Below, piece by piece: positions 1 to 64,000 of a stretch of DNA of 64,000 nucleotides. The position numbers and the translations under genes were made by a program. Source of the DNA: an uncultured Mobilibacterium sp. Its GTDB lineage: Bacteria; Bacillota; Clostridia; Peptostreptococcales; Anaerovoracaceae. Below the pieces are notes generated by a model, which saw only the letters and a list, made by a program, of their open reading frames with translations, had not been told where the DNA came from and made no database searches. The stretch covers positions 134,024 through 198,023 of the forward strand of contig CAMYCF010000001.1 in the NCBI GenBank assembly GCA_947254375.1, read 5' to 3'. Position 1 is the stretch's first letter. Each line of letters starts with the position of its first letter.

Positions 1-1484
1 TATGCGTCTGACGCTGACAGCGCACCGTCTATGATGCTGTACTGGACGATATCCGTAGCGAGGGCCGCAAAAGCGTCGAAATCGACTTCCACTTTGCCCG
101 TGCTCATTACGAATATAGTATCGCCGTCGAGGCTTCCGTGGACCGGTTTTACCGCCCTGGCGTATCCGTCGTGCAGCACCGTTGCCAGCCTGTTGCACTC
201 GGTCTTGGTGAGTTTTGCATTCGTCATCAGGCAGGATATCGTCGTATTGAACGGCACCTTGTATCCGAGGTCATCCTCGCTGAGCTCGTACCTGCGCGTC
301 GCCCTGTCGTCAGGCTGAACAGTGACAGGCTCCTCTGCGGCGTAAAAATCGTCCGCAGGCTCCATTTCGAGCGTTTTATCGATGTCGCTCTCAGGCGCGG
401 CTTCTTCTGCCGTCGCCGCGACTTCTTCCTCGTCCTGAGCGGATACTTCAGGTCCTTCGTCAAAAATATTGCTGAAGTGTTCGGCAGCATCGTCGTAAAA
501 ATACTCCTCGCGTTCAGATATTTCGCGCTCCGCAAGCTCGCACTCTACCGTTTCGCGATCGACTTTCTCGCGATCCGCCGTGATCTCGGAAGGCTGTTCT
601 TCCTCTTTTGCAGGCATCGGTTCGGCGCCCGCTTCCATTTCTATCCTTCTTGCAGAGGCTCCTTCGGAGTCGCGCTCTTCGGCCTGCTCGAGGTAGAGGT
701 CGAGTATGTCGTCCGCGATGATGTCCGGGGCGCTCATAGCCGGCATAACGTCGTTCAGCGAATCAGCGTATCCTGCTTTCAAAGCGTCCAAGGTATCAGA
801 CGATGCGGAAGCATCTCCCAAAGTCACCCTGTTCTTGAGGTAATTCGTCGTTCCGTATATCGCTGTTCCCTTGCCGTCGAGGAGTCCTGCGATTATTTCG
901 TTCCTGTCGTTCCTTATATCTCCGAGAGCGTTGACGGCCGTAACGGCTCCGACATAGAGGATGTCATCCGTGCAGGCGTATGTGCCGAGTCCGGCTTTCA
1001 TCGCGCGGTCCATGCCGCAGGCTTTTCCTACCGTCGCGCCTGTACCGGCACCGTGATTGCCGTTTGGGAAGACGCCTTTGAATGCGTTCGCCGTCGCGAT
1101 CTTACCCATGAGTTTGTCGGGTCTCGCTTTCGGACTTCCTACCCCGAGGTCGAAGAGGGCCGCCTGTGAAACGATAGGTATCCTGAGTTCTCCCATCGGA
1201 AATCCGATACCCTTTTCTTCGAGATATTCCATAGTACCGGAAGCCGCTTCGAGTCCGAAGGCACTGCCGCCGCTCAAAACTACGGCGTGTATCTTCTGAA
1301 CGGTCTTATCGGCCGCAAGAAGATCGGTCTCGCGCGTAGCGGGTCCGCCTCCTCTGACATCCACTCCGGCAGTCGCACCGTCTTCACAAACGACAACCGT
1401 ACAACCGGTCGCACCTTCGATATCTTCGGCGTTGCCTACTCTGAAACCTTCGATATCGGTGATCTCAACTCTGCGAAAACTCAT
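1..1484 (-). CDS. P1-family (S58, DmpA-like) aminopeptidase. ATG at 1484 with RBS GGAGGG. The reading frame runs off the window start, so the C-terminus is outside the window. Carries a ~150-aa acidic low-complexity insertion.
   Basis: Manual translation of the minus strand: MSFRRVEITDIEGFRVGNAEDIEGATGCTVVVCEDGATAGVDVRGGGP...AVTAVNALGD...FNTTISCLMTNAKLTKTECNRLATVLHDGYARAVKPVHGSLDGDTIFVMSTGK. These are Peptidase_S58 hallmarks (NTTI motif, DGDT). No in-frame stop was found down to nt 1. The ORF track did not report this frame. Confidence 0.7.
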   Translation of the reverse strand, partial: MSFRRVEITDIEGFRVGNAEDIEGATGCTVVVCEDGATAGVDVRGGGPATRETDLLAADKTVQKIHAVVLSGGSAFGLEAASGTMEYLEEKGIGFPMGELRIPIVSQAALFDLGVGSPKARPDKLMGKIATANAFKGVFPNGNHGAGTGATVGKACGMDRAMKAGLGTYACTDDILYVGAVTAVNALGDIRNDRNEIIAGLLDGKGTAIYGTTNYLKNRVTLGDASASSDTLDALKAGYADSLNDVMPAMSAPDIIADDILDLYLEQAEERDSEGASARRIEMEAGAEPMPAKEEEQPSEITADREKVDRETVECELAEREISEREEYFYDDAAEHFSNIFDEGPEVSAQDEEEVAATAEEAAPESDIDKTLEMEPADDFYAAEEPVTVQPDDRATRRYELSEDDLGYKVPFNTTISCLMTNAKLTKTECNRLATVLHDGYARAVKPVHGSLDGDTIFVMSTGKVEVDFDAFAALATDIVQYSIIDGALSASDA

Positions 1485-1522
1485 AAGGACCCTCCCTTCC
1501 GGATCAGCGTAAAAAATACTTC

Positions 1523-2248
1523 CTATTCTTCGTCGTCAAGCTCGCAGTTGAACGCGACGTTCTGGACGTCATCGTTGTCTTCCAGCGCGTCGATCAGCTT
1601 CCTGAGCTTTTTCATGTCGTTAGGGTCTGTAATGCTCGCCTCTATGGACGGGATGTTTTCGACTTCCGCATCTGCAAGCTCGTATCCCGCATTTTTGAGG
1701 GCTCCCGATACATCGTGCAGAGCGCCCGGCTCGGTGAGTATCTCAAAAGCGTCCTCTTCCGTCGTCATATCTTCCGCGCCGGCATCGAGGGCTTCCATCA
1801 TGAGAGCTTCCTCGTCGATCGCGTCCGTCTTCTCTACGAGGATGACTCCTTTTCTCGAGAACATATAGGAAACGCATCCCGGCGTACCGAGGTTTCCTCC
1901 GTTTTTATCGAATATGGACCTTATGAACGAAGTTGTCCTGTTTTTATTGTCCGTCAGAGCTTCTACGATTATGGCGACTCCCGCAGGGCCGTATCCTTCG
2001 AACATCAGCTCTTCGTACGACTCGCCGTCGAGCTCTCCGCTTCCTTTTTTTACCGCCCTGTTTATATTGTCGTTAGGCATACCGATCGCTTTAGCCTTAT
2101 CGATCGCCGTTCTGAGTGCCGGATTGAATCCGGGATCGCCTCCCGCCTTCGCGGCAACTATTATCTGCCTTGTATATTTAGTAAACATCGCCGCGCGCTT
2201 TGCATCCTGCGCCGACTTTCTTCCGGCTATGGTTCCGTGTCTGCCCAC
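1523..2248 (-). CDS. yebC: YebC/PmpR-family DNA-binding transcriptional regulator. GTG start, RBS AAGGAGG.
   Basis: 241 aa with strong family resemblance: GRKSAQDAKRAAMFTKYTRQI...GGDPGFNPALRTAIDKAKA. A sigma-A-like promoter sits upstream: TTGTAA-17-TATAAT at about 2270-2300 on the minus strand. Confidence 0.9.
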   Translation of the reverse strand: MGRHGTIAGRKSAQDAKRAAMFTKYTRQIIVAAKAGGDPGFNPALRTAIDKAKAIGMPNDNINRAVKKGSGELDGESYEELMFEGYGPAGVAIIVEALTDNKNRTTSFIRSIFDKNGGNLGTPGCVSYMFSRKGVILVEKTDAIDEEALMMEALDAGAEDMTTEEDAFEILTEPGALHDVSGALKNAGYELADAEVENIPSIEASITDPNDMKKLRKLIDALEDNDDVQNVAFNCELDDEE

Positions 2249-2355
2249 TGTTTTTCCTCCTTAAAATGCAATTATTACCTATAGATTATATCGTATATTT
2301 TTACTCGTTACAAGAAGCCGTTAAAGCCCTGTAAAAGGCCCGCTGCAAACTCTCC

Positions 2356-5300
2356 CTACGCTCCGGCCGCATCAGGGCTTTTATCCTCAGCCTGCGCCTT
2401 CTCGAGGTTCTTAAAAGCCGTAGACATCATCATTTTTATCCTGTTGAGCTGGTTTACGTTGCTCGCGCCCGGGTCGTAGTCGATCGCGACGATGTTGGCC
2501 TCTTTGTCGTAATTCCTGAGGGCTTTTATCATGCCCTTGCCCGTAACGTGGTTCGGCAGGCACGCGAACGGCTGCAGGCAGAGGATATTTTTGACGCCCG
2601 AATTTATGAGCTCGACCATTTCACCGGTGAGGAGCCAGCCTTCGCCGCACTGATTACCTATCGAGATGATCTTTGACGCGTTCTCGGCCGTTTCCTCTAT
2701 GTGCGGATCCGGCGTGAATCGCTCGCTCCTCCTGCACGCCCTTCTGACGATGTCGCGGAGGCGCTCGATCTTGTTGATAACGAACCTGTTGACCATCATC
2801 TCCGTCTTCTTCCCGGAAAGGTACCTGTAGTTGAAGAACTTGTTCAGCATCCCGTATTCGAAGAAGTCGACGAACGACGGTACGACCGCCTCCCCGCCCT
2901 CTTTCTCGATGAGGTCGACGAGGTTATCGTTAGCGTTCGGGTGATATTTTACGAGGATCTCGCCGACGATGCCGACTCTCGGTTTTTTTACGTCCTCATT
3001 GAGAGGCAGCGCGTCGAATTCTTTTACGATATCGATGACGTTGTTTCTGAACTCGAAGTCGACGAGGTTCTGGCAGTTCACGATTATGCGGTCGAACCAG
3101 CTGTCCATAAGCGCCTGAGCGCTCCCGGGAACCTTCTCGTAAGGCCGCGTCCTGTAGAGGCATTTCATCATCAGATCGCCGTATATCGCCGCGTATGCGA
3201 GGCGCTCGCCCATTTTTACCGAGATCTTGAAGCCCGGAGCGGACTCAGTCCCGGCGACATTGAACGAAATTACAGGCACCTGTGACATCCCCATGTCCTT
3301 CAGCGCTTTACGGAGGAGCGGCACGTAGTTGCTCGCACGGCATCCGCCGCCCGTCTGCGACATGAATATTGCGACCTTATCGAGGTCGTATTTGCCGGAT
3401 TTGAGCGCGGCGATGATCTGTCCGAGCGTGACGATCGTCGGATAACAGGCGTCGTTGTTTATGTACCTGAGGCCCTCTTCTTCCGAAGTCTTGCTCGTTT
3501 CCGGTAAAAGCTCCGCCTTGTATCCCATAAGATTCATTATCTTTTCAAAATATTTGAAGTGTATCGGAGACATCTGAGGCATGAGTATCGTATACCCCTC
3601 TCTCCTCATCTCCTTCGTAAAAGTCCTCCGCCTGTATGGCTCGTTCGTCCTGCCCGCCTTCGCGCCGGACTTGTCCCTCTCCTCGAGAGCCGCCTTGAGC
3701 GACCTTATCCTTATCTTGGCCGCACCGAGGTTCGAGCCCTCGTCTATCTTGAGGACCGTGTATATTTTACCGTTGTTCGAAAGGAGCTCCTCCACCTCGT
3801 CCGTCGTAACGGCGTCGAGACCGCAGCCGAACGAATTGAGCTGAACGAGTTCGAGGTCGTCCCGCTGACCGGCGAAGATCGCAGCCTTATATAGCCTCGA
3901 ATGGTAGACCCACTGGTCGAGTATCCTGACCGGCCTCGCCGTCTCCACCCTGCCGCTTATCGAATCTTCCGTGAGGACAGCCATGCCGAGCGAAGTTATC
4001 ACCTTGTCGATGCCGTGATTGATCTCGGGGTCGATGTGGTACGGCCTTCCGGAGAGGACGATGCCTTTCACGCCGTTCTCTTCCATGTAGTCGAGCGTCT
4101 TTTCGCCCATTTCGCGCACCTTGTCCTTGAATTCGGCGTAAGCTCGCCTGCCAGCTTCGACGGCGGCTTTTATCTCGTCCTTCGGTATGTTGAGCGAGAA
4201 GAGGCTGTATTCCCTGTTGTCGTCCTTAAAATCGTACGTTTTAGCGATGTTCGCCACGCTGTCCGTGTCGACCTTCCTTTCGCCGCGGAAAAAGTCGTAG
4301 AGCTGATCCACGAGCTTCCTGTCGTTGTCGTACGGCAGGAACGGGTGGTAAAACTCCACGTCGTTGCGGTAAAAGATCTCCGCCATGTTTTTATCTATTA
4401 CTTCCGGGTACGTCGCTACGATCGGGCAGTTGTAGTGGTTCGGCGCCGTGACGTCCTCGATCGTCTCGTAATTGATGCACGGATAAAAGATCCGCTTCAC
4501 CCCTTTGTCCACGAGTTTCTTTATGTGACCGTGGACTAGTTTCGCCGGATAACACGCCGTGTCCGACGATATCGACGCCATTCCCGCCTCGTACAGCTTC
4601 TTGCTGCTGATCGGGCTCAGAACTATGTTGAACCCGAGCGTCGTAAAGAAAGCGTGCCAGAACGGGTAGTCCTCATACATGTTGAGGACCCTCGGCATCC
4701 CTATCGTGCCGCGCTTCGCCTCCGCCGCCAGGAGCGGTTTCGCCGAGAACAGAAGCTTCAGCTTCTCTTGGTACATGTTCGGTATGTCGTTATCCTCGAT
4801 GTCGATACCTGCGCCGCGTTCGCACCTGTTCCCCGTCACATACCTGCTCCCGTCAGGGAACTTCGTTATCGTGAGTATGCACTTGTTACCGCACTTGTCG
4901 CACCTTCCGTTGAGGTTCTCGACGGTAAAATCTTCGATCTCCTCTTTCGATAAAAGCGACGAGCCCTTCGCCCGTTCTTCGGCGGAAAGCGCCTCCCATT
5001 TCGACTCCGCGATTATCGCGGATCCGAACGCTCCCATGAGGCCCGATATGTCCGGCCTTACGACTTCCTTCCCCAGGATCTTCTCGATGCTTCTCAGTAC
5101 GGCATCGTTCAGGAAAGTGCCGCCCTGGACGACGATCTTATCGCCCGTCTCGTCGGTGTTCCTGAGTTTTATTACCTTATACAGCGCATTTTTGATTACG
5201 GAGTACGACAGTCCCGCGGAGATGTCCCCGACCGTCACGCCTTCCTTCTGCGCCTGTTTTACTCTCGAATTCATAAAAACAGTGCATCTCGTCCCGAGGT

Positions 5301-6723
5301 CCACCGGTTTTTCGGCGAGCACGGCGATGTTCGCAAAATCGGCGACTTCCATGTCGACGGATTTCGCATACGTCTCAATAAAAGATCCGCATCCCGACGA
5401 GCACGCTTCGTTCAGCATGATGTTGTTGATCGCGCCGTCCTTCACCTTCATGCACTTCATGTCCTGACCGCCGATGTCGAGGATAAAAGTGACCCCAGGC
5501 AGGAATTCTTCGGCCGCCTTGTAGTGCGCCATAGTCTCGATCTCGCCGTCATCGACCTTGAAAGCCGCTTTTATGAGGGCTTCTCCGTATCCCGTCACGA
5601 CGGAATGCGCGATGTACGCCTTCTCCGGCATGAGCGCATAGACTTCTTTCAGTATTTCTTTGACGACTTCCAGAGGATTTCCCTCGTTGCCGCCGTAATA
5701 TTCGTAAAGGAGATCCCTGTCTTTATCGATAAGAGCCGCTTTCGTGGTCGTGGATCCCGCATCTATCCCGAGGAAAAGAGGTCCTTCCGCCGAAGCGATG
5801 TCCCCCCTTTGGATCTTCGCCTTATCGTGGCGCGCCTTGAACTCCGCGTACTCCTTTTCGTCCTTGAAAAGCGGATCGAGGTATTTGGTCGCACTTACCT
5901 TCGCGTTCTTCGATCTTTTTATCCTGCTGATGAGATGAGATATTTTTACCTGCCTCTCCCCGCCCGCGAGATATGCGGCGCCGAGAGCGACGAAGTACTT
6001 CGAATTTTCCGGGAAAATGACCTCGTCATCGGAGAGTTCGAGCGTTTTTATAAAAGCCTTCCGTAGCTCCGAAAGGTAGGTCAAAGGGCCGCCGAGAAAA
6101 GCGACGTGTCCCTCGATCGGGTGACCGCACGCGAGACCGCCTATCGTTTGGTTGACGACCGCCTGAAAAATGGACGCGGCGATGTCCGCCGTCTCCGCAC
6201 CGTCGTTGATGAGCGGCTGTATGTCAGTCTTCGCAAAAACGCCGCAGCGCGACGCTATCGGATAAATGATCTTTGCATTTTTGGCGGCTTCGTTCAGCCC
6301 CTGAGCGTCCGTGTTCAGAAGGACTGCCATTTGGTCGATAAAAGCCCCGGTGCCGCCGGCGCATGTCCCGTTCATCCTCTGCTCGACGGTCGCTCCGTAA
6401 TACGTTATTTTGGCGTCCTCGCCGCCGAGCTCTATCGCGACATCCGTCTCCGGTATCAGCGATTCCACGGCCTTGCTGCAGGAGATGACCTCCTGCTCGA
6501 ATCTGATGCCGAGTATGTCGGCGAGGCTCAGGCCTCCTGACCCCGTTATGACAGGACGCACGGAAAAATCCCCCTTCTCGTCCAAAAGCTGCTGAAGGAG
6601 GTCCCCAACTTTTTCGAAGACACTCGACATGTGCCTCTCGTATTTGGAATAAACTATGTCGTTATCATCATCGAGCACGACAAGTTTTACGGTCGTTGAC
6701 CCTACATCGATTCCCAGTCTCAT
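2356..6723 (-). CDS. Large activase/dehydratase fusion protein. Two tandem BadF/BadG/BcrA/BcrD (HgdC-like, ASKHA) ATPase domains are followed by a Cys-motif and an HgdB/D-like (DUF2229) domain. It belongs to the family annotated as CoA-substrate-specific enzyme activase. It is PlsA-like and a candidate plasmalogen synthase component.
   Basis: 1455 aa. N-terminal domain 1 begins MRLGIDVGSTTVKLVV. Domain 2 begins LFLGIDAGSTTTKAALI and contains CSSGCGSF. A CDKCGNKC motif is followed by about 800 aa of HgdB-like sequence. Confidence 0.8.
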   Translation of the reverse strand: MRLGIDVGSTTVKLVVLDDDNDIVYSKYERHMSSVFEKVGDLLQQLLDEKGDFSVRPVITGSGGLSLADILGIRFEQEVISCSKAVESLIPETDVAIELGGEDAKITYYGATVEQRMNGTCAGGTGAFIDQMAVLLNTDAQGLNEAAKNAKIIYPIASRCGVFAKTDIQPLINDGAETADIAASIFQAVVNQTIGGLACGHPIEGHVAFLGGPLTYLSELRKAFIKTLELSDDEVIFPENSKYFVALGAAYLAGGERQVKISHLISRIKRSKNAKVSATKYLDPLFKDEKEYAEFKARHDKAKIQRGDIASAEGPLFLGIDAGSTTTKAALIDKDRDLLYEYYGGNEGNPLEVVKEILKEVYALMPEKAYIAHSVVTGYGEALIKAAFKVDDGEIETMAHYKAAEEFLPGVTFILDIGGQDMKCMKVKDGAINNIMLNEACSSGCGSFIETYAKSVDMEVADFANIAVLAEKPVDLGTRCTVFMNSRVKQAQKEGVTVGDISAGLSYSVIKNALYKVIKLRNTDETGDKIVVQGGTFLNDAVLRSIEKILGKEVVRPDISGLMGAFGSAIIAESKWEALSAEERAKGSSLLSKEEIEDFTVENLNGRCDKCGNKCILTITKFPDGSRYVTGNRCERGAGIDIEDNDIPNMYQEKLKLLFSAKPLLAAEAKRGTIGMPRVLNMYEDYPFWHAFFTTLGFNIVLSPISSKKLYEAGMASISSDTACYPAKLVHGHIKKLVDKGVKRIFYPCINYETIEDVTAPNHYNCPIVATYPEVIDKNMAEIFYRNDVEFYHPFLPYDNDRKLVDQLYDFFRGERKVDTDSVANIAKTYDFKDDNREYSLFSLNIPKDEIKAAVEAGRRAYAEFKDKVREMGEKTLDYMEENGVKGIVLSGRPYHIDPEINHGIDKVITSLGMAVLTEDSISGRVETARPVRILDQWVYHSRLYKAAIFAGQRDDLELVQLNSFGCGLDAVTTDEVEELLSNNGKIYTVLKIDEGSNLGAAKIRIRSLKAALEERDKSGAKAGRTNEPYRRRTFTKEMRREGYTILMPQMSPIHFKYFEKIMNLMGYKAELLPETSKTSEEEGLRYINNDACYPTIVTLGQIIAALKSGKYDLDKVAIFMSQTGGGCRASNYVPLLRKALKDMGMSQVPVISFNVAGTESAPGFKISVKMGERLAYAAIYGDLMMKCLYRTRPYEKVPGSAQALMDSWFDRIIVNCQNLVDFEFRNNVIDIVKEFDALPLNEDVKKPRVGIVGEILVKYHPNANDNLVDLIEKEGGEAVVPSFVDFFEYGMLNKFFNYRYLSGKKTEMMVNRFVINKIERLRDIVRRACRRSERFTPDPHIEETAENASKIISIGNQCGEGWLLTGEMVELINSGVKNILCLQPFACLPNHVTGKGMIKALRNYDKEANIVAIDYDPGASNVNQLNRIKMMMSTAFKNLEKAQAEDKSPDAAGA

Positions 6724-6847
6724 TTTATACCCCTAAAATAAATACCCTTTTTGAGACCGCGCGGTTTTAAGTCCCCGCGGTCATATATGTGATGCTTCGA
6801 AATTTTACACGCAAAGATGTAGTGTTTCGAAAGCTTACACACAAAAT

Positions 6848-7197
6848 CGGGCAAACCGTAAGCCGGGTTCTGTATTTGACGATCATCCATCTTGTGCGGC
6901 TGTTACCAACCGCATCCAGCGACTTACCTACGGGCACAGCGGGCCACTGCTTTTCGCGCCCTGCTTAGTCTTGCTCCGGATGGGGTTTACACGGCCGCCG
7001 TGTCTCCACGACGCCGGTGAGCTCTTACCTCACCATTTCAACCTTACCACGGCATTACCCGTTTCGGCGGAATGTTTCTGTTGCACTTTCCCTATAGTTA
7101 CCTACGCCGGACGTTATCCGGCATCCTGCCCTACGGAGCCCGGACTTTCCTCGTGACTTGCACGCGATCGCCTGGTTTACCCATTTGAAAATTTTAC
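6848..7197 (-). ncRNA. rnpB: RNase P RNA, bacterial type A.
   Basis: Reverse complement reads GGGTAAACCAGGCGATCGCGTGCAAGTCACGAGGAAAGTCCGGGCTCCGTAGGGCAGGATGCC...GGTAAGAGCTCACC...ACAGAACCCGGCTTACGGTTTGCCCG. These are the universally conserved RNase P motifs. The P1 pairing is GGGTAAACC with GGTTTGCCC. An extended -10 promoter (TGgTAAAAT) lies just upstream. Confidence 0.85.
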
Positions 7198-7280
7198 CAC
7201 TTTTTACTAAAAATGTGTGCTTAAAATTAAAATTTTGCCTTTTGCGGTAAAAAATATTTTTTAGGCACACGTGTTTCCGC

Positions 7281-7309
7281 ATAAAAAGGCGGGGAAAGAG
7301 TTCCCCGCC
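7281..7309 (-). terminator. Rho-independent terminator after the surface-protein gene.
   Basis: Hairpin GGCGGGGAACTCTTTCCCCGCC followed by TTTTTAT, read on the minus strand. Confidence 0.6.
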
Positions 7310-7334
7310 GATTTCGGTATGTTTTAAGTAAAGC

Positions 7335-8186
7335 TTATCCTATCCAAACTCCGTCCGATGAGAATTTGTAAGTTTTACCGTCGATTTTGACCTCTCCGCC
7401 TGCCTGCATTTTACCGTCGCTGTGCAGATAGTACCAGTACTTGCCGTCCTGTATCCAGCCGGTCTGCATCGCACCCGAGGTGCTCATGTAGTACCAGTTT
7501 TTATCGATGTACTTCCAGCCGGTCGCCATTCTGCCGTCTTCCGTGAGGTAGTATTTGCTTCCGGAGTCGGTGACCCAACCTATGAACCTTTTGCCATTGT
7601 CGATGAAGTACAAGTAGCTGTTATACAGGTACCAACCCTGATGACCTGCGCCGTTTGCTTCGAAGTAGTACCATGAGCCGGCCGTGTATTGCCACCCGGT
7701 CTGCATGATGCCGTCTTTGTTGACGTAATAGCGGTGACCGTCGGGTGCTTTGAAGACGGAATTGGTGAGCATAACGCTGTCTGAGATGTAATACCACTCG
7801 TTTCCATAATACAGCCAGCCCGTGAACTCTTTTCCGTCTTTGTCGTAGTAGTACCAGGTATTGTTTTGGTACTGCCAGCCCGTTTTCTTTTGAGGGAATT
7901 TATCGAGATCCGCTTTGGCGAGGTTGTAGTTTACGAGAGCCTCGTTATATTCCTTTGTGGCTTTCGCCAGATCATCGGCCGTCGCCTTTTCGTCGGCTGT
8001 AGCTTTTTCAAGTGCAGCCTTTGCTTTTTCCAATCTGTCGTTTGCTGCCGCGACGGCGTCATCGTAAGGCTTGAGGATGTCGGCAAGGACTCCGTATGTC
8101 GACGGGTCTCCTGCGACTGCCCCCCTTTGCAGCATCAAGCAACGGTTGGGTTTTCTCAATGCCTTCATTGGCCTTTTCATAATCAT
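7335..8186 (-). CDS. Cell-wall-binding (choline-binding-type, CW_binding_1) repeat segment. This is the C-terminal continuation of the 8059..10869 ORF after a frameshift, so it may be a pseudogene or phase-variable segment.
   Basis: Tandem ~20-aa GW/YY repeats: TGWQYQNNTWYYYDKDG, TGWLYYGNEWYYISDS, TGWQYTAGSWYYFEANG and others. No signal peptide of its own. The coiled-coil sequence continues seamlessly from the upstream frame. Confidence 0.6.
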   Translation of the reverse strand: MIMKRPMKALRKPNRCLMLQRGAVAGDPSTYGVLADILKPYDDAVAAANDRLEKAKAALEKATADEKATADDLAKATKEYNEALVNYNLAKADLDKFPQKKTGWQYQNNTWYYYDKDGKEFTGWLYYGNEWYYISDSVMLTNSVFKAPDGHRYYVNKDGIMQTGWQYTAGSWYYFEANGAGHQGWYLYNSYLYFIDNGKRFIGWVTDSGSKYYLTEDGRMATGWKYIDKNWYYMSTSGAMQTGWIQDGKYWYYLHSDGKMQAGGEVKIDGKTYKFSSDGVWIG

Positions 8187-10869
8187 TCACTATCTGCGCT
8201 CTTATATCTTCCTCTTTCTTAAGATCAGCTTTCGCTTTTGCAAGATCCCTTTCTGTCTCCTCGATATCCGCCTTCGTTTTTTTGTATTTTTCGATGGTTT
8301 CATCCGAAGGAAGAGTATCCAGCGCTTTCTGCGCAGCTGCTGCCTCGTTTTTCGCTGTCGTCAATTCTCCGTTTGCGGCGTCAAGATTTGATCTGAGGGA
8401 ATCGAGTTTAGCTTTGGTTTCATCCCTGTCTTTAACAGCTTTGTCATAGTTTTCCTGTGCCGTTTTTTCGGCTTCAGCAGCCGCATCGCAGTCGCTTTGC
8501 GCGCTGTCGAGTGCCGCTTTTGCTTCTTTTACTTCGTTTGAAAAGTCATCGAGTTTTCTGTTCGCTTTGTCGAGCGACTTCTTTGCGGCATTCTTCGATT
8601 CCGTGGCTGCAGCCAGTGCGGATCCTTTTTCCTGTACATCGCTCTTTGCATTTTCAAGAGAAGACGTCGTTTCCGCTATAAGCGCATCTATATCGCCTTT
8701 CGAAGAAATGAAATCCGCCAGAGCCTTATCTGCAACAGCCTGAGATGCTTTTGCCTCCGAAATAGCGCTTTCGGCGCTGTTCTTTTCCGATCCTTTTTCG
8801 GCGATTTTTTTATCCAGCTCCTTGCTCTCAGCTTTTTTATCCTGTAGCTCCTTATACACCGAATTCGACTGCTCACTCAACTTATCGGCGGCAGCCTTAA
8901 GCTCGGCACGCTTCTTTACTACACCATCGCTCGAATATTTCTGAGTAAGAGCCTTTTTACGGGAGAACGCTTCGTTATATACATCGACAGAAGCCGCAGC
9001 ACCGTGATTTTTCATAAAGTCGAGAATGGCTTTTCTCGCCTCATCGATCGGCATGGCTCCCTCTGTTAAGTCAGCGAACCGTTCGCCAGACGTGTGAGGC
9101 ACGTAAAAGTCTCCGGTATAATTCGGGATCGCAACAACGGCGGCCAAATTATGATCTCCTAATATGTTCAGATAATGTCCGACTCTGTGGAATTCAGTTA
9201 CACCCGAATCATACAGTTCTTTTTCTCTGTGGTACCAGCCATCGTTAGGATTATCGTATCCCCAAGATAAGTTTTCGGCATATGTATATGCATTCCCGTA
9301 TTTTCCCGGACCGAAGGAAGGCTCGTAAAATATCTTGTTTTCAAAAGCATAATGCGCTCCGCTGGCTCCTTTTGCGACAGCAGTAGCGATCGCGGTGCCC
9401 ACGATAGCATTGAAATGAGTTTTATAATCGCCGTGTTCAGGCTTATCCTTTGCCAGTATCCTGTTTTGGTCTTCCAAAATATCAAAACCGTCAAATACGG
9501 CATTGAACTTCAGAGCCTTATACATTTGTTCCCTTAATTTTATCTCATCAAGAAATGCTACGGCATCCATAGGCTCAGCTTTATATCCTTTTACCGTCTT
9601 GCCCTTCGCATTTGCATATACCGAATCTACGATTTTATCTATTGAATCGACACTGAACATATCGGCGAAAAAGGCATACATCGATCGATCCAAAGCATCC
9701 CCCGCTTTATATACATCGTCGAACGCCTTTTTGTATTCCGGATCCTGCGTAATGGTGAGTGCTCCGATCTGATCGTACAGGGAGGAGACCTGATTGCGCA
9801 GGTCGTTATACTCCTTCTGAAGCTCCGCTGCTTTGGCTACTGCATCTTTCTTTTGTGCTGTCAGAGAATCGTATTCATTTACGAGTGTATCATAAGCCGC
9901 CTGCTTTTCGGCAACGACAGCTTTGGCATCCGATTCATCTTTCTTCAGCTTGTCAAATTCAGGTTTCTCCTGCTTCAGATCCGAAAGTTTCTTCTCAAGA
10001 TCCGAAACATTTCCGTTCGCCTTATCAAGGGCATCCTGCGCATCTTTTTCCGCCTGAACGGCACTGTTGTATGCGGTCTCTGCTTCAGCGGCCGCTTTCT
10101 GTGCATCGGCATACTCCGAGCTCTCTCCGGTGAGCGAAGCATATTTTTCTTTTGCGGCATTGAGCGCTTCTGATTTCTGTAACGTATTTGCTTTAGCATC
10201 ATTGAGCGCGCTTTCCAAAGGTGCGACCTTTGAGACGGCCTCATTGTATGAAGTCTCTGTCGATTCGATCTCGGAATTCAATGAAGCTACCTTCTTTTCC
10301 GCTTCTTCTTTTTTTACTGCATCATCGAGGTCTTTTTTCGCATTGGCGATCTGCGCTTCAAGTTCGGACAGTTTGTCAAAATCTACGGAAGGATTTTCCT
10401 TTTTGATCTTTTCAAGCTCATCGTTCAGGGTTTTTAGTCTATTCTCGCAGTAGTATACGCCACTCTGCGCCTCCTCGACCCGTCGATTCCACTCTCTGAG
10501 CCCCATTTGAGCCTCACTGCTCTTGAAGTTATATTCATCAAGTGCAGCCTGATATTCTTTTATAAGTCCGTCGATTTTAGCTTTTCTGTCAGCCTCCGCT
10601 TTTTCGGCAGCTGCCGACGCCTCTGCAGACTCGGTCTCGGCAGATGTCTTCGCCGCCTTATCCATTGCAGCCTTTGCAGCCTCAAGCCTCTCGCTTGCTT
10701 TTGCAAACGCCGCAAGGGCCTCCGCCCTGTTCGTCGCGTGGTGATATTCCGGAGCGACGGTGTCCCTTACAGGCTGGGTGTTCGGTTCGTTTTCGTTCGC
10801 GAAGATCTGCATCGCTAAGCCGGTCTGCGCAAAGTTCGTCGAAAAAAGCGTCGACCCGAGCATCGTCAC
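8059..10869 (-). CDS. Surface protein, N-terminal part. Long coiled-coils flank a CAP/SCP (YkwD-like) domain. Reported as 936 aa. The start codon is uncertain: GTG at 10869, ATG at 10863, or a further upstream non-ATG start.
   Basis: Heptad-rich, Ala/Lys/Glu coiled-coil sequence. The central domain carries ...EFHRVGHYLNILGDHNLAAVVAIP..., matching the GHRxNIL motif of the YkwD/CAP family. It ends in a frame that overlaps the next ORF by 128 nt. Confidence 0.7.
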   Translation of the reverse strand: MTMLGSTLFSTNFAQTGLAMQIFANENEPNTQPVRDTVAPEYHHATNRAEALAAFAKASERLEAAKAAMDKAAKTSAETESAEASAAAEKAEADRKAKIDGLIKEYQAALDEYNFKSSEAQMGLREWNRRVEEAQSGVYYCENRLKTLNDELEKIKKENPSVDFDKLSELEAQIANAKKDLDDAVKKEEAEKKVASLNSEIESTETSYNEAVSKVAPLESALNDAKANTLQKSEALNAAKEKYASLTGESSEYADAQKAAAEAETAYNSAVQAEKDAQDALDKANGNVSDLEKKLSDLKQEKPEFDKLKKDESDAKAVVAEKQAAYDTLVNEYDSLTAQKKDAVAKAAELQKEYNDLRNQVSSLYDQIGALTITQDPEYKKAFDDVYKAGDALDRSMYAFFADMFSVDSIDKIVDSVYANAKGKTVKGYKAEPMDAVAFLDEIKLREQMYKALKFNAVFDGFDILEDQNRILAKDKPEHGDYKTHFNAIVGTAIATAVAKGASGAHYAFENKIFYEPSFGPGKYGNAYTYAENLSWGYDNPNDGWYHREKELYDSGVTEFHRVGHYLNILGDHNLAAVVAIPNYTGDFYVPHTSGERFADLTEGAMPIDEARKAILDFMKNHGAAASVDVYNEAFSRKKALTQKYSSDGVVKKRAELKAAADKLSEQSNSVYKELQDKKAESKELDKKIAEKGSEKNSAESAISEAKASQAVADKALADFISSKGDIDALIAETTSSLENAKSDVQEKGSALAAATESKNAAKKSLDKANRKLDDFSNEVKEAKAALDSAQSDCDAAAEAEKTAQENYDKAVKDRDETKAKLDSLRSNLDAANGELTTAKNEAAAAQKALDTLPSDETIEKYKKTKADIEETERDLAKAKADLKKEEDIRAQIVNDYEKANEGIEKTQPLLDAAKGGSRRRPVDIRSPCRHPQALR

Positions 10870-11035
10870 GGCCGCCGCTTTTTTGATAGAAAAGTTCTTA
10901 TTCAGGTTTTTCTCCTTGTTCAGTTACGGTCCTTGATTATGGAACTATAGCTAATGTGATTAAATTGTAACAATCTTTTCGTTTCGTTGCAATCTATTAA
11001 TTTATTTCTTGTTTAATTTTACCGTAAAAGTTCCG

Positions 11036-12109
11036 TTAAATTTTATCGCGCCCCCTTCTCCGGTTCTTTTTTACCTCGATGATAAAATTCACGAAAAGCA
11101 GCGTGATCACCGCCATACCGATGTATCCGTGTATCGGGTACAGGTATTCGACGATCGTCTTGAAGCCCGTGAGGCCCAGGAGCGCCGCCGCTATGGCGCC
11201 GAGTATCAGTATCGCGCCCTTCTTTATATTCTCGTCCGATATGCGCGTGCTGAAACCGTAGTAAGTGCTCGTCGCCGTCGAAAAGATCGCGGCATACAGA
11301 ACTATCGCGAAGATGAAGTTCAGGAATTTCGAGAGACGCATCGAGTAGCCGAGCATCGGAAGGTCGAGGCTGCTCGAGAACGCCATGTCCTTCTGAAGGA
11401 CAGCGATCAGCATGATCGTTATGCCTCCGAGTAAAAGCGTTCCGAAAGCCGCACCGCCGAAAGCGTTTTTGTCGCTTTTTACCGACAGGGCCGTGTCGCC
11501 CGCTATCGAAAGCATCCCGATCGAGTTGTAGCAGACGAAGACCATGGCGGCGAGCTTCCAGTCGCCCGTCATGCTCCCCGGCTTATATCCCGTCACGGCT
11601 CCGCTCTGCCCGATGTGGGAGCAAAGCACGGCCGTCATCGTAACGATATTGATTATAAAAAGCGTAGGCACCAGGTATTTGAACGTCTCCTGCACGCGGT
11701 CGAAATCGCCGAGGACTGTCGCCACCGCAAGGAAAGCGATCGCTACGCCGCCGAACGCCTTGTTTATATGGAACTGATAGTGAAGGAGCGAGCCGCCCGC
11801 CGCGCTCATAGCGATGAGCATCGTGTAATAAAGAATGCCGATGATGATAGACAACGCCTTCTCCGCCTTTTCGTTCTCGAACGGTATCACGATCTTCGCG
11901 ATGTCGGATGTCTTCTTGCTCCTCGCGACATATGTCATCATGAAGCTGACAAATACGAATCCGCATGTGGCTAAAAGAGCGCCGGTGTACGCGTGTTTCC
12001 CGAACACGGCAAAAAACTGCCAGCTCTCTCTGCCTGACGTAAATCCCGCCCCCATTATCACTCCGAGGAACATGTATGAAACACTTAGAAAGCTTTCCCT
12101 TCTCCTCAT
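11036..12109 (-). CDS. YkvI-family polytopic membrane protein, an amino-acid-permease-like putative transporter.
   Basis: 357 aa with multiple TM segments. N-terminal motif GVIMGAGFTSGRE resembles YkvI (GAGFASGQE). RBS AAGGAG. Confidence 0.55.
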   Translation of the reverse strand: MRRRESFLSVSYMFLGVIMGAGFTSGRESWQFFAVFGKHAYTGALLATCGFVFVSFMMTYVARSKKTSDIAKIVIPFENEKAEKALSIIIGILYYTMLIAMSAAGGSLLHYQFHINKAFGGVAIAFLAVATVLGDFDRVQETFKYLVPTLFIINIVTMTAVLCSHIGQSGAVTGYKPGSMTGDWKLAAMVFVCYNSIGMLSIAGDTALSVKSDKNAFGGAAFGTLLLGGITIMLIAVLQKDMAFSSSLDLPMLGYSMRLSKFLNFIFAIVLYAAIFSTATSTYYGFSTRISDENIKKGAILILGAIAAALLGLTGFKTIVEYLYPIHGYIGMAVITLLFVNFIIEVKKNRRRGRDKI

Positions 12110-12142
12110 TTCACGAAACTCCTTCTGATATCTATACGATCT

Positions 12143-12874
12143 CTACACGATCTCTTTTCCTGCTCCCGCCTTCCGGAGCAGTTCTTTCAGATACTCTCCG
12201 TTTCTTTCGAGCTCTTCTATCTTCTTCGTCCTGTCGTTTTTGCACGCCTTCATGTTGCGGATCGACTCGTCGATCGCGTCCAGTTTCCAGCCGATCAGCC
12301 TACTGAGCAGCTTTGGATCGCACGACGACAGCTCCTCGGGATATGTCCACCTGATGTCGCCTTTCGGGTAAGGAAGCGGTCTTTCCGTGTATCCTTCGAT
12401 CGGCGCCGCCGTTATTACCTTCCTGACAAAATCCCCCTCCGAAACGAGCTTCTCCGATGACACATCAAAGCCGTTCACAAAGAGCCAGTACCTGAGCTCG
12501 CCGCTTTTATTCCTCGGCTCCATGATAAATTTCCGGTAAGAGCGTGTCTTATCGATATCGCAGCCCAGTATTTCGATCATGGCGCCGCCGCCGAGACCCG
12601 CGATCACGACCGTATCGACTTCGCCTTTTTCGAGCGTCTCGAGACCGGAACCGACCATGAAATCGCATTTATCGGCGGGGATCCCGCGGATGCGGCAGTT
12701 CTCCATAGCTTTCGAAAGCGAACCTTCGCTTATGTCGCTCATGATGACGAAGTCGGATGTGCCGTCCGATATTATTTTGATAGGCAAATAGCCGTGGTCG
12801 GTCCCGATGTCCGCCACGCGTTCGCCCTTTTTTATTTCATCCGATATCGCGGATATCCTCTCCGTCGCTCTCAC
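12143..12874 (-). CDS. trmK: tRNA (adenine22-N1)-methyltransferase TrmK. GTG start.
   Basis: 243 aa class I SAM methyltransferase with a TrmK-like N-terminus: ADIGTDHGYLPIKII...VIAGLGGG. It sits in the conserved position downstream of sigA (B. subtilis yqfN). Confidence 0.8.
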   Translation of the reverse strand: MRATERISAISDEIKKGERVADIGTDHGYLPIKIISDGTSDFVIMSDISEGSLSKAMENCRIRGIPADKCDFMVGSGLETLEKGEVDTVVIAGLGGGAMIEILGCDIDKTRSYRKFIMEPRNKSGELRYWLFVNGFDVSSEKLVSEGDFVRKVITAAPIEGYTERPLPYPKGDIRWTYPEELSSCDPKLLSRLIGWKLDAIDESIRNMKACKNDRTKKIEELERNGEYLKELLRKAGAGKEIV

Positions 12875-12887
12875 TTTTTACTCCTGT

Positions 12888-12957
12888 CGGCATGCGCCGT
12901 GCGGCTCGATTTTTTACCGAAGGCGGCATGCGCCGCACGACTCGATTTTTACCGAAG
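12888..12957 (-). repeat. Two tandem ~35-nt direct repeats, each with a GCGGC-GCAU-GCCGC hairpin. They abut the trmK RBS.
   Basis: cggcatgcgccgtgcggctcgattttttaccgaag / gcggcatgcgccgcacgactcgatttttaccgaag. On the minus strand each unit reads CTTCGGTAAAAATCGAG..CGGCGCATGCCG. Confidence 0.6.
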
Positions 12958-13034
12958 CCGGCAAAAGCGGATCTAATCTAAAGGGGTGCACCGGCGCCCC
13001 TCACCTCAAACGGTCATACTGCCAAAGCGCTTTT

Positions 13035-14324
13035 TTACTCCCAATAATCCTTAAGCTTGTTGCTCTTGCTCGGCGCTTTGAGTTTTCTGATAGCCTTCGC
13101 CTCGATCTGACGTATCCTCTCTCTTGTGACGTTGAACTGCTTGCCCACTTCCTCGAGAGTCCTCTGCCGTCCGTCTTTAAGGCCGAAGCGCAGTATCAGG
13201 ACTTCTTTTTCTCTGTCTAAAAGCGTGTCGAGTACTTCCATAAGCTGCTCTTTGAGCATCGCCGATGCAGCCGCGTCGACCGGAGCCGGTGCATCTTCGT
13301 CAGGTATAAAATCGCCGAGGTGGCTGTCCTCTTCTTCGCCGATCGGTGTTTCGAGCGATACCGGGTTCTGGGATATCTTCTTGATCTCCCTGACCTTCTC
13401 GACAGATATCCTCATCTCCTCAGCGATCTCCTCGTCGGTCGGCTCTCTGCCGTACTCCTGAAGGAGCTGCCTCGATACTCTGATGAGCTTGTTGATCGTC
13501 TCGACCATGTGGACAGGGATCCTGATCGTCCTCGCCTGGTCGGCTATCGACCTCGTTATCGCCTGCCTTATCCACCAAGTCGCGTATGTGGAAAATTTAT
13601 ATCCCTTCTTGTAGTCGAATTTTTCGACCGCCTTGATAAGACCGAGGTTCCCTTCCTGTATCAGATCGAGGAAGCTGAGGCCGCGGTTCAGATACCTTTT
13701 CGCGATGCTGACGACGAGTCTGAGGTTGCTTTCGCAGAGTATTCGCTTCGCCTCCTCATCGCCTTCTTCCATGCGCTTTGCGATCTCGCGTTCCTCTTCC
13801 GCCGTAAGAAGAGGCACCCTTCCTATCTCCTTCAGATACATCCTTACGGGATCGTCCGTCGGTACGTTCTTCGGAACGAGGATATCGAGTTCGGTGCCGG
13901 TGATCTTTTCGTCCGACACGTCCTCATCCTCCTCGTCGTGCTCCCTTTCCTCATCGCTTTCGTCGTCGTCGTGCAGCGCGATACCCATTTCGGCATCGAC
14001 ATCCACATTTTCGTCTTCGAGATCGTCGTCATCTTCGTTAAGCAGAAGGTCGGAATCTTCGGCATCGACAAAATCGAGGACGGTTATGTCGTTGTCTTCC
14101 AAAAAACCGTAGGCTTCATCGATCTCTTCCTTTGAAAAATCGAGTTCCATAAAAAGGCTTTCGACTTCGGCGTGAGTCACGGTATTGTCATTCCCGTGCG
14201 CTTCTTCCACGAGGTCGCTGAGCCTGTCCAAATGATTCAGAATTCCCGCCGATTCATCGCCGGATATGCTGTTCTCCGGTGCCAATGAGTTTTTATCTTT
14301 TACCTTGTCTTCAGCGTGTCCCAT
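13035..14324 (-). CDS. sigA: RNA polymerase primary sigma factor (sigma-70/SigA).
   Basis: Regions 1.2 to 4 are conserved: [55 protein letters not shown]...; highly acidic region 1.1. Confidence 0.95.
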
Positions 14325-16113
14325 TCAAATACTCCTTAAGTTCTTCGATTTTCTTTTTACAATGACGGATTTTTTCGGAGAGTTCTTTTATCTTTTCTTC
14401 TTCCCCTTTGCTCTCCGCGATCCTGAGATCGAGGTTGAGCCGCGCCCTCTCAGTCTTGTAAGAGTTGAGATAATACTTTGCGATGCTGTCTTCGTATATC
14501 TTATCGATATCGACATTCATCGGGATAAGGTCGACAAAGCCGGCAGCCGTCTCTCTGAGATCGGTCGGTAACATTTCGATCAGTCGCTCTATCGAAACCT
14601 TCGCTCCTCTTTTTCTCTCATCCTCCAAGAACGACAGCAGGGTCTTTGCGGGCTCGGTCACGAAAGTTATTCCCCTCTCCCTCGCTGCCTCGGCGCACCT
14701 CTCGCTCGCGCAAAAGATCGTCACAAGATGCATTTCTATAAACTGCCTTTCGGAACGGTGGGCGCCGGGATCGTCCTCAGCATCGCTCACCTTTCTTACG
14801 GGTCTCCTCATCTGCGTTTTGTTTTCGCCTTTCTCAACGGCTCCCAGCATGTACTCAGGCGGTATCCCAACTTCGTCCGCGACGGTCTTCGCCCATATCG
14901 CGCCCTCTGTAGGGGCGAGTTTCGCCAAAAGTTCGGAAGCCCTTTTACAATATGTCTCTTTATCTTTTTCCTTCGAAAGGTCAAGATCCTTTTTATACCT
15001 GTCTAAAATGAACCTGTTCGCCGGCACGGCATCGCCCATAAGCTTTTTGAACGCGTCCGCCCCGTACTTGGAGACGTACTCGTCGGGATCCTTCGCGTCT
15101 TTTATCTGAAGGACCGACACAGATGCGCCCGTCGGCCGCAGGACCTCGATCGCCCTCACAGCCGCATTCACGCCCGCTTCGTCCGAATCGTACGAAAGGG
15201 TTATGTTGTCCGTACACCGCTTCGTGATCAGCTCGCCGTGCTCTTTTGTTATCGCCGTCCCGAGCGTCGCCGCGATGTTTTTTATACCGTGCTTATAGAG
15301 CGATACGGCGTCCATGTACCCCTCGACGATCAGTATCGAATCGGCCTTCGTCACATCTCCGCGCGTAAAGTTGAGACCGTAGAGCGTCTCTTTTTTCTTA
15401 AAAATGCCGCTTTCCGATGAGTTCAGATACTTCGGCATCCCGTCGCCGATGATGCGCCCGCCGAATCCGATAAAATTCCCGGACATATCGATTATCGGGA
15501 ACATCAGCCGCTTCCTGAACGTGTCGTAGATCCCGTTCTGCCCCTGTTTTACCAGTCCGAGCTCGAGCATGTCTTTCATCGAAACTCCGATAGACGTCAG
15601 GTGGTCCCTGAGCTCGTGCCCGCCGTCCGGCGCGTAGCCGATCCCGAACTTTCCGATCGTCTTTCTGTCGAGGCCGCGCTTTTCCAGGTAATCGCTCACC
15701 TCGTTATTCCCGGAGGCTATCTTCTCGTCGATCCGGTTAAAATAAAAGAGTCCCGCCGCCTTGTTTATCCCGTAAAATTTCTTCTTTTTGTCGTATGCGC
15801 GCTTCGCAGCCGGGTTTCCCTTCTCTATGGTGATACCGTAATCTTTACAGATCTTGTCACGCGCTTCGATAAAACCGTCCAGCTTGTAGAACAGCTGCGT
15901 GAAGGTAAAAATGTCGCCCTGCGCGCCGCATCCGAAACATTTGAACGTCTGCGTCTTCTCCCATACGTGGAACGACGGCGTCTTCTCGCTGTGGAAGGGG
16001 CAAAGTCCGGAATAGCTCTCGCCGCGCTTCGTCAGCCTGACTTCGCGTGAAATGAGATCGACGATGTCGACCTGACTTTTTATGTAGTCGCTGAAATTGT
16101 CGTATCCCGCCAT
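14311..16113 (-). CDS. dnaG: DNA primase. True start at ATG 16113 (MAGYDNF) with RBS AAGGAGG.
   Basis: CHC2 zinc finger [13 protein letters not shown]...CFGCG. Toprim region and C-terminal helicase-interaction domain are present. Confidence 0.95.
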
Positions 16114-16132
16114 TTTGCCTCCTTTCCGCAAT

Positions 16133-17137
16133 TTACCGCGAATGTCCGAAAAGCTCGTCGTACTTCGAATACGCGTACCTGTCGGTCATCCCGGAAACAT
16201 AGTCTTTTACCGCGACGGCCGTGCCGTCTTCCGCCTCGATGCCCTTGTAAAAATCGGGGATCTCCTCCGGGTGTTCGTTGAAATAATGATAAAGACCTTT
16301 TACTATCTCCTCGACGCCCGTCTCGGCGTCCGCATTTTTGACCTCGCCGTTCAGATACACGTTCTCGAACATGAACCTCCTGAGGCTGTTCAGCGCATCG
16401 TTATAGTCGTCGCTCAGAGCCACCCTGTCCTTCCCCTCGCTGTTCGACGCAAGGTCCGTGATCATGTTGTTGATCCTGACCGAATGCGTTTTACCGAGGA
16501 GATCTATCTCATCGCGCGGGAGGTCCTTCTCCGATAAAATGCCGCTTCTGAGGGCATCGTCGATGTCGTGGTTTATGTAAGCGATCCTGTCGCATATCTT
16601 TACGATCTGTCCCTCCAAGGTGAAAGGCACTCCACTCCCCCTGTGGTTCAGTATCCCGTCCTTCACTTCCGCCGTCAGATTGAGCCCTATCCTTTCGGGC
16701 GTGATCTCTAACTTTTCGACCACCCTCAGGCTCTGCTCGTTATGCTTGAACCCTCCCGGATGCACCGAATCGAGCGCGTACTCTCCGCTGTGCCCGAACG
16801 GCGTGTGGCCGAGATCGTGGCCGAGCGCGATAGCTTCCGTGAGGTCCTCGTTATATCCGAGTATCCTCGCTACCGTCCTCGCCACCTGAGCGACTTCGAT
16901 CGTGTGAGTCAGCCTCGTCCTGTAGTGATCGCCCTCCGGCGAGATGAAGACCTGCGTCTTATGCATAAGGCGCCTGAACGACTTCGAATGGACTATCCTG
17001 TCGCGGTCGCGCTGAAAGTCGGTCCTGAAGGCGCATTGCTCTTCTTCGGTAGCCCTGCCCCTCGACTGCGCCGCCTTCGCCGCCCTTTCGTCCAGCACCT
17101 CAAATTCCAAAAGTTCTATGTCTTCCCTGTATCGCAT
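16133..17137 (-). CDS. dgt: dGTP triphosphohydrolase-like HD-domain protein.
   Basis: HD motif ALGHDLGHTPFGH. 334 aa. Its ATG shares one nucleotide with the dut stop codon (TAATG). Confidence 0.8.
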   Translation of the reverse strand: MRYREDIELLEFEVLDERAAKAAQSRGRATEEEQCAFRTDFQRDRDRIVHSKSFRRLMHKTQVFISPEGDHYRTRLTHTIEVAQVARTVARILGYNEDLTEAIALGHDLGHTPFGHSGEYALDSVHPGGFKHNEQSLRVVEKLEITPERIGLNLTAEVKDGILNHRGSGVPFTLEGQIVKICDRIAYINHDIDDALRSGILSEKDLPRDEIDLLGKTHSVRINNMITDLASNSEGKDRVALSDDYNDALNSLRRFMFENVYLNGEVKNADAETGVEEIVKGLYHYFNEHPEEIPDFYKGIEAEDGTAVAVKDYVSGMTDRYAYSKYDELFGHSR

Positions 17138-17586
17138 TATTTATTTTCTCCGACGCCCGTGTGCCCGAATCCGCCTTCGCCGCGTTCGCTGCCTGCGATC
17201 TCATCGACGATCTCGAATTCCGCCTTCTCGTATTTCGCGATCACGAGCTGCGCTATCCTGTCACCGTCGTTTATGACGAACGGCTCGCTGCCCCAGTTTA
17301 TGAGAGGCACCTTGAGCTCACCCCTGTAATCCGAATCTATCGTGCCGATCCCGTTGACGAGACCGATCCCTTTCTTTATCGCAAGTCCCGAGCGTGCCCT
17401 CGCCTGCGCCTCGTATCCCGGAGGGAGTTCGATAAAATATCCCGTCGGAACGAGAGCTCTCCCCATAGGTTCGATCGTCATAGGCTCATCGAGAAAAGCC
17501 GTCAGGTCCACTCCCGACGCTCCCGGGGTGGCGTAAAAAGGTTTTCTTCCGCTCTTCGATATGATCTTTACTTTTACAACATCCAT
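17137..17586 (-). CDS. dut: dUTP diphosphatase. Start placed at the internal ATG (MDVVKVKI) with RBS GGAG.
   Basis: [17 protein letters not shown] and FGHTG motifs. Confidence 0.85.
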
Positions 17587-17629
17587 AAAAATTTTTTCTC
17601 CGTAAAATGTATCTGTCCTGCCGCTTTGT

Positions 17630-18871
17630 CTATCTTGCCGCGGCCGCAGCCTCGTTTGAAGTGACATTAACGACCGCATATCTGTTTTTATCCGAAACGA
17701 TCCCTTTTATTGCCTCCACATCGTCGATCGACACGCGGTCTATCTCGCCGATGAGTTCGTCCTGAGTAACGGCCCGACCGAGCCTGAGAAGCGACTTGCC
17801 GTTCGCTATCATCGTCGCCTGAATGTTCTCGCGGCTGAAGATGAGTGATGACTTGAGCTGCTCTTTTGCCGTCGCGAACTCCTTTTCGCCGATACGCTCG
17901 CGTTCGAGGATTGAAAGCTCCTCGTAGATCCCGTCAAGCGCTTCGTCGAAGCGGTCCTTCGCGATACCGGCGCATATAGCGAAAACTCCCGTGCTCGAAT
18001 AGACGCCCGTCATCGAGCAGACGGAGTACGCAAGTCCCTTCTTCTCGCGAACGTTCTTGAAAAGGCGCGACGACATCGTTCCGCCGAAGAGCATGTTGAG
18101 CACCTGGAGCGGATATTTCCTGTCGTCCGTTATCGGGAAAGTCCTGACGCCCATTGCAAGGTGCGCCTGCTCTATATCTTTACCTATGGTGATCATCTCG
18201 CCTTTCGAATCGGACTCTTTCACTTCGACGCCCTCGCACGTCCCGCGAAGCCCCTTAAAAGCATCGCTGAAGTACCGTCTGACCTCGTCCTCGTCGAACG
18301 ATCCCGCCACCGACACGACGAGCGCGTCCCTCGAGTAGCGGTCGAAATAGTAGTCGCAGACCATGTCGCGCGTAAATGCGCTCACGGTCTCCTTCGAGCC
18401 GATTATCGGGTGCTCCATGTCCGTTCCTCTGTAAAGGACGGACTCCATGTTTTCAAGCGCCACGTCGTCCGGATCGTCGAGATTCATGTTGATCTCCTCG
18501 ATGACGACCGACTTCTCGCGCTCCATTTCATCGCTGTCGAAAAGCGGCTCAGATATCATGTCGACCAAAACGTCGGCGGCTTCCTTAAAATGTTCGTCCA
18601 GGCATTTTACGTAAAAGCAGGTACTCTCTTTCCCCGTAAAAGCGTTCATCTGCCCGCCGATGCCGTCTATGTCCTCCGCGATCTTAAAAGTGTCGCGGTT
18701 TTTAGTGCCCTTGAAGAGCATGTGCTCTATGTAGTGCGATATACCGTATTCCTCTTTTTTCTCGTGGACCGAACCGGTATCGCACCATATCCCGATCGCC
18801 ACGGATCTTACGCTTTCTATTTTCTCGGTCACGAGCCTCACGCCGGAGTCCAAAACCGTAACGTTTATCAT
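17630..18871 (-). CDS. M16-family (pitrilysin/insulinase-like) zinc peptidase.
   Basis: Inverted zinc motif [10 protein letters not shown] (HxxEH). 413 aa. Confidence 0.85.
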
Positions 18872-18889
18872 AAATATTATCCTCTTTCG

Positions 18890-19456
18890 TCAGTTATCTA
18901 TATCGTCGTAGGAGTCGCTCTCATCCGCATCGTCCGCCTCACGCGGGGATCCCACGAGGTCGCTCATCCTGACTTCGTAATAGTCGAGATCGATGTCGTG
19001 CGCATCGCCGAAATCGTAGTCGTACGTCTCGCCCGTAAAGCCCGCGGCCGAAAGGTCGAAGACGGCGTCCATTACCGAAAGCCTCCTGTCGCCGGCCCTG
19101 TCCTTCACGAGTTCGCTCTCCGTGTACCATTTGCGGAACGACGAGATCGCGTTCGCCGCGTCCTCGATGTCCGAAGAAGTCATATCGCCCGAAAAAGGCG
19201 AAATTATGCGGTCGCGGAAGATATTCGTGTTGAGGTGTATGGCTGAAAGGTCCGACGGGATCCTTTTAGAAAGGTCTTTAAAAAACGCGTCCGCCATCTC
19301 GGCAAAAAATTCCGTGTCCACCCCCGAAACAAGCTCCTCTATCAGCTCCGTCTCGACCTGATCCGGCGCTTCGAGCATGTCGGTCATGTTCTCGAAGTAC
19401 TCGAATTCCTCCGGCGAATCTATCCCTACGATCGCGTAAAACTCGCCTTTTGTCAT
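18890..19456 (-). CDS. Hypothetical, strongly acidic protein of about 188 aa. Start at ATG 19456 (MTKGEFY) with RBS AAAGGAG. It is the first gene of the M16-dut-dgt-dnaG-sigA string.
   Basis: The ORF is well placed, with an 18-nt gap to the M16 gene. No recognisable domain. The C-terminus is D/E-rich. Confidence 0.5.
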   Translation of the reverse strand: MTKGEFYAIVGIDSPEEFEYFENMTDMLEAPDQVETELIEELVSGVDTEFFAEMADAFFKDLSKRIPSDLSAIHLNTNIFRDRIISPFSGDMTSSDIEDAANAISSFRKWYTESELVKDRAGDRRLSVMDAVFDLSAAGFTGETYDYDFGDAHDIDLDYYEVRMSDLVGSPREADDADESDSYDDIDN

Positions 19457-19577
19457 AAAGCTCCTTTGTTCCTCTTTCAATCGAACTATGTTATAATTAA
19501 CCGATGATTTTGCAGTTCCGACCTGAATGTAGGTCGCCAAAACATACCGAATCATTATATCACAGAGAGGACCCAAA

Positions 19578-21416
19578 ATGGAACAATACATGTACCTTAA
19601 ATCGGACGATATCGCGGATCTTGCCGGCAAAAAAACATTTAAGCGGAGCGAGGTCCCGAAAAAACATAAATGGGACATCGAGGCGATGTATCCGGACGCC
19701 GAAAGTTTTTATAAAGACATGGTAAAAGCCAAGGAAGACGCGGAAAGATTCACCTCGTATGCGGGCAGGCTCACGGCCGACCCAGGCACCCTCAAAGAAG
19801 CACTTTTACTCTACACTGAGACGATGCGCAGATTCGAGAACATCTACGTATACGCCCACATGAAGCACGACGAGGATAACGGAGATCCGAAATATGTCGA
19901 GATGAACAACGCGGCGATGGCGGCAGCGGCGGAAGTGTATTCGCTGACGTCCTTTTTTACGCCCGAAGTGCTCGCCTGCCCAGAGGAGAAGCTGAGGGCT
20001 TTTATCGAAGAACCTGATCTCGCCGAATACCGCTTCATGCTCGAAAATATGCTCGATGAAAAGAAGCATGTTTTATCGCCGGCTGAGGAAAAGCTCATCG
20101 CGAAGATCACGGAGGCTCTCCACGCCCCGTCCGAGATCTTCGGTGTGCTGAACGATGTCGACATGAAGTTCGGCACGGTGAAAGACGAAAACGGCGAGGA
20201 TGTCCCTCTCACCCACGGCAGCTACATCTCGCTTATGGAGTCGAAGGACAGGTCGGTCAGAAAAGCCGCTTTCGAGGGCATTTACCGCGAATATGAAAAG
20301 CACAATAACACGATAGCCACGGCCTACAATTTCAATGTTAAGCAGGACGACATACTGGCTAAAATAAGGCACTACGATTCGTCGATCGACTCCGCGCTTT
20401 CGCCGGAGAAGATCCCTCTTTCGGTTTACGACAACCTTATCGAGGAGGTCCGCGATCACCTGCCGGCCATGCATAAATATGCTGCGATAAGGAAGCGCAC
20501 GCTCGGCCTCGATGACATGCAGCCGTACGATCTGTACGTCCCTATCGTAGAAAAGCCGGATGTCAAATATACTTTCGACGAAGCTATCGATACTATTTTG
20601 ACAGCCCTTGAGCCGCTCGGTAACGACTATGTTTCAGCCCTTGAGAACGGTCTCAGGCGCGAGCGCTGGGTCGATATCTACGAGAACGAAGGCAAGACTT
20701 CCGGCGCTTACAGCTTCGGATCGTACGACAGCTACCCGTACATACTGATGAATTTTCAGGGCGACATCAAAGACGTTTTTACCCTGATACACGAGTCGGG
20801 GCACTCGATGCACTCGTATTTTACCCGCAGAGAGCAGCCGTTCATATACGGGAGCCACTCGATTTTTACCGCGGAAGTGGCGAGCACGGTGAACGAAACG
20901 CTTTTGATCAAGCACATGCTCGGTAAAAGCGACGGAGCGATGCGGGCGTTCCTCCTGAACTTCTATATCGACGAGTTCAAGTCCACCCTTTTCAGGCAGA
21001 CGATGTTCGCGGAGTTCGAGAAAAAGGTCCACGGCGAGATCAACGCGGGCGGCTCACTCACCGCGCCGATGCTGAACGAGATTTATGCGGATCTAAACAA
21101 GGCGTATTTCGGGGATGCCCTCTCTGAAAACGACCTCATCAAATATGAGTGGTCGCGCATACCGCATTTCTACAGCTCGTTCTACGTCTACCAGTACGCT
21201 ACGGGGTATTCCGCGGCGAATGCCCTGGCGAACAGGATCCTGTCCGGCGGAAAGCCCGCGGTGGACGACTACAGGAAATTCCTCACGCTCGGTAACTCGG
21301 ATCACCCTATCGAGCTCCTTAAAGTAGCGGGCGTCGACATGGGCTCGCGCGAGCCGGTGGCTTCGGCTTTCTCGACATTCGACGGGCTGGTCGACGAACT
21401 CGAGAAGCTGATTTAG
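19578..21416 (+). CDS. pepF: Oligoendopeptidase F (M3B family).
   Basis: HEXXH motif HESGHSMHSYF. 612 aa. Family-typical N- and C-termini. Confidence 0.9.
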   Translation: MEQYMYLKSDDIADLAGKKTFKRSEVPKKHKWDIEAMYPDAESFYKDMVKAKEDAERFTSYAGRLTADPGTLKEALLLYTETMRRFENIYVYAHMKHDEDNGDPKYVEMNNAAMAAAAEVYSLTSFFTPEVLACPEEKLRAFIEEPDLAEYRFMLENMLDEKKHVLSPAEEKLIAKITEALHAPSEIFGVLNDVDMKFGTVKDENGEDVPLTHGSYISLMESKDRSVRKAAFEGIYREYEKHNNTIATAYNFNVKQDDILAKIRHYDSSIDSALSPEKIPLSVYDNLIEEVRDHLPAMHKYAAIRKRTLGLDDMQPYDLYVPIVEKPDVKYTFDEAIDTILTALEPLGNDYVSALENGLRRERWVDIYENEGKTSGAYSFGSYDSYPYILMNFQGDIKDVFTLIHESGHSMHSYFTRREQPFIYGSHSIFTAEVASTVNETLLIKHMLGKSDGAMRAFLLNFYIDEFKSTLFRQTMFAEFEKKVHGEINAGGSLTAPMLNEIYADLNKAYFGDALSENDLIKYEWSRIPHFYSSFYVYQYATGYSAANALANRILSGGKPAVDDYRKFLTLGNSDHPIELLKVAGVDMGSREPVASAFSTFDGLVDELEKLI

Positions 21417-21478
21417 ACTGACACGAAAAACTTATTTGACCGGAAAGCCTCAAAACTTAAAGGGCTGAAAGGATGTTT

Positions 21479-22285
21479 ATGAAAAAGAGAGTTTATATTT
21501 ACACAAACGAGATCCCTCAGAGCCTCGACGCGGCGAAGCGGCTGTCCGATGCCCTGCCGAAAGATCTTTTCGAGATCGCGGGCGAATACGAGGACGGTAA
21601 GATCGACCTCGTCGCGTGCATCGGCGGCGACGGCACGTTCCTGAGCTGCATGCACAGCCTCGACCTCCCCTCCTGCGATATCATCGGGATAAACACGGGC
21701 CACCTCGGATTTTTCCAGGAGATAAGCCCGGACCAGATCGACGATTTTATCGAAGCGTATATTTCGAAACGATATGTGATACAGGAGTCGACCCCGGTCG
21801 TCGCGGAGATGCACGCAAAGAAAGCGTTCAAACGAGTCCTCGGAGTGAACGAGGTCTGCATCCGCGGGCCGTATGCGCACGTGTGCCACCTCTCCGTTTG
21901 CATAGACGAGACTTTTATACAGGACTTCAGCGGCGACGGGATACTCGTTTCGACACCTGTCGGCTCTACGGCTTACAACTACTCGCTCGGCGGAGCGATC
22001 ATTTCGCCGGAACTCGAAGTCGTCCAGCTCACCCCTATCGCGCCGATGAGCACGAACGCATACAGATGTTTCCGCGCGGGCATCATCCTCCCCGCCGATA
22101 AAGCGATCAAAATAACGCCTAACTCACAGAGCAGGAACAAAGACATCACGATATCGTACGACCGATCGACCGAGATCGTTTCGGGAGTCGAAAAGATAGA
22201 AATAAGCAAGTGCGCGCAGTCCATAAGGCTCATAAGGATGACGGATTACGACTACTGGTCGAAGCTCACGAGCAAGCTTTTATAG
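21479..22285 (+). CDS. nadK: NAD(+) kinase.
   Basis: GGDGT motif in CIGGDGTFLSCMH; NE/DGxxxxTxxGSTAYxxSAGG-like segment. Confidence 0.9.
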   Translation: MKKRVYIYTNEIPQSLDAAKRLSDALPKDLFEIAGEYEDGKIDLVACIGGDGTFLSCMHSLDLPSCDIIGINTGHLGFFQEISPDQIDDFIEAYISKRYVIQESTPVVAEMHAKKAFKRVLGVNEVCIRGPYAHVCHLSVCIDETFIQDFSGDGILVSTPVGSTAYNYSLGGAIISPELEVVQLTPIAPMSTNAYRCFRAGIILPADKAIKITPNSQSRNKDITISYDRSTEIVSGVEKIEISKCAQSIRLIRMTDYDYWSKLTSKLL

Positions 22286-22368
22286 CTTTTGCGGATAAAA
22301 ACGGATAAAAAAGGGTCGCCGCGCCGGTAAAAACGTATCGCAGATAAACAACGAAAACAAACGATAAA

Positions 22369-23280
22369 ATGTCAAAATACACCCACACCGTCACGGAAGC
22401 GGAAGCGGAAGAAAAGCTCACGATAAATCAGATCATCAAGAGGAACTTCAAATTTTCGCGCCGTTTCAAGACAAAAATGAAATTCCAGGCCCTCATCGAC
22501 CTGAACGGAGAACCTTCCCCCGGCTTTCTCACACCGAAGCCGGGAGATATTATTTCGATACGCCTTCCCGAAGAAGGAAGCGACTTCCCTCCCGAGGACA
22601 TCCCCGTCGACATCATCTATGAAGACGACGACATTATTATCGTAAACAAGCAGCCGGGCCTCATCGTCCACCCGACGAAGGGCCACCCGTACCACACACT
22701 CGCGAACGGGCTGATGAAATACATGCTGGACAACGATAAAAACTTCAAGATACGTTTCGCGAACCGCGTCGACATGGACACATCCGGCATAATCGTCGTC
22801 GCGAAAAACTCCAACGTCCAGAACGACATATCGCTTCAACTTCGGAGAAAATCCGTAGAAAAGAAGTACCTCGCGATCGTAAAAGGCATCATGGAAGACG
22901 ATGAGCAGCGGATCGATCTCCCCGTCGGGCGTCCCGATCCCGAGGATGTGAAAAGAGGCATTCTGAGCGAAGAAAACGGCGGAAAGTCCGCGGTGAGCGA
23001 CATAAAAGTCATCGAAAGATTCCGTGATCACACACTCGTCGAAGTCACGATACTGACGGGCCGCACTCACCAGATACGCGTCCACCTCTCCCACATAGGA
23101 CACCCTATCGCGGGAGATAAGCTGTACGGCGGAGAGGAACCGGAGCTGATAGACCGTCAGGCCCTTCACGCTTACAGGATCACTTTCGATCACCCGGGGA
23201 ACGGCGAAAAGCTTTCGATCGAAGCCCCGCCGCCCGCTGATTTCAGAGAAGCGCTCGAGAAGCTTAAGCAAAACAGATAA
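22369..23280 (+). CDS. RluA-family 23S rRNA pseudouridine synthase (RluD-like, with N-terminal S4 domain).
   Basis: Catalytic motif HRLDMDTSG-like (NRVDMDTSGIIVVAKN) and HQIRVHLSHIGHPIAGD. Confidence 0.85.
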   Translation: MSKYTHTVTEAEAEEKLTINQIIKRNFKFSRRFKTKMKFQALIDLNGEPSPGFLTPKPGDIISIRLPEEGSDFPPEDIPVDIIYEDDDIIIVNKQPGLIVHPTKGHPYHTLANGLMKYMLDNDKNFKIRFANRVDMDTSGIIVVAKNSNVQNDISLQLRRKSVEKKYLAIVKGIMEDDEQRIDLPVGRPDPEDVKRGILSEENGGKSAVSDIKVIERFRDHTLVEVTILTGRTHQIRVHLSHIGHPIAGDKLYGGEEPELIDRQALHAYRITFDHPGNGEKLSIEAPPPADFREALEKLKQNR

Positions 23281-23405
23281 CGCCCTCGCTGAGAACTTCG
23301 ATTTACGATAAAAAGTAGCGGTGACCCTACGGTCACCGCACGATAGGATCCCTATATTCTTTTCTTATATCTCCAGTGGGCCCTGCATTATGCATGGGCC
23401 TTGTT

Positions 23406-23885
23406 TTACGCGTGGGCCTTGCACGACCACTCCGTGACATCGAGCTTCAGTATGCATACCCGTTCGATCATCGGAGCTTGGATCTCTGGGAACTCTTCGT
23501 CCGCATAATGCTCCATTATCTTTGTCATTCCGAGGATCTTCTCATCGACGTCTTCGACCAAAGATATCTCTCCGCGTCCCATGACGCTTTTATACAGGAA
23601 AGAAAAACAGCATGGGTTCCCGCCTTTTACAAGAACGTGATCCGTATCGGCCTCAAACGACGCGTATCGCGATTTTTTTATGAGATCGATCTTTTTCCCT
23701 TCCTTAGCGCAGTGAAAGTACAGCGTGAGATCGTCGCCTTCTCCCGAAATGCCGAAATTCAGCGGCAATATATACGCTTCATTTCCGTCGGTAAGACCGA
23801 GCCTGCAGCAGTCGCAGTCCTTCAGTATCGCGAGCATCTCACCGGGATCGCTTATTTCCCTATCTTTTCTTCTCATTTTACACAC
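23406..23885 (-). CDS. Pyridoxamine 5'-phosphate oxidase-family (FMN-binding split-barrel) protein.
   Basis: The N-terminal MRRKDREISD...AYILPLNF pattern is typical of this family. 159 aa. A stem-loop terminator follows at about 23316-23345. Confidence 0.55.
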   Translation of the reverse strand: MCKMRRKDREISDPGEMLAILKDCDCCRLGLTDGNEAYILPLNFGISGEGDDLTLYFHCAKEGKKIDLIKKSRYASFEADTDHVLVKGGNPCCFSFLYKSVMGRGEISLVEDVDEKILGMTKIMEHYADEEFPEIQAPMIERVCILKLDVTEWSCKAHA

Positions 23886-24162
23886 CGCTTATCATATATA
23901 CCGCCGGCACCGCCAGAAATATCGACAACATCAGTGCGACGTTGAGTATCGCGGCGAAAGGCCTTTTTGCCTTTATCGACATGCCGAAGCCGAACAGACC
24001 GAGTATCGGGCAAAGGACGAGAGTCACCACGCCGCCCCAGCGTACCGATCCGAGAAATGACGAGAATATATCGTCAGGCAGAAGGAACACTGAGCCCAAA
24101 AGGAGTGCTCCGATGATGAACGTAACATATCCGCCTTTCGATTTTTTTCGGTAACCTTCCAT
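23878..24162 (-). CDS. Small (about 94 aa) three-TM membrane protein, hypothetical. ATG at 24162 with RBS GGAGG. Overlaps the next gene by 8 nt.
   Basis: Hydrophobic segments FIIGALLLGSVFLL, VVTLVLCPILGLFGFGM, AAILNVALMLSIFLAVPAVYMI. Confidence 0.5.
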   Translation of the reverse strand: MEGYRKKSKGGYVTFIIGALLLGSVFLLPDDIFSSFLGSVRWGGVVTLVLCPILGLFGFGMSIKAKRPFAAILNVALMLSIFLAVPAVYMISGV

Positions 24163-24182
24163 TAACGCCTCCAATATCTCCG

Positions 24183-25172
24183 CTATTCAAAGAACGGCTT
24201 GTAATCTCCGTAACCTTCGTCATCCATACTGTCGTAAGGGATGAATCTCAGCGCCGCTCCGTTTATGCAGTACCTGAGACCTCCGCCGTCCGCAGGTCCG
24301 TCAGGGAACACGTGCCCGAGGTGCGACTTTCCGTCCCTGCTCCCGACTTCGACCCTTCTCATCCCGAAGGAGTTGTCCTCTTTACATTCCAGCGAGTCGC
24401 TCGTTATAGGTGCGGTAAAAGACGGCCATCCGCAGCCGGCATCGAATTTTTTATCCGACGTAAAAAGCGGCTGCCCCGTGACGACATCGACATATATGCC
24501 CTTTCCGTTCTCAAAGTTGAGCGGACTGCTTCCGGCTCTTTCGGTGGCAGCCTTCTGCGTCACATCGAACGCCTCGTCACCAATCCTCTTTCTTAGTTCG
24601 TCGCCCTTTTCAGTGGCGGTAAAATCCCCCAGCACCGGCTCATCTGCGAGGCCGAGCGGTATGTGGCAGTAGCCGCGCGGATTTTTCTCGAGATATCTTC
24701 TGTGGTATTCTTCCGCCGGATAGAAGCAGTCGAGCGGTCGTATCTCCACCTTGAAAGGTATCGATGCGTCCCTGCTCCCGCTCGCCGCGTGTTTTGCCGC
24801 GAGCACGTCATTTATCTTACGCGCCGCCTTCTCGCCTTCCGGGTCGACGAAATATATCCCCGTCCTGTACTGGGTACCGATATCGTTCCCCTGCCTGTTG
24901 AACGACGTAGGGTCGATTATTTCGTAGAACCTAAGGAGCAGTTCTTCGAGCGACACGATGTTTGCATCGTATTTTATCATCACCGTCTCCGCATGGCCCG
25001 TATCGCCGCGGCAAACGTCCTCGTATGACGGATCTTCCTTTTTACCGTTCGCGTAGCCTACCTCGGTGTCGATGACGCCTTTTATACGGCGAAAATATCC
25101 CTCGACGCCCCAGAAGCAGCCGCCCGCCAGATATATCGTTTTTACCCTCGGATAAACGCTTTTTATCTCCAT
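24183..25172 (-). CDS. msrAB: Bifunctional peptide-methionine sulfoxide reductase, MsrA-MsrB fusion.
   Basis: MsrA GGCFWG motif at the N-terminus. MsrB CGWPSF...HLGHVF motifs at the C-terminus. Confidence 0.9.
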
Positions 25173-25184
25173 TTTATCTCACCC

Positions 25185-26003
25185 CTATTCCGTGATCTGA
25201 TAATTCCTGAATATCGACTCACCCTTGAATTTGAAGCGCGAAAAATCGCCGTATATCAGAAGCTCGTAAAAGACCGACATACCGATGTAGAAGTTGCCCA
25301 TCGCGGCGTAGAACGGCAGCCTGAGCAGGAAATAAACTATAACTCCCGCGTAAGTCTCCTGATTCACGTTGAAGATCGTCGTGCCGAGCGCCGTGAGGAG
25401 CAAAGCCGCCAGTATCGAAAGCAGGTACGTCAGATCGAGCCTGAAAAGGTTTGCCTTGTTGCCGTCCATCATGGATTTGCTCTCGCGCATGCATTCGAGG
25501 ACGCCCTTGCTCGGATCGTCTACGAGTATGAAGAACGACTGTCTGTAAGTGTATACCGCGATTATTCCCGGTACTATGAAGCAAAGCGTCCAAAGCGTTA
25601 TGACGATCCCAACCGTGAGGTTGAGCAGGAACGCTTTAAAGAAGAATTGGAAGCCGTCGAATATCCGCGCGATCTGGACCTTGTTGTTTCTGAGCTCCGT
25701 GAGCAGGTATATCGATCTTCCGAACGAAAATATCCCCGCGAAGACGACGCCGTAGATCACGATAACGAACGGCAGATACGGCATCTGCTTCATGTCGACA
25801 TCCGAAGAAGCCAGCATTTTGCTGATCCCGGTCACATCAAAATACGACCGCGGGAAAACTACTCCGAGCATCAACGGTATCAGTTCGACAAAGATATAAT
25901 ATGTGAGGATCCCGAGCAGATATTTGCCCGAGTTCTGCCTGAGGTGGCCCGAACCGAGCGCTCTTATGAGTCTCGGATCCTGTTTTACCAAATTTTTCTG
26001 CAT
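25185..26003 (-). CDS. DUF975-like polytopic membrane protein.
   Basis: 272 aa with multiple TM helices. The internally duplicated architecture is typical of DUF975. No catalytic motif. Confidence 0.45.
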   Translation of the reverse strand: MQKNLVKQDPRLIRALGSGHLRQNSGKYLLGILTYYIFVELIPLMLGVVFPRSYFDVTGISKMLASSDVDMKQMPYLPFVIVIYGVVFAGIFSFGRSIYLLTELRNNKVQIARIFDGFQFFFKAFLLNLTVGIVITLWTLCFIVPGIIAVYTYRQSFFILVDDPSKGVLECMRESKSMMDGNKANLFRLDLTYLLSILAALLLTALGTTIFNVNQETYAGVIVYFLLRLPFYAAMGNFYIGMSVFYELLIYGDFSRFKFKGESIFRNYQITE

Positions 26004-26130
26004 AATTCCCTCCCCTTCATAGAGTTTAATTCTAACACAGGAGATCCGATTTTATCAAGCCGCGCGCACACATCGCCGCCTATGTGATATAATCTTTTAG
26101 CATGAATCTACGCGTGAAAGGCGGACGGAA

Positions 26131-26805
26131 ATGACGGATAAAAGCCTTGTAAAAGAAGGCGGACGCTGCCTGATCATATTGCCCTATATCGAAGGTATCG
26201 AAGCGCTTCAGCCGGCGGGACTCGCGGAAGATGCCGACTTCGTCGTATGTGCTGACGGAGGCCAGACCGTGGCGAAGGAATACGGGATAACACCGAATAC
26301 CGTGATCGGCGACTTCGACTCCACCGATACCGACTTTCGTTTCGACTGCCCGTATATCGCCTACCCTTCCGAGAAGGACATCACCGACTGCGAGGCTTGC
26401 TTTCTTTTCGCCGCTGACAGACATTTCGGTAAAATCACCGTGCTCGGCGGCATGGGCGGGCGCATCGACCACACCATGGGCGCGATAGGCGCTCTATGCG
26501 CTTTCTTCGAAAAATTCCCGGGCGGCATCACCTTCGTCGACGGCAGGAACACAATGACGGCGGTAAAAGACGGCACGATCGTCCTCGAGCGCTCCGACAG
26601 GTATAAATACTTCTCCCTCTTTTCCCTCGACGAAAAAGCTGCGGGAGTATCGATAAAAGGCGCGAAATACGAACTCGACGATGTCGTCCTCCCGAGAGCG
26701 TCGACCCTCGGCATAAGCAACGAGATCGCGGAAGACAGCGCCGAGATAACTATACGAAAAGGAACGGTCCTCGTCATGCGCTCATCCGACCCTTCCGCCT
26801 CATAA
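26131..26805 (+). CDS. thiN: Thiamine diphosphokinase (thiamine pyrophosphokinase).
   Basis: GDFDS motif (VIGDFDSTD), LGGMGGRIDH, and C-terminal thiamine-binding domain. Confidence 0.85.
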   Translation: MTDKSLVKEGGRCLIILPYIEGIEALQPAGLAEDADFVVCADGGQTVAKEYGITPNTVIGDFDSTDTDFRFDCPYIAYPSEKDITDCEACFLFAADRHFGKITVLGGMGGRIDHTMGAIGALCAFFEKFPGGITFVDGRNTMTAVKDGTIVLERSDRYKYFSLFSLDEKAAGVSIKGAKYELDDVVLPRASTLGISNEIAEDSAEITIRKGTVLVMRSSDPSAS

Positions 26806-26814
26806 CATCAAGCT

Positions 26815-26841
26815 TGATTAAAACATACTAACGTGTATAAT
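26815..26841 (+). promoter_or_regulatory. Putative sigma-A promoter for the riboswitch-thiT transcript.
   Basis: TTGATT, then a ~15-nt spacer, then TATAAT. Confidence 0.4.
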
Positions 26842-26861
26842 AATTACACAGACAGAAACAA

Positions 26862-26948
26862 AAATAACACCGGGGGAGCTTTCGCTGAGAAATCCATTGG
26901 ATGACCCTTATACCTGATTCGGATAATGCCGACGTAGGAAGGTAAAAA
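26862..26948 (+). ncRNA. TPP (THI-box) riboswitch.
   Basis: CACCGGGGGAGC...CTGAGA...ACCCTTATACCTGATTCGGATAATGCCGACGTAGGAAGG. The conserved CUGAGA, ACCUGAU, GGAUAAUGCC and GCGUAGGAA elements are all present. It lies upstream of thiT. A C-rich segment downstream could sequester the AAGGAGG RBS. Confidence 0.85.
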
Positions 26949-27014
26949 AGTCGATCGCGTTTCAAGCACGACGGACACGGAAGTACACCCCCCTTATTCT
27001 AAGGAGGTTTTTTT

Positions 27015-27665
27015 ATGTCAGGAAACATACAGCACTTTTTCGAAAGCACGCAGGGACAGATCCTCTCGATCGCAGTCATCGCGGTAGCGCTGCTCCTCAT
27101 CATGATCGGCGACAAAAAGTCCGGTAAAAAGACGGACACCAAGGCGCTGACGATCTCTGCACTGATGATCGCGATGGCGATCGTCCTCAACCAGATAAAA
27201 CTCTTTCACATGCCTCAGGGCGGTTCGGTCACCCTGCTCTCGCTCCTTCCGATAGTCCTCGTGGGCTACTTCTTCGGACCGCGCAGAGGCATCATCGCCG
27301 GCATATGCGTGGGCATGCTCGACCTGATCCTGAATCCGTACGTAATACACCCGATACAGCTTCTCGTCGACTACCCTCTCGCCTTCGGTGCGCTCGGCAT
27401 GTCCGGCCTCATGAAGGATAAAAAGAACGGCCTGACGAAGGGATACATCCTCGGCGTCTTCTCGAGATACATCTGCGCAGTAATAAGCGGCATCGTATTC
27501 TTCGGTGCATACGCGCCTAAAAATTTCAACGCCGTCACATGGTCCCTCTGGTACAACCTCACGTACCTCGGCGCCGAAGCCGTGATAACCCTCGTTATCA
27601 TAAATATCCCGCCGGTAAAAAGCGCATTCCAGCGCATGAAGAATTCTATCGAGAACGGCAGATAG
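27015..27665 (+). CDS. thiT: ECF-transporter S component ThiT (thiamine).
   Basis: 216 aa, 6 TM. MPQGGSVTLLSLLPI matches the ThiT substrate-binding loop. Riboswitch-controlled and adjacent to thiN. Confidence 0.75.
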   Translation: MSGNIQHFFESTQGQILSIAVIAVALLLIMIGDKKSGKKTDTKALTISALMIAMAIVLNQIKLFHMPQGGSVTLLSLLPIVLVGYFFGPRRGIIAGICVGMLDLILNPYVIHPIQLLVDYPLAFGALGMSGLMKDKKNGLTKGYILGVFSRYICAVISGIVFFGAYAPKNFNAVTWSLWYNLTYLGAEAVITLVIINIPPVKSAFQRMKNSIENGR

Positions 27666-27720
27666 CAGCTGTAAAAAGCGCGGCAAACGGCACAGCCGCC
27701 GGACGGCAAAACTCACAACA

Positions 27721-27752
27721 AAACGGGCTGACAAAAGTCAGCCCGTTTTTCT
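27721..27752. terminator. Bidirectional Rho-independent terminator between thiT (+) and the convergent surface-protein gene (-).
   Basis: CGGGCTGAC-AAAA-GTCAGCCCG flanked by A-run and T-run. Confidence 0.65.
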
Positions 27753-27813
27753 TGCCCGATCATATTTCTCATGTTTCGCATGTTTCTATGACGGTTGTAT
27801 TTACCTTAAGGAT

Positions 27814-30800
27814 CTAGTTCTTCCCCGCTCTTTTGCGAAGCATAACAGCCAGTCCGAACCCTGCCGCGAGAAGGAGCATTCCCGACATGAGCATGAGTTC
27901 GCCCGACATGTCACCGGTAGCTACTCCCGCTTTTTTGTCGGCAGCCTTAGGCTCAGGAAGTTTGTCATATGTAGCCGTTATCGTCGTATCTTCTTTGAAG
28001 GTGCCTTTGAGCGACTTATCCCAAGCTTTGAACTTATAGCCCTTATTTCCTACGGCATCCTTCGCCGGGATCTCTGCTTCCTTATTAGGATTTACATAGT
28101 ATTTCGCGGCATCGCCTTTTGCGAGTTTACCGTTTTTACCCGGATCCATAGTTACGGTCACATAGCCTGCAGGTTTCTCAACGCCTTCACCCGCGGCGAC
28201 TACACCTTCGATCTCATCGTATGTAGCCTTGATAGTGGTATCATCCTTGAAGGTTCCTTTGAGAGACTTATCCCAGGCTTTGAATTTGTATCCCGTGTTT
28301 CCTACGGCATCCTTTGCACGGATCTCTACTTCCTTCATAGGATTTACGTAGTATTTAGCGGCATCGCCTTCGGCGAGCTTTCCGTTCTTGTCCGGATCAA
28401 TCGTTACGGTCACATACTTCGACGGTTTCTGAACTCCTTCGCCCGCAGCGATCACATCGTCATATACTATATGCTCGTTTCCGAAATCGATGTTCTCCCA
28501 CGCAGGAGGCTCTACTATGTTCATCCAGTAATTAGGTTGATCGTTGTCTCCGAGGATCTTGAGGTTTTTACCCGGTTCTGCCACGCCGATCGTCTCCTTC
28601 GAGATCTTTACGCCCTTGGCGTAAGGCTCTCCCGGTTTTTTATCGGCGCTGTAGGTGTTTCCGCCTTGGAGATATGCGTTTTTAACGCTGACGCTTCCTT
28701 CTCCTGCTACGGCATCCCCGCCGTCACCGTGTTCGCCTCTTCCTCCGATAGCTATGAGCTTTCCGTTTCCCGTGATATTTCCGTTCTTGAGGAATACCGC
28801 AGGCGCACCGCTCGTCGTGGTTGATACCCTGCCTCCGCCGTATACGCCGAGGACAGCTCCTTCAGCTATGTCGAGGTTTCCGTTCTCGACTACGAGTGCA
28901 GGCTGACCCGTGTAAGGCTTGCCCGTCGCGGGATCGTCGCCCGTAGGAGCTTCGTCTCCCCTTACGAAAACGTTTCCGTTTACCTTTACATTTCCCGTTA
29001 CCTTCACTACAGGCTCGACGTTTTTGTTGGCCGTGCCGTTGTCGGTCAGGAAGTTCGTATTTGAATATATGAGCGAGTTATCGAGTACAGCTCCGTCCTT
29101 GAGTTCGAGCTGACCGTTGATCTGCGCTCCGGTCAGATATTTGTTCTCGTGCGGATCGTAGTTCATTTGGAAGGTTCCGCCGTTTTCGACGACGATCTTT
29201 CCGAACATCGAAGAGTCCCGCAGGCAGAGCTTTGCGCCCTTCTTTACGATGACTTTTACTCTGCTCTTGACCTTCATGTTTACGAGTGTAAGGTCGGTTC
29301 CGTCCTCCAGAATAAGCGTCTGTTCAACGCCTTCCGACGACGGTTTTCCGAGCTCGCCGTACATGCCGCTCGTGTGCGATCCGTACCACGCCTTTATGTC
29401 TTTAGGGACCGTTACGGTCTCGTTCAGTCCGCCGAATTCGGCGATGTACCAAGGTTCCATGTCCCACATGTACTTGCCGTCGGCCGTCTGCGTCGCGTTC
29501 TCGATTTTGAGGTAGTCGATGAGCTTCTCGTCGAGTCCGTACACCCTGAAAGGCAGTTCGTTGCTCACGGCCGTGCGTCCGTCCTTGAGGACGAGTTTTA
29601 CTTTTACCTTGTATTCGCCTTTTTTCTTAGGCGTTCCGTTAAGTGTGATCGAACTGTCGTATGTAGAATATACGCCCTTCATGCCCGATTCCGCGTCGAG
29701 GACGATCTCCGTCTTTTCGTGATCGATGTCGAGCCCTTCCGTTTTATTGAGAGGTACCCACGCATCGTCGGCAGGAACGGCATCTTCCTTATCCGTCTCG
29801 GCCGCCAGGACCTGCACGTCGCTGTTTTTATTCGTGCTTACGCTCGTCGTCGCGCCGGATACGCCGTCATACTTCTGCTGGTTTACGACGGCTCCCTCGA
29901 ATTTGCCTACGAGTTTTACCTTGATGAATTTCTGAGGAGTTACAGGTTCGTTGTTGATCTCGACGAATCTTTTACCTTTCTCGTTCGATTTTACATATTT
30001 AAATTGGTGTTTGCTTCCGTCCTTCATTTGGAAAGTCAGAACGTCGCCGTCCTTCGGCTCGTTCATATAGAGAATCTTACTGTCGGTATCTATATAATAT
30101 CCGTCGGTATAAGTCATAAATTTACTGTCTTTTTCCTTCATCGGAACGTCGCCGTTCGATATTCCCGTGATCTTTCCGGCCGTGTCGTCAGGGGTAAAAG
30201 TCATCGTAAAATATACGACTCCGTTTTTATCGGTTATCGTAAAAGACGTCTCTCCGCCCGGCGGTGTAACAGGCGTATCGCCGCCCGAACCTGCAGGCGT
30301 GAATACCTTGCTGCTTTCATCGTAGATGTTGCCCATGAACGCGGTCGGATCCTTGATCGTAAGGCTGAGCGTTCCTTTTGCCGTCTTTATAGCTACCTTA
30401 TCGCCGGCCGACAGTGGCGAAAGCATAATCTGCGCGTTCCCTTCGTCGAGCGAATATTTTCCCCCGTGCGAAAGCTCACCGAAGTTATCGGTCTTTGCGA
30501 AGTCCCTGCCGTTTACGGAAATTCCCGTTATGTCTTTCAGATACTTCGCGTCGTTCACATTTAGTCTGCAGCACGAAAAAGTGTTCGGGGAGCTGCCCGT
30601 TATGTCGATGTGCTCTCCCGCAGCCGGATCCGTGCCCGGTTCCGCTCCGGGATCACCGCCGCCTCCGTTCGGAGTATACACTTTGCTTTCTTTATCGTAT
30701 ATGTCACCCATCAACGTATCCGGGTTATTGACAGTGAGACTGAGCGTTCCTTCATCCGTAAAGATCTTGACCTTGTCACCTTCGTTGAACTTAGAAAACT

Positions 30801-31095
30801 GGATCTCGCTATCGCTCTCGCTGAGGCGATATTTACCTGTGCCCCAAAGCGAGCCCGTTACCGGTATCTTCTCCCAGGTCTTCTCGTTTACCGTGATCTT
30901 GGTGATCTTATCGAGATATTTGCCGTCATTCAGCTTAAGACTGCAACTCGAAAACCCGCCCCTGCTCCCGACCACGTCGATATGTTCGGCGCTGTCGGCA
31001 AAAGCTATCGATGATGCCGGTAAAATCGACGATATGACCATCGCCGCGCCCATCATGATCACCGCAAGCTTTTTGATAAGCTTATCCTTAACCAT
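27814..31095 (-). CDS. Large (about 1093 aa) secreted cell-surface protein. It has a signal peptide, N-terminal duplicated ~130-aa modules, a central parallel beta-helix-like repeat region, and two C-terminal ~70-aa tandem repeats. The C-terminus ends in VATGD + hydrophobic segment + RKRAGKN, a putative sorting signal. Start at ATG 31095 with RBS AGGAGG.
   Basis: Signal peptide MVKDKLIKKLAVIMMGAAMVISSILPASSIAFA. Gly-rich beta-helix repeats: GNGKLIAIGGRGEHGDGGDAVAGEGSVSVKNAYLQGG. Near-identical DNA repeats at about 28000-28440. Confidence 0.75.
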   Translation of the reverse strand: MVKDKLIKKLAVIMMGAAMVISSILPASSIAFADSAEHIDVVGSRGGFSSCSLKLNDGKYLDKITKITVNEKTWEKIPVTGSLWGTGKYRLSESDSEIQFSKFNEGDKVKIFTDEGTLSLTVNNPDTLMGDIYDKESKVYTPNGGGGDPGAEPGTDPAAGEHIDITGSSPNTFSCCRLNVNDAKYLKDITGISVNGRDFAKTDNFGELSHGGKYSLDEGNAQIMLSPLSAGDKVAIKTAKGTLSLTIKDPTAFMGNIYDESSKVFTPAGSGGDTPVTPPGGETSFTITDKNGVVYFTMTFTPDDTAGKITGISNGDVPMKEKDSKFMTYTDGYYIDTDSKILYMNEPKDGDVLTFQMKDGSKHQFKYVKSNEKGKRFVEINNEPVTPQKFIKVKLVGKFEGAVVNQQKYDGVSGATTSVSTNKNSDVQVLAAETDKEDAVPADDAWVPLNKTEGLDIDHEKTEIVLDAESGMKGVYSTYDSSITLNGTPKKKGEYKVKVKLVLKDGRTAVSNELPFRVYGLDEKLIDYLKIENATQTADGKYMWDMEPWYIAEFGGLNETVTVPKDIKAWYGSHTSGMYGELGKPSSEGVEQTLILEDGTDLTLVNMKVKSRVKVIVKKGAKLCLRDSSMFGKIVVENGGTFQMNYDPHENKYLTGAQINGQLELKDGAVLDNSLIYSNTNFLTDNGTANKNVEPVVKVTGNVKVNGNVFVRGDEAPTGDDPATGKPYTGQPALVVENGNLDIAEGAVLGVYGGGRVSTTTSGAPAVFLKNGNITGNGKLIAIGGRGEHGDGGDAVAGEGSVSVKNAYLQGGNTYSADKKPGEPYAKGVKISKETIGVAEPGKNLKILGDNDQPNYWMNIVEPPAWENIDFGNEHIVYDDVIAAGEGVQKPSKYVTVTIDPDKNGKLAEGDAAKYYVNPMKEVEIRAKDAVGNTGYKFKAWDKSLKGTFKDDTTIKATYDEIEGVVAAGEGVEKPAGYVTVTMDPGKNGKLAKGDAAKYYVNPNKEAEIPAKDAVGNKGYKFKAWDKSLKGTFKEDTTITATYDKLPEPKAADKKAGVATGDMSGELMLMSGMLLLAAGFGLAVMLRKRAGKN

Positions 31096-31323
31096 TTGAC
31101 CTCCTAAAAATTTGCAAAAAAAATATAACCTACAGTTAGTACTCACTAACCATGATAACAGTTATCTAACTTATGTCAATACGATTTTTATCCGCCGCAG
31201 GGCCTTATGCGAAGATCGTCTTTTTACGGGCATAAAAGCGGTAAAAAAGCGGACCGAAGCCCTCGCCTCAGGTCCGCCTTTTACGTCAGCCGTTATTAAA
31301 AATTTTTACCGATCAATGACCGA

Positions 31324-33042
31324 TCAATACTTATACGCCTCCGTCAGCCCCGATCTCTCGATAAGGCGTCTGTAAAGCGCCGAGCTCTCCATGAGCTCCT
31401 CGTGTTTCCCCGCCATTTCGACATTGCCGTCGTTCAGGAGGACAATCTTATCGACATTCTGTATCGACCTAAGCCTGTGCGAGATGATCATGACCGTCTT
31501 GTCCTTGATTAGTCTGTTCAGGCTCTGCTGTATCTTGTATTCGTTCTCGACGTCAAGCGATGCGGCTATCTCGTCGAGCAGGATTATCGGTGCGTTTTTG
31601 AGTATCGCTCTTGCGATCGATATCCTCTGCCTCTCGCCGCCGGAAAGCTTCGCGCCGTTTTCGCCGATCTGCGTGTCATAGCCTTCAGGCAGTCTCGCCG
31701 CTATCTCGTCGACGTTCGCGAGTTTTGCAGCCTCTATGACTTCTTCGTCGGTCGCATCTTTCCTTCCGAGGCGGATGTTCTCGAGTATCGACGTATCGAA
31801 GAGGTCGACGTTCTGAAATACGATAGATATATTATCGTAAAGCGAATTGACGCTTATGCCTTTTATCTCTTTTCCGCCGATCGTTATCTCTCCGCTGTCG
31901 TAGTCGTAAAGCCTCGATATCAAGCGGAGTATCGTCGTTTTGCCGCAGCCGGACGGTCCGACGAGAGCCGTGACCTCGCCCTGTTTCGCCGTAAAAGTCG
32001 CTCCTTTTATCACCTTGTTGTCCGAATATCCGAAGCCGACGTTTTTAAGGGATATGTCGAAGCTGTCGATCTTCTCGTCCCTCCCCTCCTGAACGGGCTC
32101 GCTTCTGAGATTTCTTATCCTCTCGAAGCTGTCCTCGAAGAAGATGATCATTACGATATATTCGTTGATCGAGGCGTACTGAGACGAAAGCGTGGTCGCC
32201 GCCATAAGGTAACCGGCGTAATAGAGTATGTCGATTTTGCCGGAGTTGAAGAGAACGGCTCCGACCACGGCGACGAGTACCGGTGCTAGGAGCGGCAGGA
32301 AACCGATCAGCGTGCTGAGGAATCCCATGCCGAACTCGGCTTTGAGGTGGCGCTTTTCCGTGTCTTCAAGCTTTTTAGAAACTTCTTTATCGACCTCGTC
32401 CCTGAGGGAATAGCTTTTTATCTCTTCCTGCATCTCGAACGCTTCCTGGAACGCGGCGGAATTGTCAAGCATTTTATTGTAATATACCGTGACGTTCTTT
32501 CTGAGCTTTTTACGCGACAGGAACATCACCCATATGGCGCCCCAGATCGGCAGCGTCGCCGAAAGTCCGAGAAGCGGCTGCGTGATTATTAGGAGTATCG
32601 TCATCACGAAGAAGAACAACAGGAAGCCTATCCCCGGCGGGAGCGAGTGCGAGATCGCGATCTCGGCGTTGCTCACATCCATCATTACGGTCTGCGAAAG
32701 GTCCGTGAGGTCGTGCTTCGAAAAGTACGACAGCGGCAGGCTTTTCAGCTTGTTTGCGATGGCAATCCTGAGGTTCGCGCTTTCCTTGAAAGTGACGTCG
32801 TATTGGAGCACATACTCCTTGAGCATTATAAGGAACGATACGACGAATATCACCGCCAGTATTCCCATGTACACGTACGTCGGTTTGATCTTGTCCTTCG
32901 TGTAGTCCATCAAAAATGCGAAGACGAGCATCGGGGTAAAAACGTATGTAAGGAATTTGAGGAACGAAAAGCGGGCGGCGACGAATATGTTCTTCATTCC
33001 CTCTTCGGTAAAACCGAAAAATGCGCTTAATTTTTTCTTCAT
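31324..33042 (-). CDS. ABC exporter half-transporter (TMD-NBD), type I exporter fold. ATG at 33042 forms an ATGA overlap with the upstream gene.
   Basis: Walker A GPSGCGKTT, signature LSGGERQRISIARA, Walker B IILLDEIAASLD. 6 TM N-terminal domain. Confidence 0.85.
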   Translation of the reverse strand: MKKKLSAFFGFTEEGMKNIFVAARFSFLKFLTYVFTPMLVFAFLMDYTKDKIKPTYVYMGILAVIFVVSFLIMLKEYVLQYDVTFKESANLRIAIANKLKSLPLSYFSKHDLTDLSQTVMMDVSNAEIAISHSLPPGIGFLLFFFVMTILLIITQPLLGLSATLPIWGAIWVMFLSRKKLRKNVTVYYNKMLDNSAAFQEAFEMQEEIKSYSLRDEVDKEVSKKLEDTEKRHLKAEFGMGFLSTLIGFLPLLAPVLVAVVGAVLFNSGKIDILYYAGYLMAATTLSSQYASINEYIVMIIFFEDSFERIRNLRSEPVQEGRDEKIDSFDISLKNVGFGYSDNKVIKGATFTAKQGEVTALVGPSGCGKTTILRLISRLYDYDSGEITIGGKEIKGISVNSLYDNISIVFQNVDLFDTSILENIRLGRKDATDEEVIEAAKLANVDEIAARLPEGYDTQIGENGAKLSGGERQRISIARAILKNAPIILLDEIAASLDVENEYKIQQSLNRLIKDKTVMIISHRLRSIQNVDKIVLLNDGNVEMAGKHEELMESSALYRRLIERSGLTEAYKY

Positions 33043-34790
33043 CTCGCTACCCTCCACTCGCTCGCCTGTTTGAACAGATCCTGGAACCGCTTGTAACGGC
33101 CGCCCTCAGCCATGAGCTCGGCGTGAGTTCCCCTTTCGATCGCTTTGCCGTCCTCGATAAAAAGGATCTCGTCCACGTCGTGGATCCCGGACAGCCTGTG
33201 CGCTATCATTATTACGGTCTTCCCCTTCATGAGTTCCGTGAAGGCCCTCTGGAGCTCGTACTCGTTGTCCGGGTCGTTCGCGGCACTCGCCTCGTCGAGT
33301 ATGACTATTGGCGAGTCTTTAAGTATCGCCCTCGCTATCGCTATCCTCTGGACCTCTCCGCCTGAAAGGTGGACGCCCTTTGCGCCGATCATCGTGTCTT
33401 CGCGTGTCTCGAACTTATCGAGGATGTCGCTGCACTGCGCGGCTTCGAGGGCTTTCATGACCTCTTCCCTGCTTTTATTCGGATCTCCGATCTGAACGTT
33501 ATCGTAGATGCTCATTTTAAAAAGCTTTGAATCCTGGAAGATAAAAGCGATGTTTCTCTCGAGCGTCCCGGATGTGTACTCCGTTATATCGTGCCCCCCG
33601 ATACGGAGTGATCCTCCCCTTACCGGGTAAAAACCGGATATCAGCTTGGCTATCGTCGACTTCCCGCCGCCGGACGAGCCCACAAGGGCGTATCTCCTGT
33701 TGCCCGGAAGCTTCAGTGAGAAGTTCTCGAGGACGTTCGAGCATTCTTCATATCCGAATGTAACGTTCCTGAACTCGATGTCGTTGTTATCCATTTCGGT
33801 AAGGCTGCCCGTCGACAGTTTATCCTTATCCATGCTCTCGAAAACGCCCTCGAGCTTCGTCAGCGTATCGTTTGCGAGCGAAAAATTCTTCTGGAAGAAC
33901 ATTATTTTTACGAATGCGTTAAAAAGCAATCCGGCGAAGGCCATTACAAAGACGACAAGCGTTATGACGGCTCCCGTCTCCGCTCCTCCGTCTATCCTTT
34001 TTACGGCGATCGGTATCATGAAGGCGGCGAAGTTCATCATTATGCACTGGAACATGATGAACGGTATCTTGCACGTTTTGCACTGCTTATTTACCACCTC
34101 GGAATATTTCGTGATCGCCTGATACAGCTTTTCGAACGATTCGATGACCGTGTCGAAGATCTTTATGACCTGGATCCCCCTGACGTATTCGACCGTCTGC
34201 GAATTGATGTCCTCTAAGGCTTCCATATATTCGCGCATCATGGCCTCGCTGCTCCCGCCGTACATGAATTTGAAGCATATCATTGCGGCGACGATCGCGA
34301 GGATGACGAGTATGCCGATCTCATAGCCCGCATAGAACGCGAGAGCGATGAGACATATCGGGAAAAGTATCGCGTTCACCGTGTCAGGCAGTACATGTGC
34401 GACGATCGTGTGCGTGTTTGCGGAATTGTCGTCGATTATCTTTCTCGTCCTACCCGACGTGTTCACGTCGAAGAAGGAGAATCCCGCATCGAGCAGATGT
34501 CTCAGACCCGCCTTCTTCAGATTCGTCTCTATCCTGAATGCGAAGACGTGGCTGCAGATGAGCGCGAAAAAGTATGTCAATCCGTACAGAAGCGTCGCGA
34601 TCATCATCATGATCGCTATATGCTTAACGGTACCGACATCGGCGCTCCCCGTCATCTCCGACAGGATCTGCCAGAAGAAATAGTACGGAAGGAATGACAG
34701 GATAGTGGCTACGCCCGAAAGGATCATGGCCGCTGCCATAAATCCCTTCTTCTCGCCCCCGTACGAAAACAGCTTTCTGAAAACAGCCAT
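33039..34790 (-). CDS. ABC exporter half-transporter (TMD-NBD), partner of the preceding gene; a likely heterodimeric exporter. Start at ATG 34790 (MAVFRKL).
   Basis: Walker A GSSGGGKST, signature LSGGEVQRIAIARA, Walker B IVILDEASAANDPD. Confidence 0.85.
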   Translation of the reverse strand: MAVFRKLFSYGGEKKGFMAAAMILSGVATILSFLPYYFFWQILSEMTGSADVGTVKHIAIMMMIATLLYGLTYFFALICSHVFAFRIETNLKKAGLRHLLDAGFSFFDVNTSGRTRKIIDDNSANTHTIVAHVLPDTVNAILFPICLIALAFYAGYEIGILVILAIVAAMICFKFMYGGSSEAMMREYMEALEDINSQTVEYVRGIQVIKIFDTVIESFEKLYQAITKYSEVVNKQCKTCKIPFIMFQCIMMNFAAFMIPIAVKRIDGGAETGAVITLVVFVMAFAGLLFNAFVKIMFFQKNFSLANDTLTKLEGVFESMDKDKLSTGSLTEMDNNDIEFRNVTFGYEECSNVLENFSLKLPGNRRYALVGSSGGGKSTIAKLISGFYPVRGGSLRIGGHDITEYTSGTLERNIAFIFQDSKLFKMSIYDNVQIGDPNKSREEVMKALEAAQCSDILDKFETREDTMIGAKGVHLSGGEVQRIAIARAILKDSPIVILDEASAANDPDNEYELQRAFTELMKGKTVIMIAHRLSGIHDVDEILFIEDGKAIERGTHAELMAEGGRYKRFQDLFKQASEWRVAR

Positions 34791-34791
34791 T

Positions 34792-35379
34792 CTAAGCCTC
34801 CTTGAAATGCTTTTTGAGTATCTTATGACCGAGGTATATGCCGATAAAAGCCATGACAAATACTATTATCGTGCACGTCACGCCCCAGGCGCCGCTCGTG
34901 TATTTTATCTGAGCGTCCACTTGCGCGGCGGTCTGTCCCCTTTTTACCCACGTCTCCTTATACTTTGAAGCGAAAAACATCGCAGGTATGACAGCTCCCC
35001 AGATCTGGCCTACCGCCATGATCCCTGAAGCGACCGCGAGTTTAGGCAGCTTTACGTCCTTCGATCCGGATGCGATGAAATCCGCTATTATTGCAGCTAA
35101 AGCCGATGTAATGAACCACGGCAGATACGAGCCCCCGAAAAGCGCCATTGCGCCCATCATCAAAAGCGTCATGAGCGTGAACTGCCACATCTTGCCGATC
35201 TTTCTGCTCATGAAGTACAGCACCGTCCCGCCGAGCAGGTAGCAGATCCCCGGGCTTATCGAATGTCCCAGAGCGCCGAGCGGTGTTATAAGAAGCACCG
35301 ACAGCATGTATATCAGTACGAATAACGCCGTGAGGAGCGCTATAAGCATCACATCTTTAACCTTGAGTCTGTTGTTCAT
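34792..35379 (-). CDS. Trep_Strep/MptD-family putative ECF transporter S component.
   Basis: 195 aa, strongly hydrophobic, 5-6 TM. Basic C-terminal motif HKILKKHFKEA as described for this family. Embedded between the ECF A/T genes and the ABC exporter pair. Strong RBS GGAGGA. Overlaps the EcfA stop by 23 nt. Confidence 0.65.
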   Translation of the reverse strand: MNNRLKVKDVMLIALLTALFVLIYMLSVLLITPLGALGHSISPGICYLLGGTVLYFMSRKIGKMWQFTLMTLLMMGAMALFGGSYLPWFITSALAAIIADFIASGSKDVKLPKLAVASGIMAVGQIWGAVIPAMFFASKYKETWVKRGQTAAQVDAQIKYTSGAWGVTCTIIVFVMAFIGIYLGHKILKKHFKEA

Positions 35380-36784
35380 AAAATTCCTCCATTTCCCTGT
35401 AAATGCCGTTGAGTTTTCCTATATTTTCTTTGGTGAGGCAGAAATCCTCGCCGATTTTTTTATCCCTGATAAAAACGACGCGGTCCGCCACCTTCCTTAT
35501 GAACTCGTAATCGTGTGTGCTCACGACCACGGTACATTCTTTTTTCAGAGTCTCGATGACGTCCGCGACCATTTCCATCGACTCTTTGTCGAGGCCGCTC
35601 GTCGGTTCATCGAGAATCACCGTCCCCATGTCGCTCACAAGAGCGAGCGCGAGCTGGAGCCTCTGCTTCTGTCCTCCCGAAAGCATCTGCGGGTGCTTGT
35701 CCTTATACGGCAGAAGCCCGAGCCGTTCGAGGGCTTTTAGGTTCCGATCCTCGTCCTTGCAGTTGATCGCGAGCTCCGACATGCACGAATATCCGAAGAG
35801 CTGAAAGTCGGCCTCCTGAAGTATGTAGAGGACCCTGTCGTCTGTCTTGATCTTTCCGGAATCCGGTTTTACCGCCTTCGATATGAGCTTCGCGAGCGTC
35901 GTTTTACCGGCGCCGTTCACACCGACTACGGCTGTCACCTCTCCTTTGTTGAATCCGACGCTTAAGTGTTCCAGTATCCCCTTATAAGAGACGTCCTCCA
36001 CGGAAACACTTCTTTCGCCGCCCCTTTGTATCTCTCTTTCCCCGTAATCTCCGTCGAAAATATCCGTTATCCTCGACGCATATCCCGAACCGAGGAACTC
36101 GCTCTCGGACGAAAATTTTCTGACGCTCCGCCCGTCCACGAGCCACACCTCGTCAATGATGCCGCGAAGATAGAAGCACCTGTGATCTGCCACGACGACG
36201 GTCTTTCCCTTTTTCTTCAGTTCCGCTATCTCTTTTGAGAGCCTCATCGCGTTCCCGTAATCGAGATTTGCCGACGGCTCGTCGAAGATCACGGCATCCG
36301 GCTTCGTTATCAGGACCGACAGGAGCGCGAGCAGCTGCCTTTCCCCCGACGACATCCCGAAGATATCCCTGTCCATAAGATAGCCGACGTTGAATTCTTC
36401 GACCGTTTCATCGAGGCGGCGACTTATCTCTTCCCTGCCGACGCCGTAGTTCTCCATTGCGAACACCATTTCCGCCGTCGTATCAGTCGTAAAAAACTGG
36501 CTCCGCGGGTTCTGGAAAACGTTCCCGAGTATGCGGCTCTTCTCGTATATCGGCAGGTCCTTTTTACCGCCGACCTCGAGCTTTCCCGAGAGCTCCCCCT
36601 CGGTCACCTCCGGGATGATCCCGTTTATTATGTTGAGGAGTGTCGACTTTCCGGAGCCGCTTTTACCGGTGATAAAAATCAGCTTTCCTTCTTCCGCCGT
36701 AAAATCAGCCCCTTCGATCGCAGGTTCTTTTTCGTCCTCGTATACGAATGATATGTCTTCGCCTTTTATCAGATCCCGCATCAT
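35357..36784 (-). CDS. ECF transporter energizing module with two fused ABC ATPase domains (EcfA-EcfA').
   Basis: Two Walker A motifs (GKSGSGKSTLL, GVNGAGKTTLA), two signature motifs (SGGERQLLAL, LSGGQKQRLQLA) and two Walker B motifs. Confidence 0.85.
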   Translation of the reverse strand: MMRDLIKGEDISFVYEDEKEPAIEGADFTAEEGKLIFITGKSGSGKSTLLNIINGIIPEVTEGELSGKLEVGGKKDLPIYEKSRILGNVFQNPRSQFFTTDTTAEMVFAMENYGVGREEISRRLDETVEEFNVGYLMDRDIFGMSSGERQLLALLSVLITKPDAVIFDEPSANLDYGNAMRLSKEIAELKKKGKTVVVADHRCFYLRGIIDEVWLVDGRSVRKFSSESEFLGSGYASRITDIFDGDYGEREIQRGGERSVSVEDVSYKGILEHLSVGFNKGEVTAVVGVNGAGKTTLAKLISKAVKPDSGKIKTDDRVLYILQEADFQLFGYSCMSELAINCKDEDRNLKALERLGLLPYKDKHPQMLSGGQKQRLQLALALVSDMGTVILDEPTSGLDKESMEMVADVIETLKKECTVVVSTHDYEFIRKVADRVVFIRDKKIGEDFCLTKENIGKLNGIYREMEEFYEQQTQG

Positions 36785-37404
36785 ACGACGCCTCCAGCTA
36801 CTATCCCGAATCCTACGAAAAAAATGACGAAGGCCGCATAGTCCATAGGTCCCATTATCTGCTCGAAATAGTTCGTCCTCCTGCCCGGCGCGCTTATCCC
36901 CTTCGTGAGGCCGGCCGCCGTAAGTTCGCCGCTCAGGCTGAGACAGCGAAACAGCTGCGGAACGATCAGATATTCGAACGTCCTGATCGGATGCAGAAAC
37001 GAAAGCCCGACTCCTCTCGTTTCCATAGAGCTCCTGATCACCTTAAATTCGCGGGCAAAAGTCGGTATGTATCTCAGCGTGACCGTGATCCCGACCACGA
37101 AGATCTTGTGCAGCTTAAGCTTCTGCAGTGCGGCCAGTATCTCCGACGAGTTGTACTCGGTTATGAGGACCGATGCCAGCACCAGGCAAGGCACGAACAT
37201 GAGCGTCATGCGAAAAGCCATTATTACCGACGGACTTTTCGAGTACATCCCCGAAAGGATAAAAAGCGTCAGGAATATCGCGACAAATACCGCCGTTTTA
37301 AAAAGTCTCCGGTAAAGCCCTTCCATGATCATCACGGCGCCCGCGAAGATCAGCATAAAAAACACGTTTTCCTGCGTCGGAAACATGCTGTTCAGTATCG
37401 GCAT
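36781..37404 (-). CDS. ECF transporter transmembrane T component (EcfT/CbiQ family). Its start may lie slightly upstream.
   Basis: 207 aa, polytopic. Conserved Arg-containing coupling helices (ETRGVGL..., RCLSLSGELTAAGLTKG). 4-nt overlap with the EcfAA' start. Confidence 0.65.
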   Translation of the reverse strand: MPILNSMFPTQENVFFMLIFAGAVMIMEGLYRRLFKTAVFVAIFLTLFILSGMYSKSPSVIMAFRMTLMFVPCLVLASVLITEYNSSEILAALQKLKLHKIFVVGITVTLRYIPTFAREFKVIRSSMETRGVGLSFLHPIRTFEYLIVPQLFRCLSLSGELTAAGLTKGISAPGRRTNYFEQIMGPMDYAAFVIFFVGFGIVAGGVV

Positions 37405-37465
37405 CGCGACGTTCAGAAGGAATATCGTAAGCGCTGTCAGTTTTCTTTTACGCGTATTAACTACA

Positions 37466-38062
37466 TTACTTGATGTTAACGATTGCAGCTTTCATCATCT
37501 CCCTGATAACTTCTCTGTTTTCGCGGAACCTTTCCGCCGCGCCGAGGTTGTTCGCGCCCAAAATAAAAGCATTTATAATGTCGGTCAGCAAGAAGAACCC
37601 GCTGTCGTCTATCCCTTCCGCAACGACGTTTTTCGAAAAAAACTCAGTAAGTTCTTTCTTTGACTTTGCGACTATCGTCCCGAAAAGCTCCCTCAGCTCC
37701 GGGTCGTATTTGAGCTCGCCGAGCAGCATTACGTACAGATCCATGAGCGGATTGTCGTCGAGGACCTTGTCCGTGATCAGATCGGCGATCATCTCCGGGT
37801 CGGTCACCCTGCGCGGGTCGGTCCCGAACTCTTTGAGATGATCCGACATGATATCCATTCTGTATCTGTTTCCTTCCATACAGAGATCGATTATCATTTC
37901 GTGCGTGTTGCTGTAATAGTGGTAAACTCCGCCCTTTGAAAGAGTCGTCCGTGCGATCACGTCCTCCATTGTCGTCTTCGAAAAGCCCTTCTCGAGAAAA
38001 ACCTCCCTTGCGGCCTCGAGGATCTCCGATTTTCGGTTTTCTTTGCTCAATCGCTTTGTCAT
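37466..38062 (-). CDS. TetR/AcrR-family transcriptional regulator, first gene of the ECF/ABC operon.
   Basis: N-terminal HTH: ILEAAREVFLEKGFSKTTMEDVIARTTLSKGGVYHYYSNTHEM. Confidence 0.85.
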   Translation of the reverse strand: MTKRLSKENRKSEILEAAREVFLEKGFSKTTMEDVIARTTLSKGGVYHYYSNTHEMIIDLCMEGNRYRMDIMSDHLKEFGTDPRRVTDPEMIADLITDKVLDDNPLMDLYVMLLGELKYDPELRELFGTIVAKSKKELTEFFSKNVVAEGIDDSGFFLLTDIINAFILGANNLGAAERFRENREVIREMMKAAIVNIK

Positions 38063-38106
38063 CCGTAAAAACCTCCGGCGCCTCTACCGACGCCCGCGTC
38101 GATAGC

Positions 38107-38138
38107 GTTAGTCTACTCTAACTATAAAGGCGTGTCAA
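38107..38138 (-). promoter_or_regulatory. Promoter of the TetR-ECF-ABC operon with a candidate TetR operator.
   Basis: TTGACA -35 and a -10-like TAGACT. The imperfect palindrome GTTAG-N6-CTAAC (38107-38122) overlaps the -10. Confidence 0.35.
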
Positions 38139-38213
38139 TACCCTATCGAGAGAATATGATTTTCCCGGCGACGGATTTTATAGTTGCCGATTTACTCTGC
38201 CGGCGGATTTTTG

Positions 38214-38247
38214 CAATAAAAAAAGGCGGCGGAACATGTCCGTCGCC
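38214..38247 (-). terminator. Rho-independent terminator of pheT.
   Basis: GGCGACGG-ACATGTT-CCGCCGCC followed by TTTTTTATT on the minus strand. Confidence 0.6.
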
Positions 38248-38275
38248 TTCGTTTATTTATATGCTGTCCTAAAAG

Positions 38276-40696
38276 CTATTCGCTTCTGACCTCGGCTTTT
38301 ACCTTGTTCTGCAGCTGCTTGATTATGCCGTTCGTCTTCTTCTCGATCTGCTTTGCGTTCATCGTCGAGTTGTCGGAGCCGATCCAAAATCTGAGCATGA
38401 CCGATTTCTTTCCTTCCGGTATCTGCTTTCCCCTGTACTCCTCGATGAAGCGAAGATCTTTGACCATGTACTTGATGCTTTCCGCAATGTCCGCCCACTT
38501 TACGCCTTCATCGACGATTATCGAGAGGTCGCCCTCGACGAGCGGGAACTGAGGCAGATGCTCGAAAACGTTCGTACGCGATTCGAGCGGCTCGAGCTCG
38601 GTGAAGTCGATCTCGAACATCGCAACATTCGTCCTTTTTATGCCGGCTTCTCCCATAGCGGAGACCTTGAGGAGACCCATGGAGCCGACCTGTTTTTTAC
38701 CGCACATTATGTTGAGGTAAGCCGCATCGTCGCTCCATGAAGGCTTTTCGCCATGCCTGAAAGTGAGCTCCGCCATGTGGCAGTATCTCGCCATTTCGGC
38801 GACCACGCCTTTTACCGCGAAAAATATCTTCTTCGGGTCCTGAGCGGCGTACGCTCCCGCGAAATGAAGCTTCTGCACCGGCAGGACTTCCTCGGCTGTC
38901 GACGGCGAGTATTCGCCCTGTCTGAAGACCTGAGATTTCTCGAAGATTCTGAACTCGTCGAACCAGCGCAGGTTTCCGGCGACGGCTTCGATGAGGTTAG
39001 GTATCAGGGAAGTCTTGAGGGTCGCGCAGTCCGGGCTCGGAGGGTTGGCGAGTTTTACGGCGTCGCTGTTGTCGATGCCCGCCGCTTTTATGTATTTGTC
39101 GTTTACCCAAGGGTAAGTGTCTACCTGCGTGAATCCGCACCTGAAAGCGAGGTATTCGGAGATGCTCCTCTCGAGCGAGACTTTGCGCTGATTTACGGCT
39201 TCGGTGAAGGACATCGTGAGAGGCTTCGTTTCGAAGTTCTCATATCCGATCATCCTAGCAAGGTCGCCGAGGACGTCGTCTTTGATGCCGACATCGCCCG
39301 TCGAACGCCAAACTGGCGCTTTTACTTTATAAATATTATCGGTAAATTCGACGTCGTAGCCGAGATTTCCGAGCGTTTTCTTTATTTCGCTGTCTTCGAG
39401 CGATTTTCCGAGGCGTTCGTCGAGGAAGGCCTTAGGCACTTCGATCTCTGCACGCTCCGTTTTTACCGGATACTCGTCTCCGTAAGCCTTGATCTCGCAG
39501 TCAGGAAATATCTCCTTAAAAAGCGAGAGCGCCATCGATATTCCGTCATCGACCCTGTACGTGTCTATGCCCTTTTCGTACCTTATCGAGGCGTCCGTCT
39601 TCTTGTCGAAGCGCTTCCCCGTCTTCCTTATCGTCTGCGCCGTGAAATTCGCGATCTCGAGGACGATCTTGCTCGTGTCCGGCAGGATCGAGTCCTTCTT
39701 GCCGCCTTTTATTCCGGCAAGCGCCATAGGCTCTTTCTCGTCGCAGATGACGAGATCGTCTTCGGTGAGCTCTATGTCGTCCTCGTCGAGAAGTTCAAGG
39801 CACTCGCCTTTTCTCGCGTTCCTGACGATTATCCCGCCTTCAACGTGGTTGAAATCGAACCCGTGTAGCGGCTGTCCTACGGCGAGGAGAACGTAGTTCG
39901 TGATGTCGACGATAGCGTTGATCGGCCGCATGCCGCCGTTTATTATCGCCGTTTTTATCCAAAGCGGAGCCTGGCGCGTATCGACTTTATCGATCACGAT
40001 CGCCGCGTATCTGTTGCACTTCTCAGGCTCTTCGATCACAACCTTATATCCCGGGAGGCCTTCTTCAGGCTTCAGTACAGGCAGCTCTTTGAGCGGTATA
40101 TCGTATATCGCCGAAAGCTCTCTTGCGATACCGTAGTGGCCCCAAAGGTCCGGCCTGTTCGTGAGCGACTTGTTGTCGATCTCGAGGACGTAGTCGTTCA
40201 GACCGACCACTTCCGATATGTTCTGACCCGGATGACACGGAATGTCGCCGAGGTCGACGATTATCCTCTCGTCGTCGCACGGGAAGACCTCGCCGAGGTA
40301 AACTTCCGCGGACGCGCAGATCATTCCGAAGGACTTCTCGCCCCTCATCTTCGTTTCTTTGATTTTTACCGGCTCGCCCTCGCCGTGCCATACGACCATG
40401 GCTCCCGGCTTCGAGACTATGACGTTTTCGCCCGGATAGAGGTTCGTTCCTCCGCATACGATCTGTACCGGCTCGCCTTCGCCGATGTCGACCATGCATA
40501 TCTTAAGGGCGTCGGCGTTCGGATGCTCTTTTACCTCGAGCACCCTGCCAACGACGATGTTTTCAAATTTTTTCGACGTATCTATGACGTACTCGACCTC
40601 TACCGTCCTCATCGTAAGGTCGTAAGCGATCCTGTCTATCGAAAGGCTGTCCGGAAGGTCAATGTATCTTTTTATCCAATTTATCGAAACCTGCAT
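38276..40696 (-). CDS. pheT: Phenylalanine--tRNA ligase beta subunit.
   Basis: 806 aa with tRNA-binding, B3/B4, B5 and class II core domains. N-terminus MQVSINWIKRYIDLP. Confidence 0.95.
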   Translation of the reverse strand: MQVSINWIKRYIDLPDSLSIDRIAYDLTMRTVEVEYVIDTSKKFENIVVGRVLEVKEHPNADALKICMVDIGEGEPVQIVCGGTNLYPGENVIVSKPGAMVVWHGEGEPVKIKETKMRGEKSFGMICASAEVYLGEVFPCDDERIIVDLGDIPCHPGQNISEVVGLNDYVLEIDNKSLTNRPDLWGHYGIARELSAIYDIPLKELPVLKPEEGLPGYKVVIEEPEKCNRYAAIVIDKVDTRQAPLWIKTAIINGGMRPINAIVDITNYVLLAVGQPLHGFDFNHVEGGIIVRNARKGECLELLDEDDIELTEDDLVICDEKEPMALAGIKGGKKDSILPDTSKIVLEIANFTAQTIRKTGKRFDKKTDASIRYEKGIDTYRVDDGISMALSLFKEIFPDCEIKAYGDEYPVKTERAEIEVPKAFLDERLGKSLEDSEIKKTLGNLGYDVEFTDNIYKVKAPVWRSTGDVGIKDDVLGDLARMIGYENFETKPLTMSFTEAVNQRKVSLERSISEYLAFRCGFTQVDTYPWVNDKYIKAAGIDNSDAVKLANPPSPDCATLKTSLIPNLIEAVAGNLRWFDEFRIFEKSQVFRQGEYSPSTAEEVLPVQKLHFAGAYAAQDPKKIFFAVKGVVAEMARYCHMAELTFRHGEKPSWSDDAAYLNIMCGKKQVGSMGLLKVSAMGEAGIKRTNVAMFEIDFTELEPLESRTNVFEHLPQFPLVEGDLSIIVDEGVKWADIAESIKYMVKDLRFIEEYRGKQIPEGKKSVMLRFWIGSDNSTMNAKQIEKKTNGIIKQLQNKVKAEVRSE

Positions 40697-40707
40697 GTCT
40701 GTACCTC

Positions 40708-41745
40708 CTACTTGAACTGGTTGAGAAATCTGAGATCTGCGCTGTGGAACAGCCTTACGTCGTCGATCCCGTATCTCATCATTACGAGGCGGTCAAGTCC
40801 GATATTCGCGTAAAATCCCGACCATACGTCAGGGTCGAGGCCCGCCGCACGAAGTACGTTCGGGTGTATTACGCCGCCCGGCATTACTTCTATCCAGCCG
40901 ACATCGTTACAGACGCGGCAGCCGTGCCCTTCGCAGACGAGGCATTCCATGTCGATTTCGTATCCCGGTTCGGTAAAAGGAAAGAATCCTTCCCTCATCC
41001 TCGTGTTGATCTTCCTTCCGAAGACCTTCTCTAAAATCGTCTCTATCATTATCTTGCCCGAGCAGAACGACAGTCCTTTGTCGACGACGAGCGCTTCGTA
41101 CTGCGAAAAAGCCCTCTCGTGTCTGGCATCGGTGTTCTCGTTCCTAAAAACTTTTCCCGGATATATGAAGCGCGCAGGCGCACCGTGCTCCATAAGATAT
41201 CTTACGGAAGCCCCTGTCAGGTGCGGTCTCAGGCAGAGCCTGTCGACGCCCGACTTGTCCTCGGTCCCGTCGATCCAATACGTGTCCATCGTCTGACGTG
41301 CAGGGTGGTCTGCCGGGAAGTTGAGGTTATCGAACGCGAATTTCTCGCTCGTTATTTCGTCCTCGGAGAATACTTCGAATCCCAGGGAACGAAATGCATC
41401 GTTGAGATCGTACTCCATTTGAGTTATAGGGTGGAGAGCTCCGCCCGCAACAGGTGTTCCCGGAAGCGACACGTCAAATTCGCCCTCGAAGACCGTCTCC
41501 GAGGCGAGTATCTTATCCGTCATCTCATCTACCTTGGCGGCAAAAAACTCCTTGATCTCGTTGGCTCTCATTCCGACCTCGCGCCTCTTCTCAGGCTCGA
41601 TGTTGCCGAGACTTTTGAGCACTTCCGTCAGTTCGCCCTTCTTTCCGAGCAGCGTCCTTCTGATTTCCTGTAGCTCGTCTATGTTCGATGATCTCTCTAT
41701 AGCTTCGAGCCCTCTCGTTCTGATTTTCTCAAGTCTTTCAAGCAT
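40708..41745 (-). CDS. pheS: Phenylalanine--tRNA ligase alpha subunit.
   Basis: Class II motifs FRNE, GFGIDRL-like (GLDRLVMMRYGIDDVR). 345 aa. Confidence 0.95.
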   Translation of the reverse strand: MLERLEKIRTRGLEAIERSSNIDELQEIRRTLLGKKGELTEVLKSLGNIEPEKRREVGMRANEIKEFFAAKVDEMTDKILASETVFEGEFDVSLPGTPVAGGALHPITQMEYDLNDAFRSLGFEVFSEDEITSEKFAFDNLNFPADHPARQTMDTYWIDGTEDKSGVDRLCLRPHLTGASVRYLMEHGAPARFIYPGKVFRNENTDARHERAFSQYEALVVDKGLSFCSGKIMIETILEKVFGRKINTRMREGFFPFTEPGYEIDMECLVCEGHGCRVCNDVGWIEVMPGGVIHPNVLRAAGLDPDVWSGFYANIGLDRLVMMRYGIDDVRLFHSADLRFLNQFK

Positions 41746-41821
41746 AATGTTTTCCTCACCAATTTCAGCGATATTTGCGTGTAATTATACCATTTGTCTT
41801 TGAAATTCTCAATATTCGCAG

Positions 41822-41854
41822 TTTTTTAACAAAATGACCGCCTTTCGGCGGTCA
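41822..41854 (-). terminator. Rho-independent terminator after the Big_2 surface-protein gene. It is followed by an extended -10 pheST promoter with no T-box.
   Basis: TGACCGCC-GAAA-GGCGGTCA + TTTTGTT. The pheS promoter is TTGAGA-17-TGgTATAAT with a leader of only about 40 nt. Confidence 0.6.
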
Positions 41855-41880
41855 TAGTCCTCTAAGTTATAGGTCGTAGT

Positions 41881-42873
41881 TTAGAAAGTGTCTTTTCTTC
41901 TGCGGCTGATGCCCATTCCTGCAAGCCCTGCCATAGCGATGAGCCCGAGAACTATAGACATTCCTATAGGAGCTTGGTCTCCTGTCGAAGGATTGGCTTT
42001 GTCCTCCTTTGCAGGCTTATTGTTATTAGGCTTGTTGTCGTTGTTCGGCGCATTTCCTGCCTCTTTTACGGTTACCGTTGCTTCGGCAACTTTTGTTTCG
42101 TCGCCGTTTGCGACTGCCCTTACCGTAAGAGTCTTTGCGGTCTCATTCTTTGCTACCGTGAGTACCCCTTCGTTATCGATCGATGTTCCTTCGTGTCCGC
42201 CGATGACGCTCCACTTTACGCTCTTATCGAAGTCACCCGTTCCGGTGACAGTAGCTGCGAAGTCCTGAGTATTTCCCTGCTCGACTGTAGCTGTGGCAGG
42301 CGTTACCGTTACGCTTGTGATAGTCGGAGCCGGCACCACCGTTACCTCGGCTTCCGCAAATTTGGTTTTATTCCCGTTTGCAGTCGCTATTACCGTCAGA
42401 GCGTCTGAGGTCTCGTTATCCGCTACCGTAAGTTTACCGTTGGCGTCGATGGACGTCCCATCGTTTCCGTCTTCAACGCTCCACGTTACCGTCTTATCGA
42501 AGTCGCCCGTTCCGCTGACAGTTGCGCTGAAGTCCTGCGTCTTCCCCTTCGCCACCGTCGCCTTATCCGGCGTTACCTTCACACCTGTGACAGTCGGAAG
42601 TGCAGGCGATCTCTCTTTTACCGTTACCGTGGCTTCCGCAGATTTCGTCTTGTCGCCCTTAGCGGTTGCTTTTACCGTAAGAGTTTTTGTTGCTTCATTA
42701 TCAGCCACCGTGAGCTTTCCGTTGGCATCTATAGATGTTCCTACACCTCCGCCGGTGACGCTCCAATCCACATCCTCGCTGTAGTGGCCGGTTCCGCTTA
42801 CTTTGGCGTCAAACATTGCCGTCGTTTGCCGGCATAGTATCTTTGTCACACAGCACGATCGTAGTGTCGGCAT
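41881..42873 (-). CDS. Three bacterial Ig-like (Big_2) domains plus a C-terminal anchor: NPSTGD, a hydrophobic segment, then RRRKDTF. It lacks a signal peptide. It is probably the frameshifted C-terminal part of the upstream 651-aa secreted protein.
   Basis: Repeats of ...VTGVKVTPDKATVAKGKTQDFSATVSGTGDFDKTVTWSV...GKLTV... Sorting-signal-like tail. 65-nt frame overlap with the upstream ORF. Confidence 0.65.
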   Translation of the reverse strand: MPTLRSCCVTKILCRQTTAMFDAKVSGTGHYSEDVDWSVTGGGVGTSIDANGKLTVADNEATKTLTVKATAKGDKTKSAEATVTVKERSPALPTVTGVKVTPDKATVAKGKTQDFSATVSGTGDFDKTVTWSVEDGNDGTSIDANGKLTVADNETSDALTVIATANGNKTKFAEAEVTVVPAPTITSVTVTPATATVEQGNTQDFAATVTGTGDFDKSVKWSVIGGHEGTSIDNEGVLTVAKNETAKTLTVRAVANGDETKVAEATVTVKEAGNAPNNDNKPNNNKPAKEDKANPSTGDQAPIGMSIVLGLIAMAGLAGMGISRRRKDTF

Positions 42874-44722
42874 TTAAAACCGTGTTTTGATCGATAGCTT
42901 TTCCGTCCACATACGGGGTGCACGTCTTGCTGTCATATTTCAGTTTCACGCTTGAAGCGGAGGTTATAACAGCTTTTACTGTCCCGTTGTCGTCAGGTAC
43001 CCATGCAAAGCTACCGCCGGACTGATCGATGATCTTGTCGTCTGCCGCATTCAGCACGTTGACGTCCTTGAAATCCGAACCTGTCGACGGCGTCTGCACC
43101 TTTACATTGTAAGTGTTGAGCGATACATTGCAGTTTTTGCCCGCCTTGAACGTCAGGGTGATAGGGGTAACTTTTGTCGGTTTAGCCGCTATCGCGTAAT
43201 CGGAAAAGCTTGTTGCAGTGAACGTGATCGTGTTGTCCGCACTGTTGTATTCGGCCGGTATGACTTCCATCGTCCCGTCCTTCTTCTCGTGTACGACCAC
43301 GATATCATTTCCGTTCATGTTCTCCGTCAACTTTAACGTGATCTTTGCGCCTTTGCTCAGATTCTCGATGTTGCTGTACCACGTATGATCTGCACTGCCT
43401 TGATATACGGTCTGTGCCAACTTGATATCGAACGAATCTTTTATGGTGTAGGCACCCGCTGCCTCTTTAAATTTCGAAAGCTGATCAGGCGTCAGATCGT
43501 GGTCTACGATCGTCAGTTTCGCCGTTCCCATAGTGATAGCGTTTTCACCGGCCTCGAGAGCCAAGCTGCCGGATTTTATCTTTGCCGTTTCCGCGCTTAC
43601 CTTATCGTCCGTTTTTTGAACGAGTCCGCCCAAATGGAGAGGTCTGTCTACTTTTACCGTGTACTGAGCAACGGTATCCGCATCCGGTGATAATCCCGTC
43701 TGGCCGTTCAACGCCGTTTTCACTACCTGATATCCTACCTCAGGAACGATCTTCAAAGTTACCTGTGAACCGGACGGTACCCACAACATACCGCCGTAAT
43801 TATCGTCATTAAGGAACGGAACAACAGGCGGAACATTGTGTCTTAACTGATCCGCCGAAATAGGCTCATTGCTGTTCGGGATCTTGACGAATACTATCTC
43901 CACCTTCGCGTGCTCCACCAGCGCATCCGGTCCGTAGCTGTTATGCGCCTCATCGTAAGCCCATGCAATACTGCCGATAGCAGCCGGTCCGCACTTCATT
44001 GCAATAGTGTAAGTATCAGCGTGTGCAAGATTCAGTGTTACTCCGTTTTTATCAGAGTCCGTTATTGTGATGTTTTGACCGTTGACCTTCAGTTCGGTAA
44101 TAGCATTGCCGAAGTCCGGTGTGATCTCCAAAGTATCGATATCCTTTTTTTCGACGGCTTTAGTGACATTGACGTTCGCAAGACCACCGTGGGTATGATC
44201 TTCGACAAAATCCACATTGTTTACCTTGATACGATCAAACACACCGCCGGTAGCCGTTCCGTTTACCGTTACGTTGTTTGTTACCGCAGGAGGATTAGGA
44301 AGGTTAGGATTACCTCCGCCGCCGTCGGGATCCTGTACGTTAAAATTCGCTTCGTTACTGTATTGCTGTTCGACCTTTATAGGGTGCCCGCCCTCAAAAA
44401 TTGAACACGCATTACTGTCGAAGCGGATCTTCACTTTCGTACCGACCGCTACACTTGCCACAACTTTGTCGCCGTCTTGCGCGTATTCGGCGATTTGTGT
44501 ATCGTTATCCAATCCTACTACTGAAATATGGTCGACACTGTTACCGCCTTTTTTCACATTTATCGACGATCCGTCAACCTCTAGTGTGTAGCCCTTATCT
44601 GAGCCGAATGTCAGCTTATAGGTGCCCTCCGCGTTTACTGCGATCGTCGGTATGAGCATCACCGTCACGCAGAGCGTCAGCATGAACACCAGGACTTTCC
44701 TATATGTCTTCTTGATTTTCAC
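42809..44722 (-). CDS. Secreted surface/adhesin-like protein, N-terminal part. GTG start at 44722 with RBS GAGAGGA. Signal peptide MKIKKTYRKVLVFMLTLCVTVMLIPTIAVNA.
   Basis: Clear Sec signal peptide. Beta-rich, Thr/Asn/Val-rich sequence with a GGGGNPNLPNPP linker. No anchor of its own. Confidence 0.65.
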   Translation of the reverse strand: MKIKKTYRKVLVFMLTLCVTVMLIPTIAVNAEGTYKLTFGSDKGYTLEVDGSSINVKKGGNSVDHISVVGLDNDTQIAEYAQDGDKVVASVAVGTKVKIRFDSNACSIFEGGHPIKVEQQYSNEANFNVQDPDGGGGNPNLPNPPAVTNNVTVNGTATGGVFDRIKVNNVDFVEDHTHGGLANVNVTKAVEKKDIDTLEITPDFGNAITELKVNGQNITITDSDKNGVTLNLAHADTYTIAMKCGPAAIGSIAWAYDEAHNSYGPDALVEHAKVEIVFVKIPNSNEPISADQLRHNVPPVVPFLNDDNYGGMLWVPSGSQVTLKIVPEVGYQVVKTALNGQTGLSPDADTVAQYTVKVDRPLHLGGLVQKTDDKVSAETAKIKSGSLALEAGENAITMGTAKLTIVDHDLTPDQLSKFKEAAGAYTIKDSFDIKLAQTVYQGSADHTWYSNIENLSKGAKITLKLTENMNGNDIVVVHEKKDGTMEVIPAEYNSADNTITFTATSFSDYAIAAKPTKVTPITLTFKAGKNCNVSLNTYNVKVQTPSTGSDFKDVNVLNAADDKIIDQSGGSFAWVPDDNGTVKAVITSASSVKLKYDSKTCTPYVDGKAIDQNTVLNADTTIVLCDKDTMPANDGNV

Positions 44723-44924
44723 CTCTGTTTCCTCTCTTTCCGTAAATGATAAAAATGATTGCAAATAACTTCCTAAGACTTGTAAAGCACGAATGTAAGT
44801 GTAACTACATTAGATAAAAACACCTACTTTGCCTATGTAATATCAATTTTTTCACAATTTGTACATATTTTCCCAAATAAAAAACGGCGATCCGAAGACC
44901 GCCGCATGATCATGTGATTTATTT

Positions 44925-46940
44925 TTAGAAAAGCACGCCGCCGATCGAAACGAATACCGGTACGAATACGAGCGATACGATCGTCATCAGCTTGATGAGG
45001 ATGTTGATCGAAGGTCCGGACGTATCCTTGAACGGATCTCCTACCGTATCTCCGACTACCGCCGCTTTGTGGGTGTCGCTTCCCTTTCCGCCGTATACTC
45101 CGCTCTCTACATACTTCTTAGCGTTGTCCCAGGCTCCGCCTGCGTTCGCCATCATTATAGCGAGGAGTACTCCGGACGAAAGTGCACCGGCGAGCATTCC
45201 GCCGAGCGATTCGATACCGAGGAGGATACCTACGGCGAGAGGAGCAACGATCGCGAGAAGTCCCGGTACCATCATCTCTTTGAGAGCTGCGCCCGTGGAG
45301 ATCTCAACGCACTTCGCGTATTCAGGCTTAGCCGTTCCTTCGAGGATACCGTCGTTTTCCCTGAACTGTCTTCTTACCTCGTCTATCATCTGATTCGCCG
45401 CTTTACCTACCGAGCTCATCGTCATTGCCGAGAAGAGGAACGGGAGCATCGCGCCGATGAACAGTCCTACGATCACCATAGGATCGAGCAGGCTGATCGT
45501 CTTGAGTCCCGCAGCGTTCGAGAACGATGCGAAGAGTGCGAGTGCAGTGAGAGCGGCGGATCCGATAGCGAATCCCTTTCCTATTGCAGCCGTAGTGTTA
45601 CCTACGGAATCGAGTGTGTCTGTTATGTTTCTTACGTTCTCAGGAAGTTCAGCCATCTCTGCGATACCGCCGGCGTTATCGGAAACAGGTCCGTAAGCAT
45701 CGACTGCTACCGTCATTCCCGTGTTGGAAAGCATTCCTACCGCTGCGAGTGCTATTCCGTAAAGTCCTGCGAAGTTGTAAGCAACAATTATTCCGCCTGC
45801 GATAAAGATGATCGGCCAAGCCGTCGACATCATTCCTACCGCAAGTCCCGAGATTATCGTGGTTGCCGAGCCCGTCTGAGACTGTTCGGCTATCTTTTTG
45901 ACCGACTTATACGAGTCGGACGTGTATATTTCAGTAAGCTGACCGATGACTATTCCTACGATCAGTCCCGCGATTATCGCATATGCGTAATTGAACGACT
46001 GAAGCATCGTCTTGCTGAGATAGAGAGATGCTACGATAACGATGATGCCGCCGACGTACGTTCCCATGTTGAGGGATTTAGCAGGGCTTACATTATCGGA
46101 TCCCCTTACAGCGAGGATACCTATTACCGATGCTATTATTCCTACAGCTGCGATGAGCAGAGGGAAAAGAGCAGCAGTCGTTTCGGTGAAAGTCGAAAGC
46201 TCGCCGGATGCATTTACCGCTACAGCCGCAAGCGTAACTGCCGAAATTATCGATCCTACATACGATTCGAAAAGGTCGGATCCCATTCCAGCAACGTCTC
46301 CTACGTTATCTCCTACGTTATCGGCGATAACTGCAGGGTTCCTCGGGTCATCTTCAGGGATGCCGGCTTCGACTTTTCCTACAAGGTCCGCACCTACGTC
46401 AGCAGCCTTAGTATAGATACCGCCGCCTACACGTCCGAACAATGCCATCGAAGAAGCTCCGAGTCCGAAACTCGTAACGCACTGCATGATCGTCGCGAGG
46501 TCGAGCGTTACAAAGACTATACCGAGTCCGAACAGCCCGAGACTTGCAACACAGAGACCCATTACCGCTCCGCTTCGGAAAGCGATCTTGAGAGCCTTCG
46601 GCATGCCGGATGTCATTGCGGCATTCGCCGTCCTTACGTTACCCTTCGTAGCCACTCTCATTCCGAAGAAGCCCGCGAGCACGGACAGGAGAGCACCGCA
46701 AACGTAAAGTATGCCCGATGTCCAGTTGATGGCAAATCCGATGAGCAGGAAGAGCACGACGATAACGATCGCCATAGTCCTGTATTCCCTCTTCAGGAAA
46801 GCCATCGCTCCTTCTCTGATGTAGCCGGAAATTTCCTTCATTCGATCCGTTCCCTCATCCTCTTTGGAAACCCATGAAGCAAGAGCAAAAGCTACCACGA
46901 GCCCGATAAGAGCTATCAGAGGAATTATCCAGTTCTGCAT
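44925..46940 (-). CDS. hppA: Membrane-bound H+/Na+-translocating pyrophosphatase. Start at ATG 46940 (MQNWIIPL) with RBS AAGGAGG.
   Basis: 16 TM. Signature motifs [17 protein letters not shown], [24 protein letters not shown]. Confidence 0.9.
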
Positions 46941-47041
46941 AGTACAACTAACCTCCTTAATTAAATAGCGCCTTGATATAATAATCATGAGAGGTACCCG
47001 TAAAAGCACCTCTCCCGATCAAGCAAGTTTATAAGTGTGAC

Positions 47042-47278
47042 CTATTTGTTGAAAATGGCCACGATTGCAAGAGAAATGAGTATATACGCCACAGCGCTCA
47101 CCGTAGTGATCTTGCTCAAAAGCGCATCGTACCCCGTGCTCCTTTTCTTTCCGAACAACTGCTCCGCACCTCCGGCTATGGAACCGGAAAGACCGTCGCT
47201 CCTGCTCGACTGAAGCAAAATGCTGATTATCAAAATTATGCTGACGATAAACAAAATGATCATCAAACCTGTCTGCAT
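47042..47278 (-). CDS. secG: Preprotein translocase subunit SecG. Start at the second ATG, with RBS GGAGGG.
   Basis: MQTGLMIILFIVSIILIISILLQSS...GLSGSIAGGAEQLFGKK is a typical SecG sequence. Confidence 0.8.
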   Translation of the reverse strand: MQTGLMIILFIVSIILIISILLQSSRSDGLSGSIAGGAEQLFGKKRSTGYDALLSKITTVSAVAYILISLAIVAIFNK

Positions 47279-47389
47279 TAAATTTCCCTCCATAAAGCGG
47301 TTAACGATTTTGTGTAAAACAATGAAGCTTTACAGCTCATGTAGTTTATCATAACTATACGGCAGTGTCAACGAAAAAAACCGCTAAAA

Positions 47390-48148
47390 TCAAGCACTGT
47401 ACGGCGCTTCGACTATGTCGTAAAAACTGCCCGGATCGAGGCTCGCACCCCCTACCAAGGCCCCGTTTATGTCATTCATCGCCAAAATCTCGGCCACGTT
47501 TTGTGGTTTTACACTGCCGCCGTACTGAATGATCACTTCGGCCGCGGTTTTTTCATCGAAAATTTCCGAAATAATTTTTCTTATTTCTTCGCACATTTCC
47601 TGCGCCTGCTCCGGCGTCGCCGTTTTTCCGGTCCCTATCGCCCATATCGGCTCGTACGCCACGACGATCTTCTCCATATCCTCGGGATCGATCCCGGCGA
47701 GGTCCGCTTTGAGCTGCCCCGCGACGAAAGATTTTTCTTTCCCATCTTCCCTCGTCTCGAGCGACTCGCCCACGCAGAGTATCGGCCCGATGCCGTTCGC
47801 CATGAGGAGTTTGAGCTTTTTATTGATCCTTTCGTCCGTCTCGCCGAAGTATATCCTCCGCTCCGAGTGGCCTACGACGCAGAGGTCGACGCCGATCTCT
47901 TTGAGCATGGCAACGGATATCTCTCCGGTAAAAGCGCCCTGCTCTTCGTGGCAGACGTTCTGCGCCCCGACTTTTATCCCGCTCCCTTCAAAAGCTTTTT
48001 TCAGCGCTTCGAGCTGGGTAAAAGGTGCGATCACCGCCGCCTCCTGCGGCCGGCTCGGTTTCAGTGCGATAAAATCATCGGCAAAGGCGACGGCTTCCGC
48101 CGTCGTCTTGTGCATCTTCCAATTCCCTGCAATGAGAATTTTCTTCAT
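47390..48148 (-). CDS. tpiA: Triose-phosphate isomerase.
   Basis: IAGNWKMHKT, AYEPIWAIGTGKTAT, GGASL motifs. Confidence 0.95.
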   Translation of the reverse strand: MKKILIAGNWKMHKTTAEAVAFADDFIALKPSRPQEAAVIAPFTQLEALKKAFEGSGIKVGAQNVCHEEQGAFTGEISVAMLKEIGVDLCVVGHSERRIYFGETDERINKKLKLLMANGIGPILCVGESLETREDGKEKSFVAGQLKADLAGIDPEDMEKIVVAYEPIWAIGTGKTATPEQAQEMCEEIRKIISEIFDEKTAAEVIIQYGGSVKPQNVAEILAMNDINGALVGGASLDPGSFYDIVEAPYSA

Positions 48149-48177
48149 ATCTTCCTCCGTCAGTAAAAAAGCTAAAA

Positions 48178-49362
48178 CTACTTATCGGCGATAACTTCGA
48201 TGCCCGGCAGCTTCTTTCCTTCGAGCATCTCGAGGCTCGCTCCGCCTCCCGTCGATATGTGTGTCACCTTATCTTCAAGTCCGAATTTCTTTATGGCTGC
48301 CGCCGAGTCTCCGCCTCCGATTATGCTGACCGCGTCGCTCTCCGCCAGCGCTTCAGCGACCGCGCGCGTTCCTGCGGCGAAATTATCCATTTCGAACACG
48401 CCCATAGGTCCGTTCCACACGACGGTCTTCGCATTCTTTATGTTCTTCGCGAAAAGCTCCCTCGTCTCAGGTCCGATGTCGAGTCCCATGCGCTCCGCCG
48501 GGATCGCATCTATCGCATATACATCGTGAGGCGAGTCGTTGTCGAAGCTGTCCGCCGCAACGACGTCAACAGGAAGGACGAAGTCGACGCCCGCCTCTTT
48601 CGCCTTTTTCATTATGTCCTTTGCGAGTTCGAGGTTCTCTTCGTCGCATATCGAAGATCCGATCTCGTAACCTTCGGCCTTCAGGAACGTATATGCCATT
48701 CCGCCGCCGATGAGGATCGAGTCCACCTTGGTGAGCAGGTTCGTTATTACCGGGATCTTGTCTCCGATCTTCGCTCCGCCCATTATCGCGGTAAAAGGTC
48801 TCTCCGGATCTTCGAGAAGCTCGATAAAAGCTTTTACTTCCTTCTCTACGAGGAAGCCCATGACCGTCGGCAGGAAATCCGCTATGCCGGCTGTCGAAGC
48901 GTGCGCCCTGTGAGCCGTCCCGAAAGCGTCCTGTACGAAGACGTCTCCGAGGGAAGAAAGCTCGCGCGCGAACCCGGGGTCGTTGTCGGTCTCTTCCTTG
49001 CGGAACCTTACGTTCTCAAGAAGAGCGTCGTCTCCGGCTGCGAGGGCCGCGACCTCTTTTTTTACCGAATCGTCTACCACGACGTCGGATGCGATGAATT
49101 TTACTTTTTTACCCAGGAGCTCCGAAAGCCTGTCAGCGACCGGTTTTAGGGAAAACTCTTTTTTTGCCTCACCCTTCGGCCTTCCGAGGTGCGACATCAG
49201 GACGACCTTCGCGCCCTTGTCCGAGAGATACTCGATCGTCGGGACGGCTGCCCTGATCCTTTTATCGTCGGTGATCGTCGTTCCGTCGAGCGGCACGTTG
49301 AAGTCACATCTTACGACGGCGGTCTTGCCGGCCCAGTCTATGTCTTTGATACTTTTTCTCAT
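48178..49362 (-). CDS. pgk: Phosphoglycerate kinase.
   Basis: RCDFNVPLD, SHLGRPKG, GGGASLE... family motifs. 394 aa. Confidence 0.95.
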   Translation of the reverse strand: MRKSIKDIDWAGKTAVVRCDFNVPLDGTTITDDKRIRAAVPTIEYLSDKGAKVVLMSHLGRPKGEAKKEFSLKPVADRLSELLGKKVKFIASDVVVDDSVKKEVAALAAGDDALLENVRFRKEETDNDPGFARELSSLGDVFVQDAFGTAHRAHASTAGIADFLPTVMGFLVEKEVKAFIELLEDPERPFTAIMGGAKIGDKIPVITNLLTKVDSILIGGGMAYTFLKAEGYEIGSSICDEENLELAKDIMKKAKEAGVDFVLPVDVVAADSFDNDSPHDVYAIDAIPAERMGLDIGPETRELFAKNIKNAKTVVWNGPMGVFEMDNFAAGTRAVAEALAESDAVSIIGGGDSAAAIKKFGLEDKVTHISTGGGASLEMLEGKKLPGIEVIADK

Positions 49363-49426
49363 ATGCGATCCTCCCGCAATATAACACAGCCTCGGCGTCC
49401 GCTTCGGCTGTGGATATCGTTTTTAT

Positions 49427-50440
49427 TTATTTGTGATCTACGGAGTACATGTGTCTCATGAGCTCCAGGATCTTCGCGCTGTAACCGAACTCGTTGTCGT
49501 AGAACGAGATGAGCTTGAAGAACTTATCGTTCAGCTCGATGCCCTCTCTGGCGTCGAATATCGAAGTGTGAGGATCTCCCACGAAGTCGAGCGATACGAC
49601 TTCGTCGTCGACGTATTCGATGACGCCCTTGAGTTCGTTCTCGGAAGCTTCTTTTACCGCCTTGCAGATCTCATCGTAGCTCGCCGATTTTTTGAGGACC
49701 ACATTGAGGTCGATAACTGAAACATCGGCTGTCGGCACCCTGTAGGAAATGCCCGTCATCCTGCCTGCGAGGTCAGGAATTACGAGCCCTACAGCTTTGG
49801 CTGCTCCCGTCGTCGAAGGAATGATGTTTCCGAATACGGATCTGCCCGTTCTCCAGTCCTTCATGGATCTTGCGTCTACTACCTTCTGCTTTGCCGTAGC
49901 GGCGTGTATGGTCGACATGAGTCCCTGCTCGATGCCCCAGTTGTCGTTGATGACTTTGCACAGAGGTGCGAGGCAGTTCGTCGTGCAGGAGGCATTCGAT
50001 ACGACGTTGTATTCCGGCTTATATTCCCTGTGGTTTACTCCGTATACGAAAGTCGGCGTCTCTTTGTCCTTCGCAGGTGCCGAAATTATTACTTTCTTCG
50101 CTCCGGCATCGAGGTGAGCCTGAGCCTTCTCGGTAGTGTTGTAAGCTCCCGTTCCTTCCATGATGTACTCGGCTCCGCAGTCTCCCCAAGGGATGTCCTT
50201 CGCTTCGTTTTCCATGAATACAGGGATCTTCTTTCCGTCGATCATTATTCCCTTGTCGTACTTCTCGATGCTGCCCGGGAAACGACCGAACGTCGAATCA
50301 TATTTGAGCATGTAAACGATGTAATCGAGATCGGAATTTCTGTAATTGATACCTGCGATCTCAACGTCCGGCATGTCGACGGCCGCCCTCATGACAACTC
50401 TGGAGATCCTTCCGAATCCACTGATTCCAACTCTTACCAT
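49427..50440 (-). CDS. gap: Type I glyceraldehyde-3-phosphate dehydrogenase.
   Basis: GFGRIGR-like (GFGRISRVV), SNASCTTNCLAP active-site motif. Confidence 0.95.
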   Translation of the reverse strand: MVRVGISGFGRISRVVMRAAVDMPDVEIAGINYRNSDLDYIVYMLKYDSTFGRFPGSIEKYDKGIMIDGKKIPVFMENEAKDIPWGDCGAEYIMEGTGAYNTTEKAQAHLDAGAKKVIISAPAKDKETPTFVYGVNHREYKPEYNVVSNASCTTNCLAPLCKVINDNWGIEQGLMSTIHAATAKQKVVDARSMKDWRTGRSVFGNIIPSTTGAAKAVGLVIPDLAGRMTGISYRVPTADVSVIDLNVVLKKSASYDEICKAVKEASENELKGVIEYVDDEVVSLDFVGDPHTSIFDAREGIELNDKFFKLISFYDNEFGYSAKILELMRHMYSVDHK

Positions 50441-50511
50441 TTCTTCCTCCTAATCGGTTAATTAAAAAAATATAAAATATGTGTTCGGCTACGCCCGTAA
50501 AAGCGGCCGAA

Positions 50512-50982
50512 TCATCTGAGCTCCGGGAAACCTGTCTGTCTCAGAGCCTCGAACAATATGATATTTACTGAATTTGAAAGATTTAGCGAACGCGCCGCCG
50601 TGTTCTCGCTCATCGGGATGCGTACCGCACTTTCCCTGTGATCTTCTATAAAGTCCCTCGGGAGTCCATTCGTCTCGCGTCCAAAAAACAACAAATCGCC
50701 GTCGCGATACTCTGCGTCGGCGTATGAAATGCTGCCCTTCGTCGTTGCAAGATACATTCTTCTGTCTCCGTTCAGCGAAAGAAAATCTTCAAGCGAGTCG
50801 TAGACTCTGAGGTCGACGTACTTCCAGTAATCGAGCCCCGCCCGTCTCACCGTCTTGTCGTCGATGTTGAATCCGAGAGGCCTTATGAGGTTCAGTACGG
50901 TATTCGTCGCGGCACACGTTCTCGCTATGTTTCCCGTGTTCTGCGGTATCTCGGGTTCGACGAGTACTACTTCAAAAGACAT
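50512..50982 (-). CDS. trmL: tRNA (cytidine/uridine-34-2'-O)-methyltransferase TrmL (SpoU family).
   Basis: MSFEVVLVEPEIPQNTGNIARTCAATNTVLNLIRPLGF... 156 aa. A TTGAAA-17-TATCAT promoter is upstream. Confidence 0.85.
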   Translation of the reverse strand: MSFEVVLVEPEIPQNTGNIARTCAATNTVLNLIRPLGFNIDDKTVRRAGLDYWKYVDLRVYDSLEDFLSLNGDRRMYLATTKGSISYADAEYRDGDLLFFGRETNGLPRDFIEDHRESAVRIPMSENTAARSLNLSNSVNIILFEALRQTGFPELR

Positions 50983-51124
50983 TGCGCTCTCCTAAAAAAT
51001 ATTCATCCAGCATGTTCATGATACCAATAAAAAGATCTTTTTTCAATACAATGGCGTATAAATGCACCGAGCCGCCCTTTACGAGGGCGGCCCGACGCAT
51101 CTTGCTGTGTGGTTTTTAAGCGCA

Positions 51125-52594
51125 TTATTGCTGCGCGATCTTTGCATTATCCATTATCGGTTCTTTCGGTTTGCTTTCGCTGAGCTTTTTTTCCGCAGCC
51201 TCCGCCGCCATTTGCTCTATGCTTTTATCGTTGGCGTGAACGGCTTTGTACTTGTGGCTCTTAGGAAGGTTCTCCCACATATCTTCGGCGACAGGAGCCC
51301 AGTCCTTCGCGTACTGCTGGCACTTTCCGCACAGATGCTCTGCCGATTCAGGCGACTGAAGGTCGGTCGATACCGCACCCGTCTTCCTTACCATGCTGAC
51401 GAGCTTATCAGGATTCTCGAGCATCGGGCAAGGTTTGAGCATGTTGTCGTTGAAAGGCTGACCGTCGTGGTAAGCCATCATCATAGGAGATCTGAGCGCT
51501 TCAAGCAGCGTCTTCTCCCTGATATTGGAATCCGAATAGTGTACGAAAACGCAAGGGTCGATATCTCCGTTGGCGTTGATGTGGAAGTATCTCTTTCCTC
51601 CCGCGATGCATCCGCCTACGTATTCCGCGTCGTTCTGGAAGTCCATCGCAAAGAGCGGTTTGTACTTTCTGAACTCCCTTACCCTTCTGTATACTTCTCT
51701 TCTCTGTTCAGGCGAAGGAAGCAGTTCCGGAGAAGCGTCGTTTCCTACAGGCATGTAGTGGAAGTACCAGATGAAGTATGCTCCGAGCGAGATAAGCGTA
51801 TCGTAGTACTCTTCCGACGTTATCGACTCGTAGTTCCTGCTCGTGTAGCAGGACGAGATACCGAAGATGAGTTTCTTCTTCTGGAGCATCTTCATGGCAT
51901 TCGTAGCCTTCTTGTAAACGCCCTGTCCGCGCCTGTCGTCGGTCGCGTCTTCCATACCTTCGAGCGATATCGCAGGAACGAAGTTGCCGACTCTCAGCAT
52001 GTCGTCCGCAAATTCCTCATCGATAAGAGTTCCGTTGGTGAACGAAAGGAAGATGCAGTCGTTGTGCTTCTCGCAGAGCCTGATCAGGTCCTTCTTCCTT
52101 ACGAGCGGTTCTCCGCCCGTGTATATGTACATGTAAACGCCGAGTTCTTTGCCCTGGCGGATTATATCGTCTATCTCTTCGAACGAAAGGTTGAGCTTGT
52201 AGCCGTATTCGGCCGCCCAGCAACCCGTACATTTAAGGTTGCAGGCCGAAGTCGGGTCGAGCAGTATCGCCCAAGGGATGTTACATCCGTATTTCTCCCT
52301 GTTTTCGTCCTGTTTTCTCCACCCTATCATGGAAGCGTTGACGAAGAAGTTCGTGAACATCTTCTTCAATACATGCGGATCTACGTCGTGAATAACATGT
52401 AAAACGTAGTCGTGGTAAGGATGGTTAGGATCGGTGATGACCTCCCTTATCGTCTCTCTCTGCGTGGTAAAAGTCCCGCGCGAAAGCTTGTCCGCAAGTT
52501 TCATTACCTTAGGAAGGTTCTTCTCCGGATCTTTACAGATCTTGTCTATAGTGCGTTCGATCGCGGCTTTTTTGATTGCAGTTGAAATATCCAT
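51125..52594 (-). CDS. Radical SAM/SPASM-domain protein with an ~110-aa N-terminal extension. Start at ATG 52594 (MDISTAIKK). A terminator hairpin lies at about 51070-51100.
   Basis: CX3CX2C motif in DPTSACNLKCTGCWAAEYG. SAM-binding GGEP. SPASM hallmarks GGCIAGGKRYFHINANGDIDPC, KPCPM and CGKC. About 489 aa. Confidence 0.8.
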   Translation of the reverse strand: MDISTAIKKAAIERTIDKICKDPEKNLPKVMKLADKLSRGTFTTQRETIREVITDPNHPYHDYVLHVIHDVDPHVLKKMFTNFFVNASMIGWRKQDENREKYGCNIPWAILLDPTSACNLKCTGCWAAEYGYKLNLSFEEIDDIIRQGKELGVYMYIYTGGEPLVRKKDLIRLCEKHNDCIFLSFTNGTLIDEEFADDMLRVGNFVPAISLEGMEDATDDRRGQGVYKKATNAMKMLQKKKLIFGISSCYTSRNYESITSEEYYDTLISLGAYFIWYFHYMPVGNDASPELLPSPEQRREVYRRVREFRKYKPLFAMDFQNDAEYVGGCIAGGKRYFHINANGDIDPCVFVHYSDSNIREKTLLEALRSPMMMAYHDGQPFNDNMLKPCPMLENPDKLVSMVRKTGAVSTDLQSPESAEHLCGKCQQYAKDWAPVAEDMWENLPKSHKYKAVHANDKSIEQMAAEAAEKKLSESKPKEPIMDNAKIAQQ

Positions 52595-52635
52595 GATTGC
52601 CTCACCCTTTTCTGTCTCCTTCCGACCTGAATATC

Positions 52636-53454
52636 TCAGATCTTTCTTATAAGTTCCCATAAACACATCATCAGCTCCGACGGCATGAGTTTCGCCGCTA
52701 TGCGGTGCAGGATCGGTATCGGTCCCGGAAGCGAAACGGGAACTCCCGCCTTGATGTCGTAAAATACGAGCCATGATGTGAACAATGATTCGGATGCAAG
52801 GGGAAATCCCTTGATCCTCCCGGCGCCGCCGCTTTTGCGGGCCGTCTCGATAAACTCCGTATCTTTGATCCAATACGGACAAACCGCAGTAACCATTATT
52901 TTCTTATGAAAAAGTTCAAGTCTCAATGCCCTGCTGTACCGGTAAAGAAAAGCTTTGCTCGCGGCGTAGATGTTTAAGAACCGGAACGGTTGGAACGCCG
53001 CCGTTGAGCAGATCTCGGCTATGTGTGATCCTTCGCTCATATACGGAACGGTTATCTTGGTCATCCCGACCGCCGCCCTGCAGTTCAGATCGATCATCGC
53101 CTCTCCGTCCTCCAGGGTCACCTCGTAGATGTCCCCTATCTTTCCCATTCCCGCCGCGTTGATCAGATATCTCACGTCCGGCTTCTCTTCCTCAAGAATT
53201 TCGGATAGCTTTCTGAAAGAATCCTTCTCGGTAAGATCGAAAGACATCGGTCTTACAGGCGTCTCGGTCTCCTCATTGAGAGCTTCGAGACGCTCCTTCC
53301 TGCGGGCTATCGCCCAGATCTCGTCGAGGTCTTCGTTTTGGTCCAATAGTAGGAGAAGATCCTTTCCGAGTCCGGCGGAAGCTCCGGTAACGATACCGAT
53401 CTTCTTACCGCGGGCCGTTTTCTCTTTGCTGTCAGAATCGTGGATATCTGCCAT
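52636..53454 (-). CDS. SDR-family oxidoreductase with a C-terminal extension.
   Basis: Rossmann motif TGASAGLG and catalytic YAASK. Confidence 0.85.
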   Translation of the reverse strand: MADIHDSDSKEKTARGKKIGIVTGASAGLGKDLLLLLDQNEDLDEIWAIARRKERLEALNEETETPVRPMSFDLTEKDSFRKLSEILEEEKPDVRYLINAAGMGKIGDIYEVTLEDGEAMIDLNCRAAVGMTKITVPYMSEGSHIAEICSTAAFQPFRFLNIYAASKAFLYRYSRALRLELFHKKIMVTAVCPYWIKDTEFIETARKSGGAGRIKGFPLASESLFTSWLVFYDIKAGVPVSLPGPIPILHRIAAKLMPSELMMCLWELIRKI

Positions 53455-53472
53455 GGCTTTTACTTTCCGGAG

Positions 53473-53877
53473 TTATTCCTGACTGAGCTGTTTTGCCGTA
53501 ACTTCGAGAGCCGATACGAGGGCGTTGCTTGCCGCCATCATCGCGAAATCGAGCTCATACTCTGCGAGGAGCAACTCATTATTCACACACGAATCGGTGT
53601 CTTCGAGCAGGTAACATTCTTTCAGTTCGTTCTTCGCCTTGAAAGCGGCTTCTTTGATCTCAGAAAACGATCCTTCGAGTTTCTTCGATATCCCGTCCTT
53701 CGAGTTCCGAAGCCTGTCGCTCAGAGAGGAGTCGATAGTAGCGCACTCAGCCTTAAGCTCTGCGATCTCTTTTTCTATCTCATCGCAGGTCGAAGACTCT
53801 CCTATATTGATGCGCGTCCGCATTCTGGATATAGTGTCGTCCATTTCGCGGAGCTTGATCGAAAGGATCTCATGCGC
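53473..53877 (-). CDS. Hypothetical ~134-aa predicted all-helical protein with 4 Cys. ATG at 53877 with RBS AAGGAGG.
   Basis: Good RBS and own promoter (TTGAAC-17-TAAAAT). Amphipathic or coiled-coil-like sequence. No recognisable domain. Confidence 0.45.
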   Translation of the reverse strand, partial: AHEILSIKLREMDDTISRMRTRINIGESSTCDEIEKEIAELKAECATIDSSLSDRLRNSKDGISKKLEGSFSEIKEAAFKAKNELKECYLLEDTDSCVNNELLLAEYELDFAMMAASNALVSALEVTAKQLSQE

Positions 53878-53940
53878 CATTGAAACCAACCTCCTTCTTT
53901 GTGGTTATCGTAATTTTACTCCCCGCCCGCAAAGCGTTCA

Positions 53941-53993
53941 ATTAACATAAATAAATGAGTGTAAAGTATCTTTACACTCATCCGCTTATGTTA
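53941..53993 (-). terminator. Long imperfect inverted repeat with a perfect 10-bp core (GAGTGTAAAG-TAT-CTTTACACTC). It is the terminator of the TetR gene and possibly an operator, and it abuts the -35 of the downstream promoter.
   Basis: TTAACATAAATAAATGAGTGTAAAGTATCTTTACACTCATCCGCTTATGTTAA. Followed by a U-rich tract on the minus strand. Confidence 0.5.
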
Positions 53994-54034
53994 AAAATTT
54001 TACATTTTTTACGATGACGGTAAAAGGTCCCCGT

Positions 54035-54565
54035 CTAAAGCGAGATCTCGCCGCACAATATCCCGTATATGACCGAAGCTACCTCATCGAGATTGTCCTC
54101 CTTCTCTTCCGGCCAGGACTGAAGCACGCCCATAAAAGCATGGCTGTGGTAATTCAGAAAGAGGTCGCGCTCAAGTTCGCTGTATTCTTTGAAATCCCCC
54201 GTCTCCCCGATTATCTTCTCAAACAGCCTGTAAATATAGTCTATCATGAGCCGCTCTATCTCCTCCCCGTAGTTCGTCTGTATCCCCTTCACGACGTACG
54301 GTCTGATGTTGAGGCCGAGCCTGAAAAAGGATTTTATCACCTCTTCCGGGTTCCCGAGCGAAAGATACTCCTCGAGCATATTGTCTTCCTGCTGCTCGAG
54401 CATCCACCTTATGAGATCCGGTATATCCGCAAAATGATAATAAAAGGCCTGCCTCGTTATGTGGCATTCTTCGACTACGTTCGTGACCGTGAGCTTATCC
54501 ACCTTGTCTTTGAAAATAAGCTTGGTCGCTGCAGCCGCTATATGGTCTTTCATGTCTAAAGCCAT
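54035..54565 (-). CDS. TetR/AcrR-family transcriptional regulator.
   Basis: HTH in LTVTNVVEECHITRQAFYYHFADIPDL. An extended -10 promoter (TGgTATAAT) is upstream. Confidence 0.8.
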   Translation of the reverse strand: MALDMKDHIAAAATKLIFKDKVDKLTVTNVVEECHITRQAFYYHFADIPDLIRWMLEQQEDNMLEEYLSLGNPEEVIKSFFRLGLNIRPYVVKGIQTNYGEEIERLMIDYIYRLFEKIIGETGDFKEYSELERDLFLNYHSHAFMGVLQSWPEEKEDNLDEVASVIYGILCGEISL

Positions 54566-54663
54566 TCGTTGCTCCTTCCGAAATAAGCTCCGCGCCGCCC
54601 GACGTTATACATCTTTTATTCCATTGATTATACCATGATTCGGGATTTTACAAAATTCCGTTT

Positions 54664-55536
54664 TCAGTCCTCGAGCCTCGACGATATATAGCCGAACAAT
54701 ATGATGACCGCCATGCCGATCAGCGTTGAGATCTTGAGCGTTTCACCGAAGACGAAAAATCCTATCAGAGGCGAGAGCACGACGCCCGTGTAGTCGAAAA
54801 GCGTTATCCTCGACGCTTCGGCGCACGTATAGGCGCGCGTGATGAAGTACTGTCCTCCCGCCGCAAATACGCCTATCAGAAGGAGGTATATCCACTCCCT
54901 CTGCGTAGGCGCCACGTAATGCGGTATCATGAGCGGGATCGAGCAGATCGTCGAAAAAGCCGAGAAATAGAAAATGATCACGAGGCCGTTAATGGCTCCC
55001 GCCATTTTACCGACCATGGTGTAGGCAAGCCCTCCGAAAAGAGCCGAGCATATGCCGACGATGAACGGGAAGATCCCGGCGTTCATCCCTCCCGAAGGAT
55101 TTATGACGATCGCCGCGCCGGCAAAGCCGCCGATGACCGTGAGCACCCTCTTCCACGATATCTTCTCTTTAAGTATGAATCCGGCGAAAAAAGTAACGAA
55201 AAACGGATTCAGCTTCTGGAGCGTCTGCGCTTCCGCGAGCTGCAGGTGATTGCTCGCATAAAAAACGCATATCACGCCCAGGAACCCGAAGAAGCACCGC
55301 ATGAACAGAGCCGGCGCCGTGGCCCTGTCGAACGCGATGTTCACGCCCTCTTTTTTCATCATAAAAATGACGAAATTTATCATTATTAGGTTGCGGAAAA
55401 ACACCTGCTGAAAAAGCGGTATCGCCCCGCCGGACAGCTTCACCATCGTCGCCATGAGCGCGAACGAGCACGAAGCCGTCATCATCGAAATTATCCCTTT
55501 CTTTCTGCTTTCGTTAGTAAACCCCTTTGTTTCCAT
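54664..55536 (-). CDS. DMT-superfamily (EamA-like) transporter.
   Basis: 290 aa, 10 TM, two EamA-like halves. Confidence 0.8.
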   Translation of the reverse strand: METKGFTNESRKKGIISMMTASCSFALMATMVKLSGGAIPLFQQVFFRNLIMINFVIFMMKKEGVNIAFDRATAPALFMRCFFGFLGVICVFYASNHLQLAEAQTLQKLNPFFVTFFAGFILKEKISWKRVLTVIGGFAGAAIVINPSGGMNAGIFPFIVGICSALFGGLAYTMVGKMAGAINGLVIIFYFSAFSTICSIPLMIPHYVAPTQREWIYLLLIGVFAAGGQYFITRAYTCAEASRITLFDYTGVVLSPLIGFFVFGETLKISTLIGMAVIILFGYISSRLED

Positions 55537-55585
55537 TTTCCTCCCGTTCTTATCTATATCCGCCGGCCGCTCTGATGCAACAGTT

Positions 55586-56920
55586 TTAATGCATGTCGAC
55601 CAGCCGCACGGCGAAATTGAAGTACACGATCAGCGACACCGCATCGACTATCGTCGTTATCAGCGGCCCCGCCATTATGGCCGGATCGAGCCTCATCTGT
55701 TTGGCGATTATCGGGAGAAGACCTCCCACAACCTTCGCCATTACAACTATTATAATAAGGCTTCCGCAAACCGTAAAGCAAACGCTCGTGTCCACTTTGT
55801 CTATAAAATAAAGTCTCGCGAAATTTACCGCGGCGAGCGTCGTCCCGACGAGCAGGCTTATCCGAAGCTCCTTCCACATGACCTTCCCGAAATCCCTCGG
55901 AGACAGTTCATGAAGCGCAAGTCCGCGGATTATGAGCGTAGAAGACTGCGAGCCCGCGTTTCCGCCCGTGTCCATAAGCATCGGTATAAAAGATGCCAGC
56001 ACGACGACGCTGCTGAGGACGACCTCGTACTTTCTTATGATCATCCCGGTAAAAGTCGCGGATATCATCAGAAAGAGAAGCCAGAATATTCTCCTCTTCG
56101 CAAGGGTGAACACCCCCTCCTCGAGGTAAGGTCTCTCGCCCGGAGCGAGCGCGTTCATCTTTGCAAAGTCCTCTTCGTGCTCTTCGTTTATTACGCCCAG
56201 TATATCATCTACGGTGACTATCCCGACGAGCCTGTGTTCGCCGTCTACTACCGGCATAGCCAGAAATCCGTATTTTGTAAAGGTGTTCGCCGCTTCCTCC
56301 CTGTCCTCCGTCGTCGCGAGGAACATATATTTGATATCGGTCAAGTCTGATATCAGTGTGTCCGGAGGAGAAAGTATCAGCTGGCGGATCTCCAGTATCC
56401 CCGTGAGTACGCGGTCGTTGTCGGTCACATATATCGTATTTATCGTCTCGCGGTCCATTCCGACGGCGCGGATGTGCTCGATCGCTTCCCCGACGGTGAG
56501 CCCCTCTTTGATATCCACGTATTCGGTCGTCATTATGCTCCCGACCGAATCCTCCGGATAATTGAGCAGCGTGTTGATCGTTTTGCTCCTGTCGTCCGGT
56601 AGATTCCGAAGCACTCTCTTTACGACGTTGGCCGGCAGTTCCTCTATAAAATCAACCGCGTCGTCAACACAGAGCTTCTCGAATACCTGCGCGAACTCCT
56701 CATCCGACAGCTTCTCGACCAGATACTGGCGGTCGACCGGATGCATGTAGGAAAAGACTTCCGCGGCTTTGTCCTTCGGCAGGATCCTGAAAAGAACGAT
56801 CATGTCGATGTCTTCGAGTTCGTGGAAAAACTCCGCGATATCAACGGCGTTTTCGCCGTTCAGGAAGCTCCTCGCCTCGTAGATCCTGCCTTCTTTTATG
56901 AGCCTGATTATTTTTTCCAT
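55586..56920 (-). CDS. mgtE: Magnesium transporter MgtE.
   Basis: N-domain, tandem CBS domains and 5-TM C-terminal domain with GNAGSQS-type motif (DTGGNAGSQSSTLIIRG). Confidence 0.9.
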   Translation of the reverse strand: MEKIIRLIKEGRIYEARSFLNGENAVDIAEFFHELEDIDMIVLFRILPKDKAAEVFSYMHPVDRQYLVEKLSDEEFAQVFEKLCVDDAVDFIEELPANVVKRVLRNLPDDRSKTINTLLNYPEDSVGSIMTTEYVDIKEGLTVGEAIEHIRAVGMDRETINTIYVTDNDRVLTGILEIRQLILSPPDTLISDLTDIKYMFLATTEDREEAANTFTKYGFLAMPVVDGEHRLVGIVTVDDILGVINEEHEEDFAKMNALAPGERPYLEEGVFTLAKRRIFWLLFLMISATFTGMIIRKYEVVLSSVVVLASFIPMLMDTGGNAGSQSSTLIIRGLALHELSPRDFGKVMWKELRISLLVGTTLAAVNFARLYFIDKVDTSVCFTVCGSLIIIVVMAKVVGGLLPIIAKQMRLDPAIMAGPLITTIVDAVSLIVYFNFAVRLVDMH

Positions 56921-57190
56921 AATAAAAGACCTCCTTTTTTACGAGAAGGTCTCCTTATGTCTCAACATGCATCTGCGTCGGCAGACCTTCTCATGATAGA
57001 TTTTTCTGTTGCGTGTACGCGTCTGCTACACCAATGATGATCTGTCATAAGACCCCCCTGCCTTTCGCCATATCAACGTCGCGATAACGTCGCCGCCGAT
57101 CCCGTCCCGCAATGCGGTCAGGGGCCGGCCTGCTCCGTCGGTCATTCTACCACACATGGATAAAAACGGCAACGCGGCCGAAGAACGGCA
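56921..57190 (-). promoter_or_regulatory. Structured ~230-nt mgtE 5' leader. It has a promoter TTGCCG-17-TGgTAGAAT, a GC-rich region, a 28-codon uORF (56962..57048), and a hairpin whose 3' arm can alternatively pair with the mgtE RBS.
   Basis: GAGAAGGTCT...AGACCTTCTC hairpin immediately 5' of AAGGAGGTCT RBS. uORF MTDHHWCSRRVHATEKSIMRRSADADAC preceded by AGGGGGG. Confidence 0.4.
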
Positions 57191-57218
57191 ATGCGAACTA
57201 AGAGCGACAGCGCGGCCG

Positions 57219-58829
57219 CTATGCGTTTTCGCGGGCGTGTTTCCCGCCGTTTTTAGGGAAGCGGCATCTGAACGTCGTGCCCTCTCCCTCTTTGCTCTCT
57301 ACGCTTATGCTCCCTTCGTGATGCTCGGCGATATGTTTTACTATCGAAAGCCCGAGTCCGGTGCCGCCCGTTTTTTTCGAGCGCGATTTATCGACGCGGT
57401 AAAATCTTTCGAAGATATGCGGTATGCTTTCCTGCGGTATCCCGATGCCGTCGTCGCTTACCGTCACGATCGCGTCGTCTCCGTCTTCTCCGATCCCGAC
57501 TCTGACGCTGCCGCCTTCCGAGTTGTACTTTATACCGTTGTCGATGAGGTTGTAGATCAGCTCGTCTATCATCATCTCTCCTGCGGTCACTTCAACTTCC
57601 GTGTTCCCTCTGAGGCCGACGGATACTCCCTTTTCTTTCGCCTTGTCGCTCAGCGTGCGAACCACGGTGTCGGCGAGGTCATAGAGGTTGAATCTCGTGA
57701 AGTTGCGATCCGCCTTTTTCTCGTCGAATTCCGACAGCTCTATTATGTCCTCGATGAGGCCGATCAGCCTGCGGCTCTGGACGTTGATCCGGTCTGCGAA
57801 AAAACGGAGGTCTTCGCCTTTTACCGTGCCGTTCGCCATCATTTCGGATGTCGCTGCTATCACCGTCAGCGGCGTCTTAAGCTCGTGAGAAACATTTGCC
57901 GAGAATTCCTGCCTCTGCATCTGAGCATATCTGTTCTCCGTCATGCCGATCAGGAAGATCAGTGCGCCCTGGACCTCGCCGTCCTTTTTTACCGGGTTGA
58001 GAAGGACCTCGTAATAGTCGTTGCCGGCTTTTATCGCAAAGCGCTCCTCTTTGCCCTCGAGACACGAATGCACTTTTTCGATAAAATTTATGTCCCTGTA
58101 GACTTCGATCATTTTACGGCCGGTCATGTCGCCGCTGCCCAGGATGTTCTCGGCGCTCCTGTTAAAAGTCAGGATCTCGCCCGCAACGTTCGTTATTATA
58201 AGGCCTTCGCGCATGTTTGTCGCGATCGTCTCGATCGTTTCGGAGCGCTCCTGTATCTCGGCGATCCTGTTCTTGATCTCGGTCTGCTGATTTTTCATCT
58301 TCCTCACGAACGGGAGGAGCTCATCATACCCGTTCACATCCGGATCTTCCACGTCCATGCTGTTGATCGGGGCGACGATCCTGTTCGTCAGCTTCTTCGC
58401 GGCGATAAAGGCTATTATTACCGATATAGCGAGGCAGAGGAGGAAAAGCGGCAGGAAGTTGTGGAGGAACATCGCGAGGCTCTTTGAAGTCATCGCGAGC
58501 CTGAGCACCCTTCCGTCGTTAAGACGGACGGCGTAGTAGTACGAATCCTCTCTAAGCGTGCCCGAAAGGCGTTTGTCGTCTCCCGCACCCGTCTTTAAGG
58601 CCTGTTCGACCTCCGGCCTCTTGCCGTGGTTCTCCATTTTGTCGATGTCGGCGAAGTTATCGAAGATCACCGTCCCGTCCGTGTCGATGATCGACACCCT
58701 GACGTTCTTGAGCGTGTTCTCCGTCTGCGCCCTGTACTGCTTCGCGAACACGCCTCCCCAAAGTATCGAGAAGACGAGCACCGTCAGCAGTATGATGATA
58801 CTCATGTATTTGAAGATTTTTTTATTCAT
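57219..58829 (-). CDS. Sensor histidine kinase, PhoR-like (TM-PAS-HisKA-HATPase).
   Basis: H-box SHELKTPLT. N, G1 (DDGIGIP) and G2 (GGTGLGLSIV) boxes. Sits in the pst-phoU operon. Confidence 0.9.
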   Translation of the reverse strand: MNKKIFKYMSIIILLTVLVFSILWGGVFAKQYRAQTENTLKNVRVSIIDTDGTVIFDNFADIDKMENHGKRPEVEQALKTGAGDDKRLSGTLREDSYYYAVRLNDGRVLRLAMTSKSLAMFLHNFLPLFLLCLAISVIIAFIAAKKLTNRIVAPINSMDVEDPDVNGYDELLPFVRKMKNQQTEIKNRIAEIQERSETIETIATNMREGLIITNVAGEILTFNRSAENILGSGDMTGRKMIEVYRDINFIEKVHSCLEGKEERFAIKAGNDYYEVLLNPVKKDGEVQGALIFLIGMTENRYAQMQRQEFSANVSHELKTPLTVIAATSEMMANGTVKGEDLRFFADRINVQSRRLIGLIEDIIELSEFDEKKADRNFTRFNLYDLADTVVRTLSDKAKEKGVSVGLRGNTEVEVTAGEMMIDELIYNLIDNGIKYNSEGGSVRVGIGEDGDDAIVTVSDDGIGIPQESIPHIFERFYRVDKSRSKKTGGTGLGLSIVKHIAEHHEGSISVESKEGEGTTFRCRFPKNGGKHARENA

Positions 58830-58831
58830 CC

Positions 58832-59530
58832 TCAGTCTCCGATCTTATAACCCACGTTCCTGACGGTTTTTATGTATTCACCGGCAGGTCCGAGTTTCTT
58901 TCTCAATGTCTTGATGTGCATGTCGACGGTCCTGCTCTCCGCGATGTAGTCGTATCCCCAGACGGCATCCATGAGTTTGTCCCTGCTGAGCACGATCTCG
59001 GCGTTGAGGAGAAGGTAGCGAAGCAGCTCGAATTCCATGAATGTGAGGGCTTTGCCTTCGCCGGAGACGGTGACCGTCCTCTTCTTCGTGTCCATGACGA
59101 GATCTTTGCAGCTGAGGATCTCCGCCTCTTCGGACGAGGTGCGGCGGAGGACGGCGTTGATCCTCGCGATCAGCTCCGTTACGCCGAAAGGCTTCGTCAC
59201 GTAATCGTCGGCGCCGAAGTTGAGGCCTTTTACCTTATCGGATTCGTTCCCTTTTGCCGTGAGCATTATAACGGGCACATCTTCCAGCTTTCTGTTCGCT
59301 CTGATTTTTTTGAGGATCGCAAAACCGTCTTCGCCCGGAAGCATTATATCCAAAAGCACGAGGTCGGGACGTATATCGCCGGCCGTTATCTCCGAAAAAA
59401 AGCCCGCTCCGTCTTCATATCCCCTGCAGGTAAAACCGGCGCTCTCGAGCGCGTATGCGGTGAGATCCCTTATATCTTCGTCGTCTTCAACGATAAAAAT
59501 CATTTTTTTGTCGCTGTTCTTGGTAATCAA
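58832..59530 (-). CDS. OmpR-family response regulator, PhoP/PhoB-like.
   Basis: Receiver domain (DLVLLDIMLPGEDG) followed by winged-helix domain (RTVDMHIKTLRKKL...GYKI). Confidence 0.9.
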   Translation of the reverse strand: MITKNSDKKMIFIVEDDEDIRDLTAYALESAGFTCRGYEDGAGFFSEITAGDIRPDLVLLDIMLPGEDGFAILKKIRANRKLEDVPVIMLTAKGNESDKVKGLNFGADDYVTKPFGVTELIARINAVLRRTSSEEAEILSCKDLVMDTKKRTVTVSGEGKALTFMEFELLRYLLLNAEIVLSRDKLMDAVWGYDYIAESRTVDMHIKTLRKKLGPAGEYIKTVRNVGYKIGD

Positions 59531-60192
59531 TTTTCATACTCCTTATAAACATCCCTGTTTCCCGTAATGGAGAATACGACCCAGCCCGCGATGTTTACGG
59601 CGTGATCTCCGATCCTCTCTAGGTATTTCGCGATCATCATTAGGTCGAGTGCCGTCTCCGCGGAGTTCTCCGTATCTTCCATGATCAATTCTACCAAATC
59701 CGAGCGTACTTTGTTAAACAAATTATCGACTTCGTCGTCATCGTCGATGACTTTGTGTGCTGCGACGAGGTCGGTGTTGACGAAGGCGTCGACGCTGTCC
59801 GTCACCATCTTCGATGCGGCCGTCGCCATGCGAAGGATGTCTTCGACGGTGCGGAATTCCGGTTTTTTGACCGTGCTGATAACGATCTCAGCAATGTCTG
59901 CTGCCTGATCGCCGATACGTTCCATGTCGGTGATCATCTTGAGAGCCGCCGATATCAGGCGCAGGTCTTTTGCGACCGGTTGCTGCTTCAGTAGAAGGCT
60001 GAGACAAAGGCGCTCTATCTCTCTTTCCTTTCTGTCGATGACCGCGTCGTACTCGACCGCCATCGTCGCCTTTTCGACGTCTTTTACGATGAGGGCCTCT
60101 ATCGCGAGCCCTATCGCCTCTTCTATCTCGGCGCCCATCTCGATGAGCTGCTCGTGTAAAGCCTCGAGTTCATAGTCGAACCTGTTCCTCAT
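59527..60192 (-). CDS. phoU: Phosphate signalling complex protein PhoU.
   Basis: Two PhoU repeats with E/DxxxD motifs. 221 aa. Confidence 0.9.
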   Translation of the reverse strand: MRNRFDYELEALHEQLIEMGAEIEEAIGLAIEALIVKDVEKATMAVEYDAVIDRKEREIERLCLSLLLKQQPVAKDLRLISAALKMITDMERIGDQAADIAEIVISTVKKPEFRTVEDILRMATAASKMVTDSVDAFVNTDLVAAHKVIDDDDEVDNLFNKVRSDLVELIMEDTENSAETALDLMMIAKYLERIGDHAVNIAGWVVFSITGNRDVYKEYEN

Positions 60193-60193
60193 T

Positions 60194-60946
60194 TTAACCG
60201 AACCTCCCCGTTATATAATCTTCGCAGCGCTTATCTTTAGGTACGGAGAACACCTGCTCCGTCTTTCCGTACTCGACGAGTTCCCCGAGAAGGAAAAACG
60301 CCGTGTTGTCGGATATCCTCGTCGCCTGCTGCATGTTATGCGTAACTATGACTACAGTATAGTCTTTCTTGAGCTCAAGGACCAAGTCCTCGATCTTCGA
60401 TGTCGATATCGGGTCGAGTGCGGAAGTCGGCTCGTCCATAAGGATGACCTCCGGCTGAACGGCCAGGGCCCTCGCGATGCAGATCCTCTGCTGCTGTCCT
60501 CCCGAAAGCGACAGGGCGTTCTTCTTGAGCCTGTCTTTTACCTCGTCGAATATCGCCGCGTCTATGAGCGCCTTTTCGACGATCTCATCGAGTTCCGTGT
60601 GTGATTTTATCCCGTGTGTCCTCGGTCCGAAAGCGATATTGTCGTATATGCTCATCGGGAACGGATTCGGTTTTTGGAAAACCATACCCACCCTTTTTCT
60701 GAGCTCCGTGACATCGTCTATCTTGAAAATATTTTCACCGTCAAGATATATCTCCCCGTCTATATGACAACCTTCGACGAGGTCGTTCATCCTGTTCAGC
60801 GTCTTTAAAAGCGTGGATTTCCCGCATCCCGAAGGTCCGATAAAAGCCGTTATCTCTTTTTCCGGGATCTCCATCGAAATCGAGTGGAGCGCCTTAAAAT
60901 CACCGTACCGGAGCTCGACGTTATGCAAACTTAATTTCTCCATCAC
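60194..60946 (-). CDS. pstB: Phosphate ABC transporter ATP-binding protein.
   Basis: [34 protein letters not shown]. Confidence 0.9.
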
Positions 60947-61770
60947 TTCACCTCCTTGGTAATTTTTTTAGCGATCGCGCCCGAGAGCGCATTTATCCCG
61001 ACTACTACGATCAGCAGGATAACGGATGTCGCATACGCCTGATCGGTATGCAGTCCCTCGCACGAAAGAGCGTACATGTGTACCGACAGAGTTCTTCCCG
61101 ATGCCATTACGCTGCTCGGCACCTGCGCGACTGTTCCGGATGTATATATGAGTGCCGCTGTCTCTCCGACGATCCTTCCTACGGCGAGTATTATACCGGC
61201 GAGGATCCCCGGGAAAGCGGCCGGAAGAACTATCCTGAAAACGGTCCTGAGCCGTCCCGCTCCGAGTCCGAATGCTCCCTCTCTGAAGGAGTCGGGCACG
61301 GCCTTCAGGCTTTCTTCGGTCGTCCTCATGATCAGAGGAAGTACCATTATAGCCAGGGTAAAAGTACCGGCGAGGAGCGAGAATCCCCACCCGAGCCACG
61401 TTACGAAGAACAGGAGTCCGAACAGACCGTAGACTATGGACGGTATCCCCGAAAGCGTCTCCGCCGTTATCCTGACGAGTTTTACGAGCTTGTTTCCGCG
61501 CCCCGCGTATTCGACGAGATATATCGCGGTGAAGATCCCGATAGGCACCGATATGAGCAATGCCAGCGCGACCGTCATGAGCGTCGTTATGAGAGCCGGC
61601 ATGAGCGAAACGTTCTCCGAAGTATATTTCCATTCGAAAAGCGACGGCTTAAGGAACATCACTCCGTTTATAAAAATGTGGGCAAGAAGGAAAATGAGCG
61701 CCCCGAATGTCAGTATCGCCGCGACCCAGGTAAAAGTTTTTATCACAGCGTCATAAGCTTTATTGCTCAT
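60943..61770 (-). CDS. pstA: Phosphate ABC transporter permease PstA.
   Basis: 6 TM, EAA-like loop. Positioned between pstC and pstB. Confidence 0.85.
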
Positions 61771-62630
61771 TTTGCACTCTCCTTCCTAAGCGCGGAGAAG
61801 CACAGGTTTATGATCAGTATGAAAATGAACAGAACTACACCCGTTGCAATGAGCGCTTCCCTGTGAAGTCCGGTGGCGTATCCCATTTCGAGGACGATGT
61901 TCGCCGTGAGCGTCCTCACCCCTTCGAGCACTCCTCCGGCCATCCTCGCCTGGTTTCCGGCTACCATGATGACGGCCATAGTTTCTCCTATCGCCCTTCC
62001 GACTCCAAGTACGACGCCAGCCAGTATTCCCGATTTCGCCGCAGGAAGTATGACCTTCATTACGGATCTTTCGTGGCTCGCGCCGAGGGCGAGCGCACCG
62101 TCGTACAGCTCGTCCGGGACCGCCCTTATCGACGTTTCCGTTATGGCTATTATCGTCGGCAGTATCATCAGTCCGAGCAGGATCGATGCCGTAAGGATGC
62201 TGCTGCCGTTTCCTCCGAAGGTATTCCTGACGAACGGCACGAGCACGACCATTCCGAAGAAGCCGTATACTACCGACGGTATCCCCGCGAGGAGATCGAC
62301 CGCAGGCTTAAGAAAAACGTATATGTTCTTCGGACAGATCTTCGCCATAAAAACGGCCGTAAGTATCCCGATCGGCACGCCGAGGATGACAGCTCCCGCC
62401 GTTACGTATATGGACCCCATTATCATCGGGAATATCCCGAACTTTGCAGGCACGTTGTTCGGCGCCCACTCTCTGCCTCCGAGAAAATCGAAGACCCCTA
62501 TCTTCCCCATCGCCGGGAACCCGTGCATGAAGAGGAATAGGCAAATCAGCGCCACCGACAGGATGCCGGTCAGCGCTGATACCATAAATACGGTCTTCAT
62601 CAATTTCTCTCTTTTTTGTCTTTTGTTCAT
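61767..62630 (-). CDS. pstC: Phosphate ABC transporter permease PstC.
   Basis: 6 TM permease. 4-nt overlaps with neighbouring genes. Confidence 0.85.
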   Translation of the reverse strand: MNKRQKREKLMKTVFMVSALTGILSVALICLFLFMHGFPAMGKIGVFDFLGGREWAPNNVPAKFGIFPMIMGSIYVTAGAVILGVPIGILTAVFMAKICPKNIYVFLKPAVDLLAGIPSVVYGFFGMVVLVPFVRNTFGGNGSSILTASILLGLMILPTIIAITETSIRAVPDELYDGALALGASHERSVMKVILPAAKSGILAGVVLGVGRAIGETMAVIMVAGNQARMAGGVLEGVRTLTANIVLEMGYATGLHREALIATGVVLFIFILIINLCFSALRKESAK

Positions 62631-62673
62631 GTCTTAATGTTTCCCGTATCCGTTTATTCGATTTTTTACGAAA

Positions 62674-63558
62674 CTATTTAACGTCTTCCCAAGTTTTTAC
62701 CGCTCCCGTGTAGATCTGCTTAAGCATATCGATCGAGATGTCTTTTATCGGGTTGTCCTTGTTTACGATGATAGCGATACCGTCAAGAGCGATAGGCGTA
62801 GCTTTGAGCTGGCTCTTCTCTTCGTCTTTGAGGTCTCTCGATGCCATACCGATGTCGCATGTTCCGTCCATCGCAGCCATCATTCCCGCAGTCGAATCGC
62901 TCATCTGGATCTCGATCTCAGCGTTAGGATTTACCTTGAGATATGCTTCTTTCAGCTTCTCCATAGTAGGCGTTACCGAAGATGATCCCGCTACCGTGAT
63001 CTTTCCGGAAGGCTTCGTCGTCTTGAATTCCGGCGCCTTGTCGTCGATAGTGATGCAAGTCTCGGAAACTACCTTCTGTCCGTCCTTCGAGAGTATGAAG
63101 TTGATGAAGTCCTGAGAAACTTCGTTAGGATCTCCCTTAGTCGCGATGTTGAAAGGTCTTGCAAGTTTATAGTCACCCTTTTTAACGTTTTCGGCAGTTG
63201 CTTCAACGCCGTTTACCTTGATCGCTTTTACCTTGTCGTTGAGCGAACCGAGCGAGATGTATCCGATAGCGTTTCCGTCGTTTTCAACATTCGTCATAGC
63301 GACATCCGTCTTGTTTGCGATTACAGCATCCGCAGTCGTCTTGTCGGTCTTGTTTCCGGCCGCATCCTTCTCCTCAACTCCGGTCAGCTCGATGAACGCT
63401 CCGCGCGTTCCGCTTCCGTCTTCCCTCGATACGACAGTAATGTCTCCTTTTCCGGCGTTTGACGCCGTTGCTCCGCATCCTACCATGGCGAATCCCGCAA
63501 GTATCATCATGCAGACAGCAAGTACACGTTTACCGTTTTTCTTCATGTCTTCCTCCAA
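62674..63558 (-). CDS. pstS: Phosphate-binding lipoprotein PstS.
   Basis: Lipobox LAGFAMVGC. PBP-like fold sequence. Confidence 0.85.
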   Translation of the reverse strand: MEEDMKKNGKRVLAVCMMILAGFAMVGCGATASNAGKGDITVVSREDGSGTRGAFIELTGVEEKDAAGNKTDKTTADAVIANKTDVAMTNVENDGNAIGYISLGSLNDKVKAIKVNGVEATAENVKKGDYKLARPFNIATKGDPNEVSQDFINFILSKDGQKVVSETCITIDDKAPEFKTTKPSGKITVAGSSSVTPTMEKLKEAYLKVNPNAEIEIQMSDSTAGMMAAMDGTCDIGMASRDLKDEEKSQLKATPIALDGIAIIVNKDNPIKDISIDMLKQIYTGAVKTWEDVK

Positions 63559-63599
63559 TTCAGTTATTTGATTTATTCGGCACCGTCATATTAAAGTAG

Positions 63600-63646
63600 G
63601 GCTGTAAAAATCAAATGTTTGGATATGTAAAAATCGCGTAAAATCG
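63600..63646 (-). promoter_or_regulatory. Candidate Pho-box: TTTTACA-type direct repeats with ~11-nt periodicity upstream of pstS.
   Basis: Minus strand reads ATTTTACGCGATTTTTACATATCC...TTTTTACAGC. Confidence 0.35.
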
Positions 63647-63656
63647 CAGCACATAA

Positions 63657-63695
63657 TAAAAAAGCCTTAAAATCGCGTGATTTCAGGCTTTTGAG
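63657..63695 (-). terminator. Rho-independent terminator of nth.
   Basis: AAGCCTGAAATCACGCGATTTTAAGGCTT + TTTTTT on the minus strand. Confidence 0.6.
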
Positions 63696-63724
63696 ATTTC
63701 CCCGCATCGGTAAAAATTTCTCTT

Positions 63725-64000
63725 TTACTTGTTTTTATTTTTCCAGGCCGTCTTATTGTACAGACAAATGTCCCCCAAAACGCACCTTTCGCACTCCGGT
63801 TTTCTGGCGATACAGCACCGCCTTCCGTGGAAGATGAGAAGATGATGCGCCCTCGTCCACCTGTCCTCCGGCAGGATCTTCATCAGCGCCTCCTCCGTTT
63901 TGAGAGGATCGGGTGCCGCGGCGAGCCCTATCCTGTTCGACACGCGAAATACGTGCGTATCGACGGCGATCTTCTGCGCGCCGAAAGCTTCCGCCATGAC
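63725..64000 (-). CDS. nth: Endonuclease III. Only the C-terminal ~90 aa are in the window; the N-terminus lies outside it.
   Basis: [4Fe-4S] motif CCIARKPECERCVLGDIC and FGAQKIAVDTHVFRVSNRIGL helix-hairpin-helix region. Confidence 0.8.
   Translation of the reverse strand, partial: VMAEAFGAQKIAVDTHVFRVSNRIGLAAAPDPLKTEEALMKILPEDRWTRAHHLLIFHGRRCCIARKPECERCVLGDICLYNKTAWKNKNK

Follow-up and report, generated by a model that had tools for sequence, protein, structure and literature searches.

PrgA, the pCF10 surface-exclusion protein of Enterococcus faecalis (PDB 6z9l/6z9k), carries a CAP head and a C-terminal wall anchor, and its two-helix, antiparallel stalk of 38.5 nm is built from arms of 250-270 aa (bioRxiv 10.1101/2020.06.18.156562). 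Attachment to the wall can also be provided by other modules. Firmicutes choline-binding proteins such as the pneumococcal CBPs place C-terminal GW/YY repeats of about 20 aa after a functional N-terminal module.

Two further kinds of described loci concern reading frames that depend on short runs of one nucleotide. In SSR contingency loci, among them the poly-G genes of Campylobacter and Neisseria and bvgS with its C6 tract, an in-frame G/C run sets the frame of a surface-protein gene. Phasome prediction with PhasomeIt applies a cut-off of at least 7 nt to G/C tracts, and such tracts may mutate at rates below 1e-5 (PMC6321876). A Bordetella screen used tracts longer than 8 nt and noted C6 in bvgS as an exception (PMC1891110). 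Since this C6 tract varies, tract length alone is not decisive. In singleton 'fs-genes' (Antonov et al. 2013, PMC3711429) an indel in a short run, limited to a single species, splits a recognisable gene. Programmed frameshift sites, by comparison, are recognised through cross-genus conservation, and sites of transcriptional realignment are homopolymers of about 8 nt or more, mostly A/T (PMC3711429). The split surface-protein gene described here shares features with each of these systems and departs from each.

Two overlapping reading frames meet at a G run

The gene lies on the minus strand of a DNA stretch of 64,000 nt, which was analysed as a whole and is referred to as the window. The ORF listing of the window gives a 936-aa ORF in frame A (8059-10869) and a mechanical 283-aa ORF (7335-8186) with its ATG at 8186. 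As had been stated in the preliminary description, the two ORFs are in separate frames and overlap by 128 nt (8059-8186). Frame A encodes an N-terminal helical arm, a CAP-like head, most of a C-terminal arm and an out-of-frame tail of 11 aa. The last 11 codons of its translation follow a G6 run (C6 on the plus strand) at 8120-8125, the sole homopolymer of at least 6 nt within the overlap. The plus strand around this run reads ...gactgCCCCCCtttgc... and the coding strand AAAGGGGGGCAG. From 8119 down to 7335, frame B continues with the last ~75 aa of the C-terminal arm and the wall-binding repeats. The coiled-coil runs across the junction, from ...LLDAAKGG in frame A to AVAGDPSTYGVLADIL... in frame B.

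To locate the frame change, all possible switch points between 8050 and 8192 were compared in a codon-usage likelihood scan trained on the gene's own codons outside the overlap. The scan displayed a single peak at 8118-8125 with log-odds of about 12-14 and dropped to about -9 at the edges. It thus places the frame change on the G run and bears out the earlier proposal that one gene is broken there by a frameshift. The window has few C6/G6 runs: 5 in 64 kb, where shuffles that preserve dinucleotides gave 23.8 +/- 6.3. That one of them should fall on the switch point by chance is therefore unlikely, and the run is the mutated site. Overall, G/C runs of at least 6 nt are about five-fold depleted in the 64-kb window, and the longest is shorter than 7 nt.

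The gene was rebuilt in silico with G4 to G8 at 8120-8125. With G6, as sequenced, the product comprises 936 aa. Single ORFs of 1177 aa (...LLDAAKGAVAGDPSTYG...) and 1178 aa were obtained with G5 and G8, respectively; counted from the likely CTG start described below, the repaired products have 1189 aa (G5) and 1190 aa (G8). In contrast, G7, which had been proposed to restore a single ORF, is wrong in this respect and leads to 979 aa in the third frame. The junction peptide of a full-length product, whether recoded or made from a repaired allele, would be …LLDAAKGAVAGDPSTYGVLADILK…. A paralogous segment within the gene points to the ancestral length of the tract. Positions 10671-10687, at the base of the N-terminal arm, are 94% identical to 8124-8140 (DNA repeat family D3) and continue with AAG-GCT-GCA, whereas the G-run site has AAG-GGG-G-GCA. 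This suggests an ancestral tract of G5 or shorter at 8120-8125.

Transcription and translation signals were searched on the same strand. A promoter-like site at 10964-10992 consists of TTGCAA, a 17-nt spacer and TG-TACAAT and is a candidate by consensus match only. Downstream of it, a putative Shine-Dalgarno (SD) sequence AAGGAG (10917-10912) is separated by a 6-nt spacer from a CTG codon (10905-10903), the whole element spanning 10903-10917. AAGGAG is the sole SD sequence upstream and serves only this CTG. Of the canonical start codons, GTG (10869) and ATG (10863), neither has an SD sequence or a charged n-region. Translation from the CTG yields a signal peptide of textbook type, MNKNFSIKKAAAVTMLGSTLFSTNFAQTGLA, and an in-frame TAA lies upstream at 10926-10924. 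Judged from these sequence features, CTG at 10905 is likely to be the true start. It would be either a rare, weak start codon in use or a start codon that has been mutated as well.

A terminator-like hairpin on the minus strand, with a 9-bp stem including 7 GC pairs and a T-run, was found at 7288-7309, 26 nt past the stop codon of the repeat ORF. Between the two ORFs, the terminator scan revealed weak stems of 5-6 bp and no comparably strong site. With a promoter-like site in front of the gene and the only strong terminator beyond the repeat ORF, the arrangement would fit a single transcription unit. No SD sequence precedes the ATG of the 283-aa ORF and, with MIMKRPMKALRKPNRCLMLQRG at the N-terminus, this ORF provides no signal peptide, so that the repeats could not be secreted by themselves.

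Domain layout compared with PrgA and choline-binding proteins

Pfam analysis of the split gene's protein detected choline-binding repeats at the C-terminus and nothing else. The assignment of these repeats in the preliminary description was confirmed at E=1e-22 for PF19127 and E=1.6e-18 for PF01473. About eight well-formed choline-binding or cell-wall-binding units of the GW..WYY.. type occupy 7338-7868 on the minus strand, as judged from Pfam, the repeat listing and DNA repeat families D1 and D2. As in the choline-binding proteins of Firmicutes, the repeats follow C-terminally on the N-terminal module. Unlike in these proteins, in which PF01473/PF19127 repeats are joined to an exported module, the array here is read in a different frame from the export signal and the functional module.

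The head, ~275 aa in the middle of the protein, is encoded at 8920-9747 on the minus strand, with a core at about 9058-9546, and is assigned by profile, AF2 and Foldseek to a divergent CAP / PR-1-like alpha-beta-alpha fold. A CAP domain had been named before from the sequence. PF00188 was absent from the split gene's protein in Pfam searches even at E<=10, and phmmer of the head against PDB returned no match. Against 1.84 billion cluster representatives, phmmer recovered one near-identical protein and 120 distant ones with at most 62 bits. Seven family members (P0003, P0004, P0005, P0009, P0012, P0032 and P0085) carry PF00188 at the aligned place. In alignment A1, which comprises 21 sequences of the head-domain family, the CAP cavity tetrad H506, E532, E549 and H565 (ORF numbering) is invariant or near-invariant, and the window strain keeps it intact. 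The A1 profile matched Pry1p (E=1.7e-6) and GAPR-1 (E=2.8e-5) in PDB. The AF2 model of the head reached a pLDDT of 73 and a pTM of 0.75. With this model, Foldseek retrieved Pry1, PR-1, natrin and GAPR-1 at probabilities of 0.95-1.0 but E-values of only 0.06-0.5; PrgA (6z9l) was second in rank with a probability of 0.60, and the PrgA CAP domain ranked 26. The earlier CAP assignment thus stands with respect to the family profile and the top structural matches, while it has no counterpart in Pfam. At profile and predicted-fold level, the head belongs to the CAP / PR-1 superfamily, below the detection by Pfam.

The head is flanked by Ala/Glu/Lys-rich helical arms of ~330 aa on the N-terminal side (about aa 45-375) and ~350 aa on the C-terminal side, 65-67% of which consist of AEKLDQ. 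Helices are predicted at aa 29-370 and 608-914 by single-sequence AF2 of the 936-aa ORF. This full-length model is of low confidence (pLDDT 53), and Foldseek searches with it returned generic helical hairpins, so the pairing of the arms is deduced by analogy. If PrgA is taken as a guide, the arms probably run antiparallel to each other and form a stalk that would hold the head tens of nanometres off the wall; scaled from the arm length of PrgA, the stalk might measure about 49 nm.

The order of signal peptide, long helix, CAP head barely visible to sequence searches, long helix and wall attachment is common to the intact protein and PrgA. In contrast to PrgA, with arms of 250-270 aa and an LPXTG sortase anchor, the protein has arms of ~330 and ~350 aa and choline-binding repeats. 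Its gene is frameshifted and occupies a chromosomal site flanked by a membrane-protein gene and rnpB. No conjugation genes were seen beside it and no plasmid matched, whereas the setting of PrgA-like surface-exclusion proteins is a conjugative element with aggregation-substance and T4SS genes alongside. The protein's similarity to PrgA is weak and lies chiefly in the fold and the order of parts. In its intact form, the protein would be a very long PrgA-like protein in which choline-binding repeats replace the sortase motif. The G run lies precisely where the displayed module, consisting of stalk and CAP head, joins the wall anchor.

A homologue search with the fused protein returned the sister-strain fragment and two distant matches, and nothing more. 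The same word-index search with the head alone found nothing and missed even the identical P0001, which shows that the index is patchy. Exact-product look-ups with the 283-aa ORF, the 934-aa ORF, TrmK and the 429-aa ORF were without success. Among the distant family members, P0085 combines CAP and choline-binding repeats in one intact protein. P0003, P0007 and P0016 consist of coiled-coil, CAP and coiled-coil followed by an SPNTG sortase anchor, and others end in C-terminal SLH, dockerin or DUF5648 modules. As these distant relatives carry head and anchor together, one polypeptide is the normal state. Relative to such homologues, with head and C-terminal anchor in one ORF, the frame of the gene studied here is broken. 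The swapping of anchors among distant relatives of the head (sortase, SLH, dockerin, DUF5648, choline-binding) illustrates the free exchange of this module.

No orthologue outside the species was found in the 1.84 billion representatives, the GTDB species genomes or the JGI metagenomes. Likewise, neither a DNA pattern across the G run with variable gap nor a protein scan detected a relative in metagenome contigs, and the head domain had no tblastn match among plasmids.

Chromosomal setting and the lesions in two strains

The gene is bounded downstream by rnpB (class A RNase P RNA, 6844-7183 on the minus strand; Rfam, 279.7 bits) and upstream by a gene for a 357-aa membrane protein (11036-12109, minus strand), as seen from the ORF listing and synteny. 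The closest counterparts of the neighbouring 1455-aa gene are in Mobilibacterium timonense (73% aa identity) and Mogibacterium kristiansenii (72%), followed by Anaerovoracaceae MAGs from rumen or gut. The order g606, g429, trmK, 357-aa membrane protein, 1455-aa gene and g241 is kept in eight relatives. In none of the eight, namely M. timonense, M. kristiansenii and six MAGs, did tblastn of the surface gene give a match. In the relatives L003, L004 and L006, the membrane-protein gene is directly followed by rnpB, which has the 1455-aa gene on its other side. Because relatives without the gene have rnpB adjoining the membrane-protein gene, the surface gene is a lineage-specific insertion of 3.85 kb. 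Its G+C content of 0.45-0.49 is below the 0.53-0.55 of the flanks. Absence from the syntenic site together with the lower G+C content indicates a dispensable, recently acquired gene. The intact form would represent a single-gene chromosomal insertion adjoining rnpB in an Anaerovoracaceae lineage. Repeats flanking the insertion were searched for a target-site duplication or the ends of a mobile element, and none was convincing.

A look-up with the membrane protein led to three sequencing runs, SRR31019815, SRR31019816 and SRR31019817, whose Logan assemblies contain the locus at 99.8% identity. Two assembled sequences of this sister strain, L001 and L002, differ from the window by seven common substitutions and a common in-frame indel of 3 nt (GAA). 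An eighth substitution at 7895 lies past the end of L002. The agreement of L001 and L002 on substitutions and indel shows that the strains truly differ at these positions and that noise is not the cause. L001, the only additional assembly covering the G run, has G6 as in the window, so that both of the two strains share this length. Since G6 is common to both strains, it is older than the strain split and no assembly artefact. The lesion at the G run is real.

The sister strain has acquired further changes in the gene. Codon 746 (8632-8634, minus strand), CAG for Gln in the window, is the stop codon TAG in L001 and L002, which explains the length of 744 aa of the database product P0001. A substitution in the helical arm (L170P), L445F and one synonymous change are also common to both sequences, while P98S in the repeat frame was seen in L001 only. 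Between the strains, 4 amino-acid or nonsense changes stand against 1 synonymous change in the gene, compared to 2 against 1 in the flanks. A dN/dS test between the strains was dropped, the substitutions being too few. The open downstream ORF was likewise discarded as a sign of selection, as a divergence of ~0.15% predicts about one substitution per 700 nt. At this divergence, the open repeat ORF and the intact repeats are uninformative on selection.

A lesion present in both strains and a later nonsense codon in one of them indicate a young pseudogene under relaxed selection. We regard it as probable that a real +1 G insertion is common to both strains and that the gene is in early decay, which makes it a young frameshift pseudogene and no switch. 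The product of the intact gene would have been secreted and about 1190 aa long, with signal peptide, ~330-aa arm, CAP head, ~350-aa arm and ~eight repeats, and the choline-binding repeats would have held it on the wall. A single-G insertion at 8120-8125, most simply and presumably in the direction G5 to G6, would then have split the gene. From this point on, the cell would make at best an anchorless protein of 936 aa, and loss of function appears to be the consequence as far as the sequence can tell. The sister lineage would subsequently have gained a second, unconditional knock-out by the nonsense codon. Against a pseudogene it counts that the window strain has no canonical second lesion and an intact CAP tetrad.

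A fixed pseudogene, listed before as one of several alternatives, is now the favoured reading. According to the preliminary description, a dead pseudogene should show G6 uniformly in related strains together with degenerate downstream repeats. G6 was uniform in two strains; the repeats were not degenerate, which is not yet expected at ~0.15% divergence. Like the singleton fs-genes, the locus combines a short-run indel in a recognisable gene confined to one species with a further lesion in the sister strain, and it lacks a slippery motif shared between genera. Unlike them, it is at a very young stage of decay with an open downstream part, well-formed repeats and an intact head tetrad. The split gene is probably an ordinary recent frameshift pseudogene of known kinds and opens no long-standing question. 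The two ORFs are best annotated as one frameshifted pseudogene, neither as two genes nor as a contingency locus.

Alternatives to a pseudogene

Loss of the anchor might have occurred without death of the gene. An anchorless protein, of 936 aa in the window strain and of 744 aa with the CAP head in the sister strain, would in that case still be made from the weak start, secreted and functional, and the event would amount to a domain loss. Neither truncation removes the signal peptide, the N-terminal arm or any part of the CAP head with its tetrad, and the promoter-like site and the SD sequence are intact. However, the 744-aa form has lost most of the returning helix and could not fold a stalk if the arms pair as in PrgA. 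L170P falls in an arm, the sole start codon served by an SD sequence is CTG, and no orthologue presents the anchorless form as a conserved state. We consider a functional anchorless product unlikely.

Slipped-strand phase variation, in which the length of the G run toggles between an anchored (G5/G8) and a truncated (G6) protein, is less probable still. The mononucleotide run is located exactly at the frame change of a surface-protein gene, the C6 tract in bvgS of B. pertussis is phase variable (PMC1891110), and the indel at the (GAA)n tract within the split gene is a polymorphism of slippage type. The G run nevertheless differs from SSR contingency loci in several respects. G6 is below the usual thresholds, including the cut-off of at least 7 for G/C tracts, and only G5 is an ON allele within one step. 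Both strains have G6 without any length polymorphism (two strains), and G/C runs are five-fold depleted with none at 7 in 64 kb. The AAG-GCT-GCA of the paralogous N-arm segment argues that a long tract was no ancestral design. Moreover, the upstream nonsense codon of the sister strain is beyond rescue by any change in the tract. Such a codon is unexpected, because a gene kept by switching selection should be otherwise intact. The classic phase-variation arrangement seen in the preliminary description is therefore not supported, given the short G6 run, the absence of polymorphism in the two strains, the upstream stop codon, the depletion of G/C runs and the incorrect G7 repair. A more restricted version, with the G run as a low-frequency switch of the bvgS type between a wall-anchored (G5/G8) and a released (G6) protein, rather than between on and off, and a sister strain that has lost the system, is very improbable.

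Programmed recoding would reconcile the G6 run with the production of some full-length anchored protein, either by a +1 slip of tRNA-Gly on GGG-G or by transcriptional slippage. A +1 slip on A-AAG-GGG-GGC-A lands exactly in the repeat frame, and the G run itself (AGGGGG) is SD-like. The stimulator of +1 frameshifting in prfB is likewise an SD-like sequence. In contrast, G6 does not belong to the known motif types (an A/T run of at least 8 or a heptamer X-XXY-YYZ), the A site holds neither a rare nor a stop codon, and there is no conservation to appeal to, as no orthologues were found. In addition, the upstream stop codon of the sister strain abolishes any full-length product. The probability left to recoding is very small.

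An equally slight chance remains for a sequencing or assembly error in an intact gene with G5, since homopolymers are the commonest sites of indel errors on some platforms. Against such an error, L001 was assembled independently from other runs, of another strain, and also shows G6, the other C6 runs fall within open ORFs and no further clear split gene was found in the window. The C6 run at 5802 is situated inside the 1455-aa gene, which matches its relatives over the full length, and that at 33594 inside an open ORF of 606 aa. C6 runs in ORFs other than the split gene are in frame, and the split gene at 7335-10869 is the sole clear one in the densely coding 64-kb window.

Start codon and arm repeats of the surface gene

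Inspection of the start region of the surface gene (10903-10926, minus strand) revealed no canonical start codon with a Shine-Dalgarno sequence. The region contains an AAGGAG Shine-Dalgarno motif followed after 6 nt by a CTG at 10905, and translation from this CTG yields a proper signal peptide. Two readings fit this codon: the gene may start at CTG, a rare initiation codon, or its original start codon may have mutated, the latter being a possible second lesion of the gene.

Comparison of the window with the Logan strain, a 99.8%-identical sister strain, displayed an in-frame 3-nt (GAA/AAG) repeat-length polymorphism on the minus strand (window ~10300-10315; Logan contig L001 2637-2639). The corresponding protein segment reads KKEEAEKK in the window and KKEEEAEKK in the Logan strain. 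This length difference is slippage-type variation inside the surface gene itself. Furthermore, the start of the N-terminal arm resembles the end of the C-terminal arm at the DNA as well as the protein level (10655-10699 and 10671-10687 versus 8002-8046 and 8124-8140; RLEAAKAAM...KEYQAALDEYN versus RLEKAKAAL...KEYNEALVNYN). If the two arms formed an antiparallel stalk, these stretches would pair with each other at its base.

The rnpB gene at the insertion boundary

The class A RNase P RNA gene (rnpB; 6844-7183, minus strand, 279.7 bits) is flanked in the window by the terminator of the surface gene on one side and the 1455-aa gene on the other. Two mechanically called ORFs, 7055-7282 (minus strand) and 6971-7156 (plus strand), both overlap rnpB and were rejected as spurious. 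In relatives, the membrane-protein gene is followed directly by rnpB, which therefore marks the boundary of the lineage-specific insertion carrying the surface gene.

Lineage, further strains and other features of the window

The conserved 1455-aa enzyme shares only ~73% amino acid identity with the closest GTDB r232 genomes (Mobilibacterium timonense and Mogibacterium kristiansenii). The lineage thus appears to be an Anaerovoracaceae species, perhaps a genus, without a GTDB r232 representative. A contig look-up by encoded protein also placed the 357-aa membrane protein in three blocks of 0.2-1 Mb contigs, which could represent more strains of the surface-gene locus. The protein homologue search missed a 100%-identical 306-aa match to P0001, the database protein of the Logan strain.

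In the housekeeping gene trmK, the window differs from the Logan strain by two non-synonymous changes, M73R and S76A, 8 nt apart (12649-12657, minus strand), and the gene is otherwise near-identical in the two. This pair could be a small recombination patch.

A TPP riboswitch (26862-26957, plus strand, 65.8 bits) lies upstream of ORF 27015-27665 (plus strand), and one of the five C6 runs in the window (26988-26993) is located between the two.
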